Shown here one piece after another: positions 1-64,000 of a stretch of 64,000 nt of DNA; within the stretch, counting starts at the first letter, position 1, and each line of letters starts with the position of its first letter. A program made the position numbers and the translations under genes. A model generated the notes under the pieces. The model ran no database searches, had not been told where the DNA came from, and worked only from the letters and a program-made list of their open reading frames with translations. The DNA comes from Acidobacteriota bacterium (lineage in GTDB: Bacteria > Acidobacteriota > Thermoanaerobaculia > Gp7-AA8): positions 32,960 to 96,959 of the forward strand of contig QHVT01000023.1 of the NCBI GenBank assembly GCA_003223645.1, read 5' to 3'.

Positions 1-1752
<1,752 letters not shown>

Positions 1753-1852
1753 GCCGGCACGGCCGGCAGCGCTGATTGCCCAAGGCTCAGCCACGGGTCA
1801 GGCGCGAAGAAAGATTAGCGAGAAGACAGAAATCAGGGAGGTTTGATCTCAC

Positions 1853-3043
<1,191 letters not shown>

Positions 3044-3051
3044 CAGGTCAA

Positions 3052-3108
3052 GTGGAGGACAGGCAATCCTGCCTGTCCTCCGGACAGACAAGAGTGTCTG
3101 TCCTCCAC
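3052..3108. repeat. REP-like palindromic doublet (GTGGAGGACAGGCAATCCTGCCTGTCC family)
   Basis: Terminal inverted repeat GTGGAGGAC/GTCCTCCAC with two internal hairpins; second copy at 56272-56333. Confidence 0.85.
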
Positions 3109-3129
3109 GTTCTTTGAGGACAACGAATC

Positions 3130-3447
3130 ATGATGAACGAAAAGATCCGCATCCGACTCAAGGCTTACGACTACCGCGTGCTCGACCAGTCGACGAGTGA
3201 GATCGTCGACACCGCCAAGCGCACGGGAGCGAAGGTGGCGGGACCAATCCCTCTGCCGACGCAGATTTCGAAGTACACGGTCCTGCGCAGCCCGCACGTC
3301 GACAAGAAGTCGCGCGAGCAATTCGAGATGCGGACGCACAAGCGACTGCTCGACATTCTCGAGCCGACGACGCAGACCGTCGACGCGCTCATGAAGCTCG
3401 AGCTCCCGGCGGGTGTGGACGTCGAGATCAAGGCGTTCGGGAAATAA
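3130..3447 (+). CDS. rpsJ: 30S ribosomal protein S10
   Basis: [31 protein letters not shown]. Confidence 0.99.
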
Positions 3448-3497
3448 CGCTCTCACATGAACCCCGCAAGGGGTTCCAAGGTGGAAAGACTAAGACA

Positions 3498-4136
3498 ATG
3501 GCAATCGAAGGAATCATTGGCAAGAAGGTCGGGATGACCCAGGTGTTCGCCGAAGACGGCGCGCTGATCCCTGTCACGGTCATCCAGGCCGGGCCGTGCC
3601 TGGTCGTACAGAAGAAGACCTCCGAGAAGGACGGCTATGACGCCGTGCAGATCGGGCTGGTCGAGAAAATCTCGAACCGCCGCGTGACCAGCGCGCGTCG
3701 CGGACACTTCGAGAAAGCGGGCGTGCAGCCGTTGCGCACGCTGGCCGAAGTCCCGTACAGCGGCGATGTGAACATCGGCGATCGCGTGCAGGTCGACCTC
3801 TTCAAGGCCGGCGACGCCATCGACGTCGTGGGTCAGTCGAAGGGCAAGGGCTTTCAGGGCGTCGTTCGCCGTCACGGCTTCGGCGGCGGCCGCGAGTCGC
3901 ACGGCTCGATGTTCCACCGCGCCCCCGGCTCCATCGGCGCGTCGGCGTTTCCGTCGCGCGTCATGAAGGGCATGCGCATGGGCGGCCGGATGGGTGGCGA
4001 TCAGGTGACGGTCAAGAACCTTCGCGTGGCGAAGGTCGATGCCGAGAACAACCTGCTCTACATCCGCGGAGCGGTCCCCGGTGGTCGGAACGGTCTCGTG
4101 TTCGTGCAGTTTTCGAAGAACGGGAAGCGGGGATAA
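3498..4136 (+). CDS. rplC: 50S ribosomal protein L3
   Basis: [26 protein letters not shown]. Confidence 0.99.
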
Positions 4137-4138
4137 CC

Positions 4139-4771
4139 ATGCCGACCATTGACATCAAGAACTGGGACAACAAGACCGTCGGCTCGATCGACCTCCCCGA
4201 GGAGATCTACGGGTATCCGTACAAAGAGCACCTCGTGCACGAGGCGGTGCGCAACTACCTCGCCGGACTTCGCCAGGGAACGCACAAGACCAAGACCCGC
4301 TCCGAAGTGAGCGGCTCGGGCAAGAAGCCGTTCCGGCAGAAGGGCACCGGCCGCGCGCGCCAGGGCGGCAACCGCCCGCCGATCCATCGTCACGGCGGTA
4401 CGGTCTTCGGTCCGGTCCCGCGCGACTATTCCTACAAGATGAACACGAAGGAGAAGAAGGCCGCGCTCAAGTCGGCGCTCTCCCAGCGTGTAAAAGAAGG
4501 AAAGTTTTTCGTCGTCAACGACATGTCGGTCGACGAGGCGAAGACGAAGTCCTTCGCACAGAGAGTGGCGAACATCGGCGTCGACGGGAAGGCGCTTCTC
4601 ATCGACACGATCGAGAACACGAACGCTCTTCTCGCCTCGCGCAACAACCCGAAGCTGCAGTTCGTCGACGCGCTGCACGTCAACGTCTATGACGTGGTGA
4701 ACAGCCGCTACGTCATCCTCAGCCAGCAGGCGCTCGATCGTCTGACGGAGACCCTCAGCAATGAACGCTAA
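4139..4771 (+). CDS. rplD: 50S ribosomal protein L4
   Basis: [26 protein letters not shown]. Confidence 0.99.
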
Positions 4772-5054
4772 TCAGATCATTCGCCGGCCGCTGGTCACCG
4801 AGAAGTCGACGCTGCTCCGCGAGTCGGGCGCGAACGTGATCGCGTTCGAAGTCGCGCCGAACGCCAACAAGATCCAGGTCAAGCACGCGGTCGAAGAGCT
4901 GTTCAAAGTCAAGGTGGAAGAAGTCCGCGTGTTCAACGTGCGCGGAAAAATGAAGCGCATGGGCAAATGGGAAGGCAAGCGCCGCGACTGGCGCAAGGCC
5001 TACGTGCGCCTCAAAAAAGGCGAGAAGGCGCCCGACTTCGTCGAAGGCGTGTAA
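4761..5054 (+). CDS. rplW: 50S ribosomal protein L23
   Basis: [22 protein letters not shown]. Confidence 0.98.
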
Positions 5055-5057
5055 ATC

Positions 5058-5882
5058 ATGGCTACCAGCAAATACAAACCAACGTCTCCCGGAATCCGGT
5101 TCTCGACGCACGCTTCGTATAAAGACATCACGAAGACGCGTCCCGAGAAGTCGCTCACCAAGGGCAAGCCGAAGACGGGCGGCCGCAACAACAAAGGTCG
5201 CGTGACCTCCCGCTTCATCGGCGGAGGCCACAAGCAGAAGTATCGCGACATCGACTTCAAGCGCGACAAGCGCGGGATTCCCGCGAAGGTTGCCGCGATT
5301 GAGTACGATCCGAACCGCACCGCGCACATCGCGCTGCTCCACTATGTGGACGGCGAGAAGCGCTACATCCTCGCGCCGAACGGTCTCACGGTCGGCACGA
5401 CGATCGTGGCGGGCGAGGAGGCGGACATCCTGGTCGGCAACGCTCTTCCGCTCTCGAAGATCCCCCTCGGCACGGTGATTCACAACATCGAGCTGAAGGA
5501 AGGGAAGGGCGGACAGATGGTTCGTTCGGCCGGCGCCGGCGCGCAGCTCATGGCGCGCGAAGGTGACTGGGCGACGCTCCGTCTTCCCTCGGGCGAGATG
5601 CGCAAGGTGCACGTGCGCTGCTACGCGACGATCGGACAGGTCGGCAATCTCGAGCACGAGAACGTGTCGTACGGCAAAGCCGGACGCACGCGCCACCTCG
5701 GCAAGCGTCCGCATAACCGCGGCGTCTCGATGAATCCGGTCGATCACCCGCTCGGCGGCGGCGAAGGCAAGACCTCGGGCGGCCGTCATCCGGTGAGCCC
5801 GTGGGGCCAGCCGACCAAGGGCTACAAGACGCGTCGCAACAAACAGACGAACAAGTTCATCGTCAAGCGGAGAACCAAGTAA
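5058..5882 (+). CDS. rplB: 50S ribosomal protein L2
   Basis: [20 protein letters not shown]. Confidence 0.99.
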
Positions 5883-6197
5883 ATGCGCTCACAGAAAAAA
5901 GGTCCGTTTGTGGACGACCACCTCATGAAGAAGGTGGACGCGATGAACCGCGAGCGCGACAAGAAGGTCATCAAGACCTGGTCGCGCCGCTCCACGGTCG
6001 TTCCGGAGATGGTCGGCCACACGATCGCGGTCCACAACGGCCGCAAGTTCACGCCGGTGTACATCTCCGAGAACATGGTCGGCCACAAGCTCGGCGAGTT
6101 CGCGCTGACCCGCATGTTCAAGGGACACAGCGGCAAGAAGGTCGAGAAGACGGCGAAGCCGGCGGGCGCACCCGCTCCGGCTCCGGCCTCGAAGTAA
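5883..6197 (+). CDS. rpsS: 30S ribosomal protein S19 (Ala/Pro C-terminal tail)
   Basis: [22 protein letters not shown]. Confidence 0.99.
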
Positions 6198-6200
6198 CCC

Positions 6201-6297
6201 GAATTGAGAATTGAGGATTGAGGAAATGGGATTGAGATGATTCGCGGATCGGGATGAGGACGAAATTCCTCAATCCGCAATCCACAATCCTCAATCC
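6201..6297. repeat. Fold-back microsatellite, 7-mer GATTGAG / CTCAATC
   Basis: Imperfect tandem heptamers followed by their reverse complement between rpsS and rplV. Confidence 0.85.
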
Positions 6298-6314
6298 CGC
6301 CGAAAGGCGGCTAT

Positions 6315-6704
6315 ATGGAAGCAACAGCCACTCTGAAGTACTTGAAAGCCTCGCCGCAGAAAGTGCGACTCGTCGCCGATCTCGTGCGCGGCAAGAAGGT
6401 CGAAGAAGCGCTCGCCATTCTCCGCTTCACGCGCAAGGCGTCGGCGAAGGATCTCGAAAAGCTCCTCCGCTCGGCGATTGCCAACGCGGAGAACAAAGAG
6501 GACGCGCCCGACGTCGACGAGCTGGTCGTCTCGAAGATCTACGTCAACGAAGGTCCGCGTGAGAAGCGCATCCAGCCGGCGCCGATGGGACGCGCTTACC
6601 AGATTCAGAAGCGCAAGGCGCACGTCACCGTGCATGTGTCGGACGAAGTCAAGGCGGTCAACGAGCGGAGCGGCGGCAAGGGCCGCGCGCGCGCCCGTAA
6701 ATAA
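6315..6704 (+). CDS. rplV: 50S ribosomal protein L22
   Basis: SPQKVRLVADLVRG, SAIANA; operon position. Confidence 0.98.
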   Translation: MEATATLKYLKASPQKVRLVADLVRGKKVEEALAILRFTRKASAKDLEKLLRSAIANAENKEDAPDVDELVVSKIYVNEGPREKRIQPAPMGRAYQIQKRKAHVTVHVSDEVKAVNERSGGKGRARARK

Positions 6705-6716
6705 CGGAGGCTAATC

Positions 6717-7373
<657 letters not shown>

Positions 7374-7397
7374 AAGCGTTTCAGGAGAAACCGCATC

Positions 7398-7822
<425 letters not shown>

Positions 7823-7823
<1 letters not shown>

Positions 7824-8029
7824 TGGCCAGCAAGAAGACCCTCAAAGGCCTGCGCGACAAGAGCGAGCTCGAGCTGAGCAACCGTGCGCGCGATCTGCGC
7901 GAGCAGCTGTTCAAGCTGCGCTTTCAGCGCGCCACCGGTCAGATGGAAAACCCGATGAAGATGCGTCAGGTCCGCCGCGAGATCGCGCAGATCGAGACGC
8001 TGCTGCAGGAGCGCGCGAAGTCCGCGTAA
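7823..8029 (+). CDS. rpmC: 50S ribosomal protein L29
   Basis: [19 protein letters not shown]; position. Confidence 0.97.
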
Positions 8030-8039
8030 GAAGGCAACG

Positions 8040-8306
8040 ATGGAACAGAAGGCACAGAAAGAAAACAAGCGCGAGAAGGTCGGCGTCGTCGTCTCGAACA
8101 AGATGCAGAAGACCGTCGTCGTCGCCGTCGAGAATCTCGTCCGCCACGAGATGTATCAGAAGTACATCAAGCGGACGAACAAGTTCCTCGCCCACAACGA
8201 GAACCCGGACGTGAACATCGGCGACCGCGTGATCATCGAAGAGACGCGCCCGCTCTCGAAGCGGAAGCGCTGGAACGTGAAGGAAGTCGTCGCCAAGGCG
8301 AGCTAG
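8040..8306 (+). CDS. rpsQ: 30S ribosomal protein S17
   Basis: [22 protein letters not shown]. Confidence 0.98.
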
Positions 8307-8313
8307 GGCTATT

Positions 8314-8377
8314 CGGTTGCGCGGTTGCGCAGTTTCGCGGTGCCGAGCAACCGCGTGACCGCGTGACAGCGTAACCG
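8314..8377. repeat. Fold-back microsatellite, 8-mer GGTTGCGC / GCAACCGC
   Basis: Imperfect tandem octamers then reverse complement; related units at 29208, 31416, 39585, 51971. Confidence 0.8.
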
Positions 8378-8392
8378 GCACGGAGAACAGTC

Positions 8393-8764
8393 ATGATTCA
8401 GATGGGAACGATTCTGCAGGTTGCAGACAACACGGGCGCCAAGAAAATCGCCTGCATCCGTCTGCGCGGCGGCTCCACCGCCGGGCAGTACGCGCGCGTG
8501 GGCGACGTCATCACCGCGTCGGTGAAGGAAGCGTCGCCGGACGGCACGGTCAAGAAGGGTGCGGTCGTGAGGGCGGTCATCGTCCGCACGGTCAAGGAGA
8601 CGCGCCGTCGCGACGGGTCGTACGTCAAGTTCGACGACAACGCGGCCGTTCTCATCAACGACCAGCGCGAGCCCGTCGGCACGCGCGTGTTCGGCCCGGT
8701 CGCCCGCGAGCTTCGTGAGCGCAAGTTCATGAAGATCATCTCGCTCGCGCCAGAAGTCATCTAA
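8393..8764 (+). CDS. rplN: 50S ribosomal protein L14
   Basis: [27 protein letters not shown]. Confidence 0.99.
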
Positions 8765-8776
8765 AGGAATCCAGTC

Positions 8777-9139
8777 ATGTACGGACGTACGTCGAAAGAA
8801 AAACAGGATCCGATTCACAAGCCGCACGTGCGGAAAGGCGACACGGTCGTCGTTCGTTCCGGCAAAGATGCGGGCAAGAAGGGCCGCGTGCTGCGCGTCC
8901 TCGCGACCAAAGGCACGGCCATCGTGGAGCGCGTGAATTTCACGAAGAAACACACGCGCGCCAATCCACAGAAGAACATCAAGGGCGGCATCCTGGAGCG
9001 CGAATCGCCGATTCATGTGGCGAAGCTCCAGGTCGTCTGCCCGAGTTGCAACGAGCCCGCTCGTCTCGGCTCGCACCGCAGTGAAGAAGGCGAAGCGGTC
9101 CGCTACTGCCGCAAGTGCAAAGCGGATTTAACCAAATGA
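8777..9139 (+). CDS. rplX: 50S ribosomal protein L24 with CxxC..CxxC C-terminus
   Basis: KOW motif KGDTVVVRSGKDAGK; CPSC/CRKC. Confidence 0.98.
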   Translation: MYGRTSKEKQDPIHKPHVRKGDTVVVRSGKDAGKKGRVLRVLATKGTAIVERVNFTKKHTRANPQKNIKGGILERESPIHVAKLQVVCPSCNEPARLGSHRSEEGEAVRYCRKCKADLTK

Positions 9140-9150
9140 AATGAACCGAA

Positions 9151-9251
9151 TGTCATCCCGAGCGGTAGCGAGGGACCTGGGTGGACGAGGCGCGATGGAT
9201 GTGCCTTGCAGCCCCTCCCAGCCAGGTCCCTCGCTACCGCTCGGGATGACA
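9151..9251. repeat. Palindromic element, TGTCATCCCGAGCG family
   Basis: ~30-bp terminal inverted repeat TGTCATCCCGAGCGGTAGCGAGGGACCTGG; relatives at 41751, 45293, 63322. Confidence 0.9.
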
Positions 9252-9287
9252 GAGTAAAGCTCGTACTAAGCCGAGCAAGGAAACCAA

Positions 9288-9830
9288 ATGGCAGCGAGAC
9301 TCAAAGAGCGCTACAGCAAGGAAGTCCGGAAGAAACTGCAGGACGAGTTCAAGATCAAGAGCCCGATGGCGGTTCCGAAGATCGAGAAGGTCGTCCTGAA
9401 CATGGGCATGGGCGAAGCGATTTCGAACGCGAAGATCCTCGACACGGCTGTCGACGAGCTTTCGACGATCACCGGCCAGAAGCCGGTCGTCACGAAGGCC
9501 AAGAAGTCGATCGCCAGCTTCAAGCTGCGCGAGGGACAGTCGATCGGCGCGATGGTCACGCTTCGCGGCGAGAAGATGTACGAGTTCCTCGACCGCCTGA
9601 TCAACATCGCTCTGCCGCGCGTCCGCGACTTTCGCGGAGTGCCGTCGAAGTCGTTCGACGGCCGCGGCAACTACACCCTTGGCATTCGCGACCACCTGAT
9701 CTTTCCCGAGATCGATGCGGGCAAGGTCGACAAGTCGAAGGGCATGAACATCACCATCGTCACTTCGGCGAAGAACGACGAGCAGGCGCGCTTCCTTCTG
9801 CGCGAGCTCGGCATGCCGTTCGGCAAGTAA
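9288..9830 (+). CDS. rplE: 50S ribosomal protein L5
   Basis: [24 protein letters not shown]. Confidence 0.99.
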
Positions 9831-9841
9831 GAGGACATCAC

Positions 9842-10027
9842 ATGGCAAAGATCTCAAGCATCGTCAAGGCTGAGCGGAAGCCGAAGTTTTCGGTTCGCAA
9901 GCGCAACCGCTGCAAGCAGTGCGGACGTCCGCGCGGATTTCTGCGGAAGTTCCAGCTCTGCCGCATCTGCTTCCGTCAGCTCTCGCTCGGCGGTTACATC
10001 CCGGGCGTGACGAAGTCGAGCTGGTAG
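9842..10027 (+). CDS. rpsN: 30S ribosomal protein S14, zinc-binding type Z (61 aa)
   Basis: ATG 9842 after GAGG; [24 protein letters not shown]. Confidence 0.98.
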
Positions 10028-10058
10028 CTCTCACGACCGATTAACAGGAGTCACACGA

Positions 10059-10463
10059 ATGTCAATGACAGATCCAATCGCGGATATGCTCACCCGGATC
10101 CGCAACGGAATTACGTCGCGGCACGATCGCGTCGAGATGCCGGTGTCGAAGCTGAAAGTCGAGATCGCGCGCATCCTCAAGTCCGAGGGATTCATCAGCA
10201 ACTACAAAGTCGTCGAAGAAGACGGCAAGCCGCAGGGATCGCTGCGCGTGTACCTCAAGTACTCGGGCAACGGCGAGCCGGTCATCCACGGCATCGAGCG
10301 CGTGTCGCGTCCCGGCAAGCGCGTCTACCGTGGCAAGGAAGACATTCCCCGCGTCCTCGGCGGACTCGGACTGGCGATCGTCTCCACGTCGAAAGGCGTG
10401 CTCTCGGGAAGCGAGGCGGCGCGCACCGGCGTGGGCGGCGAAGTCCTCTGCCAGGTTTGGTAA
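10059..10463 (+). CDS. rpsH: 30S ribosomal protein S8
   Basis: [30 protein letters not shown]. Confidence 0.99.
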
Positions 10464-10473
10464 GGAGAGATCC

Positions 10474-11016
10474 ATGTCTCGCATCGGTAAGAAAGAAATC
10501 ACGCTGCCGAAAGGCGTCGAAGTGAAGAAGGACGGCAATGCCGTCGTCGTGAAAGGACCGAAGGGAAGCCTCACGACTCCGATCGTCACCGGCATCTCGG
10601 TCAACGTCGAGAACAACGTCGTGAAGTTCGAGCGGAAAGACGACGAGGGGAAGACCCGCGCGTTCCACGGCTTGATGCGCGCGCTCGTCGCGAACAATGT
10701 CCGCGGCGTGAGCGAAGGCTTCAAGCGCGAGCTCGACATCGTCGGCGTCGGCTATCGCGCCGAAGTAAAAGGACGCGAAGTCGTGTTCCAGCTAGGCTAC
10801 TCGCATCCCGTCCGCTTCCCGATCCCACAGGGGATCGACATCGCGGTTGACGCGAAGACCGGCCACATCACGATCACCGGCATCGACAAACAGCAGGTTG
10901 GACAGACCGCGGCCGAAATTCGCGGGCTGCGCGAGCCGGATCCCTACAAGGGCAAGGGCATCAAGTACAGCGATGAAGTGATTCGGCGGAAGGCCGGGAA
11001 GGCAGCAGGAAAGTAA
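10474..11016 (+). CDS. rplF: 50S ribosomal protein L6
   Basis: MSRIGKK after AAGGAG; GVGYRA, LGYSHP, PYKGKGI. Confidence 0.99.
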   Translation: MSRIGKKEITLPKGVEVKKDGNAVVVKGPKGSLTTPIVTGISVNVENNVVKFERKDDEGKTRAFHGLMRALVANNVRGVSEGFKRELDIVGVGYRAEVKGREVVFQLGYSHPVRFPIPQGIDIAVDAKTGHITITGIDKQQVGQTAAEIRGLREPDPYKGKGIKYSDEVIRRKAGKAAGK

Positions 11017-11108
11017 TAGGACGAATAGGACAGATAAGACGAATAGGACAGATAGGACCTGCGTCCTATTACGTCCTGGAGGTCCTACAAAGTCCTATCG
11101 AGTCCTAT
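11016..11108. repeat. Fold-back microsatellite, ~9-mer ATAGGAC(GA/AG) / GTCCTA
   Basis: Five ~9-nt units then five complementary GTCCTA-type units; starts at rplF stop codon. Confidence 0.85.
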
Positions 11109-11157
11109 GGACACTAGTGCGCCGGGCATTCAACCTCGGCACAGAGGAACTTGAACA

Positions 11158-11517
11158 ATGGATCGCGCAAAACAAAGAGTAGAAGCACGCGGCCGGATTC
11201 GGGAACGGATCCGTCGCAAGGTTACGGGCACGAGCGAGCGTCCGCGTCTCGCGGTGTTTCGCAGCCTGAAGAGCATTTACGCGCAGCTCATCGACGACTC
11301 GACCGGTAAGACGATCGTGTCGGCGTCGAGCCTCGAGAAGGACGCCGGCGCAAAGGGATCGAATGCGGCGGCGGCGAAAGCCGTCGGCGTGCTGATCGCG
11401 AAGAAGGCGAAGGACAAGGGTGTGACGCGCGTGGTGTTCGACCGCGGCGGCTACCTCTATCACGGCAACATCAAGGCGCTCGCGGATGCGGCGCGTGAGA
11501 ACGGATTGGAATTCTAG
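11158..11517 (+). CDS. rplR: 50S ribosomal protein L18
   Basis: [21 protein letters not shown]. Confidence 0.99.
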
Positions 11518-11525
11518 GAGAGCGC

Positions 11526-12080
11526 ATGCAGCGTCCACAGCATCGGCCCGGGCAGGGTGGTCCTCGCGGCGACCGTCGCCAGGAAGAGAAAAACGAAAGC
11601 GGGATGATCGATAAGGTCGTCCACATCAACCGCGTGACGAAGGTCGTCAAGGGCGGCAAGAACTTCAGCTTCAGCGCGCTGGTCGTCGTCGGCGACGGCA
11701 AGGGCAAGGTCGGATTCGGTTCCGGCAAGGCCAAGGAAGTTCCGGCTGCCATCAAGAAGGGGATCGAGATCGCGAAGAAGAACATGATCTCCATCGCCAT
11801 GAGCGGAACGACCATTCCCCACGCGATCGTCGGTCACTACGGCGCGGGCAAAGTTCTGCTCAAGCCGGCATCGGAAGGTACCGGCGTCATCGCCGGCGGT
11901 CCGGTGCGCGCGATCCTCGAGTCGGCCGGCATCCAGAACATCCTCACCAAGTCGCTCGGCACGGCCAACCCGCACAACGTCGTGAAGGCGACGTTCGAGG
12001 CGCTCAAGCTGCTCCGTACCGAAGATCAGTACAAGCGTCTTCGCGGCACCGGCGAGGCCGCCGAAGGAGACGCGGCATGA
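11526..12080 (+). CDS. rpsE: 30S ribosomal protein S5
   Basis: [18 protein letters not shown]. Confidence 0.99.
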
Positions 12081-12286
12081 GCGCGGCGAAGGCGAATAAC
12101 GCAGACGCGGCGAAGACGATTCGCGTGCGCCAGATCCGCAGCGGCATCGCCTGCCCGGTCGAGATGCGCGAGACCCTTCGCGCGCTGGGCCTCGGCAAGA
12201 TGCACAAGATCTCGGAGCGCGCCGACACGAAAGAAGTGCGGGGGATGATCAAGAAGATCTCGCACCTCGTCGAAGTGGTCGACTAG
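12077..12286 (+). CDS. rpmD: 50S ribosomal protein L30
   Basis: [17 protein letters not shown]; position. Confidence 0.96.
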
Positions 12287-12296
12287 GAGTCACATC

Positions 12297-12740
12297 ATGG
12301 AACTCAACAGTCTCAAACCCAAGAAAGGCTCGCGCCACGCGAAGAAGCGCGTCGGCCGCGGTCCCGGCTCGGGGCACGGCAAGACCGCCGCGCGCGGTGA
12401 GAAGGGGCAGAAGTCGCGCTCCGGCTTCAGCCGCCAGCCGGGCTTCGAAGGCGGACAGATGCCTCTGCACCGCCGCCTGCCGAAGCGCGGCTTCACCAAC
12501 ATCTTCAAGAAAGACTACGCGGTCGTGAACGTCTCCGATCTGGAGCGCTTCGACAACGGCGCGACGGTCGGCGAGGCCGAGCTCCGCAAAGCCGGTCTCG
12601 TGAAGGGACAGCACGACGGAATCAAAGTCCTTGGCGACGGCGAGCTTTCCAAGAAGCTCTCCGTCTCCGCGACGAAGTTCTCGGCCACGGCGAAGAAGCA
12701 GATCGAAGCCGCCGGCGGCTCTTGCCAGGAGATTTCGTAA
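12297..12740 (+). CDS. rplO: 50S ribosomal protein L15
   Basis: [25 protein letters not shown]. Confidence 0.99.
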
Positions 12741-14153
12741 GTGCCTAACGTCGTCGACACAGTCCGCAACATCTGGGCGATCGAGGATCTCCGCAAACGC
12801 GTGCTCTTCACGTTCGCGCTGCTTGCGGTGTACCGCCTCGGATCGCACATTCCGACGCCGGGCGTCGATCCCGTCGCTCTCGCGGAGTTCTTCAAGGCGA
12901 TGAGCGGCGGCGTGTTCGGCTTCCTCGACCTCTTCTCCGGCGGCGCGCTGCGCCGCCTCTCGGTCTTCGCCCTCGGCATCATGCCGTACATCTCGGCGTC
13001 GATCATCCTGCAGCTCCTCACCGTCGTCTGGCCGTTCCTCGAGAAACTCTCGAAGGAAGGCGAGATGGGACGCCGCAAGATCAACCAGTACACGCGCTAC
13101 GGAACGATCGCGCTCTCGATCGTGCAGTCGTTGGGTGTCGCATTCTGGCTCAAGGCGCAGACCTCACCGGGCGGCGCGCCGCTCGTTCCGCCGCACGTGC
13201 AGGACTCGCTGTGGGGACTCGGCTTCCCGATCATGACCGTGCTCACGCTCACGACCGGAACGTCGTTCATCATGTGGCTCGGCGAGCAGATCTCCGAGCG
13301 CGGCATCGGCAATGGAATCTCGCTCATCATCTTCGCCGGCATCGTCGTCGGACTTCCGTCGGCGTCGCTGACGACGATCGGCGACATCCGCACCGGCCAG
13401 CGCTCGCTGTTCGCGATGATCTTCCTCGTCGCGTTCATGGTCCTCGTCGTCGCGTTCGTCGTGTTCATGGAACGCGCGCAGCGCCGCATCCCGGTGCAGT
13501 ACGCGAAGCGCGTCGTCGGCCGCAAGGTCTACGGCGGCGCGAACACGTACCTCCCGCTGCGCGTCAACACCGCGGGCGTCATCCCCGTCATCTTCGCGTC
13601 GTCGATTCTCGTGATCCCGCAGACGATCGCGCAGATGGTGAAGGCACCGTGGGCGACCGCGATTGGACAGCAGCTGCGCGTCGGCGAGCCGCTGTATTAC
13701 ATGCTGCAGGTCGCCGGCATCATCTTCTTCGGATACTTCTACACGTCGATCGTCTTCAATCCGGTCGACACCGCGGACAACATGCGCAAGTACGGCGGCT
13801 TCATCCCCGGCATCCGCCCGGGCAAGAGAACGTCGGACTACATCGACCGCGTGCTGACGCGCATCACGTTCGTCGGCTCGGTCTACCTCGCCGCGGTCTG
13901 TCTCCTGCCGGAGTTCCTGATCTCGGGCGTCCACGTCGCCCAGCTGCCGTTCGGCGTCGGCGCGGCGCTGGACCGCATGCTTCCGCTGTGGTTCACGGAA
14001 GGCATGGGACTGAACTTCTACTTCGGCGGCACGTCGCTCCTGATCGTCGTCGGCGTTGCGATGGACACGATGCAGCAGATCGAATCGCAGCTCGTGATGC
14101 GGCACTACGACGGATTCATGAAGAAGGGCCGCGTCCGCGGACGCCGAGGCTAG
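12741..14153 (+). CDS. secY: Preprotein translocase subunit SecY (GTG start)
   Basis: ALGIMPYISASII, GIGNGIS, FIPGIRPG, GGTSLLIVV. Confidence 0.99.
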   Translation: MPNVVDTVRNIWAIEDLRKRVLFTFALLAVYRLGSHIPTPGVDPVALAEFFKAMSGGVFGFLDLFSGGALRRLSVFALGIMPYISASIILQLLTVVWPFLEKLSKEGEMGRRKINQYTRYGTIALSIVQSLGVAFWLKAQTSPGGAPLVPPHVQDSLWGLGFPIMTVLTLTTGTSFIMWLGEQISERGIGNGISLIIFAGIVVGLPSASLTTIGDIRTGQRSLFAMIFLVAFMVLVVAFVVFMERAQRRIPVQYAKRVVGRKVYGGANTYLPLRVNTAGVIPVIFASSILVIPQTIAQMVKAPWATAIGQQLRVGEPLYYMLQVAGIIFFGYFYTSIVFNPVDTADNMRKYGGFIPGIRPGKRTSDYIDRVLTRITFVGSVYLAAVCLLPEFLISGVHVAQLPFGVGAALDRMLPLWFTEGMGLNFYFGGTSLLIVVGVAMDTMQQIESQLVMRHYDGFMKKGRVRGRRG

Positions 14154-14187
14154 AGCGCGTAGCGCTCATTAAGGAATAGAAGCCAGC

Positions 14188-14838
14188 TTGAAGATCATCT
14201 TCATCGGACCGCCGGGAAGCGGCAAGGGAACGCAGGCGAAGCGGCTCGCGAGCCGGCTCGCCGTGCCGCACATTTCGACCGGCGACATGCTTCGCGAAGC
14301 GGTCGCGGCCGGCACTCCGGTCGGACAGAAAGCCGCGTCGATCATGGCGTCCGGTGCGCTCGTTCCCGATGACGTGATGATCGAGATCATCAACGACCGT
14401 CTGGCGCAGCCGGACGCGCAGAAGGGCTTCATTCTCGACGGCTTCCCGCGCACGCTCGTGCAGGCGGAAAAGCTCGACGGATTGGTCGGGAATGGGAAAA
14501 GCGAGCTTCGGGTTCTCCAACTGCTCGTGCCCGACGACGCAATCGTGCGACGCATCACCCTGCGCCGCACGTGTCCGCAGTGCGGGGCGATCTACCATCT
14601 TGAGAATAGTCGCCCGGCGTCCGACAGCGTGTGTGACCGCGACGGCGTCGAAGTCATTGCACGTCCTGACGACAACGAAGAGGCCGTGCGCAAGCGCCTG
14701 GACGTGTTCCACCGGGACACGGTTCCAGTCGCTTCGTATTACAAGGCGAAGAGCATTTTGCGTGAGGTCGATGGGATCGGTCCCGTCGATGAGGTCTTTG
14801 AACGAATTGAGAAGTCCCTGGCCCACGGATCGAGCTGA
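14188..14838 (+). CDS. adk: Adenylate kinase (TTG start)
   Basis: GPPGSGKGT, ILDGFPRT, Cys-containing LID. Confidence 0.98.
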   Translation: MKIIFIGPPGSGKGTQAKRLASRLAVPHISTGDMLREAVAAGTPVGQKAASIMASGALVPDDVMIEIINDRLAQPDAQKGFILDGFPRTLVQAEKLDGLVGNGKSELRVLQLLVPDDAIVRRITLRRTCPQCGAIYHLENSRPASDSVCDRDGVEVIARPDDNEEAVRKRLDVFHRDTVPVASYYKAKSILREVDGIGPVDEVFERIEKSLAHGSS

Positions 14839-14841
14839 TCG

Positions 14842-15666
14842 ATGCTGGACCGCATGAAGGGACCGACGCTGAAGAGCCGCGACGAGATCGCGATCATGGA
14901 CCGCGCGAATCGGATCGTGGTCGAGATCCTCGAGATGATGCGCGACATGGTCAAGCCCGGCGCGACCACGGCGCAGATCAATGCGATGGCCGAGGAGGAG
15001 CTGGCGAAGAGGGGCGCGAAGTCGCCGTTCAAAGGCTACGCTCCGATGGGACTGCCGCCGTATCCGGCGGTCGTCTGCACCTCGGTCAACGACGTGATCG
15101 TGCACGGCATCCCGAATCGCGCGAAGCTTCAGGAAGGCGACATCCTCGGACTCGACTTCGGGTCGATCTTTCAGGGGTTCGTCGGCGACGCGGCGCTCAC
15201 GGTGCCGGTCGGCAAGGTCGGTCCCAAGGCGGATCTGCTGATGCAGACCACGCGCGAGTGTCTCGAGCTGGCGGTCGAAGAGATGCGGCCGGGACGGCAC
15301 CTCGGCGATATCGGCGCCGCGGTTCAGGAGCACGCCGAGTCGCGCGGGTTCCACGTCATCCGCACCTTCGTCGGTCACGGCATCGGACGGAAGATGCACG
15401 AGGAGCCGCAGGTCTACAACTTCGGCAAGCGCGGACGCGGAGTCCCGCTGCGCGAGGGGATGGTCCTGGCGATCGAGCCGATGTTGTGCGAGATCGGGTC
15501 GAAGCTGAAGTCGCGCCTGGAGCGCGTGGGATCGAACGGGATACTTCAGGACGTGAAAACGGATGCGGACGGATGGACCGCGCGAACGGTCGACGGGACA
15601 CTCGCCGCGCATTTCGAAAACTCGGTCGCCGTGACGGCGAACGGGCCGCTGGTGTTGGGGAAGTAA
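14842..15666 (+). CDS. map: Methionine aminopeptidase type I
   Basis: CTSVND..HGIP, GHGIG, AIEPM, DGWT, AHFE. Confidence 0.97.
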
Positions 15667-15682
15667 GAACAGAAAAGGATCT

Positions 15683-15901
15683 ATGTCGAAGGAAGACGCG
15701 ATTGAAGTGACAGGAACGGTCCTCGAGACATTGCCGAACGCGATGTTTCAGGTGGAGCTGGAGAACAAACACAAAGTGCTCGCGCACATCTCCGGCAAGA
15801 TGAGAAAGCACTTCATCCGCATTCTTCCGGGAGACAAAGTGTTGGTCGAGCTCTCGCCGTACGATCTGACGCGCGGGCGCATCACGTATCGCTACAAGTG
15901 A
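15683..15901 (+). CDS. infA: Translation initiation factor IF-1
   Basis: [23 protein letters not shown]. Confidence 0.99.
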
Positions 15902-15908
15902 GACAGTC

Positions 15909-16022
15909 ATGAAAGTACGTTCATCGGTCAAACGCATTTGCAGCAAGTGCAAAGTCGTCCGTCGTCAGGGCGTGATTCGGATCATCTGTGTCGTTCCGAA
16001 GCACAAGCAGCGGCAGGGTTAA
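15909..16022 (+). CDS. rpmJ: 50S ribosomal protein L36 (37 aa, not in ORF track)
   Basis: Manual translation [37 protein letters not shown]. Confidence 0.98.
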
Positions 16023-16040
16023 TCAGGAGCAGGGGAAACA

Positions 16041-16424
16041 ATGGCACGTATCGCGGGTGTGGATCTTCCACTGAACAAGCGGGTCGAAGTCGGCCTGACG
16101 TACATCTACGGCATCGGCCGCACGCGCTCGAGCAAGATTCTCGAGTCGGCGGGCGTCAACAAGGACGTGCGCGTCAAGGATCTCTCCGAAGACGACGTGC
16201 GCAAGATCCGCCAGATCATCACCGACGAAGGAAAAGTCGAAGGTGATCTGCGCAAGGACATCGGCCTCGACATCAAGCGGCTGATGGAGATCAACTGCTA
16301 CCGCGGCATGCGCCACCGCCGCGGCCTGCCCGTCCGCGGCCAGCGCACGCACACCAACGCGCGCACGCGTAAGGGTCCTCGCAAGGGAGCCATCGCGGGC
16401 AAGAAGAAGGCCACGAAGAAATAA
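16041..16424 (+). CDS. rpsM: 30S ribosomal protein S13
   Basis: [22 protein letters not shown]. Confidence 0.99.
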
Positions 16425-16429
16425 GACAA

Positions 16430-16496
16430 GTGCTGGGTGCTGGGTGCTGAGTACTGGGAAGGCAACACCCAGCACCCAGCACTCAGCACTCAGCAC
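16430..16496. repeat. Fold-back microsatellite, 7-mer GTGCTGG / CCAGCAC
   Basis: 4 units + loop + 4 complementary units; same unit as 43113 tract. Confidence 0.9.
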
Positions 16497-16507
16497 CGGA
16501 GAAACAC

Positions 16508-16921
16508 ATGGCAACTGCAAGAGCACCGAAAGCGGGCGCGCGTCGCGCCGGAACGAAACGGAAAGAGCGGAAGAACGTTCCGCACGGCGTCGCCTCCATT
16601 GCGGCGACGTTCAACAACACCATCGTCGCCATCACCGATCCGGTGGGCAACATCCTGTCGTGGTCGAGCGCCGGTCGCATCGGCTTCAAGGGATCGCGCA
16701 AAGGCACTCCGTTCGCCGCGCAGGTGGCGGCGCAGAATGCCGCGCAGCTCGCGCAGGAGCACGGCGTCCGTTCGGTCGACGTGAAGGTGAAGGGACCGGG
16801 CGCGGGCCGCGAGTCGGCCATCCGCGCTCTCGCGGCATCGGGACTCGACATCAAGTCGATCAAAGACGTCACCCCGATTCCGCACAACGGCTGCCGCCCT
16901 CCGAAGCGGCGCCGCGTCTGA
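16508..16921 (+). CDS. rpsK: 30S ribosomal protein S11
   Basis: [27 protein letters not shown]. Confidence 0.99.
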
Positions 16922-16927
16922 GGAACT

Positions 16928-17006
16928 AGATGGCGGATGGCAGACGGCAGATGGCAGCGGCGTACGGAACTTCCGTCGTTCTCCTGCCATCCGCCATCTG
17001 CCATCT
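16928..17006. repeat. Fold-back microsatellite, 7-mer GATGGCA / TGCCATC
   Basis: Tandem heptamers and reverse complement; also at 29238, 50220, 58841. Confidence 0.9.
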
Positions 17007-17091
17007 GCGGTCGAGCAAGTTACGCCGAGCAGCAGCCGGCGTAGACGCAACGCACCATGGTGGTGCGGGTGCGAAACACTGAGGAGGCATA

Positions 17092-17718
17092 GTGGCTCGT
17101 TACACCGACCCCGTCTGCCGGTTGTGCCGGCGCGAGGGCATGAAGCTCTTCCTGAAGGGCGATCGTTGTTTCAAGGACAAGTGCGCCATCGAGCGCCGCA
17201 ACTACGCGCCCGGACAGCACGGACGCCGCCGGTCGAAGGTTCTCGGCTACGGCATTCAGCTTCGCGAGAAACAGAAAGTGAAGCGCATTTACGGACTGCT
17301 CGAGCGGCAGTTCCGTCTCTACTTCCAGCGCGCCGAGCAGCGCACCGGCATCACCGGTGAGAACCTGCTCCGCCAGCTCGAGGTGCGACTCGACAACGTG
17401 GTGTACTCCCTCGGCTTCGCATCGTCGCGCGCGCAGGGACGCCAGCTCGTCCGTCACGGACACATCGAAGTGAACGGAAAGAAGATCAACGTCCCTTCGT
17501 ACCAGGTGCGCAAAGGCGACGTCATCCAGGTTCGCGAAAAGAGCCGCAAGAACGATCAGATCCGCCAGGCCGTCGAAACGGCAGCGGGCCGCGGCGTTCC
17601 GGCGTGGCTCCAGCTCGAACCCGAGCAGTTCCGCGGCTCGGTCACGGATCTTCCGAAGCGCGAAGACATCCGTCTCCCGATCCAGGAACAGCTCATCGTC
17701 GAACTCTACTCGAAGTAA
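17092..17718 (+). CDS. rpsD: 30S ribosomal protein S4 (GTG start, Cys-containing)
   Basis: [29 protein letters not shown]; SD GAGGAGG. Confidence 0.99.
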
Positions 17719-17791
17719 TCAATTCCCGGTGGACTGCGCGCGCGGACAGCTCCCGCGTGCGGTCCACTGTCGCCGTGAGGAGGCCGCTCCC

Positions 17792-18778
17792 ATGATGTGG
17801 TCAGATTTCCAGAAACCGAAAAAGCTCGATTACGATCCTGAGACTCTTACACCGACGTACGGGCGCTTCGTCGCCCAGCCGTTCGAGCGCGGCTTCGGTA
17901 CGACGATCGGCAACGCGCTGCGTCGCGTGCTGCTCTCCTCGATCGAGGGTGCCGCCATCACCGCCGTGCGCGTCGAAGGCGTGCTGCACGAGTTTTCCTC
18001 GCTGCAAGGCGTGGTCGAGGACATGACCGACGTCGTCCTCAACCTCAAGCAGGTTCCGTTCAAGCTTCACGGAGCCGGTCCGAAGACGCTCTACCTCGAG
18101 AAGAAGGGACCGGGCGTCGTCACCGCCGCCGACTTCGAAGAAGATCCGGACATTGAGATCCTCGACCCGACCACGCACATCGCGACGCTGTCGAAGGAAG
18201 GCTCGCTCAAGCTCGAGGCGCGTCTCAAGCGCGGCCGCGGCTACACCGTCGCGGACCGCAATGCCGACACCGATCTGCCGCTCGGCTACATCCCGGTCGA
18301 CTCGATTCACTCGCCGGTGCGCCGCGTGAACTATCACGTCGAAGGCGCGCGCGTCGGACAGATGACCGACTACGACAAGCTCGTGATCGAAGTCTGGACC
18401 AACGGCGCGGTCTCGCCGCAGGAGGCGATCAGCCTCGCCTCCGAATTGCTCGGCGACCACCTGCGCACCTTCAGCGCGTTCGAGACTCGTCTCGAAGAGC
18501 GTGAGGAAGCGGCCGCTCCGGAAGTCGATCCGCGTCTCGCCGAAATGCTGGCGAAGCCGATCGAAGAGCTCGACCTTTCCGTCCGCTCCGCGAACTGCCT
18601 CAAGAACGCCAACATCCGCACACTCGGCGATCTCGTGCAGCGCACCGAGCGCGAAATGCTGTCGACGAAGAACTTCGGCCGCAAGTCGCTCGACGAGATC
18701 AAAGACGTTCTCGCCAGCCTCGGCCTGTCGTTCGGCATGACCCGCGTGCCGGCCGGCGCGCGCGACTATCGCGAGTAG
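17792..18778 (+). CDS. rpoA: RNA polymerase alpha subunit
   Basis: [30 protein letters not shown]; ATG 17792 after GAGGAGG. Confidence 0.99.
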
Positions 18779-18802
18779 CTGTAGCTGTCAGGAGAAGAAC
18801 CG

Positions 18803-19375
18803 ATGCGACATGGAATGGCAAACCGCAAGCTGGGACGGACGTCGAGCCATCGCAAGGCGATGTTCCGCAATCAGCTCGCGTCGCTCATCGAGAGCGAGCG
18901 CATCATCACCACGCTGCCGAAGGCGAAAGAGCTCCGCCCGATCGCCGAGAAGCTGATCACGCTGGCGAAGAATGACAGCGTGCACAATCGCCGTCACGCC
19001 GCCCGCCAGGTGCCGGACGACTCGCTGATCGCGAAGTTGTTCGACACCCTCGGTCCACGCTTCTCGACGCGCCCCGGCGGCTACACGCGCATCATGAAGC
19101 TCGGTGCGCGCCGTGGCGACGCCGCGGAGATGGCGATCCTCGAGCTCGTCGAGCGCTCGCCCGAAAAGACCGAGGACAAGGAAGCGCCGGCGAAGGGCGG
19201 GAAGAGCGGGAAGCCGAAGAAAGCCGCTCCGAAGAAGGCAGAGCCGGCGGAAGAAGAGCCGGAAGGCGAAGAGAAGCCGAAGCGCGGCGCGAAGAAAGCC
19301 GCGGCGCCGAAGAAAGAAGCTCCCGCCAAGAAAGCGCCGGCGAAAAAAGCGCCAGCGAAGAAGAAAGAAAAGTAG
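18803..19375 (+). CDS. rplQ: 50S ribosomal protein L17 with Lys/Ala/Pro/Glu-rich tail
   Basis: MRH..RKLGR, GGYTRI, GDAAEMA. Confidence 0.99.
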
Positions 19376-19397
19376 TTAGATCAGAACGAACGATTTG

Positions 19398-19427
19398 AAC
19401 GCCCGCCGCAAGGCGGGCGTTTTCTTT
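19398..19427 (+). terminator. Intrinsic terminator ending the ribosomal superoperon
   Basis: AACGCCCGCC-GCAA-GGCGGGCGTT followed by T-rich tract. Confidence 0.9.
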
Positions 19428-19433
19428 GGATCC

Positions 19434-19520
19434 TGTGGAGCGGCGGCCGCCCCGGCCGCCGGAAGCCTCGCTTGGCGTGCGCCGGGACTCCGGCGCCCGA
19501 GGGGCGGGCGCCGCTCCACA
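19434..19520. repeat. REP-like element, GTGGAGCGGC family
   Basis: TGTGGAGCGGCG...CGCCGCTCCACA terminal inverted repeat with internal hairpins; copies at 25208, 34217, 47851, 58006, relative at 22295. Confidence 0.9.
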
Positions 19521-19543
19521 AGACCGCGGTAAGCTTCGCCCTC

Positions 19544-21349
19544 ATGAAACGAAGCTTGGCGCTGCTGTTCACGCTCTTCGCGTTCGCAAATGTGGGTGCC
19601 GCTGCCTTCAGCGGCACCGCGACCGCTGAGGCAGCGGTCGCCACAAACGATGAAGCCGCGAAGCTGCACGCGCTCTTCGATCGCACGTGGGAGGCGCAGC
19701 TCCGCGAGGATCCGCTCTACGCCACGAGCGTCGGCCGTCACGACTACGACAACCTCCTGCCGTCGGTGACGCCCGCCGATCTGGAGCGGTCGTACGAGCG
19801 GACGAAGTCCACGCTCGCGGAGCTGAAATCAATCGATCGCACGAAGCTCTCGCCGGTCGACGTCGTGAACTACGACATGTTCAAGCGGCAGCTCGACCTC
19901 GCGATCGGGAACTACGAGCTCGGCGACTATCAGATCCCGTTCACCGCCGACTCCGGATTTCACACCGAGTTCGCGCGTCTCTCCGCCGACATGACGCTGG
20001 CGACGGTGAAGGACTACGAGAACTACATCGCGCGCATCAACGCCTGGCCACGCTACGTGCGCGAGCAGATCGCGCTGATGCGCATGGGAATCAAGCGCGG
20101 CATGACCGTTCCGCGCGCGACGCTCGACGGCTACGACGGCACCATCTCCGCGCACGTCGTCGACGATCCGTCGAAGAGCGTGTTCTGGCCGCCGTTCGCG
20201 AACTTCCCGCCGACCGTTCCCGCGAGCGAGCAGGAACGTTTGCGCGCGGCAGGACGCGCGGCGATCGCGAACAGCGCGGTTCCCGGCTATCGCGAGCTCC
20301 TCGCGTTCTTCAACAACGAATACCTCCCCGGCGCGCGCACGACGTTAGGCGCATCGGAGATGCCGAACGGACGCGCGTATTACCAGCACAAGATCCGCGA
20401 GTTCACGACGCTCGATCTCACACCCGAAGAGATTCACAAGACGGGGCTCGCCGAGGTGGCGAGGATCTCGGCGGAGATGGACGCGGTGATGAAGAGCGTC
20501 CACTTCCAGGGCGACTTCGCCGCGTTCCTGCAGTTCCTGCGCACCGATCCGCGCTTCTACGCGAAGACGCCGGAAGAACTGCTCGCGCGCGCGTCACGCA
20601 TTGCGAAGCGGATGGATGGAAAGCTGCCGTCGCTCTTCAAGACGCTCCCGCGCTTGCCGTATACCGTCGAGCCGGTGCCGGACAGCATCGCGCCGAAATA
20701 CACGTCCGGCCGCTATGTCGGTCCCGCGCAGGGCAGCACGATGCCCGGCATCTACTGGGTCAACACGTACAAGCTCGAGAGCCGTCCGCTGTACAACCTC
20801 GTGTCGCTGACGCTGCACGAGGCCGTGCCGGGACATCACCTGCAGATCGCGCTGAGCCGCGAGCTCGGCGACCTCCCGAACTTCCGCCGCTTCTCGTACA
20901 TCTCTGCATTCGGCGAGGGGTGGGGCCTCTACTCCGAATACCTCGGCATCGAAGCCGGCTTGTACGACAACGATCCCTACCTGAACTTCGGCCGCCTCAC
21001 GTGGGAAATGTGGCGTGCCTGCCGGCTCGTCGTCGACACCGGCATTCACTCGATGAAGTGGACGCGCCAGCAGGCGATCGACTACATGGCCACGCGCACC
21101 GCGCTGCCGTTGCACGAAGTCGAGACCGAAGTCGATCGCTACATTTCGTGGCCCGGCCAGGCGCTCGCGTACAAACTCGGCGAGCTGAAGATCAAGGAGC
21201 TGCGCAAACGCGCGGAGACGACGCTCGGCACGCGCTTCGATGTCCGCGAGTTCCACGACGTCGTCCTCGGCAGCGGCTCGGTCCCGCTGAATGTGCTGGA
21301 GGAAAATGTCGATCGGTGGATCGTCGCCCGCAAGGGCGCATCAGGGTGA
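19544..21349 (+). CDS. DUF885 family secreted protein (probable metallopeptidase fold)
   Basis: Signal peptide MKRSLALL; HEAVPGHH and EGWGLYSE; RLVVDTGIH; PGQALAYK. Confidence 0.9.
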   Translation: MKRSLALLFTLFAFANVGAAAFSGTATAEAAVATNDEAAKLHALFDRTWEAQLREDPLYATSVGRHDYDNLLPSVTPADLERSYERTKSTLAELKSIDRTKLSPVDVVNYDMFKRQLDLAIGNYELGDYQIPFTADSGFHTEFARLSADMTLATVKDYENYIARINAWPRYVREQIALMRMGIKRGMTVPRATLDGYDGTISAHVVDDPSKSVFWPPFANFPPTVPASEQERLRAAGRAAIANSAVPGYRELLAFFNNEYLPGARTTLGASEMPNGRAYYQHKIREFTTLDLTPEEIHKTGLAEVARISAEMDAVMKSVHFQGDFAAFLQFLRTDPRFYAKTPEELLARASRIAKRMDGKLPSLFKTLPRLPYTVEPVPDSIAPKYTSGRYVGPAQGSTMPGIYWVNTYKLESRPLYNLVSLTLHEAVPGHHLQIALSRELGDLPNFRRFSYISAFGEGWGLYSEYLGIEAGLYDNDPYLNFGRLTWEMWRACRLVVDTGIHSMKWTRQQAIDYMATRTALPLHEVETEVDRYISWPGQALAYKLGELKIKELRKRAETTLGTRFDVREFHDVVLGSGSVPLNVLEENVDRWIVARKGASG

Positions 21350-23572
21350 TCCAGCAGCAGCGATCTTCATCCGGTCCCTCGTGATCGCGACGTCGCCGTC
21401 GCCCTGCGGCACGGTGTTCGAGATTTCGCGCGCGACCGCGAACGAGGACGGCGACCAGAAGCCGAACGTCAGATCGCTGGCGATCGCTTCGACTTCGCCC
21501 GGCGCCTGAATCCGCACGGCGATTTCTTCGACGTTCTGCGCGATCACGAATCGCCATCCGTTGAAAGACTGATCGCGATGCCGTGCCGATAGCGGAGCCG
21601 GCTTCACGCCGTTGACCGTCAGCACCGTGCCGCCGCGAAATGCGAGCGTGATGCGATTTGCCTGGCGGCGCGTGCGCACGTCGATGAGGACGGTTTGCCC
21701 GTCGCGTTGCGCGCTCATCTCGACGGGACGTAGTCCGAACGGCAGCGGCGGCGCGGGCGCCGTCCACTGCTGGCCGCGGTACCACGGCGTGAGCCGCGGG
21801 TCCGCCGGCTTGAACGGCGCCGCCGCCTGCAGCGTCGGCGTGAGGATCGGCGTGACCCACACCGGCGACAGCGTTCGATCGCTGACGTACGCAAGCGAAA
21901 GGAAGCGCGGCTTCTCGCGCGACCACTGCGGCGACACCAGCGCGATGATGGCGCACGCGATCGCGAGCGTTGCAGCGACAGCCGCGAGGCGAAGCTGCGC
22001 GAAGAGCGGCGCGACGAGCGACGTGAGAATCGCCATGAAGATCGCGATCACCGTCATCATCCGTCCGCCGAGCGCGTCGTAGAAGAGGATGACGAGCGGA
22101 CAGAAGATGATCGCCGCCGCGGTCGCGGTCACCGCGCTCATCACGGTATCGTTCACGCGCGCGAGCGCGCAGATTGTCAGCACCAGCGCCGGCACGAGGA
22201 AGAGATAGCTCGCGCCGGTGATCGTGATCGCGAGCACGAACGCGATCGCGTGCCACACGAACGCGGCGCCGAAGAGCATCGCGCGCTCGGCCGCTGGAGT
22301 GGTGCGCGCCTCCGGCGCGCCTTCCGGAGACGCGCCGGAGGCGCGTACCGCTCCACGGCGAAACAGCGCGGCCGCGCAAACCGACGCCGCGATTCCGATC
22401 AACGCCATCGCCAGGATGGACGGCAGCGGATGCGCGACCCAGTTCACGCCGTCGCTGCGCAGCCTCGCGAGCCAGCTCACCACGCCGCCCGCGAACATCG
22501 AGAGCAGGATCGTGGCGAACATCGCCAGCACGCCGAACGTCATCGCGCGCGGATTCGTCTTGCGTGCGGCGAACACGAGCAGCACGAGGCTCGCGACGCA
22601 GATCCAGATCGTCGCGCCGGCCGGCCACCAGATCATCGTGAACTGGAGGATGTCGAAATACGACGCGTCGTCTTTGCTCTGCGCGTCGAGATCCGTATCG
22701 GCGAGCGCGCGCGCGGTCGCCAGCAGGTTATCGCCGTGATGCTCCAGCGTGCGCGCGTTGACGTGTGCAAAGTTGTCGAGCGGCGTGTGATACCAGTTCA
22801 CGCCGCGGATCGCCGCGAAGTTCACCGCCGCTTTTCCCGCTCGCTTGAACACCGTCACATCGGTGTCGTTCGGCAGCAGGTTGTAAATCGCATAGAAAAA
22901 CGATGTCGCGTGCGGGCGTTCGAGCGAGCGCGCGAGCCGGCGAATCAGCCAGCGATTGTGACGGCTGGTCTCGAACATGTTGCTCGGGCCGTATGTGCCG
23001 CGGTTCTCGATGTTGATCATCACCTTCGCGTTGCGCGCGAAGTAATCCTCGGCCACGAACGCTTCCGCGCCGAGGAGTCCGCCTTCTTCGCCGTCGGTGA
23101 TGAGGAACGTGATCGGATTGCGGTGGTGCTCGCTTTTCACCGCGCGCGCGATCTCGATCAGCGACGCCACTCCGACGCCGTCGTCGGACGCGCCCGGACC
23201 CGCGCCGACGGAGTCGTAGTGCGCGACGAGCACGACCTCCGCGCCTTTCGCGTCCGGCAGTTTCGCGATCAGGTTCTCCGTGTTTCCGCACGCCGGCAGC
23301 GACGTGCACGCGAACTTCTGCTGCATGTCGACCTTGTAGCCGAGGGCGCGGAGACGCGCGTAGACGAGATCGCGCACGCGCTTGTTCGCCGGCGTGCCGA
23401 TCGGATGCGGCGTTCCGCTGCCGGCCAGCTCGCGCAGAGTCGCCATCGCGCGCACGGACGAAAACTCGTTCGGCGGCGCGCTCGCCGGCTTCGGCACCGG
23501 CCCTTCGGCGCGCCAGATCGCGAGCAGTAAAACGAGCAGAACCGGAACGGCAACGGCGGCGAATCGGCGCAT
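21341..23572 (-). CDS. M28 family membrane metallopeptidase
   Basis: AHYDSV, GASDDG, DGEEGGLLG, YHT motifs then multiple TM helices; start chosen at MRRFAAV (uncertain). Confidence 0.9.
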   Translation of the reverse strand: MRRFAAVAVPVLLVLLLAIWRAEGPVPKPASAPPNEFSSVRAMATLRELAGSGTPHPIGTPANKRVRDLVYARLRALGYKVDMQQKFACTSLPACGNTENLIAKLPDAKGAEVVLVAHYDSVGAGPGASDDGVGVASLIEIARAVKSEHHRNPITFLITDGEEGGLLGAEAFVAEDYFARNAKVMINIENRGTYGPSNMFETSRHNRWLIRRLARSLERPHATSFFYAIYNLLPNDTDVTVFKRAGKAAVNFAAIRGVNWYHTPLDNFAHVNARTLEHHGDNLLATARALADTDLDAQSKDDASYFDILQFTMIWWPAGATIWICVASLVLLVFAARKTNPRAMTFGVLAMFATILLSMFAGGVVSWLARLRSDGVNWVAHPLPSILAMALIGIAASVCAAALFRRGAVRASGASPEGAPEARTTPAAERAMLFGAAFVWHAIAFVLAITITGASYLFLVPALVLTICALARVNDTVMSAVTATAAAIIFCPLVILFYDALGGRMMTVIAIFMAILTSLVAPLFAQLRLAAVAATLAIACAIIALVSPQWSREKPRFLSLAYVSDRTLSPVWVTPILTPTLQAAAPFKPADPRLTPWYRGQQWTAPAPPLPFGLRPVEMSAQRDGQTVLIDVRTRRQANRITLAFRGGTVLTVNGVKPAPLSARHRDQSFNGWRFVIAQNVEEIAVRIQAPGEVEAIASDLTFGFWSPSSFAVAREISNTVPQGDGDVAITRDRMKIAAAGSP
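22295..22355. repeat. REP-like palindrome in frame within the M28 gene
   Basis: TGGAGTGGTGCGCGCCTCCGGCGCG...CGCGCCGGAGGCGCGTACCGCTCCA. Confidence 0.8.
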
Positions 23573-23632
23573 GTCGCCGCGCATTGTCGCATCAGCGCGC
23601 AACCCGGACGCGCTTTCGCCGTAAGAACACGC

Positions 23633-24418
23633 ATGCGCAAATTCGCTCTCGCCGCCGTATTCCTGTTCGTCGCCGCCACCGCGTCCGCAGCCACGCTCTC
23701 AGAGACGGTCGACAAAACGCTGGACGTGAAGCCCGGCGCGACGGTCGCGCTGACGAACGTCAACGGCCGCATCACGATCGCGTCGTGGGACCAGCCGCGC
23801 GTGCACATCGTCGCGACGAAGGAAGTCGACGGCAGCCGCGACGACGCGCGCGACGCGATGAAGGAGCTGCGCGTCGAGATCACACAGCCGAACGGCGGCG
23901 TGAAAATCGACACGAAGTATCCGAGCCGCGACGAAGGGTTCTCTTCGATCTTCGACTGGCTCCTCGGCCATCACGTCAATGCCGAAGTGACGTACGAGGT
24001 GACGATCCCGCGCACGATGAACGTCGACGTGCGCAACACCAACGGCTCGATCCATCTCGCCGACATCACCGGCCATCTCGAGCTCGACACCACGAACGGC
24101 AAGATCGAAGTGAGACGCTGCGCCGGCTCCATCGAGGCGTCGACGACGAACGGCGGGATTTACGCGGAGCTGCTGCGCGTGACGAAAGGCGCGCCGCTGC
24201 GCTTCGAGACGACGAACGGCCGCATCGAGATCGAGGTGCCGCGCGACCTTGCCGCGAACATCGATGCAGGAACGACGAACGGATCGATCAGCACCGACCT
24301 GCCGATCGAGACCACGCACTTCAAACGCAACTCGCTCCGCGGCTCCATCAACGGCGGCGGTACGCCGATCAGCCTTCACACGACGAACGGGCCGATCGCG
24401 ATCAAGACGCGGACTTGA
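23633..24418 (+). CDS. DUF4097 (putative adhesin) beta-repeat secreted protein
   Basis: Signal peptide; repeated TTNGxI motifs. Confidence 0.85.
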   Translation: MRKFALAAVFLFVAATASAATLSETVDKTLDVKPGATVALTNVNGRITIASWDQPRVHIVATKEVDGSRDDARDAMKELRVEITQPNGGVKIDTKYPSRDEGFSSIFDWLLGHHVNAEVTYEVTIPRTMNVDVRNTNGSIHLADITGHLELDTTNGKIEVRRCAGSIEASTTNGGIYAELLRVTKGAPLRFETTNGRIEIEVPRDLAANIDAGTTNGSISTDLPIETTHFKRNSLRGSINGGGTPISLHTTNGPIAIKTRT

Positions 24419-24431
24419 TTCGGACAGAATT

Positions 24432-24877
24432 TTGATTCGCGAGACAAGCTCGTTGATTCACGAATCAACCAAGGTTGATTCGCGAGACAAGCTCGTTGAT
24501 TCACGAATCAACCAAGGTTGCTTCGCGAGACGAAAATTTTTCCGCGCGAGACAAGAGACCTTGCCTGGCGAGCCAAATTCGCCGCTGATGGCAGGTAAAT
24601 TTTTGCTTCGCGAAGCAAATGTCTTTGACTCGCGAGACAGCAGGACTTGCCTCGCGAATCAAAACTGTTGCCTCGCGAATCAACCATGGTTGCCTCGTAA
24701 GGCAAACTCGTTGTTTCGCGAATCAACCATGGTTATCTCGCGCATCAAACTTCCAGTCTCGCGAGGCGAGCGCGTTGTCTCGGGAATCAACACCCGTTAT
24801 CTCGCGAGTCAACATGCCTTGTCTCGCGAATCAACACCGTTATCTCGCGAATCAACGAGCTGGATTTGCGAATCAAC
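24432..24877. repeat. Array of roughly 21 quasi-palindromic units (~21-bp period, TTGnyTCGCGArnCAA)
   Basis: Recurring TCGCGA core flanked by TTG/CAA; first 43 bp exactly duplicated (24432-24474 = 24475-24517). Confidence 0.9.
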
Positions 24878-24894
24878 GCGTACGTTGCCGGCGG

Positions 24895-25170
24895 CGACGA
24901 ACGGCGGCATCTACGCGGACTCACGCGCGTGACCAAAGGCGCGCCGCTGCGCCTGGAGACGACGAACGGCCGCATCGAGATCGAAGTGCCGCGGGACCTC
25001 GCCGCGAGCATCGAGGCGGGAACGACGAATGGCTCGATCAGTACCGACTTGCCGATCGAGACCACGCACTTCAAACGCAACTCGCTGCGCGGCTCGATCA
25101 TCGGCGGCGACACGCCGATCAGCCTGCACACGACGAACGGGCCGATCGCGATCAAGACGCGGACTTGATT
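24895..25170 (+). pseudogene. Diverged duplicate of the 3' ~277 bp of the DUF4097 gene
   Basis: Aligns to 24144-24420 including stop; mostly synonymous differences, net 1-nt deletion near 24920, no convincing start. Confidence 0.9.
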
Positions 25171-25385
25171 TGCACTGCGGCAGCTACGCTGCCGCTTTCG
25201 AAAGCTCCTGTGGAGCGGTGGCCGCTCTCGGCCGCCGGATTCTCGCGATGGGTCGGCGGCCGAAGCGGCCGCCGCTCCACAGATCCGTGACGATCAGCCG
25301 CTGCCGCTTTCAAGAGCGACAGCGATGGCGTCGCCGATCGCAGCCATCCTGTGTGCAAAAGCGGCGGCGTAGCCGCCGCACTCCA
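25171..25385. repeat. Composite: TGGAGTGCGGCGGC-type inverted pair enclosing a GTGGAGCGG REP (25208-25282)
   Basis: 25171-25199 is the near reverse complement of 25357-25385. Confidence 0.75.
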
Positions 25386-25482
25386 AGGGTGAACACGATC
25401 GCCGGCACGCGCAGGAATCGCAAAACGTCCAGCGGCGCGGCGGGCACGAGGTTTATCGTTGCGGCGAGGATCGCTTCGCGAA

Positions 25483-26250
25483 TCATTCCGGTGTGATGTA
25501 CGCCCCCGTGATTCCGCCGTCGACGAGAAATGACGTGGCATTCACGTAGGACGATTCGTCGCTCGCTAGAAACAGCGCGGCGTTGGCCATCTCTTCCGCG
25601 CGGGCGAAGCGGCCGGGCGGGATGTGGACGAGCCGGCGATTGCGGCGCGCGGGATCGGCGAGCAGCTCCGCGAGGAGCGGTGTTTCGACGGGGCCGGGAC
25701 AGAGCGAATTCGCGCGGATGTTCTGACGCGCGAACTCGACCGCGATCTCTCGCGTCATCGCCAGCACGCCGCCTTTGCTCGCCGTGTACGCGATCTGCGG
25801 AACGGCCGCGCCCATGATGGCGACGAACGACGCCGTGTTGATGATCGATCCGCCGCCGGCGCGCAAGAGAGCGGGAACCTCGTACTTGCATCCGAGGAAC
25901 ACGCCTTTGAGATTGATGTCGATGACGCGATCCCAAACCTCCTCGGAGGTATTCGTCACTGATTCATCCGCCGCATCGAAAATCCCGGCGTTGTTGAACG
26001 CGACGTGCAATGCGCCGAACTGTTCCTCCGCGAACTTCACCATCGCTTCGCAGTCTTTCGCCTTCGACACGTCCGCGGAAAAGGAGCGTGCGTCTCCGCC
26101 GCTCGCGCGAATCTCATCGGCGGTCGCATCCGCGCCTTTCAAATCGACAACGACGACCTTCGCGCCTTCGCGCGCAAACAGAAGACACGATGCTTTTCCG
26201 ATTCCGGAACCGCCGCCGGTGATCAACGCGACCTTATTCGCCAATCTCAT
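25483..26250 (-). CDS. Short-chain dehydrogenase/reductase
   Basis: TGGGSGIG, NNAG, YTASK. Confidence 0.95.
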   Translation of the reverse strand: MRLANKVALITGGGSGIGKASCLLFAREGAKVVVVDLKGADATADEIRASGGDARSFSADVSKAKDCEAMVKFAEEQFGALHVAFNNAGIFDAADESVTNTSEEVWDRVIDINLKGVFLGCKYEVPALLRAGGGSIINTASFVAIMGAAVPQIAYTASKGGVLAMTREIAVEFARQNIRANSLCPGPVETPLLAELLADPARRNRRLVHIPPGRFARAEEMANAALFLASDESSYVNATSFLVDGGITGAYITPE

Positions 26251-26280
26251 TTCTGCCTTCTGCCTTCTGCCTTCCGCTTT
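26251..26280. repeat. Half fold-back tract, 7-mer TTCTGCC x4
   Basis: Fills the spacer between the GS-like and SDR genes. Confidence 0.8.
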
Positions 26281-26283
26281 TGA

Positions 26284-27624
26284 TTACGCCTGTTCAAAGT
26301 ATCTCCGTCGCTCCCAGTCCGTGACGGCCGCGTCGAACTTGCGCTGCTCCGTCCGGAAAAAGTGGAGGTAGTGTTCGATCACGTCGTCGCCGAATGCCTC
26401 GCGCGCAAACGCGCTTTTCTCCAACTCGCGAATGGCCTCCGGTAATGAATGCGGAACCTGCGGCAGGTTCGCTGCGCTGTACACGTCACCTTCGAATGCG
26501 GGCGGGGGCTCGATCTCGTTCGCAATTCCGTCGAGTCCCGCCGCGAGCGTCGCCGCGAATGCGAGATACGGATTCGCGTCCGCGCCGGCGGTGCGGCACT
26601 CGATGCGCAGCGACGGGCCGTGTCCGACGATGCGGAAGCCGGCGGTGCGATTGTCGTGGCTCCACGCGATTCCCGTCGGCGCGAACGAGCCCGCGACGTA
26701 GCGTTTGTACGATGACGGGTAGGGCGCATAGAACGGGAAGAGCTCGCGGATGTGCGCCATCCATCCGCCGAGGAAGTGGCGGAACATCGGCGTCTCGCCG
26801 GCGAACAGCGACTGGTTGTCGTCGCTCCAGAGGCTCATGTGAATGTGGCAGCTCGAGCCCGCGTAGCGCTCGTCCCACTTCGCCATGAATGTGATCGCGT
26901 GTCCGCTCTGCCACGCGATTTCTTTCGCCGCGTGCTTGTAAATCGTGTGGCGGTCCGCCATCTCCAGCAACTCCGCGTAACGCAGCCCGATCTCCTGCTG
27001 CCCTGGTCCCCATTCGCCTTTCGACGACTCGACCGGAATCCCGCTGCGCTCGAGATGGCGGCGGATCGCGCCGATCAGGAACTCTTCCTTCGTGCCTTGG
27101 AGGATGTGGTAGTCCTCGATCACGCGTCCGATCGGCTCGAGATTCACGAAGTGTTTCTTCGCGACGTCGTCGAACGAATCCGCGAACACGTACAGCTCGA
27201 GCTCGGACGCGCCCATCGCCGTGAAGCCGCGCTCTTTCGCGGATGCAATCTGTTTTCGCAGGATGCTGCGCGGCGCGTACGGCACGAGGTCGTCGTTCTC
27301 TTCTTCGTGCACGTCGCAGAGCACGAGCGCCGTTTTCTCCAGCCACGATGCGACGCGCAGCGTGTTGAAGTCGGGCACGGGACGAAAATCTCCGTAGCCT
27401 TTCGCCCAGCTCGTGAACTTGTAGCCGGGAACCGGATCCATTTCGACGTCGCACGCGAGGAGGTACTCGCACGCGTGGATCTCGTTCTCTTCGAGAAAAA
27501 ATCGCGCGACGACGCGCTTGCCGACCAGTCGCCCGTACATGTCGGGAAACACGACCAGCACCGTGTCGATCTCGTTGTTGGTGACGAGGCGTTTCAGTTC
27601 CTGGAGGTCGATCTGTCCTTGCAT
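26284..27624 (-). CDS. Glutamine synthetase-like gamma-glutamyl ligase (PuuA/GlnA4-like)
   Basis: DMYGRLVGK, ELELY, GQQEI, GSSCHIHMSL, DNRT, RIECR, DANPY; start MQGQID. Confidence 0.9.
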   Translation of the reverse strand: MQGQIDLQELKRLVTNNEIDTVLVVFPDMYGRLVGKRVVARFFLEENEIHACEYLLACDVEMDPVPGYKFTSWAKGYGDFRPVPDFNTLRVASWLEKTALVLCDVHEEENDDLVPYAPRSILRKQIASAKERGFTAMGASELELYVFADSFDDVAKKHFVNLEPIGRVIEDYHILQGTKEEFLIGAIRRHLERSGIPVESSKGEWGPGQQEIGLRYAELLEMADRHTIYKHAAKEIAWQSGHAITFMAKWDERYAGSSCHIHMSLWSDDNQSLFAGETPMFRHFLGGWMAHIRELFPFYAPYPSSYKRYVAGSFAPTGIAWSHDNRTAGFRIVGHGPSLRIECRTAGADANPYLAFAATLAAGLDGIANEIEPPPAFEGDVYSAANLPQVPHSLPEAIRELEKSAFAREAFGDDVIEHYLHFFRTEQRKFDAAVTDWERRRYFEQA

Positions 27625-27634
27625 GTACTTGCTG

Positions 27635-27808
27635 AGTTTATCCCGCGCGCAGACGCGGGATCTCCGGGCCCGAGCCCGAGCCCGCTTCCGCGCCCGGGGT
27701 GGGGGCGCGATTCGTGTGACCGCGGCTGCTGCCCCCCGCCCCGGGCGCGCAAGCGGGCTCGGGCTCGGGCCCGGGCCCGGAGATCCCGCGTCTACGCGCG
27801 GCATAACT
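27635..27808. repeat. AGTTTATCCCGCG palindromic element with nested GAGCCC/GGGCTC hexamer fold-back
   Basis: Outer arms nearly identical to 36812-36911; inner tandem hexamers. Confidence 0.85.
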
Positions 27809-27815
27809 GAGAACC

Positions 27816-29201
27816 CTAAGAAACGTCGATATACACGCTCTTCCATTCGGTGTAATGGTCGAGTGCCTGCAACCCGAGCTCGCGTCCGAGGCCGCTCTGC
27901 TTCATGCCGCCGAACGGACCTTCGATGTGCACGCTGCTGCCGGAATTGATCGAGAGGTTTCCGGTCTGCACCGCGCGCGCGACGCGCATCGCGCGGCCGA
28001 TGTCGCGCGTCCAGATTGAGCCGGACAAGCCGTAAATCGAATCGTTCGCGATGCGCACCGCTTCGTCTTCGTCGCGGAAGCGCATCACTGTGACGACCGG
28101 TCCGAAAATTTCTTCGCGCGTGATCATCATGTCCTGCGTCACGTCGGTGAACACGGTCGGCGCGAGATAGCAGCCGCGCGCGCAGTCCTCACCAATCGGC
28201 GCGCGGCCGCCGGTGGCGAGCGTCGCGCCTTCGGATCGTCCGCGCTCGACGTACTGCATCACGCGATCGAGATGCGCGGTCGAAACGAGCGGTCCCATCT
28301 CCGTGGCGTTGCTCAGCGGATCGCCGACGCGCACGCGATCGAAGCGCTCGATCAACGCGGCGACGAAGCGATCGTAGATTTTCTCGTCGACGAGGATGCG
28401 GCTGCGCGCGCAGCAATCCTGTCCGGCGTTGCCGAGGGAGGATGTTGCGGCGGAATCGACGGCACGTTCGAAGTCACAGTCGGCGAAGATGAGGTTCGCC
28501 GACTTTCCTCCGAGCTCGAGCGACACGCGTTTGATGTCGTCCGCGGCGATCCGCATCACGTTGCGGCCGACTTCCGTCGATCCCGTGAACGCGACTTTGC
28601 GCACGAGCGGGTGTCGCACGAGCGCGTCGCCGACGACCGACCCCGCGCCGGTGACGACCTGGAACACGCCCTCGGGAATGCCCGCTTCGAGCGCGAGCTC
28701 GGCGAGGCGAATCGCGGTGAGCGGCGTTTGCTCGGCAGGCTTGAGCACGACCGTGTTGCCCATTGCCAGCGCGGGCGCGGACTTCCACGACGTGATCGCA
28801 ATCGGGAAGTTCCACGGCACGATGATTCCGCAGACGCCGACCGGCTCGCGGAACGACATCAAGACGCCCGGCGCGGCCGCGGGGATCGTTTGTCCGCCCA
28901 CTTTGTTCGTCGTGCCGGCGTAGTAGTCGAACACGTTCGCGGCGAGTCCGACTTCGTCGCGCGAGTCGTTGATCGGCTTGCCGACGTTGCGCGTCTCCGC
29001 GCGCGCGAGCTCGTCCGCGTTCTTGCGAATCAGCTCCGCGAATTTCTGCAGCAGCCGCGCGCGTGCCCGCGTGTGAATGCGCCGCCACTCGCCCGCGAAG
29101 GCGCGGTCGGCCGCGCGCACGGCGCGATCGAGGTCGTCGGCCGTGCCGCTCGCGACGCTCGTCAGCGGCTCGCCGGTGGCGGGTTCAATCAGTTCGGTCA
29201 T
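27816..29201 (-). CDS. Aldehyde dehydrogenase
   Basis: PWNFP, FTGSTEVG, LELGGKS, GQDC, EEIFGPV. Confidence 0.96.
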   Translation of the reverse strand: MTELIEPATGEPLTSVASGTADDLDRAVRAADRAFAGEWRRIHTRARARLLQKFAELIRKNADELARAETRNVGKPINDSRDEVGLAANVFDYYAGTTNKVGGQTIPAAAPGVLMSFREPVGVCGIIVPWNFPIAITSWKSAPALAMGNTVVLKPAEQTPLTAIRLAELALEAGIPEGVFQVVTGAGSVVGDALVRHPLVRKVAFTGSTEVGRNVMRIAADDIKRVSLELGGKSANLIFADCDFERAVDSAATSSLGNAGQDCCARSRILVDEKIYDRFVAALIERFDRVRVGDPLSNATEMGPLVSTAHLDRVMQYVERGRSEGATLATGGRAPIGEDCARGCYLAPTVFTDVTQDMMITREEIFGPVVTVMRFRDEDEAVRIANDSIYGLSGSIWTRDIGRAMRVARAVQTGNLSINSGSSVHIEGPFGGMKQSGLGRELGLQALDHYTEWKSVYIDVS

Positions 29202-29207
29202 AGTCCT

Positions 29208-29362
29208 CGGTTACGCGGTTACGCAGTCGCGCGGTCTGATGGCGGCTTCGTGGATGGCAGCACGAACCCAGATTCTGCCATCTGCCATCTGCCATCCGCC
29301 ATCTGCCATCTGCCATCTGCCATCCGCAATCGCGCAGCCGCCTTCCGCCATCAACGCAGCCG
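29208..29362. repeat. Composite microsatellite tract (GGTTACGC-type and TGCCATC x7)
   Basis: Octamer units flanking an asymmetric GATGGC/TGCCATC fold-back. Confidence 0.75.
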
Positions 29363-29378
29363 CCCACGCGCGTAGCGC

Positions 29379-29831
29379 TCAGTTCTCCAAATACGTCCCG
29401 CGTTCCAACTTCGTCCGAACATCGCTCTCCGAGGGTGGGCAGGGGAGCGGGTCTTCCGGCGGGGGAACGACCATCGCACATTCGCGCACCAACTCGGCGA
29501 GCGTATCGATTTCCAGGGGCTTGTTCATGACCGCGTTCACCAGCGTCGAGTCGACGTAAGCGTTTCCGTTGGGATCGCGCACGGCGAGGATGAACGTCGG
29601 TGCCTCGGCTCGTTGTTCACGGAACGTCGAGACGAACTGCTGTCCCGCGTCCTCAGGCATATCCATGTCCACAATGATCAGTGCGTAGTCGCACGCTTCC
29701 ACTTTCTCCAGCGCTTCTTCGAAGTGCGCGGCCGTGTCGACGGACAACGGCTGATGGCGGAGAATCGTGAACAGCAGAACCCGCAAGGCGTCATTGTTTT
29801 CGATGACCAATACTCTCGGTTCACTCCGCAT
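29379..29831 (-). CDS. Single-domain response regulator receiver with Pro-rich tail
   Basis: VLVIENND, IVDMDMP, KPLE. Confidence 0.85.
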   Translation of the reverse strand: MRSEPRVLVIENNDALRVLLFTILRHQPLSVDTAAHFEEALEKVEACDYALIIVDMDMPEDAGQQFVSTFREQRAEAPTFILAVRDPNGNAYVDSTLVNAVMNKPLEIDTLAELVRECAMVVPPPEDPLPCPPSESDVRTKLERGTYLEN

Positions 29832-29871
29832 AAGTCATTTCCTATGACTCAGGAAATGTCAAAACGCGTGC

Positions 29872-30300
29872 CTAGTTGGCGTCCTCGACGCGAGTCTGCA
29901 GCAGCGACGAGATCGCCGACTGTGCCGCGCTCATGCGCACGCCCATGCAGCCGACGACGGTGTCGACGAGCAACTCGACGTCGAACGGCTTGTGCAGCAT
30001 GCCGATCACGATCTGCGTGTCCAGCGGACGCGGCTCGAGGCCGGCGGTGAGGACGAGCACGAGCGGCCGCTGGGCGGCGGGCTGTGCGGCGAGATGCGTG
30101 AGGACGTCGTAGCCGTTCATCTGCGGCATCATCAGATCGAGGAGCATCACCTCGTAATGATGGACGCCCAGCTTCTCGAGCGCCTCGACGCCGTTCCGTG
30201 CGGCTTCGGCTTGAAGTCCGCGCCGGCCAAGAACGGTCATCAGGAGAGCTCGAATGGCATCGTCGTCGTCGACGATCAGGATTCGCCCTTGTGATCGCAC
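29872..30300 (-). CDS. Single-domain CheY-like response regulator
   Basis: ILIVDDD, LLDLMMPQMNG, LTA, KPF. Confidence 0.92.
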   Translation of the reverse strand: MRSQGRILIVDDDDAIRALLMTVLGRRGLQAEAARNGVEALEKLGVHHYEVMLLDLMMPQMNGYDVLTHLAAQPAAQRPLVLVLTAGLEPRPLDTQIVIGMLHKPFDVELLVDTVVGCMGVRMSAAQSAISSLLQTRVEDAN

Positions 30301-30317
30301 TGCAAAGGGTGTTGTGC

Positions 30318-30333
30318 AGCAATTTGCGCGCCG
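30318..30333 (-). promoter_or_regulatory. Putative sigma-54 -24/-12 promoter
   Basis: Minus strand CGGCGCGCAAATTGCT, GG-N10-GC. Confidence 0.5.
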
Positions 30334-30463
30334 TCGTAAAGCGTGCGCGGAACGCCACTTGGCGTCCCGCGCACGGCGTCGGCAGCTCCTCGCGCCCCCG
30401 GATAGGTGAGGATCAGGAGGAAAGATGAGCAGAGCGCGAGCGAGTTATGGCTTTATAGCATAC

Positions 30464-31414
30464 TCAAATAACCTTGTAAAGAGGTTCCTGTCCTCTCAGA
30501 ACCAGCAGCACGTTCGTCGCTGCTATTCGCGCCATCGCATTCCGCGCCTCCTCGGTCGCCGATCCGATGTGCGGCACGATCACGACGTTCTTCATCGCCA
30601 GGAGTCGCGGATTGATCTGCGGCTCGTGCTCGTACACGTCGAGTGCCGCGCCGCGCAACTGTCCGCTGTCGAGCGCATTGCACAAGGCGTTCTCATCGAC
30701 GAGCGCACCGCGCGAGGTGTTGATGAGATACGCGCCGCGTTTCATCTTCGCGAATGCAGCGGCGTCGATGAGGTGATGCGTCTCGCGCGTCAGCGGCGCG
30801 TGGATCGAGAGGATGTCGCTGGTCGCAAGCAAATCATCCATTGATATCGCGCCGGCATGCTTGCCGGCGCTAGCCGCATCTCCGCGACGCACGCTGACGA
30901 CCTCCATCCCGAACGCGCGCGCTCGCGTCGCGACCGCGCTGCCGATGCGGCCCATTCCGATGATGCCGAGTCGCTTGTCTTGCAGCGAAGCGCCGAGGAG
31001 TTTCAGCGGCTCCCAGTCACAACGTTGCAACGTGCGAGTCTCCGCATCGCCTTCGACGACGCGCCGCGTGACCGCGAGCAAGAGCGCCATCGTCAGATCC
31101 GCCGTCGCCTCGGTGAGCACACCCGGCGTGTTCGCGACCGCGATGCCGAGCTCGCGCGCCGCGTCGACGTCGATGTTGTTGTAGCCGACGGCGAAGTTCG
31201 AAACGATGCGCAGGTTCGGATTCGACTCCAGCACGCGCCGCGTGACCGGGTCCTGCAGCAGCGTGATCGCCGCATCCGCCTCGGCGAGGATGGTGATCAT
31301 GTCCTCCTCGCTGCGCCCGTGCTCCGTCGGATGCTCGATCACGTCGAATTCGCCGGCGAGCAGCTCGCGCGCGACCTTCGGAAACGCGGCGGTGAGGACG
31401 ACGGTGTATTTCAT
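30464..31414 (-). CDS. D-isomer 2-hydroxyacid dehydrogenase (glyoxylate reductase-like)
   Basis: GMGRIG, NTSRG, ALDVYE.EP, PHIGSAT. Confidence 0.95.
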   Translation of the reverse strand: MKYTVVLTAAFPKVARELLAGEFDVIEHPTEHGRSEEDMITILAEADAAITLLQDPVTRRVLESNPNLRIVSNFAVGYNNIDVDAARELGIAVANTPGVLTEATADLTMALLLAVTRRVVEGDAETRTLQRCDWEPLKLLGASLQDKRLGIIGMGRIGSAVATRARAFGMEVVSVRRGDAASAGKHAGAISMDDLLATSDILSIHAPLTRETHHLIDAAAFAKMKRGAYLINTSRGALVDENALCNALDSGQLRGAALDVYEHEPQINPRLLAMKNVVIVPHIGSATEEARNAMARIAATNVLLVLRGQEPLYKVI

Positions 31415-31415
31415 C

Positions 31416-31493
31416 GGTTGCGCGGTTGCCCAGTCACGCAGTTGCTCGGAGAGATCATGCCGCGTAATCGCGCGACTGCGTAACTGCGCAACC
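31416..31493. repeat. Fold-back microsatellite, 8-mer GGTTGCGC type
   Basis: Fills the whole spacer; abuts the TetR stop. Confidence 0.8.
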
Positions 31494-32233
31494 TATTCAT
31501 CGATGCCGAGGTATCCGAACAGCATGCGCGTCATCTCCTCTTCGAGATTGACGGGTGCGCGCAGGCCGGCGACTTGCGTCGAGTCGCCTTCGACGATCAC
31601 GGCCTGGATCACCGACGCGACGGTCAGCAGCGCGAAGTGGATCGCGCCCTCGGGATTCGGATGCTCGATGCGGTCGCGGTGCTTCAGCATCAGCACTGTG
31701 ATCGCGGCGACGTTCGCGTGATTCAGCTCGTACGCCGCGCGCTTGAACGCGGGATCGGGATGCGTGCGTGAGAAGTGCAGCAGCGCGCGGAGGAGGCTGC
31801 GCTTTTTCCGCTGTGCGTCGACCGTGCCGCGGATCATGCCGCGGATGAGATCGGACAGCGAGCAGTCGAGACTCGCGGTCGCGGAGATGATCGCCTGCGT
31901 CTGTTCGCGTTTGCGCGCGAGAAAGCGCTCCCACACCGCGCGCAGCAGCGTGTCCTTGTCTGGGAATCGGCGATAGACGACGCCGACGGAGACTCTCGCG
32001 CGTTTGGCGATCGCCGGCACGGTCGCGGAGTCGAGTCCTTCTTCTTCGAGGAGTTGCTCGGCCGCGTCGAGCAGTCGATTCACCGTCTCCAGGCTGCGCG
32101 CCTGTTTCGGCGGCGTGGCGTTGACGCGCTCGAAGACGGCGTCGACGTCGACGCTCTCCTGTTTCTTGAGCGCCTCGTGCGCGAACAATGCCTTCACGTC
32201 GCGATCGGTGATGACCACCACGCGCGGTTTCAT
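31493..32233 (-). CDS. TetR/AcrR family regulator
   Basis: HTH ATVPAIAKRARVSVGVVYRRFPDK; divergent from ABC exporter; start uncertain. Confidence 0.92.
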   Translation of the reverse strand: MKPRVVVITDRDVKALFAHEALKKQESVDVDAVFERVNATPPKQARSLETVNRLLDAAEQLLEEEGLDSATVPAIAKRARVSVGVVYRRFPDKDTLLRAVWERFLARKREQTQAIISATASLDCSLSDLIRGMIRGTVDAQRKKRSLLRALLHFSRTHPDPAFKRAAYELNHANVAAITVLMLKHRDRIEHPNPEGAIHFALLTVASVIQAVIVEGDSTQVAGLRAPVNLEEEMTRMLFGYLGIDE

Positions 32234-32244
32234 AGGCCGACAGG

Positions 32245-32299
32245 TTGACATACCGCGAATGCGAATGTAAATTCGCAATTATGCGAACAGAGATTCACA
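32245..32299 (+). promoter_or_regulatory. Sigma-70 promoter with two putative TetR operators
   Basis: TTGACA-17-TAAATT, ATG 7 nt downstream; palindrome TGCGAATgtaaATTCGCA (32260-32277) and variant at 32282-32299. Confidence 0.8.
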
Positions 32300-33207
32300 T
32301 TTCTGCGCTACGCAAGCAGTATGGCGCCGTAACGGCACTCGACGGCCTCGATCTCGACGTCGGCGAAGGCGAGCTGTTCGGGCTCCTCGGGCCGAACGGC
32401 GCGGGGAAGACGACGACCGTCGGCATCCTCACGACGCGCGTTCGCGCGACGTCGGGCGAAGCGATCGTCGCGGGCAAGAACGTGATCACGGAACCGGTCG
32501 CGGCGCGCGCGCAGATCGGCGTCGTCCCGCAGCAGCCGAATCCCGATCTGCAGCTCACCGTTCGCGAGAATCTCGTGTTTCACGCGACGTATCACGGCAT
32601 CCCGCGCGCGGAAGCCTCGCGCCGCGCCGACGCGCTCCTCGAGCGCCTCGGCATCGCCGACAAGGGCGGCGCGAAGGCGCAGACGCTCTCCGGCGGTCAG
32701 AAGCAGCGGATGATGATCGCGCGCGCGCTCACACACGAGCCGCGCGTGCTGTTTCTCGACGAGCCGACCGTCGGCCTCGATCCGCAGGGACGCCACGGCG
32801 TGTGGGAGATCCTCAACGACCTGCGCAAGCAGGGACGCACGATCGTGATGACGACGCACTACATGGAAGAAGCGGATCAGCTCTGCGACCGCGTCGCGAT
32901 CATGGACAAGGGAAAACTGCTCGCGCTCGACAGGCCGGCCGCGCTGCGCGCGCAGGCGCCGGGCGAGACGATCATCGACGTCACGCTCGACCGTCCGTTC
33001 GACGGCGAGCTGCCCGCGCTCAACGGAATCACGCGCGCCGAAGTGCGCGGCCCCGTGCTGCGCGCGTACGCGCCGAGTCCCGCCACCGGCATCCCCGCGA
33101 TCCTCGGATTCGCGGAGTCGCGCGGCTACACCGTCCGCGACATCCACCTCTCGCGCCCCAGCCTCGAGACCCTCTTCATTTCGCTCACCGGGAGGAAGCT
33201 CGCATGA
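32281..33207 (+). CDS. ABC exporter ATP-binding protein (DrrA-like)
   Basis: GPNGAGKT, LSGGQ, LFLDEPT, THYMEEA. Confidence 0.95.
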   Translation: MRTEIHISALRKQYGAVTALDGLDLDVGEGELFGLLGPNGAGKTTTVGILTTRVRATSGEAIVAGKNVITEPVAARAQIGVVPQQPNPDLQLTVRENLVFHATYHGIPRAEASRRADALLERLGIADKGGAKAQTLSGGQKQRMMIARALTHEPRVLFLDEPTVGLDPQGRHGVWEILNDLRKQGRTIVMTTHYMEEADQLCDRVAIMDKGKLLALDRPAALRAQAPGETIIDVTLDRPFDGELPALNGITRAEVRGPVLRAYAPSPATGIPAILGFAESRGYTVRDIHLSRPSLETLFISLTGRKLA

Positions 33208-33974
33208 CCGCGCGCATTTTGGGATCGCTCCTGCTCCGCGACGCCGTCGTCGCGCGGCGCGACATCGTCGGCATCATGATCCGCACGATGCTGCAGCCGC
33301 TCCTCTTCACGTTCGTGTTCGGCAAGCTGCTCATCTCGATGGGCATGTTCCCAAAGGCCTACGCGACGATGATCATCCCCGGCATCGCCGGTCTCTCGCT
33401 GACGACGTCCGCGATCTGGGCGGTCGCGATGCCGCTCATCGCCGACTTCGGATTCACGAAAGAAATCGAAGACCGTTTGCTCGCGCCGGTGCCGATCGAA
33501 GTGATCGCGATCGAGAAACTCTTCGCCGGAATCCTGCAGGGAGCGATGACGGCGATGGTCGTGCTTCCGCTCGCGCGATTGATCATCGGACCGATTCCCG
33601 GCCTCACGCTGCAGAAGCTTCCGCTGCTCGTGCTGATGATCGTTCTCAGCGGCGGCGTCTTCTCCGCCCTCGGCCTCTTCCTCGGCACGGCGATGCAGCC
33701 GCAGCACATCTCGCTGATGATGCAGATCATCTTCGCGCCGATGATCATGTTCGGCTGCACGTACTACCCGTGGCGCGGACTCGATCACTTCCCGGTGCTG
33801 AAGTACCTCGTGCTCATCAATCCGCTCGTGTACGTGTCGGAAGGATTGCGCGCCGCGCTCACGCCGACCGTTCCGCACATGCCGATGCCCGTCATTTTCG
33901 CCGCGCTGATCGCGATCACGTCGCTGCTGCTGTGGCTCGGGATGCGCGGGTTCCGCAAGCGGTCGATCAGTTAG
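33204..33974 (+). CDS. ABC-2 type permease
   Basis: ATGA overlap, SD GGAGG; ~6 TM segments, NPLVY..EGLR. Confidence 0.92.
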   Translation: MTARILGSLLLRDAVVARRDIVGIMIRTMLQPLLFTFVFGKLLISMGMFPKAYATMIIPGIAGLSLTTSAIWAVAMPLIADFGFTKEIEDRLLAPVPIEVIAIEKLFAGILQGAMTAMVVLPLARLIIGPIPGLTLQKLPLLVLMIVLSGGVFSALGLFLGTAMQPQHISLMMQIIFAPMIMFGCTYYPWRGLDHFPVLKYLVLINPLVYVSEGLRAALTPTVPHMPMPVIFAALIAITSLLLWLGMRGFRKRSIS

Positions 33975-34134
33975 CTTTCCGCGAGAGAATCCATCCGAGG
34001 AGAAAGAGAAATCCTCCGATGCCGAGGAGTTGCACCTCGACGCGGATGTTGTCGCGCAACAGACCGTACGACAGACCGATCGGCAGGACGATGAGACCGA
34101 TCAACTGAAATAGACGTCCGAGGAGCGCGCTCAT
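33967..34134 (-). CDS. Small two-TM membrane protein (55 aa, not in ORF track)
   Basis: MSALLGRLFQLIGLIVLPIGLSYGLLRDNIRVEVQLLGIGGFLFLLGWILSRKAN; purine-rich upstream. Confidence 0.7.
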   Translation of the reverse strand: MSALLGRLFQLIGLIVLPIGLSYGLLRDNIRVEVQLLGIGGFLFLLGWILSRKAN

Positions 34135-34137
34135 TCG

Positions 34138-34308
34138 CCCCCGCTCTTCCCGCGCCCGAGCCCGCGCCCGCTTCCGCGCCCGGGGTGGGTGGGCGCCCGT
34201 GCCGCTTCAGCGGCCTTGTGGAGCGGCGGCCGCTTCGGCCGCCGGCCTCTCGCGAGAAACCGGCGGCCGAGAGCGGCCGCCGCTCCACAGGTTCGCGGGC
34301 TCGGGAAC
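34138..34308. repeat. GCCCGA/GCCCGC hexamer tract enclosing a GTGGAGCGGC REP (34217-34289)
   Basis: Left part matches 27667-27700 closely; REP matches 47851 and 58006. Confidence 0.8.
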
Positions 34309-34327
34309 ATAGATGGGTATGTTGCCC

Positions 34328-36802
34328 TCATTGCTTTGCTGCGATCGCGAGCAGATCGTCTTCGAACAATCCCTGCGGCTTCTCGACGATGCGGCCGAGC
34401 TCGCGGTCGCCGCGATAGTAGATGAACGTCGCGACCTTCTCGACTTTCACCGGCTTCTGTTTCGCGCGATCGACGGCCACGAATGTCGCCGGCAGTGCGA
34501 CGCCGAACTGCGACTTCAGATCGTCGACGATGCGCAGGAACTTCGGCACTTCGCGCAGACTGTCGGGGCACCACGTGCCCATGATCACTTCGACGCGGTC
34601 CTGCGGCGTGACATACGTCTTCATCATCTCTTCGACCGACGCGTCCGGCTTGTAGTCGCTCTTGCGCTGCGCGTAGCCCGGCACGATCGCGAGCAGGCGC
34701 TCGGGTGTCGTCGGTCCGATCTCCAGCGGCAACGAGATGTTCGCGACTCCGTAGACCGTTTCCGTAGCCACGGGCGGATGTTCGTCGATCGCGATCGTCG
34801 TGACGCGGTCGCCGCGCTCGGTCTGATCGACGACGCCGCTCATGCCGTCGTACACGCGGCCGAAGATCGTGTAGCCGCCGTCGAGATGCGGCTGCGGCGA
34901 ATGCGTGATGAAGAACTGCGAGCCGCCGGTGTCGGGACCGGACAGCGCCATGCCGACCGCGCCGCGCGTGTATTTCTGCAGATTGATCTCGTCGCGGATC
35001 GCGTAGCCGGGGCCACCGTTCATGTCGTTGCGCGGATCGCCGCCCTGGATCACGAAGTTCGGCACGACGCGCATGAACGACGAGTTGTCGAAGTACTTTC
35101 GCTTCGCCAGCTGCGCGAAGTTCCAGGTCGTCAGCGGCGCGTCCTGCGTCAGCAGCGCGAGCTCGATGATGCCGCGCGTCATGTGAATCGTCGCCGTGTG
35201 CGACGCGTGCGACCACTGCACGATCTCCTCGTACTCGGCCTGCGTCCGCTTCGACGGGAACGGCGTGTATTGCGGCAATTCTTTTTTCAACTGCTCCGCG
35301 ATCTGTTCCGCTGCGACGCGGCGGACGACCGGATCGTCATCCTTCAACAGCGATCGCAGAAAGGTCTCGCGCTCGGGATGATCGATTTTCGCGAGCGACG
35401 TGATCGCGCTGAGCCGCGCGTCGTTCATCTCCGCTTTCCGTTCGCGCTGTTCGAGCTGATGCAGCGTCGCGGCGCGCGTCTCGACGGGATCGACTTTCGT
35501 CGCGGCGTAGCGGTCGATCGCGTTCGCGCGGACGATCACGTCCGCATCGCCGAGCGCGGCGCGGATCACGTCGATCTCCGCGTCGGCGCGATCGTCCGGA
35601 ATCGCGCCGATCGCGTTCCCGCGCACCAGCGGCTCCGCTGCTTTGTAGTACTTCGTCCGTGTGTCCGGCTTCGCCTCGATCACGCGCAGCCGCTGCCACG
35701 GCGACGCGTTGTCGCCGATCGCGGCGAGATCGTTCGGCAAATGCTTGGCGATCGCGCCGGCCGCGAGCTCGCGCTCCCACTGCGATCCGTTCGTGAGCGT
35801 GTCCAGCAATCGTTTGCGCGCGGTGTCGTTCGTTTCCGCGTAGTAGCCGAGCGTGTCGGCCATCGCCGAGCGCACCCCCCCGTCGGGATCGTCGAGCGCC
35901 GCGAAGATGCGCGGCAGATCTTCCGGATGCAGCACGCTGCGATTTTTTTCGGCGATGCGTCCGAGGGCGATCGCCGCGTTCGTGCGAACCCACGGATGCG
36001 AGTCGCCGAGCATGGCGATGATTTTCGGCGCGGACGCGGCCGAGCCGATCCGCCCGAGTGCGGTCGTCGCGTAGGCGCGAGTCAGCGTGTTCGGATCGGT
36101 GAGCAGCAACTCGAGTTGCGGCTGTGCGGCGGCGAGTACACGTCGCGCGAGCGCGTACGCGCCTTCCTGCCGGATCGCGGCCGACGCGGAGCTGAGCGCG
36201 CGTGTCGCGGCGGCGCCGGCGTCGTCGTTGGCAAGGCGGAACAGAAAACGGACGGCGCGAGCGCGCACGCCTTCCGGCGCGGAGCCGTCCGCGATCGCGA
36301 CGTAGCGCTGCAGATTCGGTTTGAGCTTCGACAGCGCCTCGACTGCTTCCGCGGCAACACCCGCATCCTGATCGTTCGCCAGTGTGAACAGCGTCTCCTC
36401 GGCGGAGTTGTCGCCGATCTCGCCGAGGGCGAATGCGGCCATCTCGCGCACGCGGCGATCGGAGTCGGTCGCGAGCGTCGTCAGCTCCGCGACGCCTGCC
36501 CGTTTTTCGGCGGGCGGATCGAAGTCGCCGTCGTTGTTGGCGTCGACGAATGCATGCGGTCCGATGCGGCCGAGGGCGAGCGCGATGCGGATGCGATGCA
36601 GCGGATCGGGATTCTGCAGCCACGACGCGGCGAACGCCGGGTCGTACTCGCGACGATCCTCGAGTGCGAGCAAGCGCGCCTCTTCCTCGATCGTCATCCC
36701 CTGCGGTGCAGCGGGGGCGAGGGGTGCGGGGTTGGAAGTGAGGGGAGGAGCGGTGCGGCAGGCGAGAGTCAAGAGCAACGCGAGAACGGCGAGCGGACGC
36801 AT
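34328..36802 (-). CDS. Lipoprotein: HEAT repeats + cyclophilin PPIase + thioredoxin-like domain
   Basis: Lipobox LTLAC; HEAT repeats (VREMAAFALGEI); RVVPNFVIQGGDP, GSQFFI, HLDGGYTIFG; GTWCPDS. Confidence 0.88.
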   Translation of the reverse strand: MRPLAVLALLLTLACRTAPPLTSNPAPLAPAAPQGMTIEEEARLLALEDRREYDPAFAASWLQNPDPLHRIRIALALGRIGPHAFVDANNDGDFDPPAEKRAGVAELTTLATDSDRRVREMAAFALGEIGDNSAEETLFTLANDQDAGVAAEAVEALSKLKPNLQRYVAIADGSAPEGVRARAVRFLFRLANDDAGAAATRALSSASAAIRQEGAYALARRVLAAAQPQLELLLTDPNTLTRAYATTALGRIGSAASAPKIIAMLGDSHPWVRTNAAIALGRIAEKNRSVLHPEDLPRIFAALDDPDGGVRSAMADTLGYYAETNDTARKRLLDTLTNGSQWERELAAGAIAKHLPNDLAAIGDNASPWQRLRVIEAKPDTRTKYYKAAEPLVRGNAIGAIPDDRADAEIDVIRAALGDADVIVRANAIDRYAATKVDPVETRAATLHQLEQRERKAEMNDARLSAITSLAKIDHPERETFLRSLLKDDDPVVRRVAAEQIAEQLKKELPQYTPFPSKRTQAEYEEIVQWSHASHTATIHMTRGIIELALLTQDAPLTTWNFAQLAKRKYFDNSSFMRVVPNFVIQGGDPRNDMNGGPGYAIRDEINLQKYTRGAVGMALSGPDTGGSQFFITHSPQPHLDGGYTIFGRVYDGMSGVVDQTERGDRVTTIAIDEHPPVATETVYGVANISLPLEIGPTTPERLLAIVPGYAQRKSDYKPDASVEEMMKTYVTPQDRVEVIMGTWCPDSLREVPKFLRIVDDLKSQFGVALPATFVAVDRAKQKPVKVEKVATFIYYRGDRELGRIVEKPQGLFEDDLLAIAAKQ

Positions 36803-36811
36803 GGTGTCTGT

Positions 36812-36911
36812 CAGTTTATCCCGCGCGTAGACGCGGGATCTCCGGTGACACCGGCAGACAGCCGCCTCGCGGTATAACCAGAGATCCCGCGTCTGCGCGC
36901 GGGATAAACTG
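36812..36911. repeat. AGTTTATCCCGCG palindromic element filling a divergent spacer
   Basis: ~31-bp inverted arms; same family as 27635. Confidence 0.9.
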
Positions 36912-36918
36912 CAAACCC

Positions 36919-37551
36919 ATGGCCGCCATCGACGTGCAACGCCTCGCTCGCCGCTACGGCCGGCGCTGGGCGCTCGCCGGCGTTTCGTTTCAGGTTCCTG
37001 AAGCGAGCGTGATGATGGTGAACGGACACAACGGCGCGGGGAAGTCGACGCTGCTGCGCATCCTCGGTACGGCGATCCTTCCCGACGGCGGAAGCGCGAG
37101 CGTCGCCGGGTTCGACGTCGTGAAGCAGCGGCAGGATGTCAGAAAATTGACAGCCATCCTCAGCCATCAAAACTATCTCTACGAGTCGCTGACCGCGCGC
37201 GAGAACCTCCAGGTCGTCGCCGATCACCTCGGCAAATCGCGCGGCGGCATCGACGCACTCCTCGCGCAAGTCGCGCTCGATGCGCGCGCGAACGACCTCG
37301 TGTCGACCTTCTCCGCCGGCATGCGCAAACGCCTCTCGTTCGCACGCGTCCTGTTGCAGGAGCCGCGCGTCGTGTTGCTCGACGAGCCGTACGGCGCCCT
37401 CGATCCGCCGGGATTCGATCTCATCGACGCCGTCATTCGCGATCTCAAAAGCAGGGGAACGACGATTCTGATGGCGACGCATCAGGTCGAGCGGGCGGCG
37501 CGATTGTGTGACGCGGTGATCACATTGGAAGGCGGACGGATCGCGGCATGA
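36919..37551 (+). CDS. ccmA: Heme ABC exporter ATPase CcmA
   Basis: GHNGAGKST, FSAGMRKR, LLDEP; first of ccm cluster. Confidence 0.93.
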   Translation: MAAIDVQRLARRYGRRWALAGVSFQVPEASVMMVNGHNGAGKSTLLRILGTAILPDGGSASVAGFDVVKQRQDVRKLTAILSHQNYLYESLTARENLQVVADHLGKSRGGIDALLAQVALDARANDLVSTFSAGMRKRLSFARVLLQEPRVVLLDEPYGALDPPGFDLIDAVIRDLKSRGTTILMATHQVERAARLCDAVITLEGGRIAA

Positions 37552-37556
37552 TTGAG

Positions 37557-37643
37557 ATGAAGGCAGAAGGCAGAAGGCAGAAGGCAGAACGGAGAAGTTC
37601 GCCTTCTCACCTCTGCCTTCTGCCTTCTGCCTTCTGCCTTCAT
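37557..37643. repeat. Fold-back microsatellite, 7-mer GAAGGCA / TGCCTTC
   Basis: ATGAAGGCAG...CTGCCTTCAT; same element at 53341, 53540, 55659. Confidence 0.92.
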
Positions 37644-37657
37644 TCGGACGGCTGCGA

Positions 37658-38317
37658 ATGCTGATCGCTTCCCTCCGCAAGGAGCTCCTGCTCCAGTGGC
37701 GCACGCGCAGCCAGTTCATGGCTGTGTTCGTCTTCGGTGCGGCGACGCTGCTCCTCTTCAGCTTCGGCGTCGGACCGAATGCCGAAATGCTGCGCACGTT
37801 CTCGTCCGGATTCCTCTGGCTCGGACTCCTGATGTCTTCGACGCTCACACTCTCCGAGAGCTTTCACGGAGAGATGGAGAACCGCGCGCTCGAAGGATTG
37901 CTGCTGCTGCCCTCCGATCCGCGTGCGCTGTACTACGGAAAAGCGATCGCGAATTGGCTGCAGCTGACGCTCCTCGGCTGCGCGCTCGTGCCCGTCATGG
38001 TCGTCCTGTACGATGCCGGAACGACGCAACTGCTGAAGCTGCTGCTCATCATCGCCCTCGGCGCGGCCGGCCTTTCCGCCCCCGGAACGCTCTACGCCGC
38101 CATGACGGCGCAGGTGAGGGCGAAACAGACTCTCCTCCCTTTGCTGTTGTTCCCGCTGATCGTCCCGGCGCTCCTCGCGTCCGTCAAGGCGACATCACTA
38201 GTGATACTCGGAGATCCGATGCAGCAATCGCGGTCATGGATCGCGCTTCTCGGCGCGTTCGACTTGATTTACTGGTCGCTCTGCGGCCTGCTGTACGGCA
38301 GGGTGGTGGAAGAATGA
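37658..38317 (+). CDS. ccmB: Heme exporter permease CcmB
   Basis: 6 TM, LLPLLLFPLIVP; position. Confidence 0.92.
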   Translation: MLIASLRKELLLQWRTRSQFMAVFVFGAATLLLFSFGVGPNAEMLRTFSSGFLWLGLLMSSTLTLSESFHGEMENRALEGLLLLPSDPRALYYGKAIANWLQLTLLGCALVPVMVVLYDAGTTQLLKLLLIIALGAAGLSAPGTLYAAMTAQVRAKQTLLPLLLFPLIVPALLASVKATSLVILGDPMQQSRSWIALLGAFDLIYWSLCGLLYGRVVEE

Positions 38318-38994
38318 AGACAGCGTGGATCTTCGTCGTGCTCGGCGTCGCGTTTCTCGTCGCCGGCTCGTACCTCGGCCTCTTCGTCGCGCCGGCCGAG
38401 GAGTACATGGGGAACGTGCAGCGGATCATGTACGTGCACGTGCCGACCGCGTGGAACTGGATGCTCGCGGTGCTCTATGCGTTCGGCGCGGCGATCGCGT
38501 TTCTCTTCACCGCGAATGCGAAGTGGGACGCGCGTCTCGAAGCAGGCCTTGAAGTCTCGACGCTCCTCGCCTTCCTGTTGTGCTGCCAGGGATCGATCTG
38601 GGCGAAGCCGACGTGGGGCGTGTGGTGGGACTGGGACCCGCGGCTGACGTCCGTCGCCGTGCTGCTCTTCGCGTCCATCGGCATCATTGCCTTGCGCGGA
38701 TTCGTCGACGATCCGCATCGCCGTGCGGTGTGGTCCGCGGTCGCGACGATCATCGCGTCCGTCGATTTGCCGATCGTCTACTACTCAGTCAAGTGGTGGA
38801 ACTCGCTGCATCAGCAGCAGTCGTCGCCGCAGACCGTTTCGTCGCAATTCCATCTGCCGCTGCGCCTCAACGCATTCGGCGTGCTGTTCCTCATGATCGG
38901 CTTCATCATGCTGCGCACGCGCGTCGCGAACATGAACCGCGCGCGAGAAACCGCGCTGCCGCCGATGACAGAACACGCAGGAGAGATCGCATGA
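38314..38994 (+). CDS. ccmC: Heme chaperone-loading protein CcmC
   Basis: YVHVP, WWD motif WAKPTWGVWWDWDPRLT, SLHQ. Confidence 0.95.
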   Translation: MKTAWIFVVLGVAFLVAGSYLGLFVAPAEEYMGNVQRIMYVHVPTAWNWMLAVLYAFGAAIAFLFTANAKWDARLEAGLEVSTLLAFLLCCQGSIWAKPTWGVWWDWDPRLTSVAVLLFASIGIIALRGFVDDPHRRAVWSAVATIIASVDLPIVYYSVKWWNSLHQQQSSPQTVSSQFHLPLRLNAFGVLFLMIGFIMLRTRVANMNRARETALPPMTEHAGEIA

Positions 38995-39107
38995 GCGGAG
39001 TCATCACCGGAGGGTGGAGTTTCGTCATCGCCGCGTACTCGCTGACCGGCGCGGGGTTTCTGATTTACGCGATTTCGCTGATCATGCGACTACGGGAGAC
39101 GAAATGA
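38991..39107 (+). CDS. ccmD: CcmD-like small membrane protein (38 aa)
   Basis: WSFVIAAY single TM; between ccmC and ccmE with ATGA overlaps. Confidence 0.75.
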   Translation: MSGVITGGWSFVIAAYSLTGAGFLIYAISLIMRLRETK

Positions 39108-39580
39108 ACGAGTCCGAAAAAACGCGCAGGAAAACGCGCTGGTTCATGCTCGGCGCGTTCGTCGTCGCCGGCGCCGCGTTCGCGCTGATCGCCGCAACGA
39201 GCATGAGCAAGAACCTCGTCTACTACTGGACGCCCGTCGACCTCTATCGCGCCGGCAACAAAGCGTACGGCGCGACGATCCGCCTAGGCGGCATGGTCAC
39301 TCCCGGCTCGATCAAGAAACTCGGCGGCACCGCCGTCGAGTTCGACGTCCACGACGCGACGCAACACGTCCACGTGAAAACGAGCAGCGTGCCGCCGCAG
39401 ATGTTCCGCGCGAACATCGGCGTCGTCGTCGAAGGGACGATGCTGCGCGACGGATATTTCCAGAGCAGCCGCCTCATGGTCTCGCACAACAACGAGTACA
39501 AGGCTCCCGCGAAGGGACATCCAGTCGATCAGAAAACGCTGCGGAAGATGATGGAAAGCACCGAAGGGATCAAGGACTGA
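39104..39580 (+). CDS. ccmE: Heme chaperone CcmE
   Basis: YYWTP, IRLGGMV, PQMFR, HxxxY (HNNEY). Confidence 0.93.
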   Translation: MNESEKTRRKTRWFMLGAFVVAGAAFALIAATSMSKNLVYYWTPVDLYRAGNKAYGATIRLGGMVTPGSIKKLGGTAVEFDVHDATQHVHVKTSSVPPQMFRANIGVVVEGTMLRDGYFQSSRLMVSHNNEYKAPAKGHPVDQKTLRKMMESTEGIKD

Positions 39581-39584
39581 TGAT

Positions 39585-39813
39585 GCGGTTGCGCGGTACC
39601 TGGTTGCTCGGTTACGCGGTTGCTCGGTGGCCCGGGGCCGGTGTAGGGCAGGTTTTCCAACCTGCCCCCGGTGTAGGGCAGGTTTTCCAACCTGCACCCC
39701 GGGCGGCGGGCCGTGTAGGGCAGGTTTTCCAACCTGCCCCCCCGGGGGCGGGCTGGAAAGCCCGCACCACACCGAAGCGCCCCTCAACCGCGCGACCGCG
39801 AAACCGCGCAACC
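39585..39813. repeat. Octamer fold-back enclosing three tandem GTAG-type REPs and one inverted GTGG REP
   Basis: GTAGGGCAGGTTTTCCAACCTGC at 39643, 39673, 39715; inverted partner ~39746-39770. Confidence 0.88.
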
Positions 39814-39826
39814 AACTAAGGAAAAC

Positions 39827-41863
39827 ATGCTCCCCATCCTCGGACGGATTCTCATTCTCGGCTCGCTCGGTGCCGCCGTGGCCGGCGCGGTCCTCGGCTT
39901 CGTCGCCGGACGCACGCTGTCGCTCGACGGCTTGAAGTGGGCGCGCCGCTGCGCGTGGCTGTACGCCGCGCTCATCGTGCTCGCCGGAGTGGTAATGGAA
40001 GTCGCGCTGCTCAAACACGACTTCTCCGTCAGCTACGTCGCGCAGGTCGGATCGCGCGAGGTGCCGACGTGGGTGACGGTCGTCAGCCTCTGGTCCTCGC
40101 TCGAAGGTTCGATTCTGTTCTGGGGCGTGATCCTCGGCATCTACATCGCGGTCGCCACGTATCTCACGCGCGGCCGCTATCCCGAATATCAGCCCGACGC
40201 GATCGGCGTGTGGCTCTCGACCGCGGCGTTCTTCAGCTTCCTCATCGCCGCGCCCGCGAATCCGTTCCACACGATGCCGAACCCGCCGCTGGACGGCAAC
40301 GGCCCGAATGCCCTTCTCCAGAATCACGTCCTGATGGCCATCCACCCGCCGTTCCTCTATCTCGGCTACGTCGGGATGACCATCCCGTTCGGCTTCGCCT
40401 GCGCCGCGCTGCTGAAAGGCCGCCTCGGACACGCCGTGCTCAAGCCGCTGCGCGAGTCGCTGATGCTGCCGTGGATCTTCCAGAGCATCGCCATCATGTT
40501 GGGCGGCTGGTGGGCGTACGAAGTGCTCGGATGGGGCGGCTATTGGGCGTGGGATCCGGTCGAGAACGCGTCGCTCTTGCCGTGGCTGACCGCGACGGCG
40601 GCGCTGCACTCGATCATGGTCGTCGAGCGCCGCGGCATCCTGAAAGGATGGACCGTCACGCTCGTCCAGGCGACGTTTCTTCTCGTCATCCTCGGCACGT
40701 TCATGACGCGCTCCGGCGTCTTCAACTCCGTCCATTCCTTCACGCAGAGCGCGATCGGCCCGACCATCCTCGTCTTCCTCGCGGCCGCGCTGCTGTTCTC
40801 GATCGCGCTGCTCGCATTCCGCATCGACAAGCTCGAAACCGAAGGGCGACTCGAAGGGACGGCGAGCCGCGAGGCGATGTTCCTCGTCAACAATCTCCTC
40901 TTCGTCCTGCTCACCTTCACGGTGCTGATCGGCACCGTCTTCCCGCTCATCGTCGAAGCGATGAAAGGGAAGCAGATGAGCGTCGGTCGTCCGTACTTTG
41001 ACAGCATGGTCGTGCCGATCGGCGCGGCCCTCCTGTTCCTCCTCGGCGTCGGTCCCGCGCTGCCGTGGGGACGTGCGACGAGCGATCAGACGCGCAAAGC
41101 ATTGCTGCCGCCGCTCATCGGCGCCGCGCTGTTCACGCTCGCCGGCTTCGCGCTCGGTGTGCGCAGCGGCTGGTCTCTCGTGACGCTGGCCTTCGGCGGT
41201 TACGCCGCGCAGGTGACGATCGATCAGATGTTCCTGCCGATGATGCAGCGCGTAAAGCGCGGCGAGTCGGCCGCGACGGCATTCGTCGACGGGCAACTGC
41301 GCCGCGGACGCCGGCGCTTCGGCTCGTACATCGTGCACGGCGCGGTCGTGGTCGTGATCATCGCCATCGCGGTCAGCAGCTCGATGCGCCAGACCGCGGA
41401 GCGGACGTTCACGAAGGGGCAAACGCATCGCGTCGCCGGATACGACATCACGCTTCTGGGCGTCGATGAGCGCGAGGAGCCGCATCGTTTGTCGACCATC
41501 GCGCACTTCACGATCGTGAAGAACGGAAAACACATCGCGACGCTCGAGCCGCGCATGAGCCAGTACCCGGCGATGCGCGATCCGATCGGATCGCCCGACG
41601 TCTACTCGACTCCGATTCGCGATTTGTATTTGTCCGTCGCCAACGTCGATCCCGTCGCGCAGACAGCGACGATCACGATCTACATCGCGCCGATGGTTTT
41701 CTGGATCTGGATCGGCGTCATCATCATGGGCATCGGCGGACTCATTGCGCTTGTCATACCGAGCGTGAGTGAGGCACCTGGGCGGGCGGTTGCGGCAGAG
41801 CATGAAATCGAAACGGTGCGCCCGCCGCCCAGGCCCTTCGCTCCCGCTCGGGGTGACAAATGA
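39827..41863 (+). CDS. ccmF: Heme lyase CcmF
   Basis: HPPFLYLGY, WAYEVLGWGGYWAWDPVEN, TRSG..SVHSF. Confidence 0.97.
   Translation: MLPILGRILILGSLGAAVAGAVLGFVAGRTLSLDGLKWARRCAWLYAALIVLAGVVMEVALLKHDFSVSYVAQVGSREVPTWVTVVSLWSSLEGSILFWGVILGIYIAVATYLTRGRYPEYQPDAIGVWLSTAAFFSFLIAAPANPFHTMPNPPLDGNGPNALLQNHVLMAIHPPFLYLGYVGMTIPFGFACAALLKGRLGHAVLKPLRESLMLPWIFQSIAIMLGGWWAYEVLGWGGYWAWDPVENASLLPWLTATAALHSIMVVERRGILKGWTVTLVQATFLLVILGTFMTRSGVFNSVHSFTQSAIGPTILVFLAAALLFSIALLAFRIDKLETEGRLEGTASREAMFLVNNLLFVLLTFTVLIGTVFPLIVEAMKGKQMSVGRPYFDSMVVPIGAALLFLLGVGPALPWGRATSDQTRKALLPPLIGAALFTLAGFALGVRSGWSLVTLAFGGYAAQVTIDQMFLPMMQRVKRGESAATAFVDGQLRRGRRRFGSYIVHGAVVVVIIAIAVSSSMRQTAERTFTKGQTHRVAGYDITLLGVDEREEPHRLSTIAHFTIVKNGKHIATLEPRMSQYPAMRDPIGSPDVYSTPIRDLYLSVANVDPVAQTATITIYIAPMVFWIWIGVIIMGIGGLIALVIPSVSEAPGRAVAAEHEIETVRPPPRPFAPARGDK
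41751..41859. repeat. Degenerate TGTCATCCCGAG element encoding the CcmF C-terminus
   Basis: TTGTCATACCGAGCG...CGCTCGGGGTGACAA, similar to 9151-9251. Confidence 0.8.
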
Positions 41864-42381
41864 ACCGCACCGTCCTCTTCGTCGGCGTCATCATCGCCGC
41901 CGCGCTCGTCGTCATCCTCTTCGTCGGCCTCGGCAAAGATCCGTCGGCGATCCACTCGCCTCTCATCGACAAGCCCGCACCCGAGTTTTCGCTGCGCGAA
42001 GTCGGCACGAACAAGACCGTCGACCTCACGCAATATCGCGGCAAGCCGCTCATCATCAACTTCTGGGCGACGTGGTGCGGACCGTGTTGGGAAGAGCATC
42101 CCTCGCTCGTCGCCAGCGCGCGCCAGTTGCAGCCGGACGTGCAATTTCTCGGCGTCGTGTTTCAGGACAAAGAAGAAAAAATTCTCGGCTTCCTGAATCA
42201 ACGCGGCACCGCGTATCCGACCGTCGTCGATGAGAAAGGGAAGACCGCCATCGCGTACGGCGTCGGCGGCGTGCCGGAGTCGTACTTCCTCGACGCGAAG
42301 GGAACGATCCGCGCGAAATTCGTCGGCCCGATGAACGGAGACATCATCCAGGAGAATCTGCAGAAGGTGCTCAGGCAGTGA
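41860..42381 (+). CDS. ccmG: Thiol:disulfide oxidoreductase CcmG/DsbE
   Basis: NFWATWCGPC, YGVGGVPES. Confidence 0.92.
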   Translation: MNRTVLFVGVIIAAALVVILFVGLGKDPSAIHSPLIDKPAPEFSLREVGTNKTVDLTQYRGKPLIINFWATWCGPCWEEHPSLVASARQLQPDVQFLGVVFQDKEEKILGFLNQRGTAYPTVVDEKGKTAIAYGVGGVPESYFLDAKGTIRAKFVGPMNGDIIQENLQKVLRQ

Positions 42382-42851
42382 TCCTGCTCGTGCTGTTGCT
42401 GTCGCTCAAAGTGCCGGACGCCGAACAGTTCGTCGGTCCGCCGAAGGGCGCGCCCGTCGCCGACGCGCAGCTCTTCCAGCGCACGCGCGAAGTCGCGTCG
42501 CTCCTGCGCTGCCCGGTGTGCCAGGGCATGTCCGTCGCCGACTCGCCGTCGGAGATGGCGATCAACATGAAGGAGCAGGTGCGCGAGCTCCTCGCGCGCG
42601 GCTACACCGAAGAACAGATCCTCAAATACTTCGAGATCTCGTACGGACAGTTCGTGCTGCTCAAGCCGAAGTCGCCGGTGATCTGGATCCTGCCGATCAT
42701 CGCGCTCGTCGTCGGCGCGGTGCTCGTCATCCTGAAAATTCGCAACCTCTCCGGCGGGCCACCCTCACCTCCAGCCCCTCCACCCCTCACTCCCGAATCC
42801 GACCCCTACGTCGCGCGCGTGCGCGACCTCGTCGGCGGAGACAAATCATGA
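42378..42851 (+). CDS. ccmH: Cytochrome c biogenesis protein CcmH
   Basis: LRCPVCQG.SVADS, YGQFVL. Confidence 0.93.
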   Translation: MILLVLLLSLKVPDAEQFVGPPKGAPVADAQLFQRTREVASLLRCPVCQGMSVADSPSEMAINMKEQVRELLARGYTEEQILKYFEISYGQFVLLKPKSPVIWILPIIALVVGAVLVILKIRNLSGGPPSPPAPPPLTPESDPYVARVRDLVGGDKS

Positions 42852-44095
42852 ACGGCCAGACCGACTGGACCAGCGCGATCATCATCCTCACCGCCGGCCT
42901 CCTCGCCGGCGCAATCATCTTCATGTTCGTGCGGCGCAAGCCGTCGACGATCAACGCCAACCTCGATCGCAAAGACCTCGAGGCCAAACGCGACGCGCTG
43001 ATCGCCGGCCTCCGCGCACTTCCCGACGACGCCGTCGACGAACGCGCAAGACTCGAACGCGAAACAGCAGACGTCCTCCGCCGCCTCGACGCACAACCAT
43101 CGACACCATCAACAGCACCCGGCACCCAGCACCCAGCACCCAGCACCCAGCACCCAGCACCCAGCACCCAGCACCCAGCACCCAGCACCTCTTCGATGAG
43201 CCCGACGGTGAAAGGCTTCCTCTGGGGCTTCGCTTCCTTCGCCGCGCTCGCCGCGCTCGGATACTTCGTGATGCAGTCGTCGACGCCGCGCGAACAGCAG
43301 CAGCAACCGCCACAGCAGGCCGCCTCCGATCCTGCGATTGCGCAACTCCAGGCGGCCGTGCAACGCGAGCCCAACAACCTCTCGCTGCGCGACGATCTCA
43401 CGCAGGCATATCTCGAACGCGAGAACCTGACGGCGGTCGCCGAGCAAACGCGATTCGTTCTCGCGAAAGATCCGAACGACTCGCGCGCGCTCACGTTCCA
43501 GGCGCTCGTGCACATCGCCATGGGCCAGCGCGACGTCGCAGTGCGCATGCTGCAGAAGGCGAAGCAGTCGGACGCGAAGAACCTCAACGCGCGCGTGACG
43601 CTGGCGTGGCTCTACTCGCAGAGCGACATGCCGGCCGCCGAAGCGGAGATTGCACAGGCGATCCAGGTCGCGCCCGCCGAGCGCGAGCGGCTCGAACAGG
43701 CGTTGCAGCAGATGAAAACGCCGCAGCCGGCGACGGGCGACCTTCCGCCCGGCCACCCGCCCGTCAACGAATCGCAGCCGCCGCAAGGAAAATCGGTGCG
43801 CGTCACTCTCAATCTCGAATCCGCGACGCCACCGCAAGGCGTCCTGTTCGTGATCGCGCGCAACCCCGCCGGCGGCCCACCCGCCGCCGTCAAACGCATC
43901 GCGGTCACATCGTTCCCCGTCACCGTCGACATCAGCCAGGCCGACTCGATGATGGGCCAGCCGCTTCCCGATCTCTTCCGCCTCGAAGCAAGACTCGACA
44001 GCGACGGCGACGCGATGACGAAGTCGCCGACCGATCCGAGTGCGGCGATGGACAACGTCGCGCCGGGAGCAGTGATCACTCTTTCGTTGAAGTGA
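42848..44095 (+). CDS. CcmI/CycH-like TPR protein
   Basis: Two TM, TPR-like helices, LPPGHPP, C-terminal domain ..ARLDSDGDAM. Confidence 0.8.
   Translation: MNGQTDWTSAIIILTAGLLAGAIIFMFVRRKPSTINANLDRKDLEAKRDALIAGLRALPDDAVDERARLERETADVLRRLDAQPSTPSTAPGTQHPAPSTQHPAPSTQHPAPSTSSMSPTVKGFLWGFASFAALAALGYFVMQSSTPREQQQQPPQQAASDPAIAQLQAAVQREPNNLSLRDDLTQAYLERENLTAVAEQTRFVLAKDPNDSRALTFQALVHIAMGQRDVAVRMLQKAKQSDAKNLNARVTLAWLYSQSDMPAAEAEIAQAIQVAPAERERLEQALQQMKTPQPATGDLPPGHPPVNESQPPQGKSVRVTLNLESATPPQGVLFVIARNPAGGPPAAVKRIAVTSFPVTVDISQADSMMGQPLPDLFRLEARLDSDGDAMTKSPTDPSAAMDNVAPGAVITLSLK
43113..43189 (+). repeat. 11 x CAGCACC tract inside the CcmI-like gene
   Basis: Counted 11 heptamers (10 perfect, 1 variant); encodes PSTQHPA repeats. 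Confidence 0.95.
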
Positions 44096-44174
44096 ACGCA
44101 GAACGCAGAACGCAGAGCGCAGAACGAAGAATTGAGAAAGTTCTTCGTTCTCAGTTCTGCGTTCTGCGTTCTGC
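44094..44174. repeat. Fold-back microsatellite, 7-mer GAACGCA / TGCGTTC
   Basis: Begins within the stop codon of the CcmI-like gene. Confidence 0.88.
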
Positions 44175-44186
44175 TAAACTCCTGCA

Positions 44187-44260
44187 AGCCTCGGGGTGGC
44201 CCACCGGCCTGAGATCAAACCCGCGGAACCTGATCCGGTTCGCACCGGCGTAGGGAAGGC
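44187..44260 (+). promoter_or_regulatory. TPP (THI-box) riboswitch
   Basis: CGGGGTG..CTGAGA..ACCCG..GAACCTGATC.GG....CC.GCGTAGGGAAG consensus; P1 GCCT/AGGC. Confidence 0.93.
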
Positions 44261-44262
44261 AA

Positions 44263-46365
44263 ATGGAACTATTACTTTTTCTTCTGCTCGCGGCCACGCA
44301 GCAATCGCAACCGCAATCGCAATACTCCGAATCGATCGTCGTCTCCGCCATTCGTGCTGACGATGAGACTCCGGTCACGAAGACCGACATCCCGAAGAAG
44401 GAGATCGAAAAGCAGTATCACGGGCAGGACGTCCCGCTGCTCCTGCGCGACGCGCCTTCGATCAACGCGTACACCGAGTCGGGCGTCGGCGGATCCGGGT
44501 ACTCGTACATCTCGCTGCGCGGCGTCAGCCCCACGCGCATCAACTTCACGCTCGACGGCGTTCCGCTCGCCGACTCCGAAGACATGGGGACGTACTTCGC
44601 CGACTTCCCCGACCTCGCGCGCTCTCTGGAAAGCATCCAGGTCCAGCGCGGCGTCGGCACGTCGACCGTCGGCTCGCCGTCGTTCGGCGGCAGCGTGAAC
44701 ATGGAGAGCGTCGCACTCTCCGGCACGCAGAAAACCAACGCGACGCTCGGCATCGGCTCGTTCGGCAATCGGCAGGCGAGCGTCGGATATCAGTCCGGCA
44801 ATCTCCCGAACGGCCTCGCGCTCTACACGCGCCTCTCGTACCTCGAAAGCGACGGCTTCCGCGATCACTCCGGCATCCAGCAGCACAACATTTTTTTGAG
44901 TGCTGCGAAGACGCTCGGAAGCGACGCGCAGCTGCGCCTCACCGGATTTTCCGGACACGAGAAACAGGGACTCGCATTCAACGCGACCGACGCCGACACG
45001 CTGAAGACCGACTTGCGCGCGAATCCGATGCGCCCCGAAGAGATCGACAGCTTCGGCTACGACCTCGCGCAGCTGCAGTATCTGCGCGCGAACATGACCG
45101 CATCCGTTTACTACCAGCGCGGCTACGGCTGGTACCGCCTCTTCGACTTCGGCACCGACGATCTTCGCGAGTATGGCCTCGACGGCATGCTCCTCGGCAC
45201 GCTGCTCACGTACTCGAAGTCCTTCGGCTCGATCACGACCAACTACGGCGTCCACCTCAATCGCTTCCAGCGCGATCACACGCGCGACGACCTGTCATCC
45301 CGAGCGCTCAGCGAGGGACCTGGGTGGGTGGGGCACGACACACGTGCCTCCCTCGCTGATGCGCGGGATGACACGCGCGACTACGCGAACTACGGCGTGA
45401 AAGACGAAGCCAACGCGTTTGCGAAAGCGACGTGGACCGGCGGCGCGTGGCACGTCTACGGCGACGCGCAGCTGCGCTACACCGATTTCACGTATCACGG
45501 CGACGTGCACATCCCGTCGATCTCCTGGACGTTCTTCAATCCGAAGATCGGCGCGCGCTACGACCTCTCGCCGCGCGCGAGCGTCTACGCATCCGCCGGC
45601 ATGTCCACGCGCGAGCCGACGCGCAACGACATGTTCCAGGGCGAAGACAACGCGTCCTTCGCTCACGACCTTCATGCAGTACGTCCCGAGCGCTTGTACG
45701 ACCTCGAAGCGGGATGGAACTTCCGCGCGAAAAACCTCGACCTCTCCGCGAACGTGTACGCAATGGAGTTTCACAACGAGATCGCGTCGACCGGCGAGCT
45801 GTCGGACATCGGACTGCTTCTCCGCCGGAACGTCGATCGCAGCTATCGTCGCGGCGTCGAGCTCGATGCGGCGTGGCAGGCCGCGCCGAACGTGCGTTTG
45901 AAGACGAACGCAAACCTCAGCCGCAATCGCATCGACGAGTGGACGCAGTTCTTCGACGTCTACGACGCCGATTTCAATTTCACCGGCTCGCGTCCGCAGC
46001 AATATCGCAACGTCGAGCCTCTGCTCACGCCGAACGTGATCGTCAATCAATCGATCGAGTACTCGCCAACCTCGCGCCTCGCCCTCGGCGCGACCGGCCG
46101 CTACGTCGGCCGCTCGTATCTCGACAACACCAACGATCGCGACTTCGCGGCGCCGTCGTTCTTCGTCCTCGACGCGAACGTCGCGTACGCGATCACGCCG
46201 CAGGTGCGCCTCTCGCTGCAGATCAACAACGCGCTGAACAATGATCGCGTCTATCCGAGCGGCTACAGCTATCGCTACGACTTCGACGGCGTGCCCACCG
46301 GCACGGCGTACTACTATCCGCAAGCCACGCGGAACGCGGTCATGCTGATGGACGTCGCTTTTTGA
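44263..46365 (+). CDS. TonB-dependent receptor, probably thiamine
   Basis: TonB-box-like ESIVVSA, plug LRG..RINFTLDGVPL, IQVQRG, C-terminal F; under TPP riboswitch. Confidence 0.92.
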   Translation: MELLLFLLLAATQQSQPQSQYSESIVVSAIRADDETPVTKTDIPKKEIEKQYHGQDVPLLLRDAPSINAYTESGVGGSGYSYISLRGVSPTRINFTLDGVPLADSEDMGTYFADFPDLARSLESIQVQRGVGTSTVGSPSFGGSVNMESVALSGTQKTNATLGIGSFGNRQASVGYQSGNLPNGLALYTRLSYLESDGFRDHSGIQQHNIFLSAAKTLGSDAQLRLTGFSGHEKQGLAFNATDADTLKTDLRANPMRPEEIDSFGYDLAQLQYLRANMTASVYYQRGYGWYRLFDFGTDDLREYGLDGMLLGTLLTYSKSFGSITTNYGVHLNRFQRDHTRDDLSSRALSEGPGWVGHDTRASLADARDDTRDYANYGVKDEANAFAKATWTGGAWHVYGDAQLRYTDFTYHGDVHIPSISWTFFNPKIGARYDLSPRASVYASAGMSTREPTRNDMFQGEDNASFAHDLHAVRPERLYDLEAGWNFRAKNLDLSANVYAMEFHNEIASTGELSDIGLLLRRNVDRSYRRGVELDAAWQAAPNVRLKTNANLSRNRIDEWTQFFDVYDADFNFTGSRPQQYRNVEPLLTPNVIVNQSIEYSPTSRLALGATGRYVGRSYLDNTNDRDFAAPSFFVLDANVAYAITPQVRLSLQINNALNNDRVYPSGYSYRYDFDGVPTGTAYYYPQATRNAVMLMDVAF
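45293..45373. repeat. TGTCATCCCGAG element inserted in frame in the TonB receptor
   Basis: 81 bp, TGTCATCCCGAGCG..CGCGGGATGACA; left arm nearly identical to 9151. Confidence 0.88.
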
Positions 46366-46955
46366 GCCACTGGCTCGCGGAGAATTGGTTCGAGCTGCTC
46401 GCGGTCGTGCTGACGATCTACAGCATCTGGCTCGCCACCAAAGAAGACATCTGGTACTACCCGACCGGCCTCGTCGCGCTGGCGATGTACACGTGGCTCT
46501 ACTTCCACGCCAAGCTCTACGCCGAGTCGCTGCTGCAGATCATCTGCTTCGCGCTGATGGTCTACGGCTGGTACGAATGGCTCTACGGCGGCGCGCGTCA
46601 CACCCAGCTGCCGGTCACGCGCACGCCGCGATGGGGATGGATGTGGGGCACCGCCGCCGGCGTCCTCGGATCGGCGCTCACGATCCTCGTGCAACTGAAG
46701 TTCACCGACAACCCGAACCCGTGGGTCGACTCGTCGCTCTTCGCCTGGAGCCTCGTCGCGCAATGGATGACCGCGCGCAAGTGGCTCGAGAACTGGCTGC
46801 TCTGGGTCGTCATCAACACCGTCTCCGTGCCGCTGTACATCGTCCGCTGGCAGCACGGCGCGCACCTTGGCCTCACCGCCGGCCTCTACGTTGGTCTGTG
46901 GTTGCTGGCCATCAAGGGATATCGCGATTGGCGCCGCTCCCTCGCATCTGCCTGA
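46362..46955 (+). CDS. pnuC: PnuC-family transporter (PnuT-like, TTG start)
   Basis: YGWYEW, DS..SLVAQWMTARK.LENWLLW. Confidence 0.9.
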   Translation: MSHWLAENWFELLAVVLTIYSIWLATKEDIWYYPTGLVALAMYTWLYFHAKLYAESLLQIICFALMVYGWYEWLYGGARHTQLPVTRTPRWGWMWGTAAGVLGSALTILVQLKFTDNPNPWVDSSLFAWSLVAQWMTARKWLENWLLWVVINTVSVPLYIVRWQHGAHLGLTAGLYVGLWLLAIKGYRDWRRSLASA

Positions 46956-47455
46956 TCGGTCCCGAGTCGACCGGAAAGACCGAGCTCGCCAAACGCCTCG
47001 CGCGCGAGTTGGGAGTCGAGTGGGTCGCCGAGTACGCGCGCGAATACGCCGAAGCGCGCGCGAACCAACTCACCGCCGATGACGTCGAGCCGATCGCGCG
47101 CGGACAACTCGCGCTCGTTGAACGCGCAGCGCAGTCCGCAATCCTCGACACCGATCTCATCTCGACGATCGTCTACGCGCGCCACTACTACGGCGTGTGC
47201 CCATCGTGGATCGAAGACGAAGCACGAACACGCCGAGCCGATCTCTACCTCCTCCTCGACACCGACGTGGAGTGGCAACCCGACATCGCACGCGACAGCG
47301 GAGGCGACGCGCGCGAAGATTTGTTCGATGCCTTCCGCTGCGCGCTCGACGAGTTCGACACGCGCTGGGAGATCGTCAGCGGCGACTGGGAAGAGCGCTA
47401 CGCGCGTGCACGCCATTTGCTCTCTTCAGCGCGGAGGCAACAACATGAAAAATAG
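46928..47455 (+). CDS. NadR-type P-loop kinase (AAA_28), TTG start
   Basis: ICLIGPESTGKT, EYAREY, LDTD, YLLL; SD AAGGGA upstream. Confidence 0.85.
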   Translation: MAPLPRICLIGPESTGKTELAKRLARELGVEWVAEYAREYAEARANQLTADDVEPIARGQLALVERAAQSAILDTDLISTIVYARHYYGVCPSWIEDEARTRRADLYLLLDTDVEWQPDIARDSGGDAREDLFDAFRCALDEFDTRWEIVSGDWEERYARARHLLSSARRQQHEK

Positions 47456-47837
47456 GCCCACTTGGTACACGAACGACACCGACAATGCATGGGACCGCGT
47501 CAAGACCGCGTTCCGCAACGACTGGGAGCAGACCAAACACGACTTCGGCTCACGAAACGCGCGCGACCTCAACCAGGACGTCGACGACACCGTGAAGCAA
47601 GCGGCCGGAACCGAAGACCCGTTCGAGAACCACGAACCGGCGTTCCGCTTCGGCTACGCCGCCCAGCGCCAGTACAAAACAAAATACCCAACCTGGAACA
47701 ACGACCTCGACAAGACCCTGCGCACCGACTACGGCGACAACTACGAGCTCGACCGCGACTACATCCGCCACGCATACGAATACCGCGGCACCGGCAGCAG
47801 CGACACCGCCGGCATGCGCGACGAGTCTCGCATGTAA
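47445..47837 (+). CDS. Hypothetical hydrophilic protein (130 aa)
   Basis: SD GGAGG, high GC3, W/Y/D-rich (WDRVKTAFRNDWEQTKHDF, PAFRFGY). Confidence 0.8.
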   Translation: MKNRPTWYTNDTDNAWDRVKTAFRNDWEQTKHDFGSRNARDLNQDVDDTVKQAAGTEDPFENHEPAFRFGYAAQRQYKTKYPTWNNDLDKTLRTDYGDNYELDRDYIRHAYEYRGTGSSDTAGMRDESRM

Positions 47838-47850
47838 TTAAAACTTTCCA

Positions 47851-47921
47851 GTGGAGCGGCGGCCGCCCCCGGCCGCCGTTTCTCGCGAGAGGTCGGCGGC
47901 CGAGGGCGGCCGCCGCTCCAC
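47851..47921. repeat. REP-like element, GTGGAGCGGC family
   Basis: Near copy of 34217-34289. Confidence 0.9.
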
Positions 47922-47947
47922 AGGCTCAACGCGAGATTCTCGGGAAA

Positions 47948-47991
47948 GTCCTACAACGTCCTAGATGTCCTAGAACGTCCTAAAAGTCCTA
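47948..47991. repeat. Half fold-back tract of GTCCTA units
   Basis: Five units; same unit as 11016; last unit contains the cupin gene stop. Confidence 0.8.
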
Positions 47992-48471
47992 CGCCACGTC
48001 CGCGAGATCCACCGTCAACATCAACAGGCACCCTTCATCCGAGGCGATGACGTCGCCGTGATGGGCGCCCTGGTCGACATGGTGGAAGTCGCCCGCGTAC
48101 AGCGCGACGGCTCCGATGCGGCAGCTGCCGCGGATGACGTAGGAGTCTTCGCCGCCGTCGTGGTCGTGGGCGGGGAGGATGGCGCCGGGGTCGAGGTCGA
48201 GGAGCATCGTCAACGTGTTGCGCGCGACGTCCTTCGACAGTTTCTTCGTGCGGACACCGGGGGCACAGGAGCGCCAGTTGCCTTCGTCCGCGCGCACGGT
48301 ACGGCTCTCGTGCTCGCCGGGGATGGACTCGTCGAGCTGCGGGGTGTGGCGGACGGCGGCGAGGATGTGCGCGCGCACGGACGCCGGCGGCTCGACCGGC
48401 TCGATCGTCTCGGCCACGATGCGGTCGAGCACTTCCATTTCGTCTTGCGTCAGGACGTCGGTGGTCATCAC
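47989..48471 (-). CDS. ChrR-like cupin anti-sigma factor
   Basis: PPASVRAHIL linker, W...PGV, LPAHDH..GEDSYVIRG, AGDFHH..H. Confidence 0.85.
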   Translation of the reverse strand: MMTTDVLTQDEMEVLDRIVAETIEPVEPPASVRAHILAAVRHTPQLDESIPGEHESRTVRADEGNWRSCAPGVRTKKLSKDVARNTLTMLLDLDPGAILPAHDHDGGEDSYVIRGSCRIGAVALYAGDFHHVDQGAHHGDVIASDEGCLLMLTVDLADVA

Positions 48472-48824
48472 TTCAATTCATCCAATCCCTGACGAAGCAT
48501 AACCCGGACCGCCTGCGGATCGAGTGAAAACGTTTTCGCAAGTTCGGCCACGGATTTCCCTTCATAAAACGCCTTTTCGACGACGAGACGCGGGGTCGGA
48601 GGTCCTCCGCTGTCTACTACGGACCGGCCGCTCGATCGGTTTTGTCGCGCCAAAGATTTCTCGCGTACCGCTCTCACGAGCGCCACGAGATCGTCCGGAA
48701 CGGACGGACTGAGAAAAACATCCTCCAGCGCGTCGGCCGCGGCCTGCTCGTTTCCCGTGATGCGAAGCGCGATCGCATACAGACGCGCAGCATGCTCATC
48801 GTAGAGGTGGACGATGTCGGTCAT
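48468..48824 (-). CDS. Miniature or degenerate ECF sigma factor (118 aa)
   Basis: LYDEHAARLYAIALRITGN..AADALEDVF (region 2), AFYEGKSVAELA..VR..LRQGL (region 4); coupled to cupin. Confidence 0.75.
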   Translation of the reverse strand: MTDIVHLYDEHAARLYAIALRITGNEQAAADALEDVFLSPSVPDDLVALVRAVREKSLARQNRSSGRSVVDSGGPPTPRLVVEKAFYEGKSVAELAKTFSLDPQAVRVMLRQGLDELK

Positions 48825-48843
48825 TCGAACCCGCTATATCTTA

Positions 48844-48920
48844 GCCTCCCGGCCTCCAAGCCTCCTAGCCTCCCAGCGCATCGCGGCCTGGGAGGCCTGG
48901 AGGCCGGGAGGCTTGGAGGC
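48844..48920. repeat. Fold-back microsatellite, 8-mer GCCTCCNA / TNGGAGGC
   Basis: 4+4 units between divergent genes; last unit gives GGAGG 6-7 nt before ATG 48926. Confidence 0.85.
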
Positions 48921-48925
48921 CAACG

Positions 48926-49462
48926 ATGAACTGGATCATCAAAAACTTCCTGCGCGGACTCGTGATCGTCCTGCCGATCGCGGTGACGGTCTACCTTCTC
49001 TACCAGATCTTCATCACGCTCGACCGGCTGCTGAAGTTGCCGGCGCCGGGGCTCGGCCTCGCCGTCCTTCTCGTCGCGACGATTCTCATCGGCGCGCTGG
49101 CGTCGAACTTCATCGGACGCCGCATCTTCGCGCTGACGGAGAGCGTGTTCACGAAAGCGCCGCTCGTGCGCATCGTGTACGCCGCGATCAAGGACTTGCT
49201 CGAAGCGTTCGTCGGCAACAAGCGGCGATTCGACAAGCCGGTGTCGGTGCAGCTCACCGACGCGATCAAAGTCTTCGGCTTCATCACGCGCGACGACCTC
49301 GGGGCGCTCGCCGCGGCAGGCGACGTCGCGGTCTACATCCCGTTTTCGTACACCTGGGACGGATGTCTGCTCGTCGTCGCGCGCGATCGCGTGCAGCCGC
49401 TCGAAGCGGACAGCGCGAGCGTGTTGTCGCTCGTCGTCAGCGGCGGCGTTTCGCGGATTTGA
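48926..49462 (+). CDS. DUF502 family membrane protein
   Basis: FLRGLVIVLPIAVT, PLVRIVY, GFIT, VYIP, VVSGG. Confidence 0.88.
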   Translation: MNWIIKNFLRGLVIVLPIAVTVYLLYQIFITLDRLLKLPAPGLGLAVLLVATILIGALASNFIGRRIFALTESVFTKAPLVRIVYAAIKDLLEAFVGNKRRFDKPVSVQLTDAIKVFGFITRDDLGALAAAGDVAVYIPFSYTWDGCLLVVARDRVQPLEADSASVLSLVVSGGVSRI

Positions 49463-49521
49463 ATTGCACGGTCTTGCGTCACTCTCGATTTTGAATATGA
49501 TCGGCATCGGCCCGCGCAGCC

Positions 49522-49537
49522 CGGCGCGTTGTTTGCT
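49522..49537 (+). promoter_or_regulatory. Putative sigma-54 promoter for the act-cox operon
   Basis: CGGCGCGTTGTTTGCT, GG-N10-GC, ~36 nt before actA. Confidence 0.5.
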
Positions 49538-49573
49538 CCCGCGACAGCCACCACCGGTTCCCCTTGGTAAAAC

Positions 49574-50221
49574 ATGGCGCAGATCTTTCACCGTAGTGCA
49601 AATACGCTTTCGCGCGTGACGATTTTCGGCGCTGTGTTCATCGCCGGTTTCGTGTTGTGGGTCATCGGCGGCATCGTCCGCTCGCCGTACTTCACCAATC
49701 AGGGAATTCAGCGCGAGCAGATCGTCCCGTTCAGCCATCAGCATCACGTCGCGGGACTCGGCATCGACTGCCGCTATTGCCATCAATCCGTCGAGGTCTC
49801 GAGCTTCGCCGGCATTCCGCCGACGTCGACGTGCATGAACTGCCACGCGCAGATCTGGACGAACGCGTCGATGCTCGAGCCGGTGCGCGCCAGTTTCAAG
49901 AGCGGCAAGCCGCTGGTCTGGAGCCGCGTGCATCGCCTGCCCGACTTCGTGCATTTCAAACACGACATCCACATCAACAAAGGCATCGGCTGCGCGAGCT
50001 GCCACGGCCGCGTCGATCGCATGAACCTGATGTACCAGGCCTCGCCGCTGACGATGAGCTGGTGCATCAACTGCCATCGCGCGCCGGAGAAACAGATTCG
50101 CCCGAGGAGTGAAGTGTTCAACATGGGATACGTCGCGAAGAACCAGGAAGCCGATGGTCCGCGACTGGTGAAGGAGTACGGCGTGAAAAGTTTGACGAGC
50201 TGCTCGACGTGCCATTACTAG
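49574..50221 (+). CDS. actA: Alternative complex III pentaheme cytochrome c
   Basis: One TM; five CxxCH (CRYCH, CMNCH, CASCH, CINCH, CSTCH). Confidence 0.93.
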   Translation: MAQIFHRSANTLSRVTIFGAVFIAGFVLWVIGGIVRSPYFTNQGIQREQIVPFSHQHHVAGLGIDCRYCHQSVEVSSFAGIPPTSTCMNCHAQIWTNASMLEPVRASFKSGKPLVWSRVHRLPDFVHFKHDIHINKGIGCASCHGRVDRMNLMYQASPLTMSWCINCHRAPEKQIRPRSEVFNMGYVAKNQEADGPRLVKEYGVKSLTSCSTCHY

Positions 50222-50319
50222 ATGGCGGATGGCAGATGGCAGATGGCGAAATTAGATGGCAGATGGCAGATGGCAGATGGCAAAAACGAAATGCCATCTG
50301 CCATCCGCCATCTGCCATC
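50220..50319. repeat. Fold-back microsatellite GATGGCA / TGCCATC
   Basis: Two left blocks of 4 units and one right block; overlaps the actA stop. Confidence 0.9.
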
Positions 50320-50330
50320 CGAAATGAACG

Positions 50331-53336
<3,006 letters not shown>

Positions 53337-53670
53337 ACAGATGAAGGCAGAAGGCAGAAGGCAGAAAGCAGAAGGCAGAACGAGGGAGCGGCTCGATGCG
53401 CGTGCATCGTTGCCTTTCTCACTTCTGCCTTCTGCCTTCTGCCCTCTGCCTTCATCGGATTAACGATGGCGACCAAAGATCAGGCGACGATCCGCAATCC
53501 GCATCCGTCGCTGGTGGTGGAAGGACACAAGGCATAAAGATGAAGGCAGAAGGCAGAAGGCAGAAAGCAGAAGGCAGAACGAGAGGCCGGCACGTTGCAC
53601 GTGCAACGTCGAACTTCTCACTTCTGCCCTCTGCCTTCTGCCTTCTGCCTTCATCGGTTACGGATTAACG

Positions 53671-55107
<1,437 letters not shown>

Positions 55108-55111
55108 CGCG

Positions 55112-55660
55112 ATGGCGATCGGCAAGATCAGGGAAGGCTTGTACGGCGTGATCGCGGAGTTCAACGATCCGCAGACGCTGCTCGATGCCGCGCAGGCGAC
55201 ACGCGAAGCCGGCTACACGTCCGTCGACGCCTTCTCGCCGTTCCCGATTCACGGACTCGCCGAAGCGATCGGCTTTCACAAATCGCACTTGTCCGAAATC
55301 GTCCTCGGCATGGGCGTGCTCGGCGGACTGGGCGGATACTTCATGTGCTGGTACGCGAACGTGATCGCCTATCCGCTCAACATCGGCGGCAAGCCCTTCA
55401 ACTCGTGGCCGGCCTGGATCCCGATCACGTTCGAATGCACGATCCTCCTCGCGGCATTCGGCGCCGTCCTCGGCATGCTCGCGCTCAACGGCCTGCCGAT
55501 GCCGTATCACCCCGTATTCAACGTGCGGAGGTTTGACAGCGCGTCGAGAGACAAATTCTTCCTCGTCATCCAGGCGCGCGATCCAAAGTTCAAGCTCGAC
55601 GAAGCGCGTCAGTTCTTGAAGGCTCTTTCACCACGGGAGGTGACCGATGTCCCGTGGTAA
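55112..55660 (+). CDS. actD: Alternative complex III DUF3341 subunit
   Basis: [22 protein letters not shown]. Confidence 0.92.
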
Positions 55661-56348
55661 TGAAGGCAGAAGGCAGAAGGCAGAAGGCAGAAGTGAGAAG
55701 TTGCGCTTCCGCGTGCGGTTTGCTTGCTCACTTCTGCTTTCTGCCTTCTGCCTTCTGCCTTCATTCGGTTGTCGCCAAAAGATGGCCAACCAACCCCGCT
55801 ACGATCCTCTCGAAGCCAGCGACTTCTTCACCGACGGCATGTCCGCGCGTCCGCGCATCGCCGGCACCGTCGCGCGCGGTGAGCTCGTCACGAACGAGTT
55901 TTTCTCGACCGGAAAAATGGGCGGACGAGACGGAAACGGATTTCCGGTTCCGGTCGACGCCGCGCTGCTCGATCGTGGCAACGAGCGCTTCAATATTTAC
56001 TGCACGCCGTGCCATGGCCGGCTCGGCGACGGCAAGGGCATGATTCCGTCGCGCGGCTACCGCCATCCGCCGACGTTCCACAGCGACGCGTTGCGCAACC
56101 AGCCGACCGGGCACTTCTTCGACGTCATGACCAATGGATTCGGCGCGATGCCGCAATACGGAACGATCATTCCGCCGCGCGACCGCTGGGCGATCATCGC
56201 CTACATCCGCGCGCTGCAGCTCAGTCAGAACGCGACCGCGGCGGACGTTCCGTCCAACGTGAAACTCGAAAGTGGAGGACAGGCAATCCTGCCTGTCCCG
56301 CCGAATGGACAGGCGGGATCGCCTGTCGTCCACGGAGGCGCGCGGTGA
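55647..56348 (+). CDS. actE: Alternative complex III monoheme lipoprotein cytochrome c
   Basis: SD GGAGG; SFGC lipobox-like then RQKMANQP; CTPCHG; [13 protein letters not shown]. Confidence 0.9.
55659..55765. repeat. GAAGGCA fold-back inside the actE signal-peptide region
   Basis: Same element as 37557-37643. Confidence 0.92.
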
Positions 56349-57547
56349 CCGTCGCACCGGAACAGCGGCCCGCGCCCGTCACCGGCATCGCGCGCGCGCA
56401 AGTGCCGGCGCTCATCGTCGGCATCATCGGCGTCGCCGTCGCCGGCTTCGGCTTCGTCACCAACGCGCCCGAGTTTTACCGGGCGTGGCTGCCGGCCTAC
56501 CTCTTCTGGTTCCTCATCGCCGCGGGCTCGATCGCCGTGATGTGTCTGCAGTACATCACCGGCGGCGAGTGGGGCGTGTTGATCCGCCGTCCGCTCGGCG
56601 CGGCCTCGCGCACGATTCCGCTGTTCATCCTCTTCGCGATCCCGCTCGTCCTCGGGCTCGAGCACATTTACGTCTGGGCCGACAAGGCCGTGGTCGCGCA
56701 CGACGTGCTGCTGCAGAAGAAACAGCTGTACCTCAACGCGACGGGATGGATCATTCGCGGCCTCGTCTTCTTCGCGCTCTGGACGTTGTGGGTCTGGCGT
56801 ATCCGCGTCCTCTCGCTCGACTTCGCGAAAACGCGCTCGCCGTTCACCGATCTCTCTCGCCGCCGCTGGAGCGCGAGCGGTCTCCTGATGATCGTCCTCA
56901 CGCTGTCGCTCGCATCCGTCGACTGGGTGATGTCGCTCGAGCCGAAGTGGTACTCGACGATGTTCGGCATCTCCTTCACCGTCGAGTCGGGACTCTCGGC
57001 CTTCGCATTCGTCACGCTCTTCCTCGTGCTGCTGTCGTCGACGCCGGCGATGCGCGACATCCTCAAGCCGTCGCACTTCCGCGACCTCGGCAACCTGATG
57101 CTCGCGTTCACCATGTTGTGGGCGTACACGAACTTCTCGCAGTTCCTGCTGATCTGGTACGGCAACATCAAGGAAGAGACGCCTTACTACCTCAAGCGCA
57201 TGCACGGCGTGTGGGGATGGATGGCCACGGCGCTGATCCTCTTCCACTTCTTCCTGCCGTTCTTCCTGCTGCTGATGCGCCCGATCAAGGACCATCCGAA
57301 GACGATCGGCGTCGTCACCGTCATCATCCTCTTCATGCGTTTCGTCGACGTGTACTGGCTCGTCGGGCCGGCGCACTACGCGACGATTCCGCCGACGTTC
57401 TGGATCACGATCTTCGCGTTCCTCGGCATCGGCGGGCTGTGGCTCGCCGCGTTCATCTGGCAGCTGAAGGGGCAGACCATCATTCCGATTCACGAGACCT
57501 GGGTCGAAGAGGCCATCCGCGAAGGAGCGCTGACTCGAAATGCCTGA
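56345..57547 (+). CDS. actF: Alternative complex III membrane subunit (GTG start)
   Basis: ~10 TM; DWVMSLEPKWYSTMFG, DLGNL, SQFLLIWYGN. Confidence 0.92.
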   Translation: MTVAPEQRPAPVTGIARAQVPALIVGIIGVAVAGFGFVTNAPEFYRAWLPAYLFWFLIAAGSIAVMCLQYITGGEWGVLIRRPLGAASRTIPLFILFAIPLVLGLEHIYVWADKAVVAHDVLLQKKQLYLNATGWIIRGLVFFALWTLWVWRIRVLSLDFAKTRSPFTDLSRRRWSASGLLMIVLTLSLASVDWVMSLEPKWYSTMFGISFTVESGLSAFAFVTLFLVLLSSTPAMRDILKPSHFRDLGNLMLAFTMLWAYTNFSQFLLIWYGNIKEETPYYLKRMHGVWGWMATALILFHFFLPFFLLLMRPIKDHPKTIGVVTVIILFMRFVDVYWLVGPAHYATIPPTFWITIFAFLGIGGLWLAAFIWQLKGQTIIPIHETWVEEAIREGALTRNA

Positions 57548-58091
57548 GCACATCCAGTATCAGGACGACGAGCTGTTCAATCCTGAGACGCATCACGAGG
57601 AATCGGATGTGCCGATCAAGCCGCTCTTCTGGGCGATCGGAATCTTCATCGTCTTCGCGATCGTCACGCATCTCGTCCTCGCGTGGATGTACGAGGGATT
57701 CCGCAAAGGAGAAGAGAAGCGGATGGATCCGCCGTACACGCAGGTCGCCTTGCCGCGTGACGCGTACGTCCCGAAGAACCAGCCCCTGCTCCAGCCGTTC
57801 CCGCGCGAAGGCCACGCGCCGCGCGAAGACACGCCGGTGACCGACCTCGTGCAGATGCGCGCGCGCGAAGAAACGCAGCTGCATTCGTACGGCTGGGTCG
57901 ATCAGCAAAAAGGCGTCGTGCACATCCCGATCGAAAACGCGAAGCAGATCATGCTCCAGCGCGGCTTCCCCACGGCCACCGCACCACCGCCGCCCGCGCC
58001 ACCCAGTGGAGCGGCGCCCGCTTCGGGCGCCGGCCCTCGCGAGAAACCGGCGGCCGAAGCGGCCGCCGCTCCACACGGAGGCGCGCAATGA
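57540..58091 (+). CDS. Single-TM ACIII-associated protein
   Basis: HEESDV, TM, YGWVD..GVVHIPIENAK; between actF and SCO. Confidence 0.8.
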   Translation: MPEHIQYQDDELFNPETHHEESDVPIKPLFWAIGIFIVFAIVTHLVLAWMYEGFRKGEEKRMDPPYTQVALPRDAYVPKNQPLLQPFPREGHAPREDTPVTDLVQMRAREETQLHSYGWVDQQKGVVHIPIENAKQIMLQRGFPTATAPPPPAPPSGAAPASGAGPREKPAAEAAAAPHGGAQ

Positions 58092-59080
58092 TCGCAACGC
58101 TCGCGCTCTTCGCGCTCATCACGTCGGCGACACCGCCCGACCTCCCGGGCCCGGTCTCGATCCAGCAGAAGCTCAACACGCAGATTCCGCTCGATCTGAT
58201 GTTCCGCGACGAGACGGGAAAGATCGTCCGGCTGCGCCAGTACTTCGGCAAGAAGCCGGTCGTGCTCGACTTCGTCTACTACCGCTGCCCGATGCTCTGC
58301 CCGATCGTCCTCGATGGGACGACCGAGGCGCTGACGAATCTGAAATACGACATCGGAAAAGAGTTCGACGTCATCACCGTCAGCATCGATCCGCGCGACA
58401 AAGTCGAAGACGCCGCGCGGATGAAAGAGAAGTACATCAAGCGCTACGGCCGCCTCGACTCCGCGCCCGGCTGGCACTTCCTCACCGCGAACGAGACCCC
58501 GATCAAGCAGCTCGCCGACGCCGTCGGCTTCCAGTTCGCGTATGACGCGAAGATGGACCAGTTCGCGCACGGCGCCGCGCTCTTCGTCCTCACCCCCGAC
58601 GGCCGCACCTCGCGCTACTTCTACGGCTTCGAATACAAGCCGCGCGACTTGCGGCTCGCGATTTTCGAAGCGTCGCAGGGAAAGATCGGCGGCGTCGTCG
58701 AACAGGTCCTCCTGCTCTGCTTTCACTACGACCCGAAAGTCGGCAAGTACAGCCGCGACGCGATGATCTTCGTGCGCGCCGGCGGCGTGACGACGATGCT
58801 GGCGCTGGGTGGATTCATTTTCGTGATGATTCGTAAGGAGCGGATGGCAGATGGCAGACGGCAGATGGCAGAGAAGCGGATGGCAGATGGCAGACGGCAG
58901 ATGGCGGAACAGATGGCAGATGGCAGACGGCAGATGGCGGAAGACGCCACTGCTGACTCTTCGCCATCCGCCATCTGCCATCCGCCATCCAATTCGCCAT
59001 CCGCCATCAGCCATCCGCCATCCGACCCGCCATCCGCCATCCGCCATCTGCCATCCGACCGGGAGGGCGGCCGCCCGTGA
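58088..59080 (+). CDS. SCO1/SenC family copper chaperone with repeat-derived tail
   Basis: CPMLC, SIDPRD, WHFLT, FAH, C-terminal TM. Confidence 0.92.
   Translation: MIATLALFALITSATPPDLPGPVSIQQKLNTQIPLDLMFRDETGKIVRLRQYFGKKPVVLDFVYYRCPMLCPIVLDGTTEALTNLKYDIGKEFDVITVSIDPRDKVEDAARMKEKYIKRYGRLDSAPGWHFLTANETPIKQLADAVGFQFAYDAKMDQFAHGAALFVLTPDGRTSRYFYGFEYKPRDLRLAIFEASQGKIGGVVEQVLLLCFHYDPKVGKYSRDAMIFVRAGGVTTMLALGGFIFVMIRKERMADGRRQMAEKRMADGRRQMAEQMADGRRQMAEDATADSSPSAICHPPSNSPSAISHPPSDPPSAIRHLPSDREGGRP
58841..59057. repeat. Triple-block GATGGCA fold-back read in frame in SCO
   Basis: 3 left and 3 right blocks; no stop until 59078-59080. Confidence 0.92.
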
Positions 59081-60041
59081 TGCTCTCCGATTTCCCGCTG
59101 TTCCCGGAGGCGGCGTCGAGCGTCGCAAAGTACGTCGACGGCCTGTACCTCGCGCTGATCCTGCTCACCGGCACGGTGTCGCTGCTGATCTGGGCGGCGA
59201 TCTTCTACCTCGCCATCAAGTACCGCCGCCGCCCCGATAACGAGCTCGCGCAGGAGCAGGAGCCGCCGGCCGCGCTGGAGATGACCTGGATCGTCGTCCC
59301 GACCATCATCTTCCTGGCCATCTTCGTCGCCGGCGCGTGGGTCTACTTCCGCATCCAGCGCGTCCCGACGAACGCTCTCGAAGTGTATGCCACGGGCAGA
59401 CAGTGGATGTGGAAGTTCCAGCATACGACCGGACAGCGCGAGATCAACACGCTTCACGTTCCGGTCAACCGTCCCGTGAAGATCACGATGGCGTCGGAAG
59501 ACGTCATTCACAGCTTGTGGTTCCCCGCATTCCGCGTGAAGAACGACGTCCTGCCGAATCGCTACCGCACGTTGTGGTTCCAGGCCACGAAGACCGGCCG
59601 CTTCCACATCTTCTGCGCCGAATACTGCGGCACGCTGCACAGCGGGATGATCGGCTGGGTCGAAGTGATGGAGCCGACCGAATATCAGAAGTGGCTCGCC
59701 GGCGGCAGCGAAGGATCGCTGGCCACGCAGGGCGAACAGCTCTTCCAGAAGCTCGCGTGCGCCACGTGCCACACCAATGACGCCACCGGCCGCGGCCCGG
59801 TGCTCGCCGGCATCGTTGGCAAGCAGGTCCCGCTCGCCGACGGGCACAGCGTCATCGCCGACGACAACTATCTGCGCGAGTCGATTCTCAACCCGACCGC
59901 GAAAGTCGCCGCCGGCTTCCAGCCGATCATGCCGGCCTTCCAGGGACAGGTCAGCGAAGAAGACCTGATCCGCCTCATCGCCTTCGTGAAGACGATGCAG
60001 CCCGCTACGAACGTAGCACCACCGCAGCAGCCGAGGAATCC

Positions 60042-60045
<4 letters not shown>
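59077..60045 (+). CDS. coxB: Cytochrome c oxidase subunit II with fused cytochrome c (caa3)
   Basis: [17 protein letters not shown] (CuA), CATCH. Confidence 0.96.
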
Positions 60046-61695
<1,650 letters not shown>

Positions 61696-61703
<8 letters not shown>

Positions 61704-62397
61704 TCCCACGCTGCATGACTTGCAGCATCCGGGCTCGGAAGAGGCGCACGTGCCTCACCACCCGTTTCTGCAGCATCACTTCGAGGACCTCGGCCAGCAG
61801 CACGAAGCGTCGACGCTGGGGATGTGGTTCTTCGTCGCGCAGGAGATCCTCTTCTTCGGCGGCATCTTCGCCGCGTACACGGTCTACCGTGTCATGTATC
61901 CGGCCGCATGGAGCGCGGGCGCGCATCATCAGAACTGGCGCATCGGTTTCGCCAACACCATCGTCCTGATTGCGAGCTCGCTCACGATGGCGCTGGCCGT
62001 GTGGGGCGCGCAGGGAGCGAAGCGGAAGTTCACGACGCTGATGCTCGTCCTGACGCTGTTCCTCGGCATGACCTTCATCGGCGTCAAAGCGTTCGAATAC
62101 CGCGAGCACATTCACGAGGGACTCTTCCCCGGATCGGCGTTCACGTACGTCGATCACGAACACCCCGAGCTCACCCGCGGCGTCGAGCTGTTCATGCTCT
62201 TCTACTTCATCATGACCGGCCTGCACGCGCTGCACATGATCATCGGCGCCGGCCTGCTCATCTGGTTCATCCGCCGTTCCTGGAGAGGCGACTTCGGCGA
62301 GGAGTACTACAGCCCGGTCGAGATCATGGGCCTGTACTGGCACTTCGTCGACATCGTCTGGATCTTCCTCTTCCCGCTCTTGTACCTGATTCACTGA
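61696..62397 (+). CDS. coxC: Cytochrome c oxidase subunit III
   Basis: [17 protein letters not shown]. Confidence 0.95.
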
Positions 62398-62405
62398 GGA
62401 CCCGA

Positions 62406-62738
62406 ATGGCACACGCACCCGACCACGCAGACCACGTCGGCCACGGCCCGGCCCACCACCGCGCCCCGATCGGCATGTACCTCGCCGTCTTCGTCGCGCT
62501 GATGGTGTTCACCGTGCTGACCGTCGCCGCCTCCCGCGTGAACCTCCACCAGTGGAACACTCCGATCGCCCTCGCCATCGCCGTCATCAAAGCCACCCTG
62601 GTCATCCTCTGGTTCATGCACGTCATCCACTCCCCGCGCATGACCTGGATCGTGGTGATCAGCTCGTTCCTCTGGTTGGGCGTCCTGTTCGTCCTGACCT
62701 TCAGCGACTACCTGACCCGCGGCTGGCCCATCTACTAG
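62406..62738 (+). CDS. coxD: Cytochrome c oxidase subunit IV
   Basis: ATG after GAGG; 3 TM, IKATLVILWFMH. Confidence 0.9.
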   Translation: MAHAPDHADHVGHGPAHHRAPIGMYLAVFVALMVFTVLTVAASRVNLHQWNTPIALAIAVIKATLVILWFMHVIHSPRMTWIVVISSFLWLGVLFVLTFSDYLTRGWPIY

Positions 62739-62755
62739 CGGGACGTCAACGCTGG

Positions 62756-62865
62756 TGTGGTGACCGCGCTGGCTTGTGGCGACCGCTGCCGTGTGGTGAC
62801 CGCTGCCTTGTGGTGACCGCTGCCCTCAGCGGTCACAGCGCCGCCCGCCTCTTGGCGGCGCCACA
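62756..62865. repeat. Four tandem TGTGGTGACCGC units ending in a REP-like hairpin
   Basis: ~17-21 nt period, closing CCACA. Confidence 0.75.
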
Positions 62866-62900
62866 TCGTGAACGATCTTGAAGCACTACAGGACCCCTTT

Positions 62901-63246
62901 CGCGATGTCGTCGTTGACTTCCCGGATGTCAATTTGACATCGGCGCTTTCATCGTCCTTTCGGCGAAGTCAATTTGACATCGGCGAATTCATCGATCCTT
63001 TCCGCGATGTCAATTTGACATCGGCGCTTTCATCGATCCTTTCGGCGATGTCAATTTGACATCGGCGCTTTCATCGATCCTTTCCGCGATGTCAATTTGA
63101 CATCGGCGCTTTCATCGATCCTTTCCGCGATGTCAATTTGACATCGGCGAATTCATCGATCCTTTCGGCGAAGTCATTTTGACTTCCGCGAGGTCATCAT
63201 GCTTTGGGCGATGTCCACGTTGACTCCCGGCGAAGGATCAACGATC
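62901..63246. repeat. Tandem array: 7 x ~41-bp units built on palindrome GATGTCAA-T-TTGACATC, degenerate ~21-bp flanks
   Basis: Unit starts 62925, 62965, 63006, 63047, 63088, 63129, 63170 (last degenerate). Confidence 0.95.
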
Positions 63247-63321
63247 GGAAGGAACATAACTTCCACACACATTTATGTGTCCACGTACTTCATTCCCTAC
63301 ATCCCATCACTCTGGAATCCC

Positions 63322-63374
63322 GTCATTCTGAGCGTAGCGAAGAATCTCAAGTTGCGTGTTTTGAGATCTTTGAC
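63322..63374. repeat. Partial GTCATTCTGAGCG..CGAAGAATCT palindromic element
   Basis: Left arm resembles 9151 family; right arm degenerate. Confidence 0.6.
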
Positions 63375-63450
63375 AGCCTTTTTTCGGCTTGAAATCGAAG
63401 TGAAATGCCAGGCTTGCATCGTGCCAATCAAATGTGTCATACTGTCGAGG

Positions 63451-64000
63451 ATGGTACGATCGAACCACGTTTCGGCGCCGAAGAGCGCCACCGGCAAATG
63501 CCGGGACCGCCGCCACCCCTGGGGCCGGCGGCGGCTGGCGTGGGTGCGCTCGTTCCGGCGCGCGCAGCGCGAGCTTGATGCCTGTGTCGCGCTGATCGAT
63601 TCGTCTCTGCGCACGGCCGCTGCCTCGGAGCACTCCGTCCACGGGCGGCCGATCCGCACCTCCCGCGACTTGCATCAAGCTACGAGCCAGCTGGCCGATG
63701 CCTCCGGCCGGCTTGGGCGCGCCGCGAGCGCGCTCGCCAGGACGAACGAGTACATGGCCCGCGAGCCGGAGCGCGCAGTGGGGGCGCCGGCACTCATCAT
63801 CAGCGAAACCGAGCGCTGGGTCGACGTCGCCGCCTACCTCCAGGAAGCGGCCGGCGGCGTCTTCGCCCTCCAGGAGAACGTGCTCGGCGCCCTCGAGTCG
63901 GGAGAGCTCGTCCCGGAGCCGGAACCCGAGCGCCGTCCGCGCATCGTCCTCGTCCCGCGTCCCGCACCCGTCCGCGCGTTCCTGCGCCTCCGGCTGCCGC
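63451..64000 (+). CDS. Hypothetical helical protein, 3'-truncated (not in ORF track)
   Basis: Open frame from ATG 63451 to window end (MVRSNHVSAPKS..RPRIVLVPRPAPVRAFLRLRLP); TTGCAT-18-CATACT upstream. Confidence 0.65.
   Translation, partial: MVRSNHVSAPKSATGKCRDRRHPWGRRRLAWVRSFRRAQRELDACVALIDSSLRTAAASEHSVHGRPIRTSRDLHQATSQLADASGRLGRAASALARTNEYMAREPERAVGAPALIISETERWVDVAAYLQEAAGGVFALQENVLGALESGELVPEPEPERRPRIVLVPRPAPVRAFLRLRLP

What the first reader, a model, noticed from the sequence alone, without database searches (positions are those of the whole stretch)
24432..24877. Array of ~21 palindromic units with ~21-bp period
Seen: ~446 bp of degenerate TTG-nn-TCGCGA-nn-CAA units with short linkers, lower GC than the flanks, an exact 43-bp duplication at the start, and a tendency for early units to read GATTCGCGAGAC and late units the reverse complement. 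Inference: the period is about two helical turns, so a dimeric protein would coat one DNA face (centromere, iteron or sponge-like), or the RNA forms serial hairpins. It shares architecture but not sequence with the 62901 array.
Basis: partly seen in the sequence, partly recalled or inferred. Interest (0 to 1): 0.7.

Follow-up and report, generated by a model that had tools for sequence, protein, structure and literature searches.

The report
Orphan array of regulator-type palindromes
This is a real, recently inserted array of 21 evenly phased 16-base palindromes, one of a dispersed family in a soil acidobacterium, and elsewhere the same palindromes lie between a helix-turn-helix regulator gene and a gene of an unknown family, so it is probably a stray copy of a protein-binding array.

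Summary
Window 24432-24877 carries 21 phased units of TTGnnTCGCGAnnCAA at alternating 21/22-bp spacing. It has an exact 43-bp duplication, low GC, and opposite unit orientation in its two halves.

It is not a single-copy host site. Six such arrays lie in this 6.4-Mb Thermoanaerobaculia genome and at least 9 in the sister species. 32 of 34 other genomes of the genus have 0-1 exact motif.

At this locus the array is an insertion. Nine related species have one copy of the DUF4097 3' end and no array. Here about 287 bp of that gene end is duplicated on both sides of the array.

There is no base-pair covariation within units, no ORF signal and no Rfam hit.

New context: in four other loci the same palindromes fill the gap between a divergent XRE-type HTH gene and a gene of an unannotated helical family. 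In this genome 20 of 27 genes of that family have a tandem array upstream and none downstream. 86 of 102 arrays stand alone.

Best reading (about 0.5): an orphan, dispersed copy of an operator-type array for a dimeric HTH protein. Centromere, iteron and RNA-hairpin readings are not supported.

Earlier agents of this scan described other 21- and 42-bp arrays of this genome, but not this family or the gene association.

The parts
24432..24877 (.). Array of 21 phased units: a 16-bp palindrome TTGnnTCGCGAnnCAA plus a 5-6-bp spacer. The left units and right units are in opposite orientation.
24432..24517 (.). Exact tandem duplication of a 43-bp double unit, which indicates recent slippage.
24577..24618 (.). 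Centre of the array: a 26-bp stretch that holds one decayed unit in phase, followed by the perfect palindrome TTGCTTCGCGAAGCAA (24603-24618).
24139..24425 (+). Left copy of the roughly 287-bp direct repeat. It is the true 3' end of the DUF4097 gene plus 7 nt after the stop codon.
   Evidence: 251 nt at 92%; 283 nt at 90%
24889..25175 (+). Right copy of the direct repeat. It is a gene fragment with a 1-nt frameshift near its 5' end, and the remaining 100-aa ORF (24866-25168) matches the DUF4097 C-terminus.
23633..24418 (+). Intact DUF4097 ('toastrack') gene whose 3' end is duplicated.
   Evidence: PF13349, E 2.3e-14
25207..25288 (.). Dispersed REP-like palindromic repeat just downstream. It has many copies in the genome and is not part of the array.

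Best explanation
The array is an orphan, dispersed copy of an operator-type array. Each 16-bp palindrome is a binding site for a dimeric helix-turn-helix protein, and the 21.5-bp mean spacing (two helical turns) puts all sites on one face of the DNA. The type is 'at home' in a small cassette, where it fills the gap between a divergently transcribed XRE-family HTH gene and a gene of an unannotated all-helical family (here called the P0003 family). Arrays of this type grow and shrink by unit slippage. They are copied as whole arrays to new intergenic sites and then decay. The copy in this window landed at the 3' end of a DUF4097 gene after this species split from its relatives, with a 287-bp duplication of the gene end, so the gene stayed intact. 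Shown: the anatomy, the family, the insertion, and the association with the cassette elsewhere. Inferred: that the HTH protein (or its partner) binds the units, how orphan arrays move, and whether this copy still binds anything. This genome lacks a close orthologue of the cassette's partner protein, and its nearest HTH paralogue is 67% identical.
For: (1) Site-like conservation: the 12 core positions are kept in 17-20 of 21 phase-defined units, against 7-12 of 21 for the inner variable and spacer positions. Spacing is 21 or 22 in 163 of 216 unit pairs across 15 arrays, and nearly all of the rest fall at multiples: 42-43, 63-65 and 86.
(2) Half-sites vary independently with no pairing covariation, which fits a protein site and not a hairpin.
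(3) The same palindromes lie between an XRE HTH gene (Pfam HTH_3 and HTH_31) and a P0003-family gene in metagenome loci L079, L090 and L114 and in sister-species locus G018:C309. L094 shows gene plus array, L139 shows HTH plus array, and G018:C209 shows the gene plus two inverted units.
(4) In this genome 20 of 27 P0003-family loci have a tandem array within 1.5 kb upstream, 0 have one downstream and 7 have none.
(5) Whole-array paralogy: C29 and C44 are 87.5% identical over 562 bp with sharp ends and one 21-nt indel. Ordered unit strings are shared between G000:C4 and several G018 arrays.
(6) Insertion at this locus: both copies of the gene end match a single region in 9 of 9 relatives' loci that include it. 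The stretch that is 979 bp here is 56-356 bp in 8 of the 9 relatives where both flanks lie on one contig.
(7) Narrow range: exact motif counts are 18 (own genome), 17 (G018) and 5 (G008), and 0-1 in 32 of 34 other genomes of the genus.
Against: No binding was measured. None of the six arrays in this genome has a cassette gene nearby. Of 51 loci with at least 5 such units, only 3 have the family gene and 1 more has the HTH gene. The association therefore rests on few loci, and orphans dominate. The cassette arrays in L090 and L114 use TTRGCTCGCGAGCYAA-type units, which are not the same inner bases as here. Only the G018 cassettes share the CGCGAATCAA half-site. Three paralogous P0003 genes that are 81-83% identical sit beside arrays of unrelated sequence, which argues against simple one-protein-one-motif pairing. 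After duplication the C29/C44 pair diverged almost evenly: core 19 of 252, variable 7 of 84, spacer 22 of 204. There is thus no sign of current purifying selection on the sites. The P0003 family has no known fold or function.
Confidence: 0.5

Rival explanations
1. It is a purely selfish or neutral foldback minisatellite element, a MITE-like repeat whose two arms are inverted runs of tandem units. It spreads and decays without any dedicated binding protein. The palindromic units persist only because they favour slippage and cruciform or foldback formation.
For: The two halves are in opposite orientation: 'ab' units are 29 in left halves and 10 in right halves, and 'ba' units are 6 and 43. As single-stranded DNA the array folds arm-on-arm at -123 kcal/mol against -75 +/- 4.6 for shuffles, z = -10.5. 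Copies are dispersed, intergenic and have unrelated neighbours. Divergence between the paralogous pair is even across site classes. Unit gain and loss is seen. 86 of 102 arrays in the genome are orphans.
Against: Even decay cannot produce the observed contrast within one array, where 12 positions are about 90% conserved beside positions that are about 40% conserved. No terminal inverted repeats other than the units themselves were found, no short target duplication and no adjacent transposase. The upstream-only association of arrays with one gene family, 20 upstream against 0 downstream, is not expected of a free-living selfish repeat.
Confidence: 0.25
2. It is a host-selected decoy ('sponge'). 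The orphan arrays are kept because they titrate an HTH regulator, or make incoming cassettes with the same operators incompatible.
For: There are many high-affinity-type sites in phase. Related HTH genes exist in the genome at 67% and 59% identity. The array persists in at least two strain variants.
Against: The site is empty in all related species examined. The paralogous pair shows no purifying selection on the cores. No isolated operator with up to 1 mismatch lies next to a regulator gene in this genome: the 8 hits outside arrays include none that is operator-like.
Confidence: 0.1
3. It is a transcribed array of small hairpins, either a structured RNA or a source of small RNA.
For: Each unit can form a 6-bp stem with a CGCG loop. 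One terminator-like hairpin pair is predicted inside the array.
Against: There is no covariation at the variable stem positions, and only 5 of 20 units in this array pair at positions 4-13. There is no Rfam match and no promoter-like site.
Confidence: 0.05
4. It is a plasmid- or phage-type centromere or iteron array left by an integrated replicon.
For: The design resembles F sopC, which has 43-bp repeats each with a 16-bp inverted repeat (PMC3177203, abstract seen in the listing), and the 22-bp spacing of iterons (recalled).
Against: No ParA, ParB or Rep genes lie within 6 kb of any of the six arrays. The context is chromosomal housekeeping genes (rpsD-rpoA-rplQ nearby). There are no BLAST matches in plasmid or phage collections. 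A pattern scan of 2.9 million viral contigs gave one hit with only two units.
Confidence: 0.03

Closest known systems
Operator sites of XRE/Cro-type HTH dimers, including the C-boxes of restriction-modification controller proteins (family knowledge recalled; weak PADLOC match of the cassette HTH to 'Control_protein', E 4e-4)
   Same: The sites are 14-18-bp palindromes read by a dimer. They lie in a divergent promoter gap next to the HTH gene, as in L079, L090, L114 and G018:C309.
   Different: Known operator regions hold 1-4 sites. Here there are 10-29 phased sites, and most arrays stand alone, far from any HTH gene.
F-plasmid centromere sopC (PMC3177203; abstract seen in a search listing)
   Same: Tandem repeats with a 43-bp register, each carrying a 16-bp inverted repeat bound by a dimeric HTH protein.
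   Different: There are two palindromes per 43 bp, no sopA/sopB-like genes, six chromosomal copies, the site is empty in relatives, and the two halves are in opposite orientation.
BrickBuilt, the minisatellite-bearing MITE of Porphyromonas gingivalis (PMC4596501; abstract and outline read)
   Same: A dispersed, strictly intergenic, lineage-restricted element built of about 22-bp tandem units, present in several to tens of copies per genome.
   Different: BrickBuilt has 23-nt units without spacers and fixed leader and tail subunits with small inverted ends. Here the units are palindromes with hypervariable spacers, no leader or tail was found, and the arms are inverted runs of units.
REP / BIME / REPIN elements (PMC3116915, PMC3733652; abstracts seen in a search listing)
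   Same: Short palindromic units in clusters between genes. Head-to-head arrangement gives long hairpin potential.
   Different: There is no GTAG or CGTC tag, no stem covariation and no RAYT gene nearby. The genome has one weak Y1_Tnp hit elsewhere (32.9 bits).
Eukaryotic foldback transposons such as Galileo and Tetris (PMC3688188, PMC4079207; abstracts seen in a search listing)
   Same: Long inverted arms made of tandem subrepeats that hold multiple binding sites for a DNA-binding domain, and that seed satellite arrays.
   Different: Those are eukaryotic elements with known transposases and target duplications. None of the 12 papers returned by the one search for foldback elements described one in a prokaryote.

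Membership tests
Partition centromere (sopC / parS / parC type) | Adjacent partition genes (ParA-type ATPase plus a centromere-binding protein) | tested here: not met
   Pfam scans of neighbours of all six arrays show housekeeping genes only.
Partition centromere (sopC / parS / parC type) | Tandem, phased binding sites with inverted-repeat cores | tested here: met
Iteron array of a replicon | Direct repeats of 17-22 bp beside a rep gene or origin | tested here: not met
   The units are palindromes, no rep gene is nearby, and there are six chromosomal copies. The definition is recalled.
MITE (including BrickBuilt) | Terminal inverted repeats | tested here: inconclusive
   The whole arms are inverted relative to each other, but no distinct terminal sequence is shared by the six copies.
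MITE (including BrickBuilt) | Short target-site duplication | tested here: not met
   None was found at 5 of 6 copies here or at 11 loci in relatives. This copy instead has a 287-bp duplication.
MITE (including BrickBuilt) | Multiple dispersed intergenic copies, with presence/absence differences between relatives | tested here: met
REP / REPIN | Stem-forming palindrome with compensatory changes, and a conserved GTAG or CGTC tag | tested here: not met
   There is no covariation, and the units start with TTG.
REP / REPIN | Cognate RAYT (Y1 transposase) in the genome | tested here: inconclusive
   One weak PF01797 hit at C4:53122 (32.9 bits), not near any array.
CRISPR | Repeats separated by unique spacers of about 26-72 bp, with cas genes | tested here: not met
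   The spacers are 5-6 bp and no cas genes are among the neighbours. The definition is recalled.
Operator array of an XRE-HTH cassette | The palindromes lie in the promoter gap beside the HTH gene | tested here: not met
   It is not met at this locus or at the other five arrays of this genome. It is met in L079, L090, L114 and G018:C309.
Operator array of an XRE-HTH cassette | The protein binds the units | not testable with these tools
   This needs EMSA, footprinting or DAP-seq.
Minisatellite / VNTR | Unit-number change by slippage | tested here: met
   An exact 43-bp duplication and a 21-nt indel between the paralogous arrays C29 and C44.

The most novel reading that the evidence does not exclude
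The arrays, the XRE-type HTH gene and the unannotated helical P0003-family gene (with a third small gene in some copies) form a previously undescribed multi-copy cassette system of soil Acidobacteriota, and perhaps Myxococcota. Its operator arrays expand and diversify, and shed free-standing copies. The shed arrays would act in trans as decoys or incompatibility determinants between competing cassettes. That would explain about 100 arrays with one shared 21.5-bp register and more than 20 different unit sequences in a single genome.
Probability: 0.2. Interest if true: 0.8.

Novelty: new variant of a known kind. Interest (0 to 1): 0.6.

Why it matters
Bacterial intergenic repeats are usually filed as REP, MITE or minisatellite elements with no partner gene. 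Here one genome carries 102 tandem arrays, and 91 of them share a register of about n x 21.5 bp while differing in unit sequence. A sixth of them sit directly upstream of one uncharacterised gene family. If the units are operators, this is a natural case of binding-site arrays that amplify, disperse and outlive their regulator. That would bear on how transcription-factor decoys, satellite DNA and new regulatory sites arise in bacteria. It also gives a first functional handle, a DNA element always found upstream, for a family of hundreds of 'hypothetical proteins' with a confidently predicted fold for which no solved relative was found.

Tried and rejected
- Coding repeat: the ORFs at 24249-24932 and 24619-25290 cross the array but have no Pfam hit. 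Their translation shows no regular heptad, because the 21/22 alternation shifts the frame.
- Rfam: there is no match at the array; the only hit in the window is a TPP riboswitch at 44182-44273. No tRNA genes were found.
- Promoter scan: 0 sigma-70-like sites in 24300-25300.
- Plasmid and phage BLAST searches gave no match. The viral-contig pattern scan gave one locus with two units only. No relative of the cassette protein was found in viral contigs.
- RNA evidence: no RNA holder was listed among the sequencing runs, so expression is untested.
- Transposase hunt: PF01797 gave one weak hit far from any array. Self-BLAST of the genome found no element with half-arrays flanking genes.
- TCGCGA-type units as universal end modules of other arrays: only 5 of 96 other arrays have one in a 130-bp flank. 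The idea was dropped.
- Long flanking duplication as a family hallmark: it was absent at the other 5 arrays here and at 11 loci in relatives. A 116-bp flanking 'repeat' at C8 proved to be a dispersed element with about 45 copies.
- Synteny tests for the C15 and C29 arrays in four relatives were uninformative, because the flanks are not adjacent there.
- An operator-like pair upstream of a gene in G018:C209 at first gave no Pfam hit. The gene was later recognised as a P0003-family member.
- Function of the P0003 family: no hit in Pfam, NCBIfam, PHROGs, PADLOC or PDB sequences. Foldseek's best E-value was 4.5, and the best VIA-align wide Z was 6.2 on a generic long helix.
- My impression that the third small cassette gene looks RelE/ParE-like comes from reading its sequence, and no search supported it.
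- The X8 contig that seems to show an array-free allele has depth 3.45. It could be a unitig that followed the only covered branch, so I do not count it as proof.

Full report
**1. The observation**

Window 24432-24877 was read directly.
- The motif TTGNNTCGCGANNCAA with up to 2 mismatches occurs 21 times in the 64-kb window, and 19 of these lie in the array. Shuffles give a mean of 6.0, and none of 100 reaches 21.
- Autocorrelation peaks at 21/22, 43, 64/65 and 86 bp.
- Cutting by phase rather than by motif gives 21 units of 16 bp plus a 5-6-bp spacer.
- The twelve positions TTG, TCGCGA and CAA keep the consensus base in 17-20 of 21 units. The four inner positions keep it in 8-12 of 21, and the spacer positions in 7-11 of 21.
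- The first 43-bp double unit is repeated exactly.
- GC is 0.51 against 0.65 and 0.67 in the flanks.
- Left-hand units read TTGATT..AGACAA, right-hand units read the reverse complement, and a perfect palindrome lies near the middle.

Independent contigs from runs of two other studies reproduce 24491-25079 without a difference, and a variant strain spans the left junction. Those runs may include the source sample.

**2. The surroundings**

The context is chromosomal: rpsD, rpoA and rplQ, then DUF885, an M28 peptidase, a DUF4097 'toastrack' gene (23633-24418), the array, a short-chain dehydrogenase, and glutamine-synthetase-like and aldehyde-dehydrogenase genes.

The array lies between two direct copies of the DUF4097 3' end. 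These are 251 nt at 92% identity and 283 nt at 90%. The second copy carries a 1-nt frameshift, which leaves a 100-aa remnant ORF.

**3. It is an insertion**

Both copies of the gene end match a single region in 9 of 9 loci from related species of the genus that include it: G018, G005, G013, G009, G016, G003, G011, G004 and G006. An unpublished genome was also aligned and is left out of the count.

In the 9 relatives where both flanks lie on one contig, the stretch that measures 979 bp here measures 56-356 bp in 8. One relative (G001) has about 2 kb of other DNA there, without tandem repeats.

One low-depth metagenome contig (X8, depth 3.45) runs from the gene straight into the sequence that here follows the second repeat copy. 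It matches copy 1 at the 13 leftmost of the 21 sites where the two copies differ, and copy 2 at 7 of the 8 sites to their right. The last of the 21 lies at the contig's end and was not read. That is the pattern expected either of an ancestral empty site with later Campbell-type entry through the homology, or of a pop-out between the repeats. It could also be an assembly path through a poorly covered graph, so I treat it as a lead only.

**4. It belongs to a dispersed family**

The genome is 6.38 Mb in 51 contigs. It is a Thermoanaerobaculia MAG, judged by the record titles of its relatives and by earlier notes.
- It holds six arrays of this motif, with 13-21 recognisable units each.
- All six keep the register. 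Of 216 neighbouring unit pairs in 15 arrays, 101 are 21 bp apart and 62 are 22 bp apart. Nearly all of the rest are 42-43, 63-65 or 86 bp apart.
- Orientation is polar. Units with the TTGAT half-site on the left are 29 in left halves and 10 in right halves. The mirror form is 6 and 43.
- Arrays C29 and C44 are 87.5% identical over 562 bp in inverted orientation. They have sharp ends and one 21-nt indel, so whole arrays are copied.
- The sister species G018 has at least nine such arrays at other places. Some share ordered strings of diverged units with the C4 array here.
- Exact motifs number 18 here, 17 in G018 and 5 in G008, and 0-1 in 32 of 34 other genomes of the genus.
- Neighbours of the six arrays are unrelated housekeeping genes.

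**5. What it is not**
- The variable stem positions do not covary. 84 of 231 units pair at positions 4-13 against 76.9 +/- 7.0 expected, and 109 pair at positions 5-12 against 111 expected. There is no Rfam hit and no promoter-like site. An RNA or DNA hairpin under selection is therefore unlikely. As single-stranded DNA the two arms could still fold on each other (z = -10.5).
- ORFs that cross the array have no family hit and no regular repeat.
- No plasmid, phage or viral-contig relatives were found.
- No par, rep or transposase genes lie nearby.

**6. The wider phenomenon**

Tandem Repeats Finder lists 102 arrays in this genome with period at least 15, at least 4 copies and at least 150 bp, about 36 kb in all.
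- 91 of them have periods of 20-22, 41-44, 63-65, 84-88 or 105-108 bp.
- They have many unrelated unit sequences. By my reading of the consensus units, many are built as a palindrome of about 16 bp plus a spacer of about 5 bp.

Earlier agents of this scan described two of these arrays as a BrickBuilt-like element and as a young minisatellite. I did not re-examine those loci.

**7. A partner gene family**

A 1.4-kb segment present three times beside 43-bp arrays holds two ORFs whose differences concentrate at third codon positions.

The second ORF (P0003, 202 aa) has hundreds of 'hypothetical' homologues. Feature-similar Atlas clusters are commonest in Acidobacteriota and Myxococcota. It has no Pfam, NCBIfam, PHROG, PADLOC or PDB-sequence match. 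It folds with high confidence (pLDDT 90.4) into an all-helical structure with a 54-residue helix, and no informative structural neighbour was found.

A profile search finds 27 loci of this family in the genome. Twenty have a tandem array within 1.5 kb upstream, none has one downstream and seven have none. Seen from the arrays, 16 of 102 have such a gene within 1.5 kb and 86 do not.

In several loci an XRE-family HTH gene is transcribed divergently from the other side of the array.

**8. The link to this array's motif**

TCGCGA-type palindromes lie between an XRE HTH gene (Pfam HTH_3 and HTH_31) and a P0003-family gene in four loci. These are metagenome loci L079 (4 units), L090 (17) and L114 (17), and G018:C309 (degenerate units that keep the CGCGAATCAA half-site found here).

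Three more loci add partial cases:
- L094 has the gene and a 10-unit array, with the far side off the contig.
- L139 has the HTH gene and an array.
- G018:C209 has the gene and two inverted units about 85 bp upstream.

These four HTH proteins share RKQVQ or RKQVY in the predicted recognition helix. The paralogues in this genome read RQQVY, RRQIQ, RRQLS, RRQLA and RSQLQ. This is my reading of the sequences, not a test.

This genome's best match to the TCGCGA-clade partner protein is 39% identical, against 64% in G018. Its nearest HTH genes are 67% and 59% identical to the G018:C309 HTH. Of 51 loci with at least 5 TCGCGA-type units, 3 carry the family gene and one more the HTH gene. Some of these loci are duplicates of one another, and some have short flanks.

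**9. Reach beyond the lineage**

A two-unit pattern scan of one genome per species found 37 loci, about half of them two-unit chance matches. It also found arrays in other lineages:
- other Thermoanaerobaculia (9 and 16 units);
- a Polyangiaceae MAG (10 units);
- Scytonema hofmanni (12 units);
- a Pyrinomonadaceae MAG;
- a Myxococcales MAG.

The search pattern fixes the 21-22-bp spacing of the two matched units, so the arrays' period is partly built into the search. That independent lineages share the same 12 specified bases is notable and unexplained.

The metagenome scan gave 68 loci. 34 of them hold at least 5 units, and the largest has 29. Their neighbours are unrelated housekeeping genes.

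**10. Reading**

Shown: a real, phased palindrome array; its membership of a young, dispersed, whole-array-copying family; its insertion here with a long duplication that spared the gene; unit slippage; and the upstream-only association of such arrays with one gene family, together with the placement of this motif in HTH-gene promoter gaps elsewhere.

Inferred: the units are sites for a dimeric HTH protein. Orphan arrays derive from cassette arrays and not the reverse. This copy is a relic or a decoy.

Points against are given in the Against line. The main ones are that few loci carry the association for this motif, that near-identical partner genes lie beside unrelated arrays, and that a paralogous pair diverged evenly across site classes. 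A master-copy model reconciles that last point with the strong within-array contrast: sites are constrained only where the array functions, and the copies decay. That model is an inference.

**11. Novelty**

The papers found describe these known elements:
- minisatellite-bearing MITEs (PMC4596501; abstract and outline read);
- REP and REPIN elements (listing abstracts only);
- sopC (listing abstract only);
- eukaryotic foldback elements (listing abstracts only).

My searches found no description of phased palindrome arrays tied to an XRE-HTH and unknown-protein cassette, nor of a prokaryotic foldback-type array. That is five keyword searches of an open-access library, not proof that such a description is absent from print.

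Noticed in passing
That gene would start at window coordinate 64171, just past the window. Near-identical array-plus-gene copies lie at C29:1503-2544 and C46:81362-82414.
   Followed up: partly
whole genome G000: There are 102 tandem arrays (about 36 kb), and 91 of them have periods near n x 21.5 bp. They fall into more than 20 unit families. Several families have many orphan copies, for example GGCCGGTTGCAAATGAAAACA at 13 or more loci.
   Followed up: partly
G000 C21:117497-118908, C8:41246-42661, C51:81311-82677: A 1.4-kb segment present three times at about 89% identity carries two coding ORFs (239 aa and 202 aa). It sits directly beside 43-bp arrays whose unit sequences differ between the copies.
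   Followed up: partly
G000 C48:3933-5999 and C41:106729-108785: This is a variant cassette order: a P0003-family gene, then a divergent XRE HTH gene, then a gene of about 95 aa, then the array right after that third gene. The third gene has no family hit. Its RelE/ParE-like look is my impression only.
   Followed up: partly
G000 C32:3094-3151 and 3635-3692: A 58-bp direct repeat that is unique in the genome (91% identity) flanks another 21-bp array and its surroundings. It is a second case of a long flanking duplication.
   Followed up: partly
window 25207-25288; also G000 C8:110844-110958: Two dispersed palindromic repeat families were seen. One is an approximately 80-bp REP-like element with many copies, at very high depth in the metagenome contigs. 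The other is a 116-bp element with about 45 copies.
   Followed up: no
window, many sites (for example 37559-37641, 53343-53453, 58843-59057): Hairpins whose arms are runs of a heptamer followed by the reverse-complement run, with different heptamers at different loci. Earlier agents of this scan described these.
   Followed up: no
window 44182-44273: TPP riboswitch (RF00059, 68.1 bits).
   Followed up: no
L038 (Scytonema hofmanni UTEX 2349), L045 (Polyangiaceae MAG), L072 (Pyrinomonadaceae MAG), L066 (Myxococcales MAG): Arrays with a 21-22-bp period and the same TTG..TCGCGA..CAA core occur in distant phyla. The Atlas also places look-alikes of the P0003 family in Myxococcota.
   Followed up: partly
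L097 (metagenome contig Ga0190272_10000008): A very regular 13-unit array (TTGGCTTGCGACCCAA, exactly 21 bp) lies between mnmE and mnmG.
   Followed up: no
G001:C393:4052-6054: At the same DUF4097-SDR gap another species has about 2 kb of unrelated DNA without tandem repeats, so the gap may be a recurrent insertion site.
   Followed up: no

Follow-up and report, generated by a model that had tools for sequence, protein, structure and literature searches.

A 41-bp tandem array as the 5' element of a many-copy promoter–gene module in soil Thermoanaerobaculia, and its possible role as a docking track for protein

The window analysed here is a stretch of 64,000 nucleotides, positions 32,960–96,959 of contig C40 in a 51-contig genome whose named relatives are all Thermoanaerobaculia from soil metagenomes. 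Towards the right end of the window lies a cytochrome c oxidase operon, with SCO1, COX2, COX1 and COX3 upstream of a COX4_pro gene. That last gene is the upstream boundary of an inserted module that comprises a repeat array, a putative promoter and two genes, which we call A and B. The locus is chromosomal, adjoining the cox operon on a 100-kb contig. Its features are given below in window numbering.

62,475–62,738, plus strand: cox subunit IV gene, last of the cytochrome c oxidase operon (PF03626 COX4_pro, E 1.1e-12).
62,755–62,838, no strand: four 17-bp direct repeats (TRF period 17, 4.0 copies), ending in a hairpin with a 9–10-bp stem by folding.
About 62,892–62,920, no strand: degenerate left flank of the array, decayed ~21-mers (a repeat copy at 62,892–62,909 and in-register reading).
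62,921–63,165, no strand: homogeneous core of the array, six units of 40/41 bp (TRF, repeat search and in-register reading).
63,166–63,246, no strand: degenerate right flank, about four decayed ~21-mers (by eye).
63,319–63,395, no strand: dispersed REP-type palindromic element between array and promoter (blastn copies on C4 and C41, 85% identity).
63,414–63,443, plus strand: candidate promoter of gene A, TTGCAT at 63,414–63,419, an 18-nt spacer and CATACT at 63,438–63,443.
63,451–64,000, plus strand: gene A, 225 aa, cut by the window end and expected to end at 64,128 (third-codon-position excess, family alignment and structure model).
64,171–64,794, past the window end: gene B, 207 aa.

The 17-bp repeat next to the cox gene is separate from the 41-bp array; related 15-bp arrays occur elsewhere in the genome.

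TRF reports 62,918–63,215 as one array (period 41, 7.3 copies, 90% matches, score 442), and a repeat search finds a 41-bp spacing with six in-register copies. The units start at 62,921 (40 nt) and at 62,961, 63,002, 63,043, 63,084 and 63,125 (41 nt each). Each is a 20-mer followed by a 21-mer, with GCG at the start of both. The first part of the unit is a 19-bp palindrome with 9-bp arms about a central T (9+1+9), and places TTGACA on both strands in five to six units. The second sub-unit also carries a dyad, the small ATCGAT, so that dyad centres are 20.5 bp apart. A first-pass annotation, made from the letters of the window, had already described the 41-bp array, its GCG-led division into 20 and 21 nt and the presence of TTGACA on both strands by way of the palindrome. 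Its description proved correct in every detail, and we would word it as six homogeneous units plus degenerate flanks.

The same annotation proposed searching the genome for the palindrome. The 17-mer core GATGTCAA-T-TTGACATC occurs exactly five times, every time inside the 62,921–63,165 array, and the pattern read backwards has no match with two or fewer mismatches in the whole 6.38-Mb genome. The unit as a whole belongs to a family found on other contigs (listed below). By eye, TTGACTTCCGCGAG, the first part of the right flank, is common to four of five aligned arrays of this family; the left ends do not agree in the same way, and inverted termini were not seen. A strict scan of 62,600–63,600 found no sigma-70-like hexamer pairs, with 0.4 expected, and likewise no terminators. 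The TTGACA words inside the 41-bp unit are part of the palindrome, not promoters. A CRISPR array was considered and rejected, as both sub-units repeat without a unique spacer. The contigs of four public sequencing runs are short and break at the array.

The genes beside the array proved to be a recurrent companion of such arrays. A blastn search with the DNA downstream of the array returned A and B paralogues just behind arrays of quite different units. Iterated profile searches of this genome gave 31 B-type ORF rows, which we read as 29 gene copies or fragments, and four A-type genes. An array lies within 1300 bp upstream of 22 of the 29 B copies and downstream of one. Among 4045 control genes of the same genome, crudely called, an array was upstream of 3.3% and downstream of 4.1%, so that arrays upstream of B are enriched about 23-fold over control genes. 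The polarity recurs in five related genomes (array upstream of B at 16 of 21 loci and downstream at 0 of 23, counting loci with at least 1 kb of flank) and in public Thermoanaerobaculia MAGs, with an array upstream at 34 of the 39 loci that have at least 1300 bp of upstream sequence and downstream at 3 of 47. The public set consists of 50 of 52 loci, L108 and L109 being left out of the counts as 32-residue partial matches. At 43 of the 50 an A homologue lies between the array and B. The first-pass annotation had guessed at a repeat-array plus protein module and suggested looking for ~21- or 41-bp arrays beside homologues of the gene at 63,451; they are there, and the three sets of counts bear the guess out. 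Some B loci have no TRF array, and upstream of these degenerate repeated motifs can still be seen by eye.

What stays constant among the linked arrays is their phase and their position. All 40 A/B-linked units listed are built of 20–22-bp sub-units, giving periods of 21, 22, 41–44, 60–66, 85/86, 106 and 129. The unit itself has a different sequence almost everywhere, against a constant phase of ~21 bp and a constant place upstream. Arrays persist at B paralogues only 20–34% identical. Because array position is common to paralogues only 20–30% identical, the array slot is old, though the units within it are homogenised, and the idea that the array was recently amplified is not supported. B was found in 6 of 61 sampled genomes of the class, all from one family and spread over three of its genera, at 8 to 47 matches per genome; in one of them the 47 matches are spread across a single 6.6-Mb chromosome. 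The array is shown to be the cis-acting 5' part of a conserved module, specific to this lineage, that consists of array, sigma-70-type promoter, optional A, and B. This module is old and polar, with fixed geometry and tens of copies per genome. A full-text literature search returned nothing that describes these arrays or the A/B family.

The fixed geometry is seen in the spacing between array and gene. The median distance from the array end to the A profile start is 156 nt, and 22 of 33 loci fall within 133–205 nt. Within 111 nt upstream of the A profile start, 15 of 33 loci have an exact TTGACA, against a mean of 0.77 and a maximum of 3 in 500 shuffles, and at 12 of the 15 the hexamer is at −73 to −79. 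The fuller pattern TTGAC[AC]-N16-18-nAnnnT is present at 13 loci, with a start codon close behind. B-only modules have, by eye, TTGACA-N17-TAnnnT at 10–80 bp past the array end. The hexamer lies between array and gene; the conserved promoter is therefore outside the arrays, which border on its upstream side.

In the window the corresponding hexamer would be the TTGCAT, at −73, and the ATG comes 7 nt after CATACT. We propose this pair as the gene A promoter by positional homology only, since the strict scan lists no site there. The mRNA of gene A may be leaderless, as its ATG comes directly after a −10-like hexamer. From the array end to gene A it is about 205 bp here. About 85 bp of this, lying between array and promoter, are accounted for by the REP-type palindrome, and with that insert discounted the distance would be about 120 bp. 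This element is outside the conserved module, and copies of it also adjoin arrays on C44, C29, C46 and C7 and at C41:107 kb.

In four related genomes a convergent gene comes directly after the orthologous cox IV gene, and no match to the array, A or B was found after cox IV in any of them. It follows that the array, A, B and what follows were either inserted after cox or lost everywhere else. Beyond gene B, G+C is lower (0.51–0.58) up to the contig end. One of the four cox IV loci without the module has a 2.3-copy 21-bp repeat 1.4 kb off.

Gene A is coding, as differences between paralogues are concentrated at the third codon position (0.45 against 0.28 and 0.32). The paralogue comparison shows no gaps beyond isolated ones of 1 nt, in the copies on C51 and C8. 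The A model (pLDDT 79) has a predicted three-helix bundle, then a poorly predicted Arg-rich tail that is closed by a GRAPP[LF] motif, invariant in the family alignment. For B, a conserved 140-residue domain is modelled as five helices (pLDDT 90.5), of which one runs to 54 residues; the domain ends in a conserved basic stretch, followed by variable Pro-, Ala- and Lys-rich tails. In one RNA run (X18), two 151-nt contigs fall on gene B with 1–2 differences and none falls on the array or most of gene A; as DNA may be in the library, this is a weak hint only of B expression.

B was also modelled as a homodimer. The complex test scored 0.66, with 0.00 for the best of three controls; as a yardstick, 20 of 30 proteins whose solved structure is a pair of one chain attain this mark, and so does 1 of 23 solved as a single chain. 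The runs agree in at least 92% of their contacts, and partner pLDDT is at least 79. In the dimer model the long helices run antiparallel and pair around residue 83. This supports B as a predicted two-fold symmetric particle; DNA binding is not implied by the dimer model.

Database searches placed neither protein. Against Pfam, NCBIfam, PHROGs and PADLOC, A and B gave nothing below E 0.04 and only chance-level rows at E ≤ 1. With the B alignment a PDB profile search gave a best E of 0.067, and Foldseek on PDB found no match for B at E ≤ 0.001. VIA-align wide reached a best Z of 5.6 over 62 residues for B and a Z of 12.7 on spectrin-type three-helix bundles for A, both in the range common for helical proteins. 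The ESM Atlas returned unnamed clusters only. Nothing in these results links A or B to a known DNA-binding family or fold. The B family itself is large, with at least 1350 clusters at 50% identity (E ≤ 0.001), whose named members are all 'hypothetical'.

Dyad symmetry is enriched among the arrays. Of 36 B-linked MAG arrays, 53% have a perfect stem of at least 6 bp (shuffled units, 10%); for the 146 phased arrays of this genome described below the share is 30% (shuffled units, 7%). The stem of the 62,921 unit is 9 bp. ATCGAT is present in 12 of the 36 MAG units, a 13-fold excess. In the paralogous arrays on C8 and C51, both dyad arms have changed jointly, from GTCA..TGAC to CTCG..CGAG. These two units have 33 of 43 positions in common. 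The genes beside them differ at 4–11% of sites in the A regions and 5–21% in the B regions, depending on codon position. The array on C21 is far more different still. The arrays diverge faster than the adjacent genes, so any specificity would have had to shift by way of a handful of residue changes at most.

We propose, tentatively and at a little under an even chance, that the array is a helically phased docking track for protein and that it controls the promoter of its module. A docking track is most likely, and junk DNA is not, because the unit of array, promoter and gene exists in many copies, each with its own repeat sequence. The array would act as double-stranded DNA, offering multiple sites. 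With dyad-symmetric sites two helical turns apart, all of them would be on one side of the helix, and a dimeric protein could bind them cooperatively. The likeliest binder would be the module's own B, together with A where present; the conserved basic segments of both proteins favour this. The promoter, some 75 bp further on, would have its activity set by this binding, probably as autoregulation. Orphan arrays with units of this family, elsewhere in the genome, would serve the protein as additional sites. Speaking for docking are the strict polarity and the enrichment over control genes, the age of the association, the fixed geometry, the common phase, the dyad symmetry, the B homodimer model, the degenerate motifs at B loci that have no TRF array, and the higher density of arrays in genomes with B (figures below). 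Several observations count against docking: the lack of a match to any DNA-binding family or fold, the all-helical character of the A and B models (DSSP strings with no ribbon strand), and the faster divergence of arrays than of genes, which leaves clearly diverged arrays next to nearly identical proteins.

If docking is right, soil Thermoanaerobaculia have tens of private pairs of protein and docking array on a chromosome, centromere-like and without a segregation motor. The B family would then amount to a large and still untapped store of orthogonal DNA-binding specificities, spread over its unannotated clusters, and about 37 kb of 21-bp-phased minisatellite DNA in this genome would be explained. 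With one small protein and one array, the module offers a testable system for the origin, homogenisation and co-evolution of site arrays with their readers. For annotation, the case is a warning that such arrays are not CRISPRs, coding repeats or plain VNTRs.

The main rival to docking is a selfish or neutral minisatellite of the BOX, BrickBuilt or MIRU type, with no role for its neighbours and with B merely residing in fast-changing regions. It draws its strength from arrays that have no module. The unit family of the 62,921 array is represented by six arrays on six contigs, five besides the one in the window:

C29:2062, followed by a truncated, frame-shifted B.
C46:81483, followed by a truncated, frame-shifted B.
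C41:250879, upstream of a GntR-ABC operon.
C44:104877, in a convergent gap.
C21:496013.

Three of the six have neither A nor B alongside and two more have a truncated B only, which counts against docking. A wider class behaves in the same way. TRF rows with a score of at least 80 are numerous genome-wide at period 21 (124 rows), and also at 42 (35), 43 (32) and 63 (23). After merging, there are 146 arrays with a period that is a multiple of about 21 bp, totalling 36.8 kb and falling into 91 unit families. Only 23 of the 146 are B-linked, and their gaps are of every type, 56 tandem, 33 convergent and 15 divergent; both results speak against docking and for a minisatellite. As a class, the arrays are not enriched in promoter-bearing gaps, judged by crude gene calls on GC3-filtered ORFs. 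The array at 24,432 of the window belongs here. It had been called an array of the same design; it does have 21+22-bp sub-units with palindromes, but no A or B gene alongside. We also tried the idea that each array family has its own B, and rejected it: 12 of 24 multi-array families are B-linked, and the chance estimate is about 10, a further point against docking.

Known elements give this rival a precedent. Pneumococcal BOX and mycobacterial MIRU elements are spacer-less tandem units of the same type, intergenic and lineage-limited. BrickBuilt of Porphyromonas gingivalis, as described in PMC4596501, consists of 23-nt tandem units with a leader and a tail, in 19 intergenic copies. Like BrickBuilt (PMC4596501), our arrays are many-copy, spacer-less tandem units of about 20–45 bp, intergenic and restricted to one lineage; an ability to influence promoters would be a further likeness. 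The shared right-end motif, the spread of one unit family over six unrelated loci, the insertion of the locus relative to four related genomes and the rapid evolution of arrays relative to neighbouring genes all suit a minisatellite.

Against it stands the array–gene association itself. Strict polarity (34 of 39 upstream against 3 of 47 downstream in the public loci; 16 of 21 against 0 of 23 in the related genomes), a fixed array–promoter distance, the about 23-fold enrichment over control genes, and an association kept across paralogues about 20–30% identical would all be out of place for an element indifferent to its neighbours. Terminal inverted repeats and target duplications were not seen by eye around the 62,921 array. 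BrickBuilt differs on the same points: no linked gene family is described for it (PMC4596501), and our arrays stand before one particular gene family, in strict polarity and at a fixed spacing. Unit sequence here also varies by locus with the ~21-bp phase kept, and no terminal inverted repeats were seen. We therefore consider a minisatellite without a role to be rather unlikely.

A more far-reaching reading takes A and B as the trans-acting proteins of a new self-propagating chromosomal element, with the B-linked arrays as its autonomous copies and the more than 100 orphan arrays of the same unit families as non-autonomous ones. The cognate B dimer would recognise orphan arrays and help to spread, amplify or maintain them. 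On this view it would be clear why only genomes with B are rich in phased arrays. Array density in this genome is about 23 per Mb, and a second B-positive genome (G055) has 11 per 400 kb; the figures are 2 per 400 kb (G031) and 1 per 200 kb (G025) where B was not found. This co-distribution covers four genomes only and is phylogenetically confounded. We judge such an element distinctly improbable.

The array could instead be a docking array read in trans, by a LytTR-type response regulator or a nucleoid-associated protein, and not by A or B. LytTR sites of the AgrA, ComE and AlgR type consist of 9-bp direct repeats 12 bp apart, which gives a 21-bp period. They resemble our arrays in this period and in their position upstream of promoters. 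LytTR genes number 9, 13 and 8 in array-rich, B-positive genomes against 2 and 0 in B-negative ones, and a reader in trans would suit the many arrays without B alongside. The sites differ, however, in that LytTR proteins use pairs of direct 9-mers and ours are long arrays of dyads, with inverted rather than direct repeats at 62,921. Genomic placement does not point to LytTR either. The LytTR gene nearest to the 62,921 array is on another contig. Only one of the nine LytTR genes of this genome lies within 100 bp of any array, one with a 33/66-bp period, and the other eight are 7–18 kb from the nearest. With 91 unit families, moreover, each cannot own one of nine regulators. A reader in trans other than A or B thus seems a poor prospect.

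Two further ideas dispense with a dedicated DNA-binding protein. In the first, the array is a contingency-type spacer in which slippage alters the number of units, and hence the distance or insulation of the A/B promoter. Homogenised units with fast turnover fit this, as do the position directly upstream of the promoter and the nature of the protein family, which is large and variable with low-complexity tails. Neither dyad symmetry nor a strict ~21-bp phase would be needed for a spacer, and we consider it very unlikely. In the second, the array is transcribed and acts as RNA, either as a string of hairpins bound by the Arg-rich A or as a decoy. A single unit, folded as single-stranded DNA, forms an 8-bp stem at −8.7 kcal/mol (z −3.2), and two units folded together reach −22.9 kcal/mol (z −6.0); the arginine-rich segments of A would suit RNA binding. 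An Rfam search over 58,000–64,000 and 20 module loci returned no credible family, only sub-threshold miRNA-type rows on the repeats, and the repeat ncRNA put forward by the first-pass annotation gains nothing from it. The conserved promoter is placed so that transcription would start past the array and run away from it, dyads are weak or lacking in many arrays of the class, and B-only modules lack A, so that a repeat RNA is more doubtful still. The remaining suggestion, a sponge for RNA polymerase or sigma factor or else an array of bidirectional promoters, draws on the TTGACA hexamers on both strands and is hardly credible, since these have no suitably spaced −10 partner, the scan finds 0 promoter-like sites, and sister arrays of the module class have no TTGACA.

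The docking track that we favour can be set beside two kinds of plasmid arrays. The iteron arrays of theta plasmids are ~17–22-bp direct repeats, about two helical turns apart, by the gene of an autoregulating binder. Our arrays share the spacing of about two helical turns and the place beside the gene of a candidate binder. They differ from an iteron–rep system in having dozens of chromosomal copies and no Rep family among the Pfam, NCBIfam and PHROG matches of A and B.

By analogy of design, the closest known systems are the plasmid centromere/operator arrays, and on this basis the 62,921 array and its module may be classed as a protein gene with its own phased site array. The type II parC-ParR systems of R1 and pSK41 are partition arrays of this kind, serving as centromere and operator and having their own adaptor protein. 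The type Ib centromere of pCXC100 consists of nine 9-bp repeats that ParB dimers bind cooperatively (PMC3074162). As in parC-ParR and pCXC100, the repeats of our module are head-to-tail, directly upstream of an operon that would encode the candidate binder. Phased sites, an expected cooperative binding, an array that doubles as operator and a system-specific sequence are further proposed likenesses, the binding here being a proposal. Judged by their models the proteins look less alike: adaptors of this class bind the repeats through a ribbon-helix-helix or HTH domain, and A and B are modelled with helices only and no ribbon strand, while fold searches give generic helical matches only. The module differs from plasmid centromeres in having no ParM, ParA or TubZ motor gene, and no NTPase family was found in the two ORFs downstream of it. 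It is also chromosomal, with 8–47 copies per genome, and in place of the 9–11-bp direct repeats of centromeres its sub-units are of 20.5–21.5 bp and often dyad-symmetric.

Besides the 41-bp array beside the cox IV gene, the window carries a second phased array (a tandem repeat with a sub-period of ~21 bp), with an open reading frame (ORF) nearby:

24432-24856, second phased array of period 43 bp, built from palindrome-bearing sub-units of 21+22 bp
25483-26250, minus strand, ORF of 255-266 aa near this array

This second array sits between a 261-aa ORF and a duplicate of the 3′ part of that ORF. Neither of the small helical-protein genes of the array module, A or B, was found beside it. The ORF at 25483-26250 has paralogues lying less than 1 kb from arrays on two other contigs of the genome, C25 and C4. 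LytTR-domain genes number 9 in this genome and 13 and 8 in G059 and G055, all three rich in arrays, versus 2 and 0 in the array-poor G031 and G025; one of the 9 in this genome (C7:49961) is 99 bp from an array of 33/66-bp period.

Between the 41-bp array and the putative promoter of the A-B module, another repeat has been inserted:

63319-63395, dispersed REP-type palindromic element, ~85 bp

The same element adjoins arrays or modules at C44:104.6 kb, C41:107.6 kb, C7:100-160, C29 and C46. On C29 and C46 it persists as a remnant, marking deletions that took out gene A and the 5′ part of gene B. Other module layouts were noted in this genome. At C41:107.3-108.4 kb and C48:4.5-5.7 kb, the array is separated from the B promoter by two small genes on the opposite strand, and the product of one of them resembles by eye an XRE-type helix-turn-helix protein. 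Modules with B only, at C7, C10 (minus-strand copy), C36 and C21:647 kb, have in common, also by eye, a promoter of the form TTGACT-N17-CA(T/C)ATT that is preceded, at a distance of ~40-60 bp, by a GTAACAG(A/C) box.

The invariant C-terminal GRAPP[LF] of gene A has pyrimidine-rich codons (L007:7040-7135, just beyond the window end) that by eye appear to be the complement of gene B's Shine-Dalgarno region, ~60 nt downstream. The two may form a translational-coupling hairpin, or GRAPP[LF] may be a conserved peptide motif with some partner. From gene B to the contig end (L007:8000-10441, C40 98.0-100.4 kb) G+C is low, at 0.51-0.58, against ~0.64 in the cox operon. The two ORFs in this stretch, one of 286 aa and the other of 263 aa, have no family match, and the stretch is consistent with acquired DNA.

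Smaller repeats lie in and next to the cox genes:

58839-59060, heptamer repeats in inverted runs (GATGGCA-type, then complement), across the SCO1-like gene 3′ end and the COX2 gene start
62755-62838, four 17-bp direct repeats closing with a 9-10-bp-stem hairpin, immediately 3′ of the cox IV stop

The heptamers translate as MADGRRQ-type repeats, and their hairpin class occurs ~10 times in the window. Related to the 17-bp repeats are 15-bp arrays of 6-10 perfect copies at C5:181894 and C44:39273.
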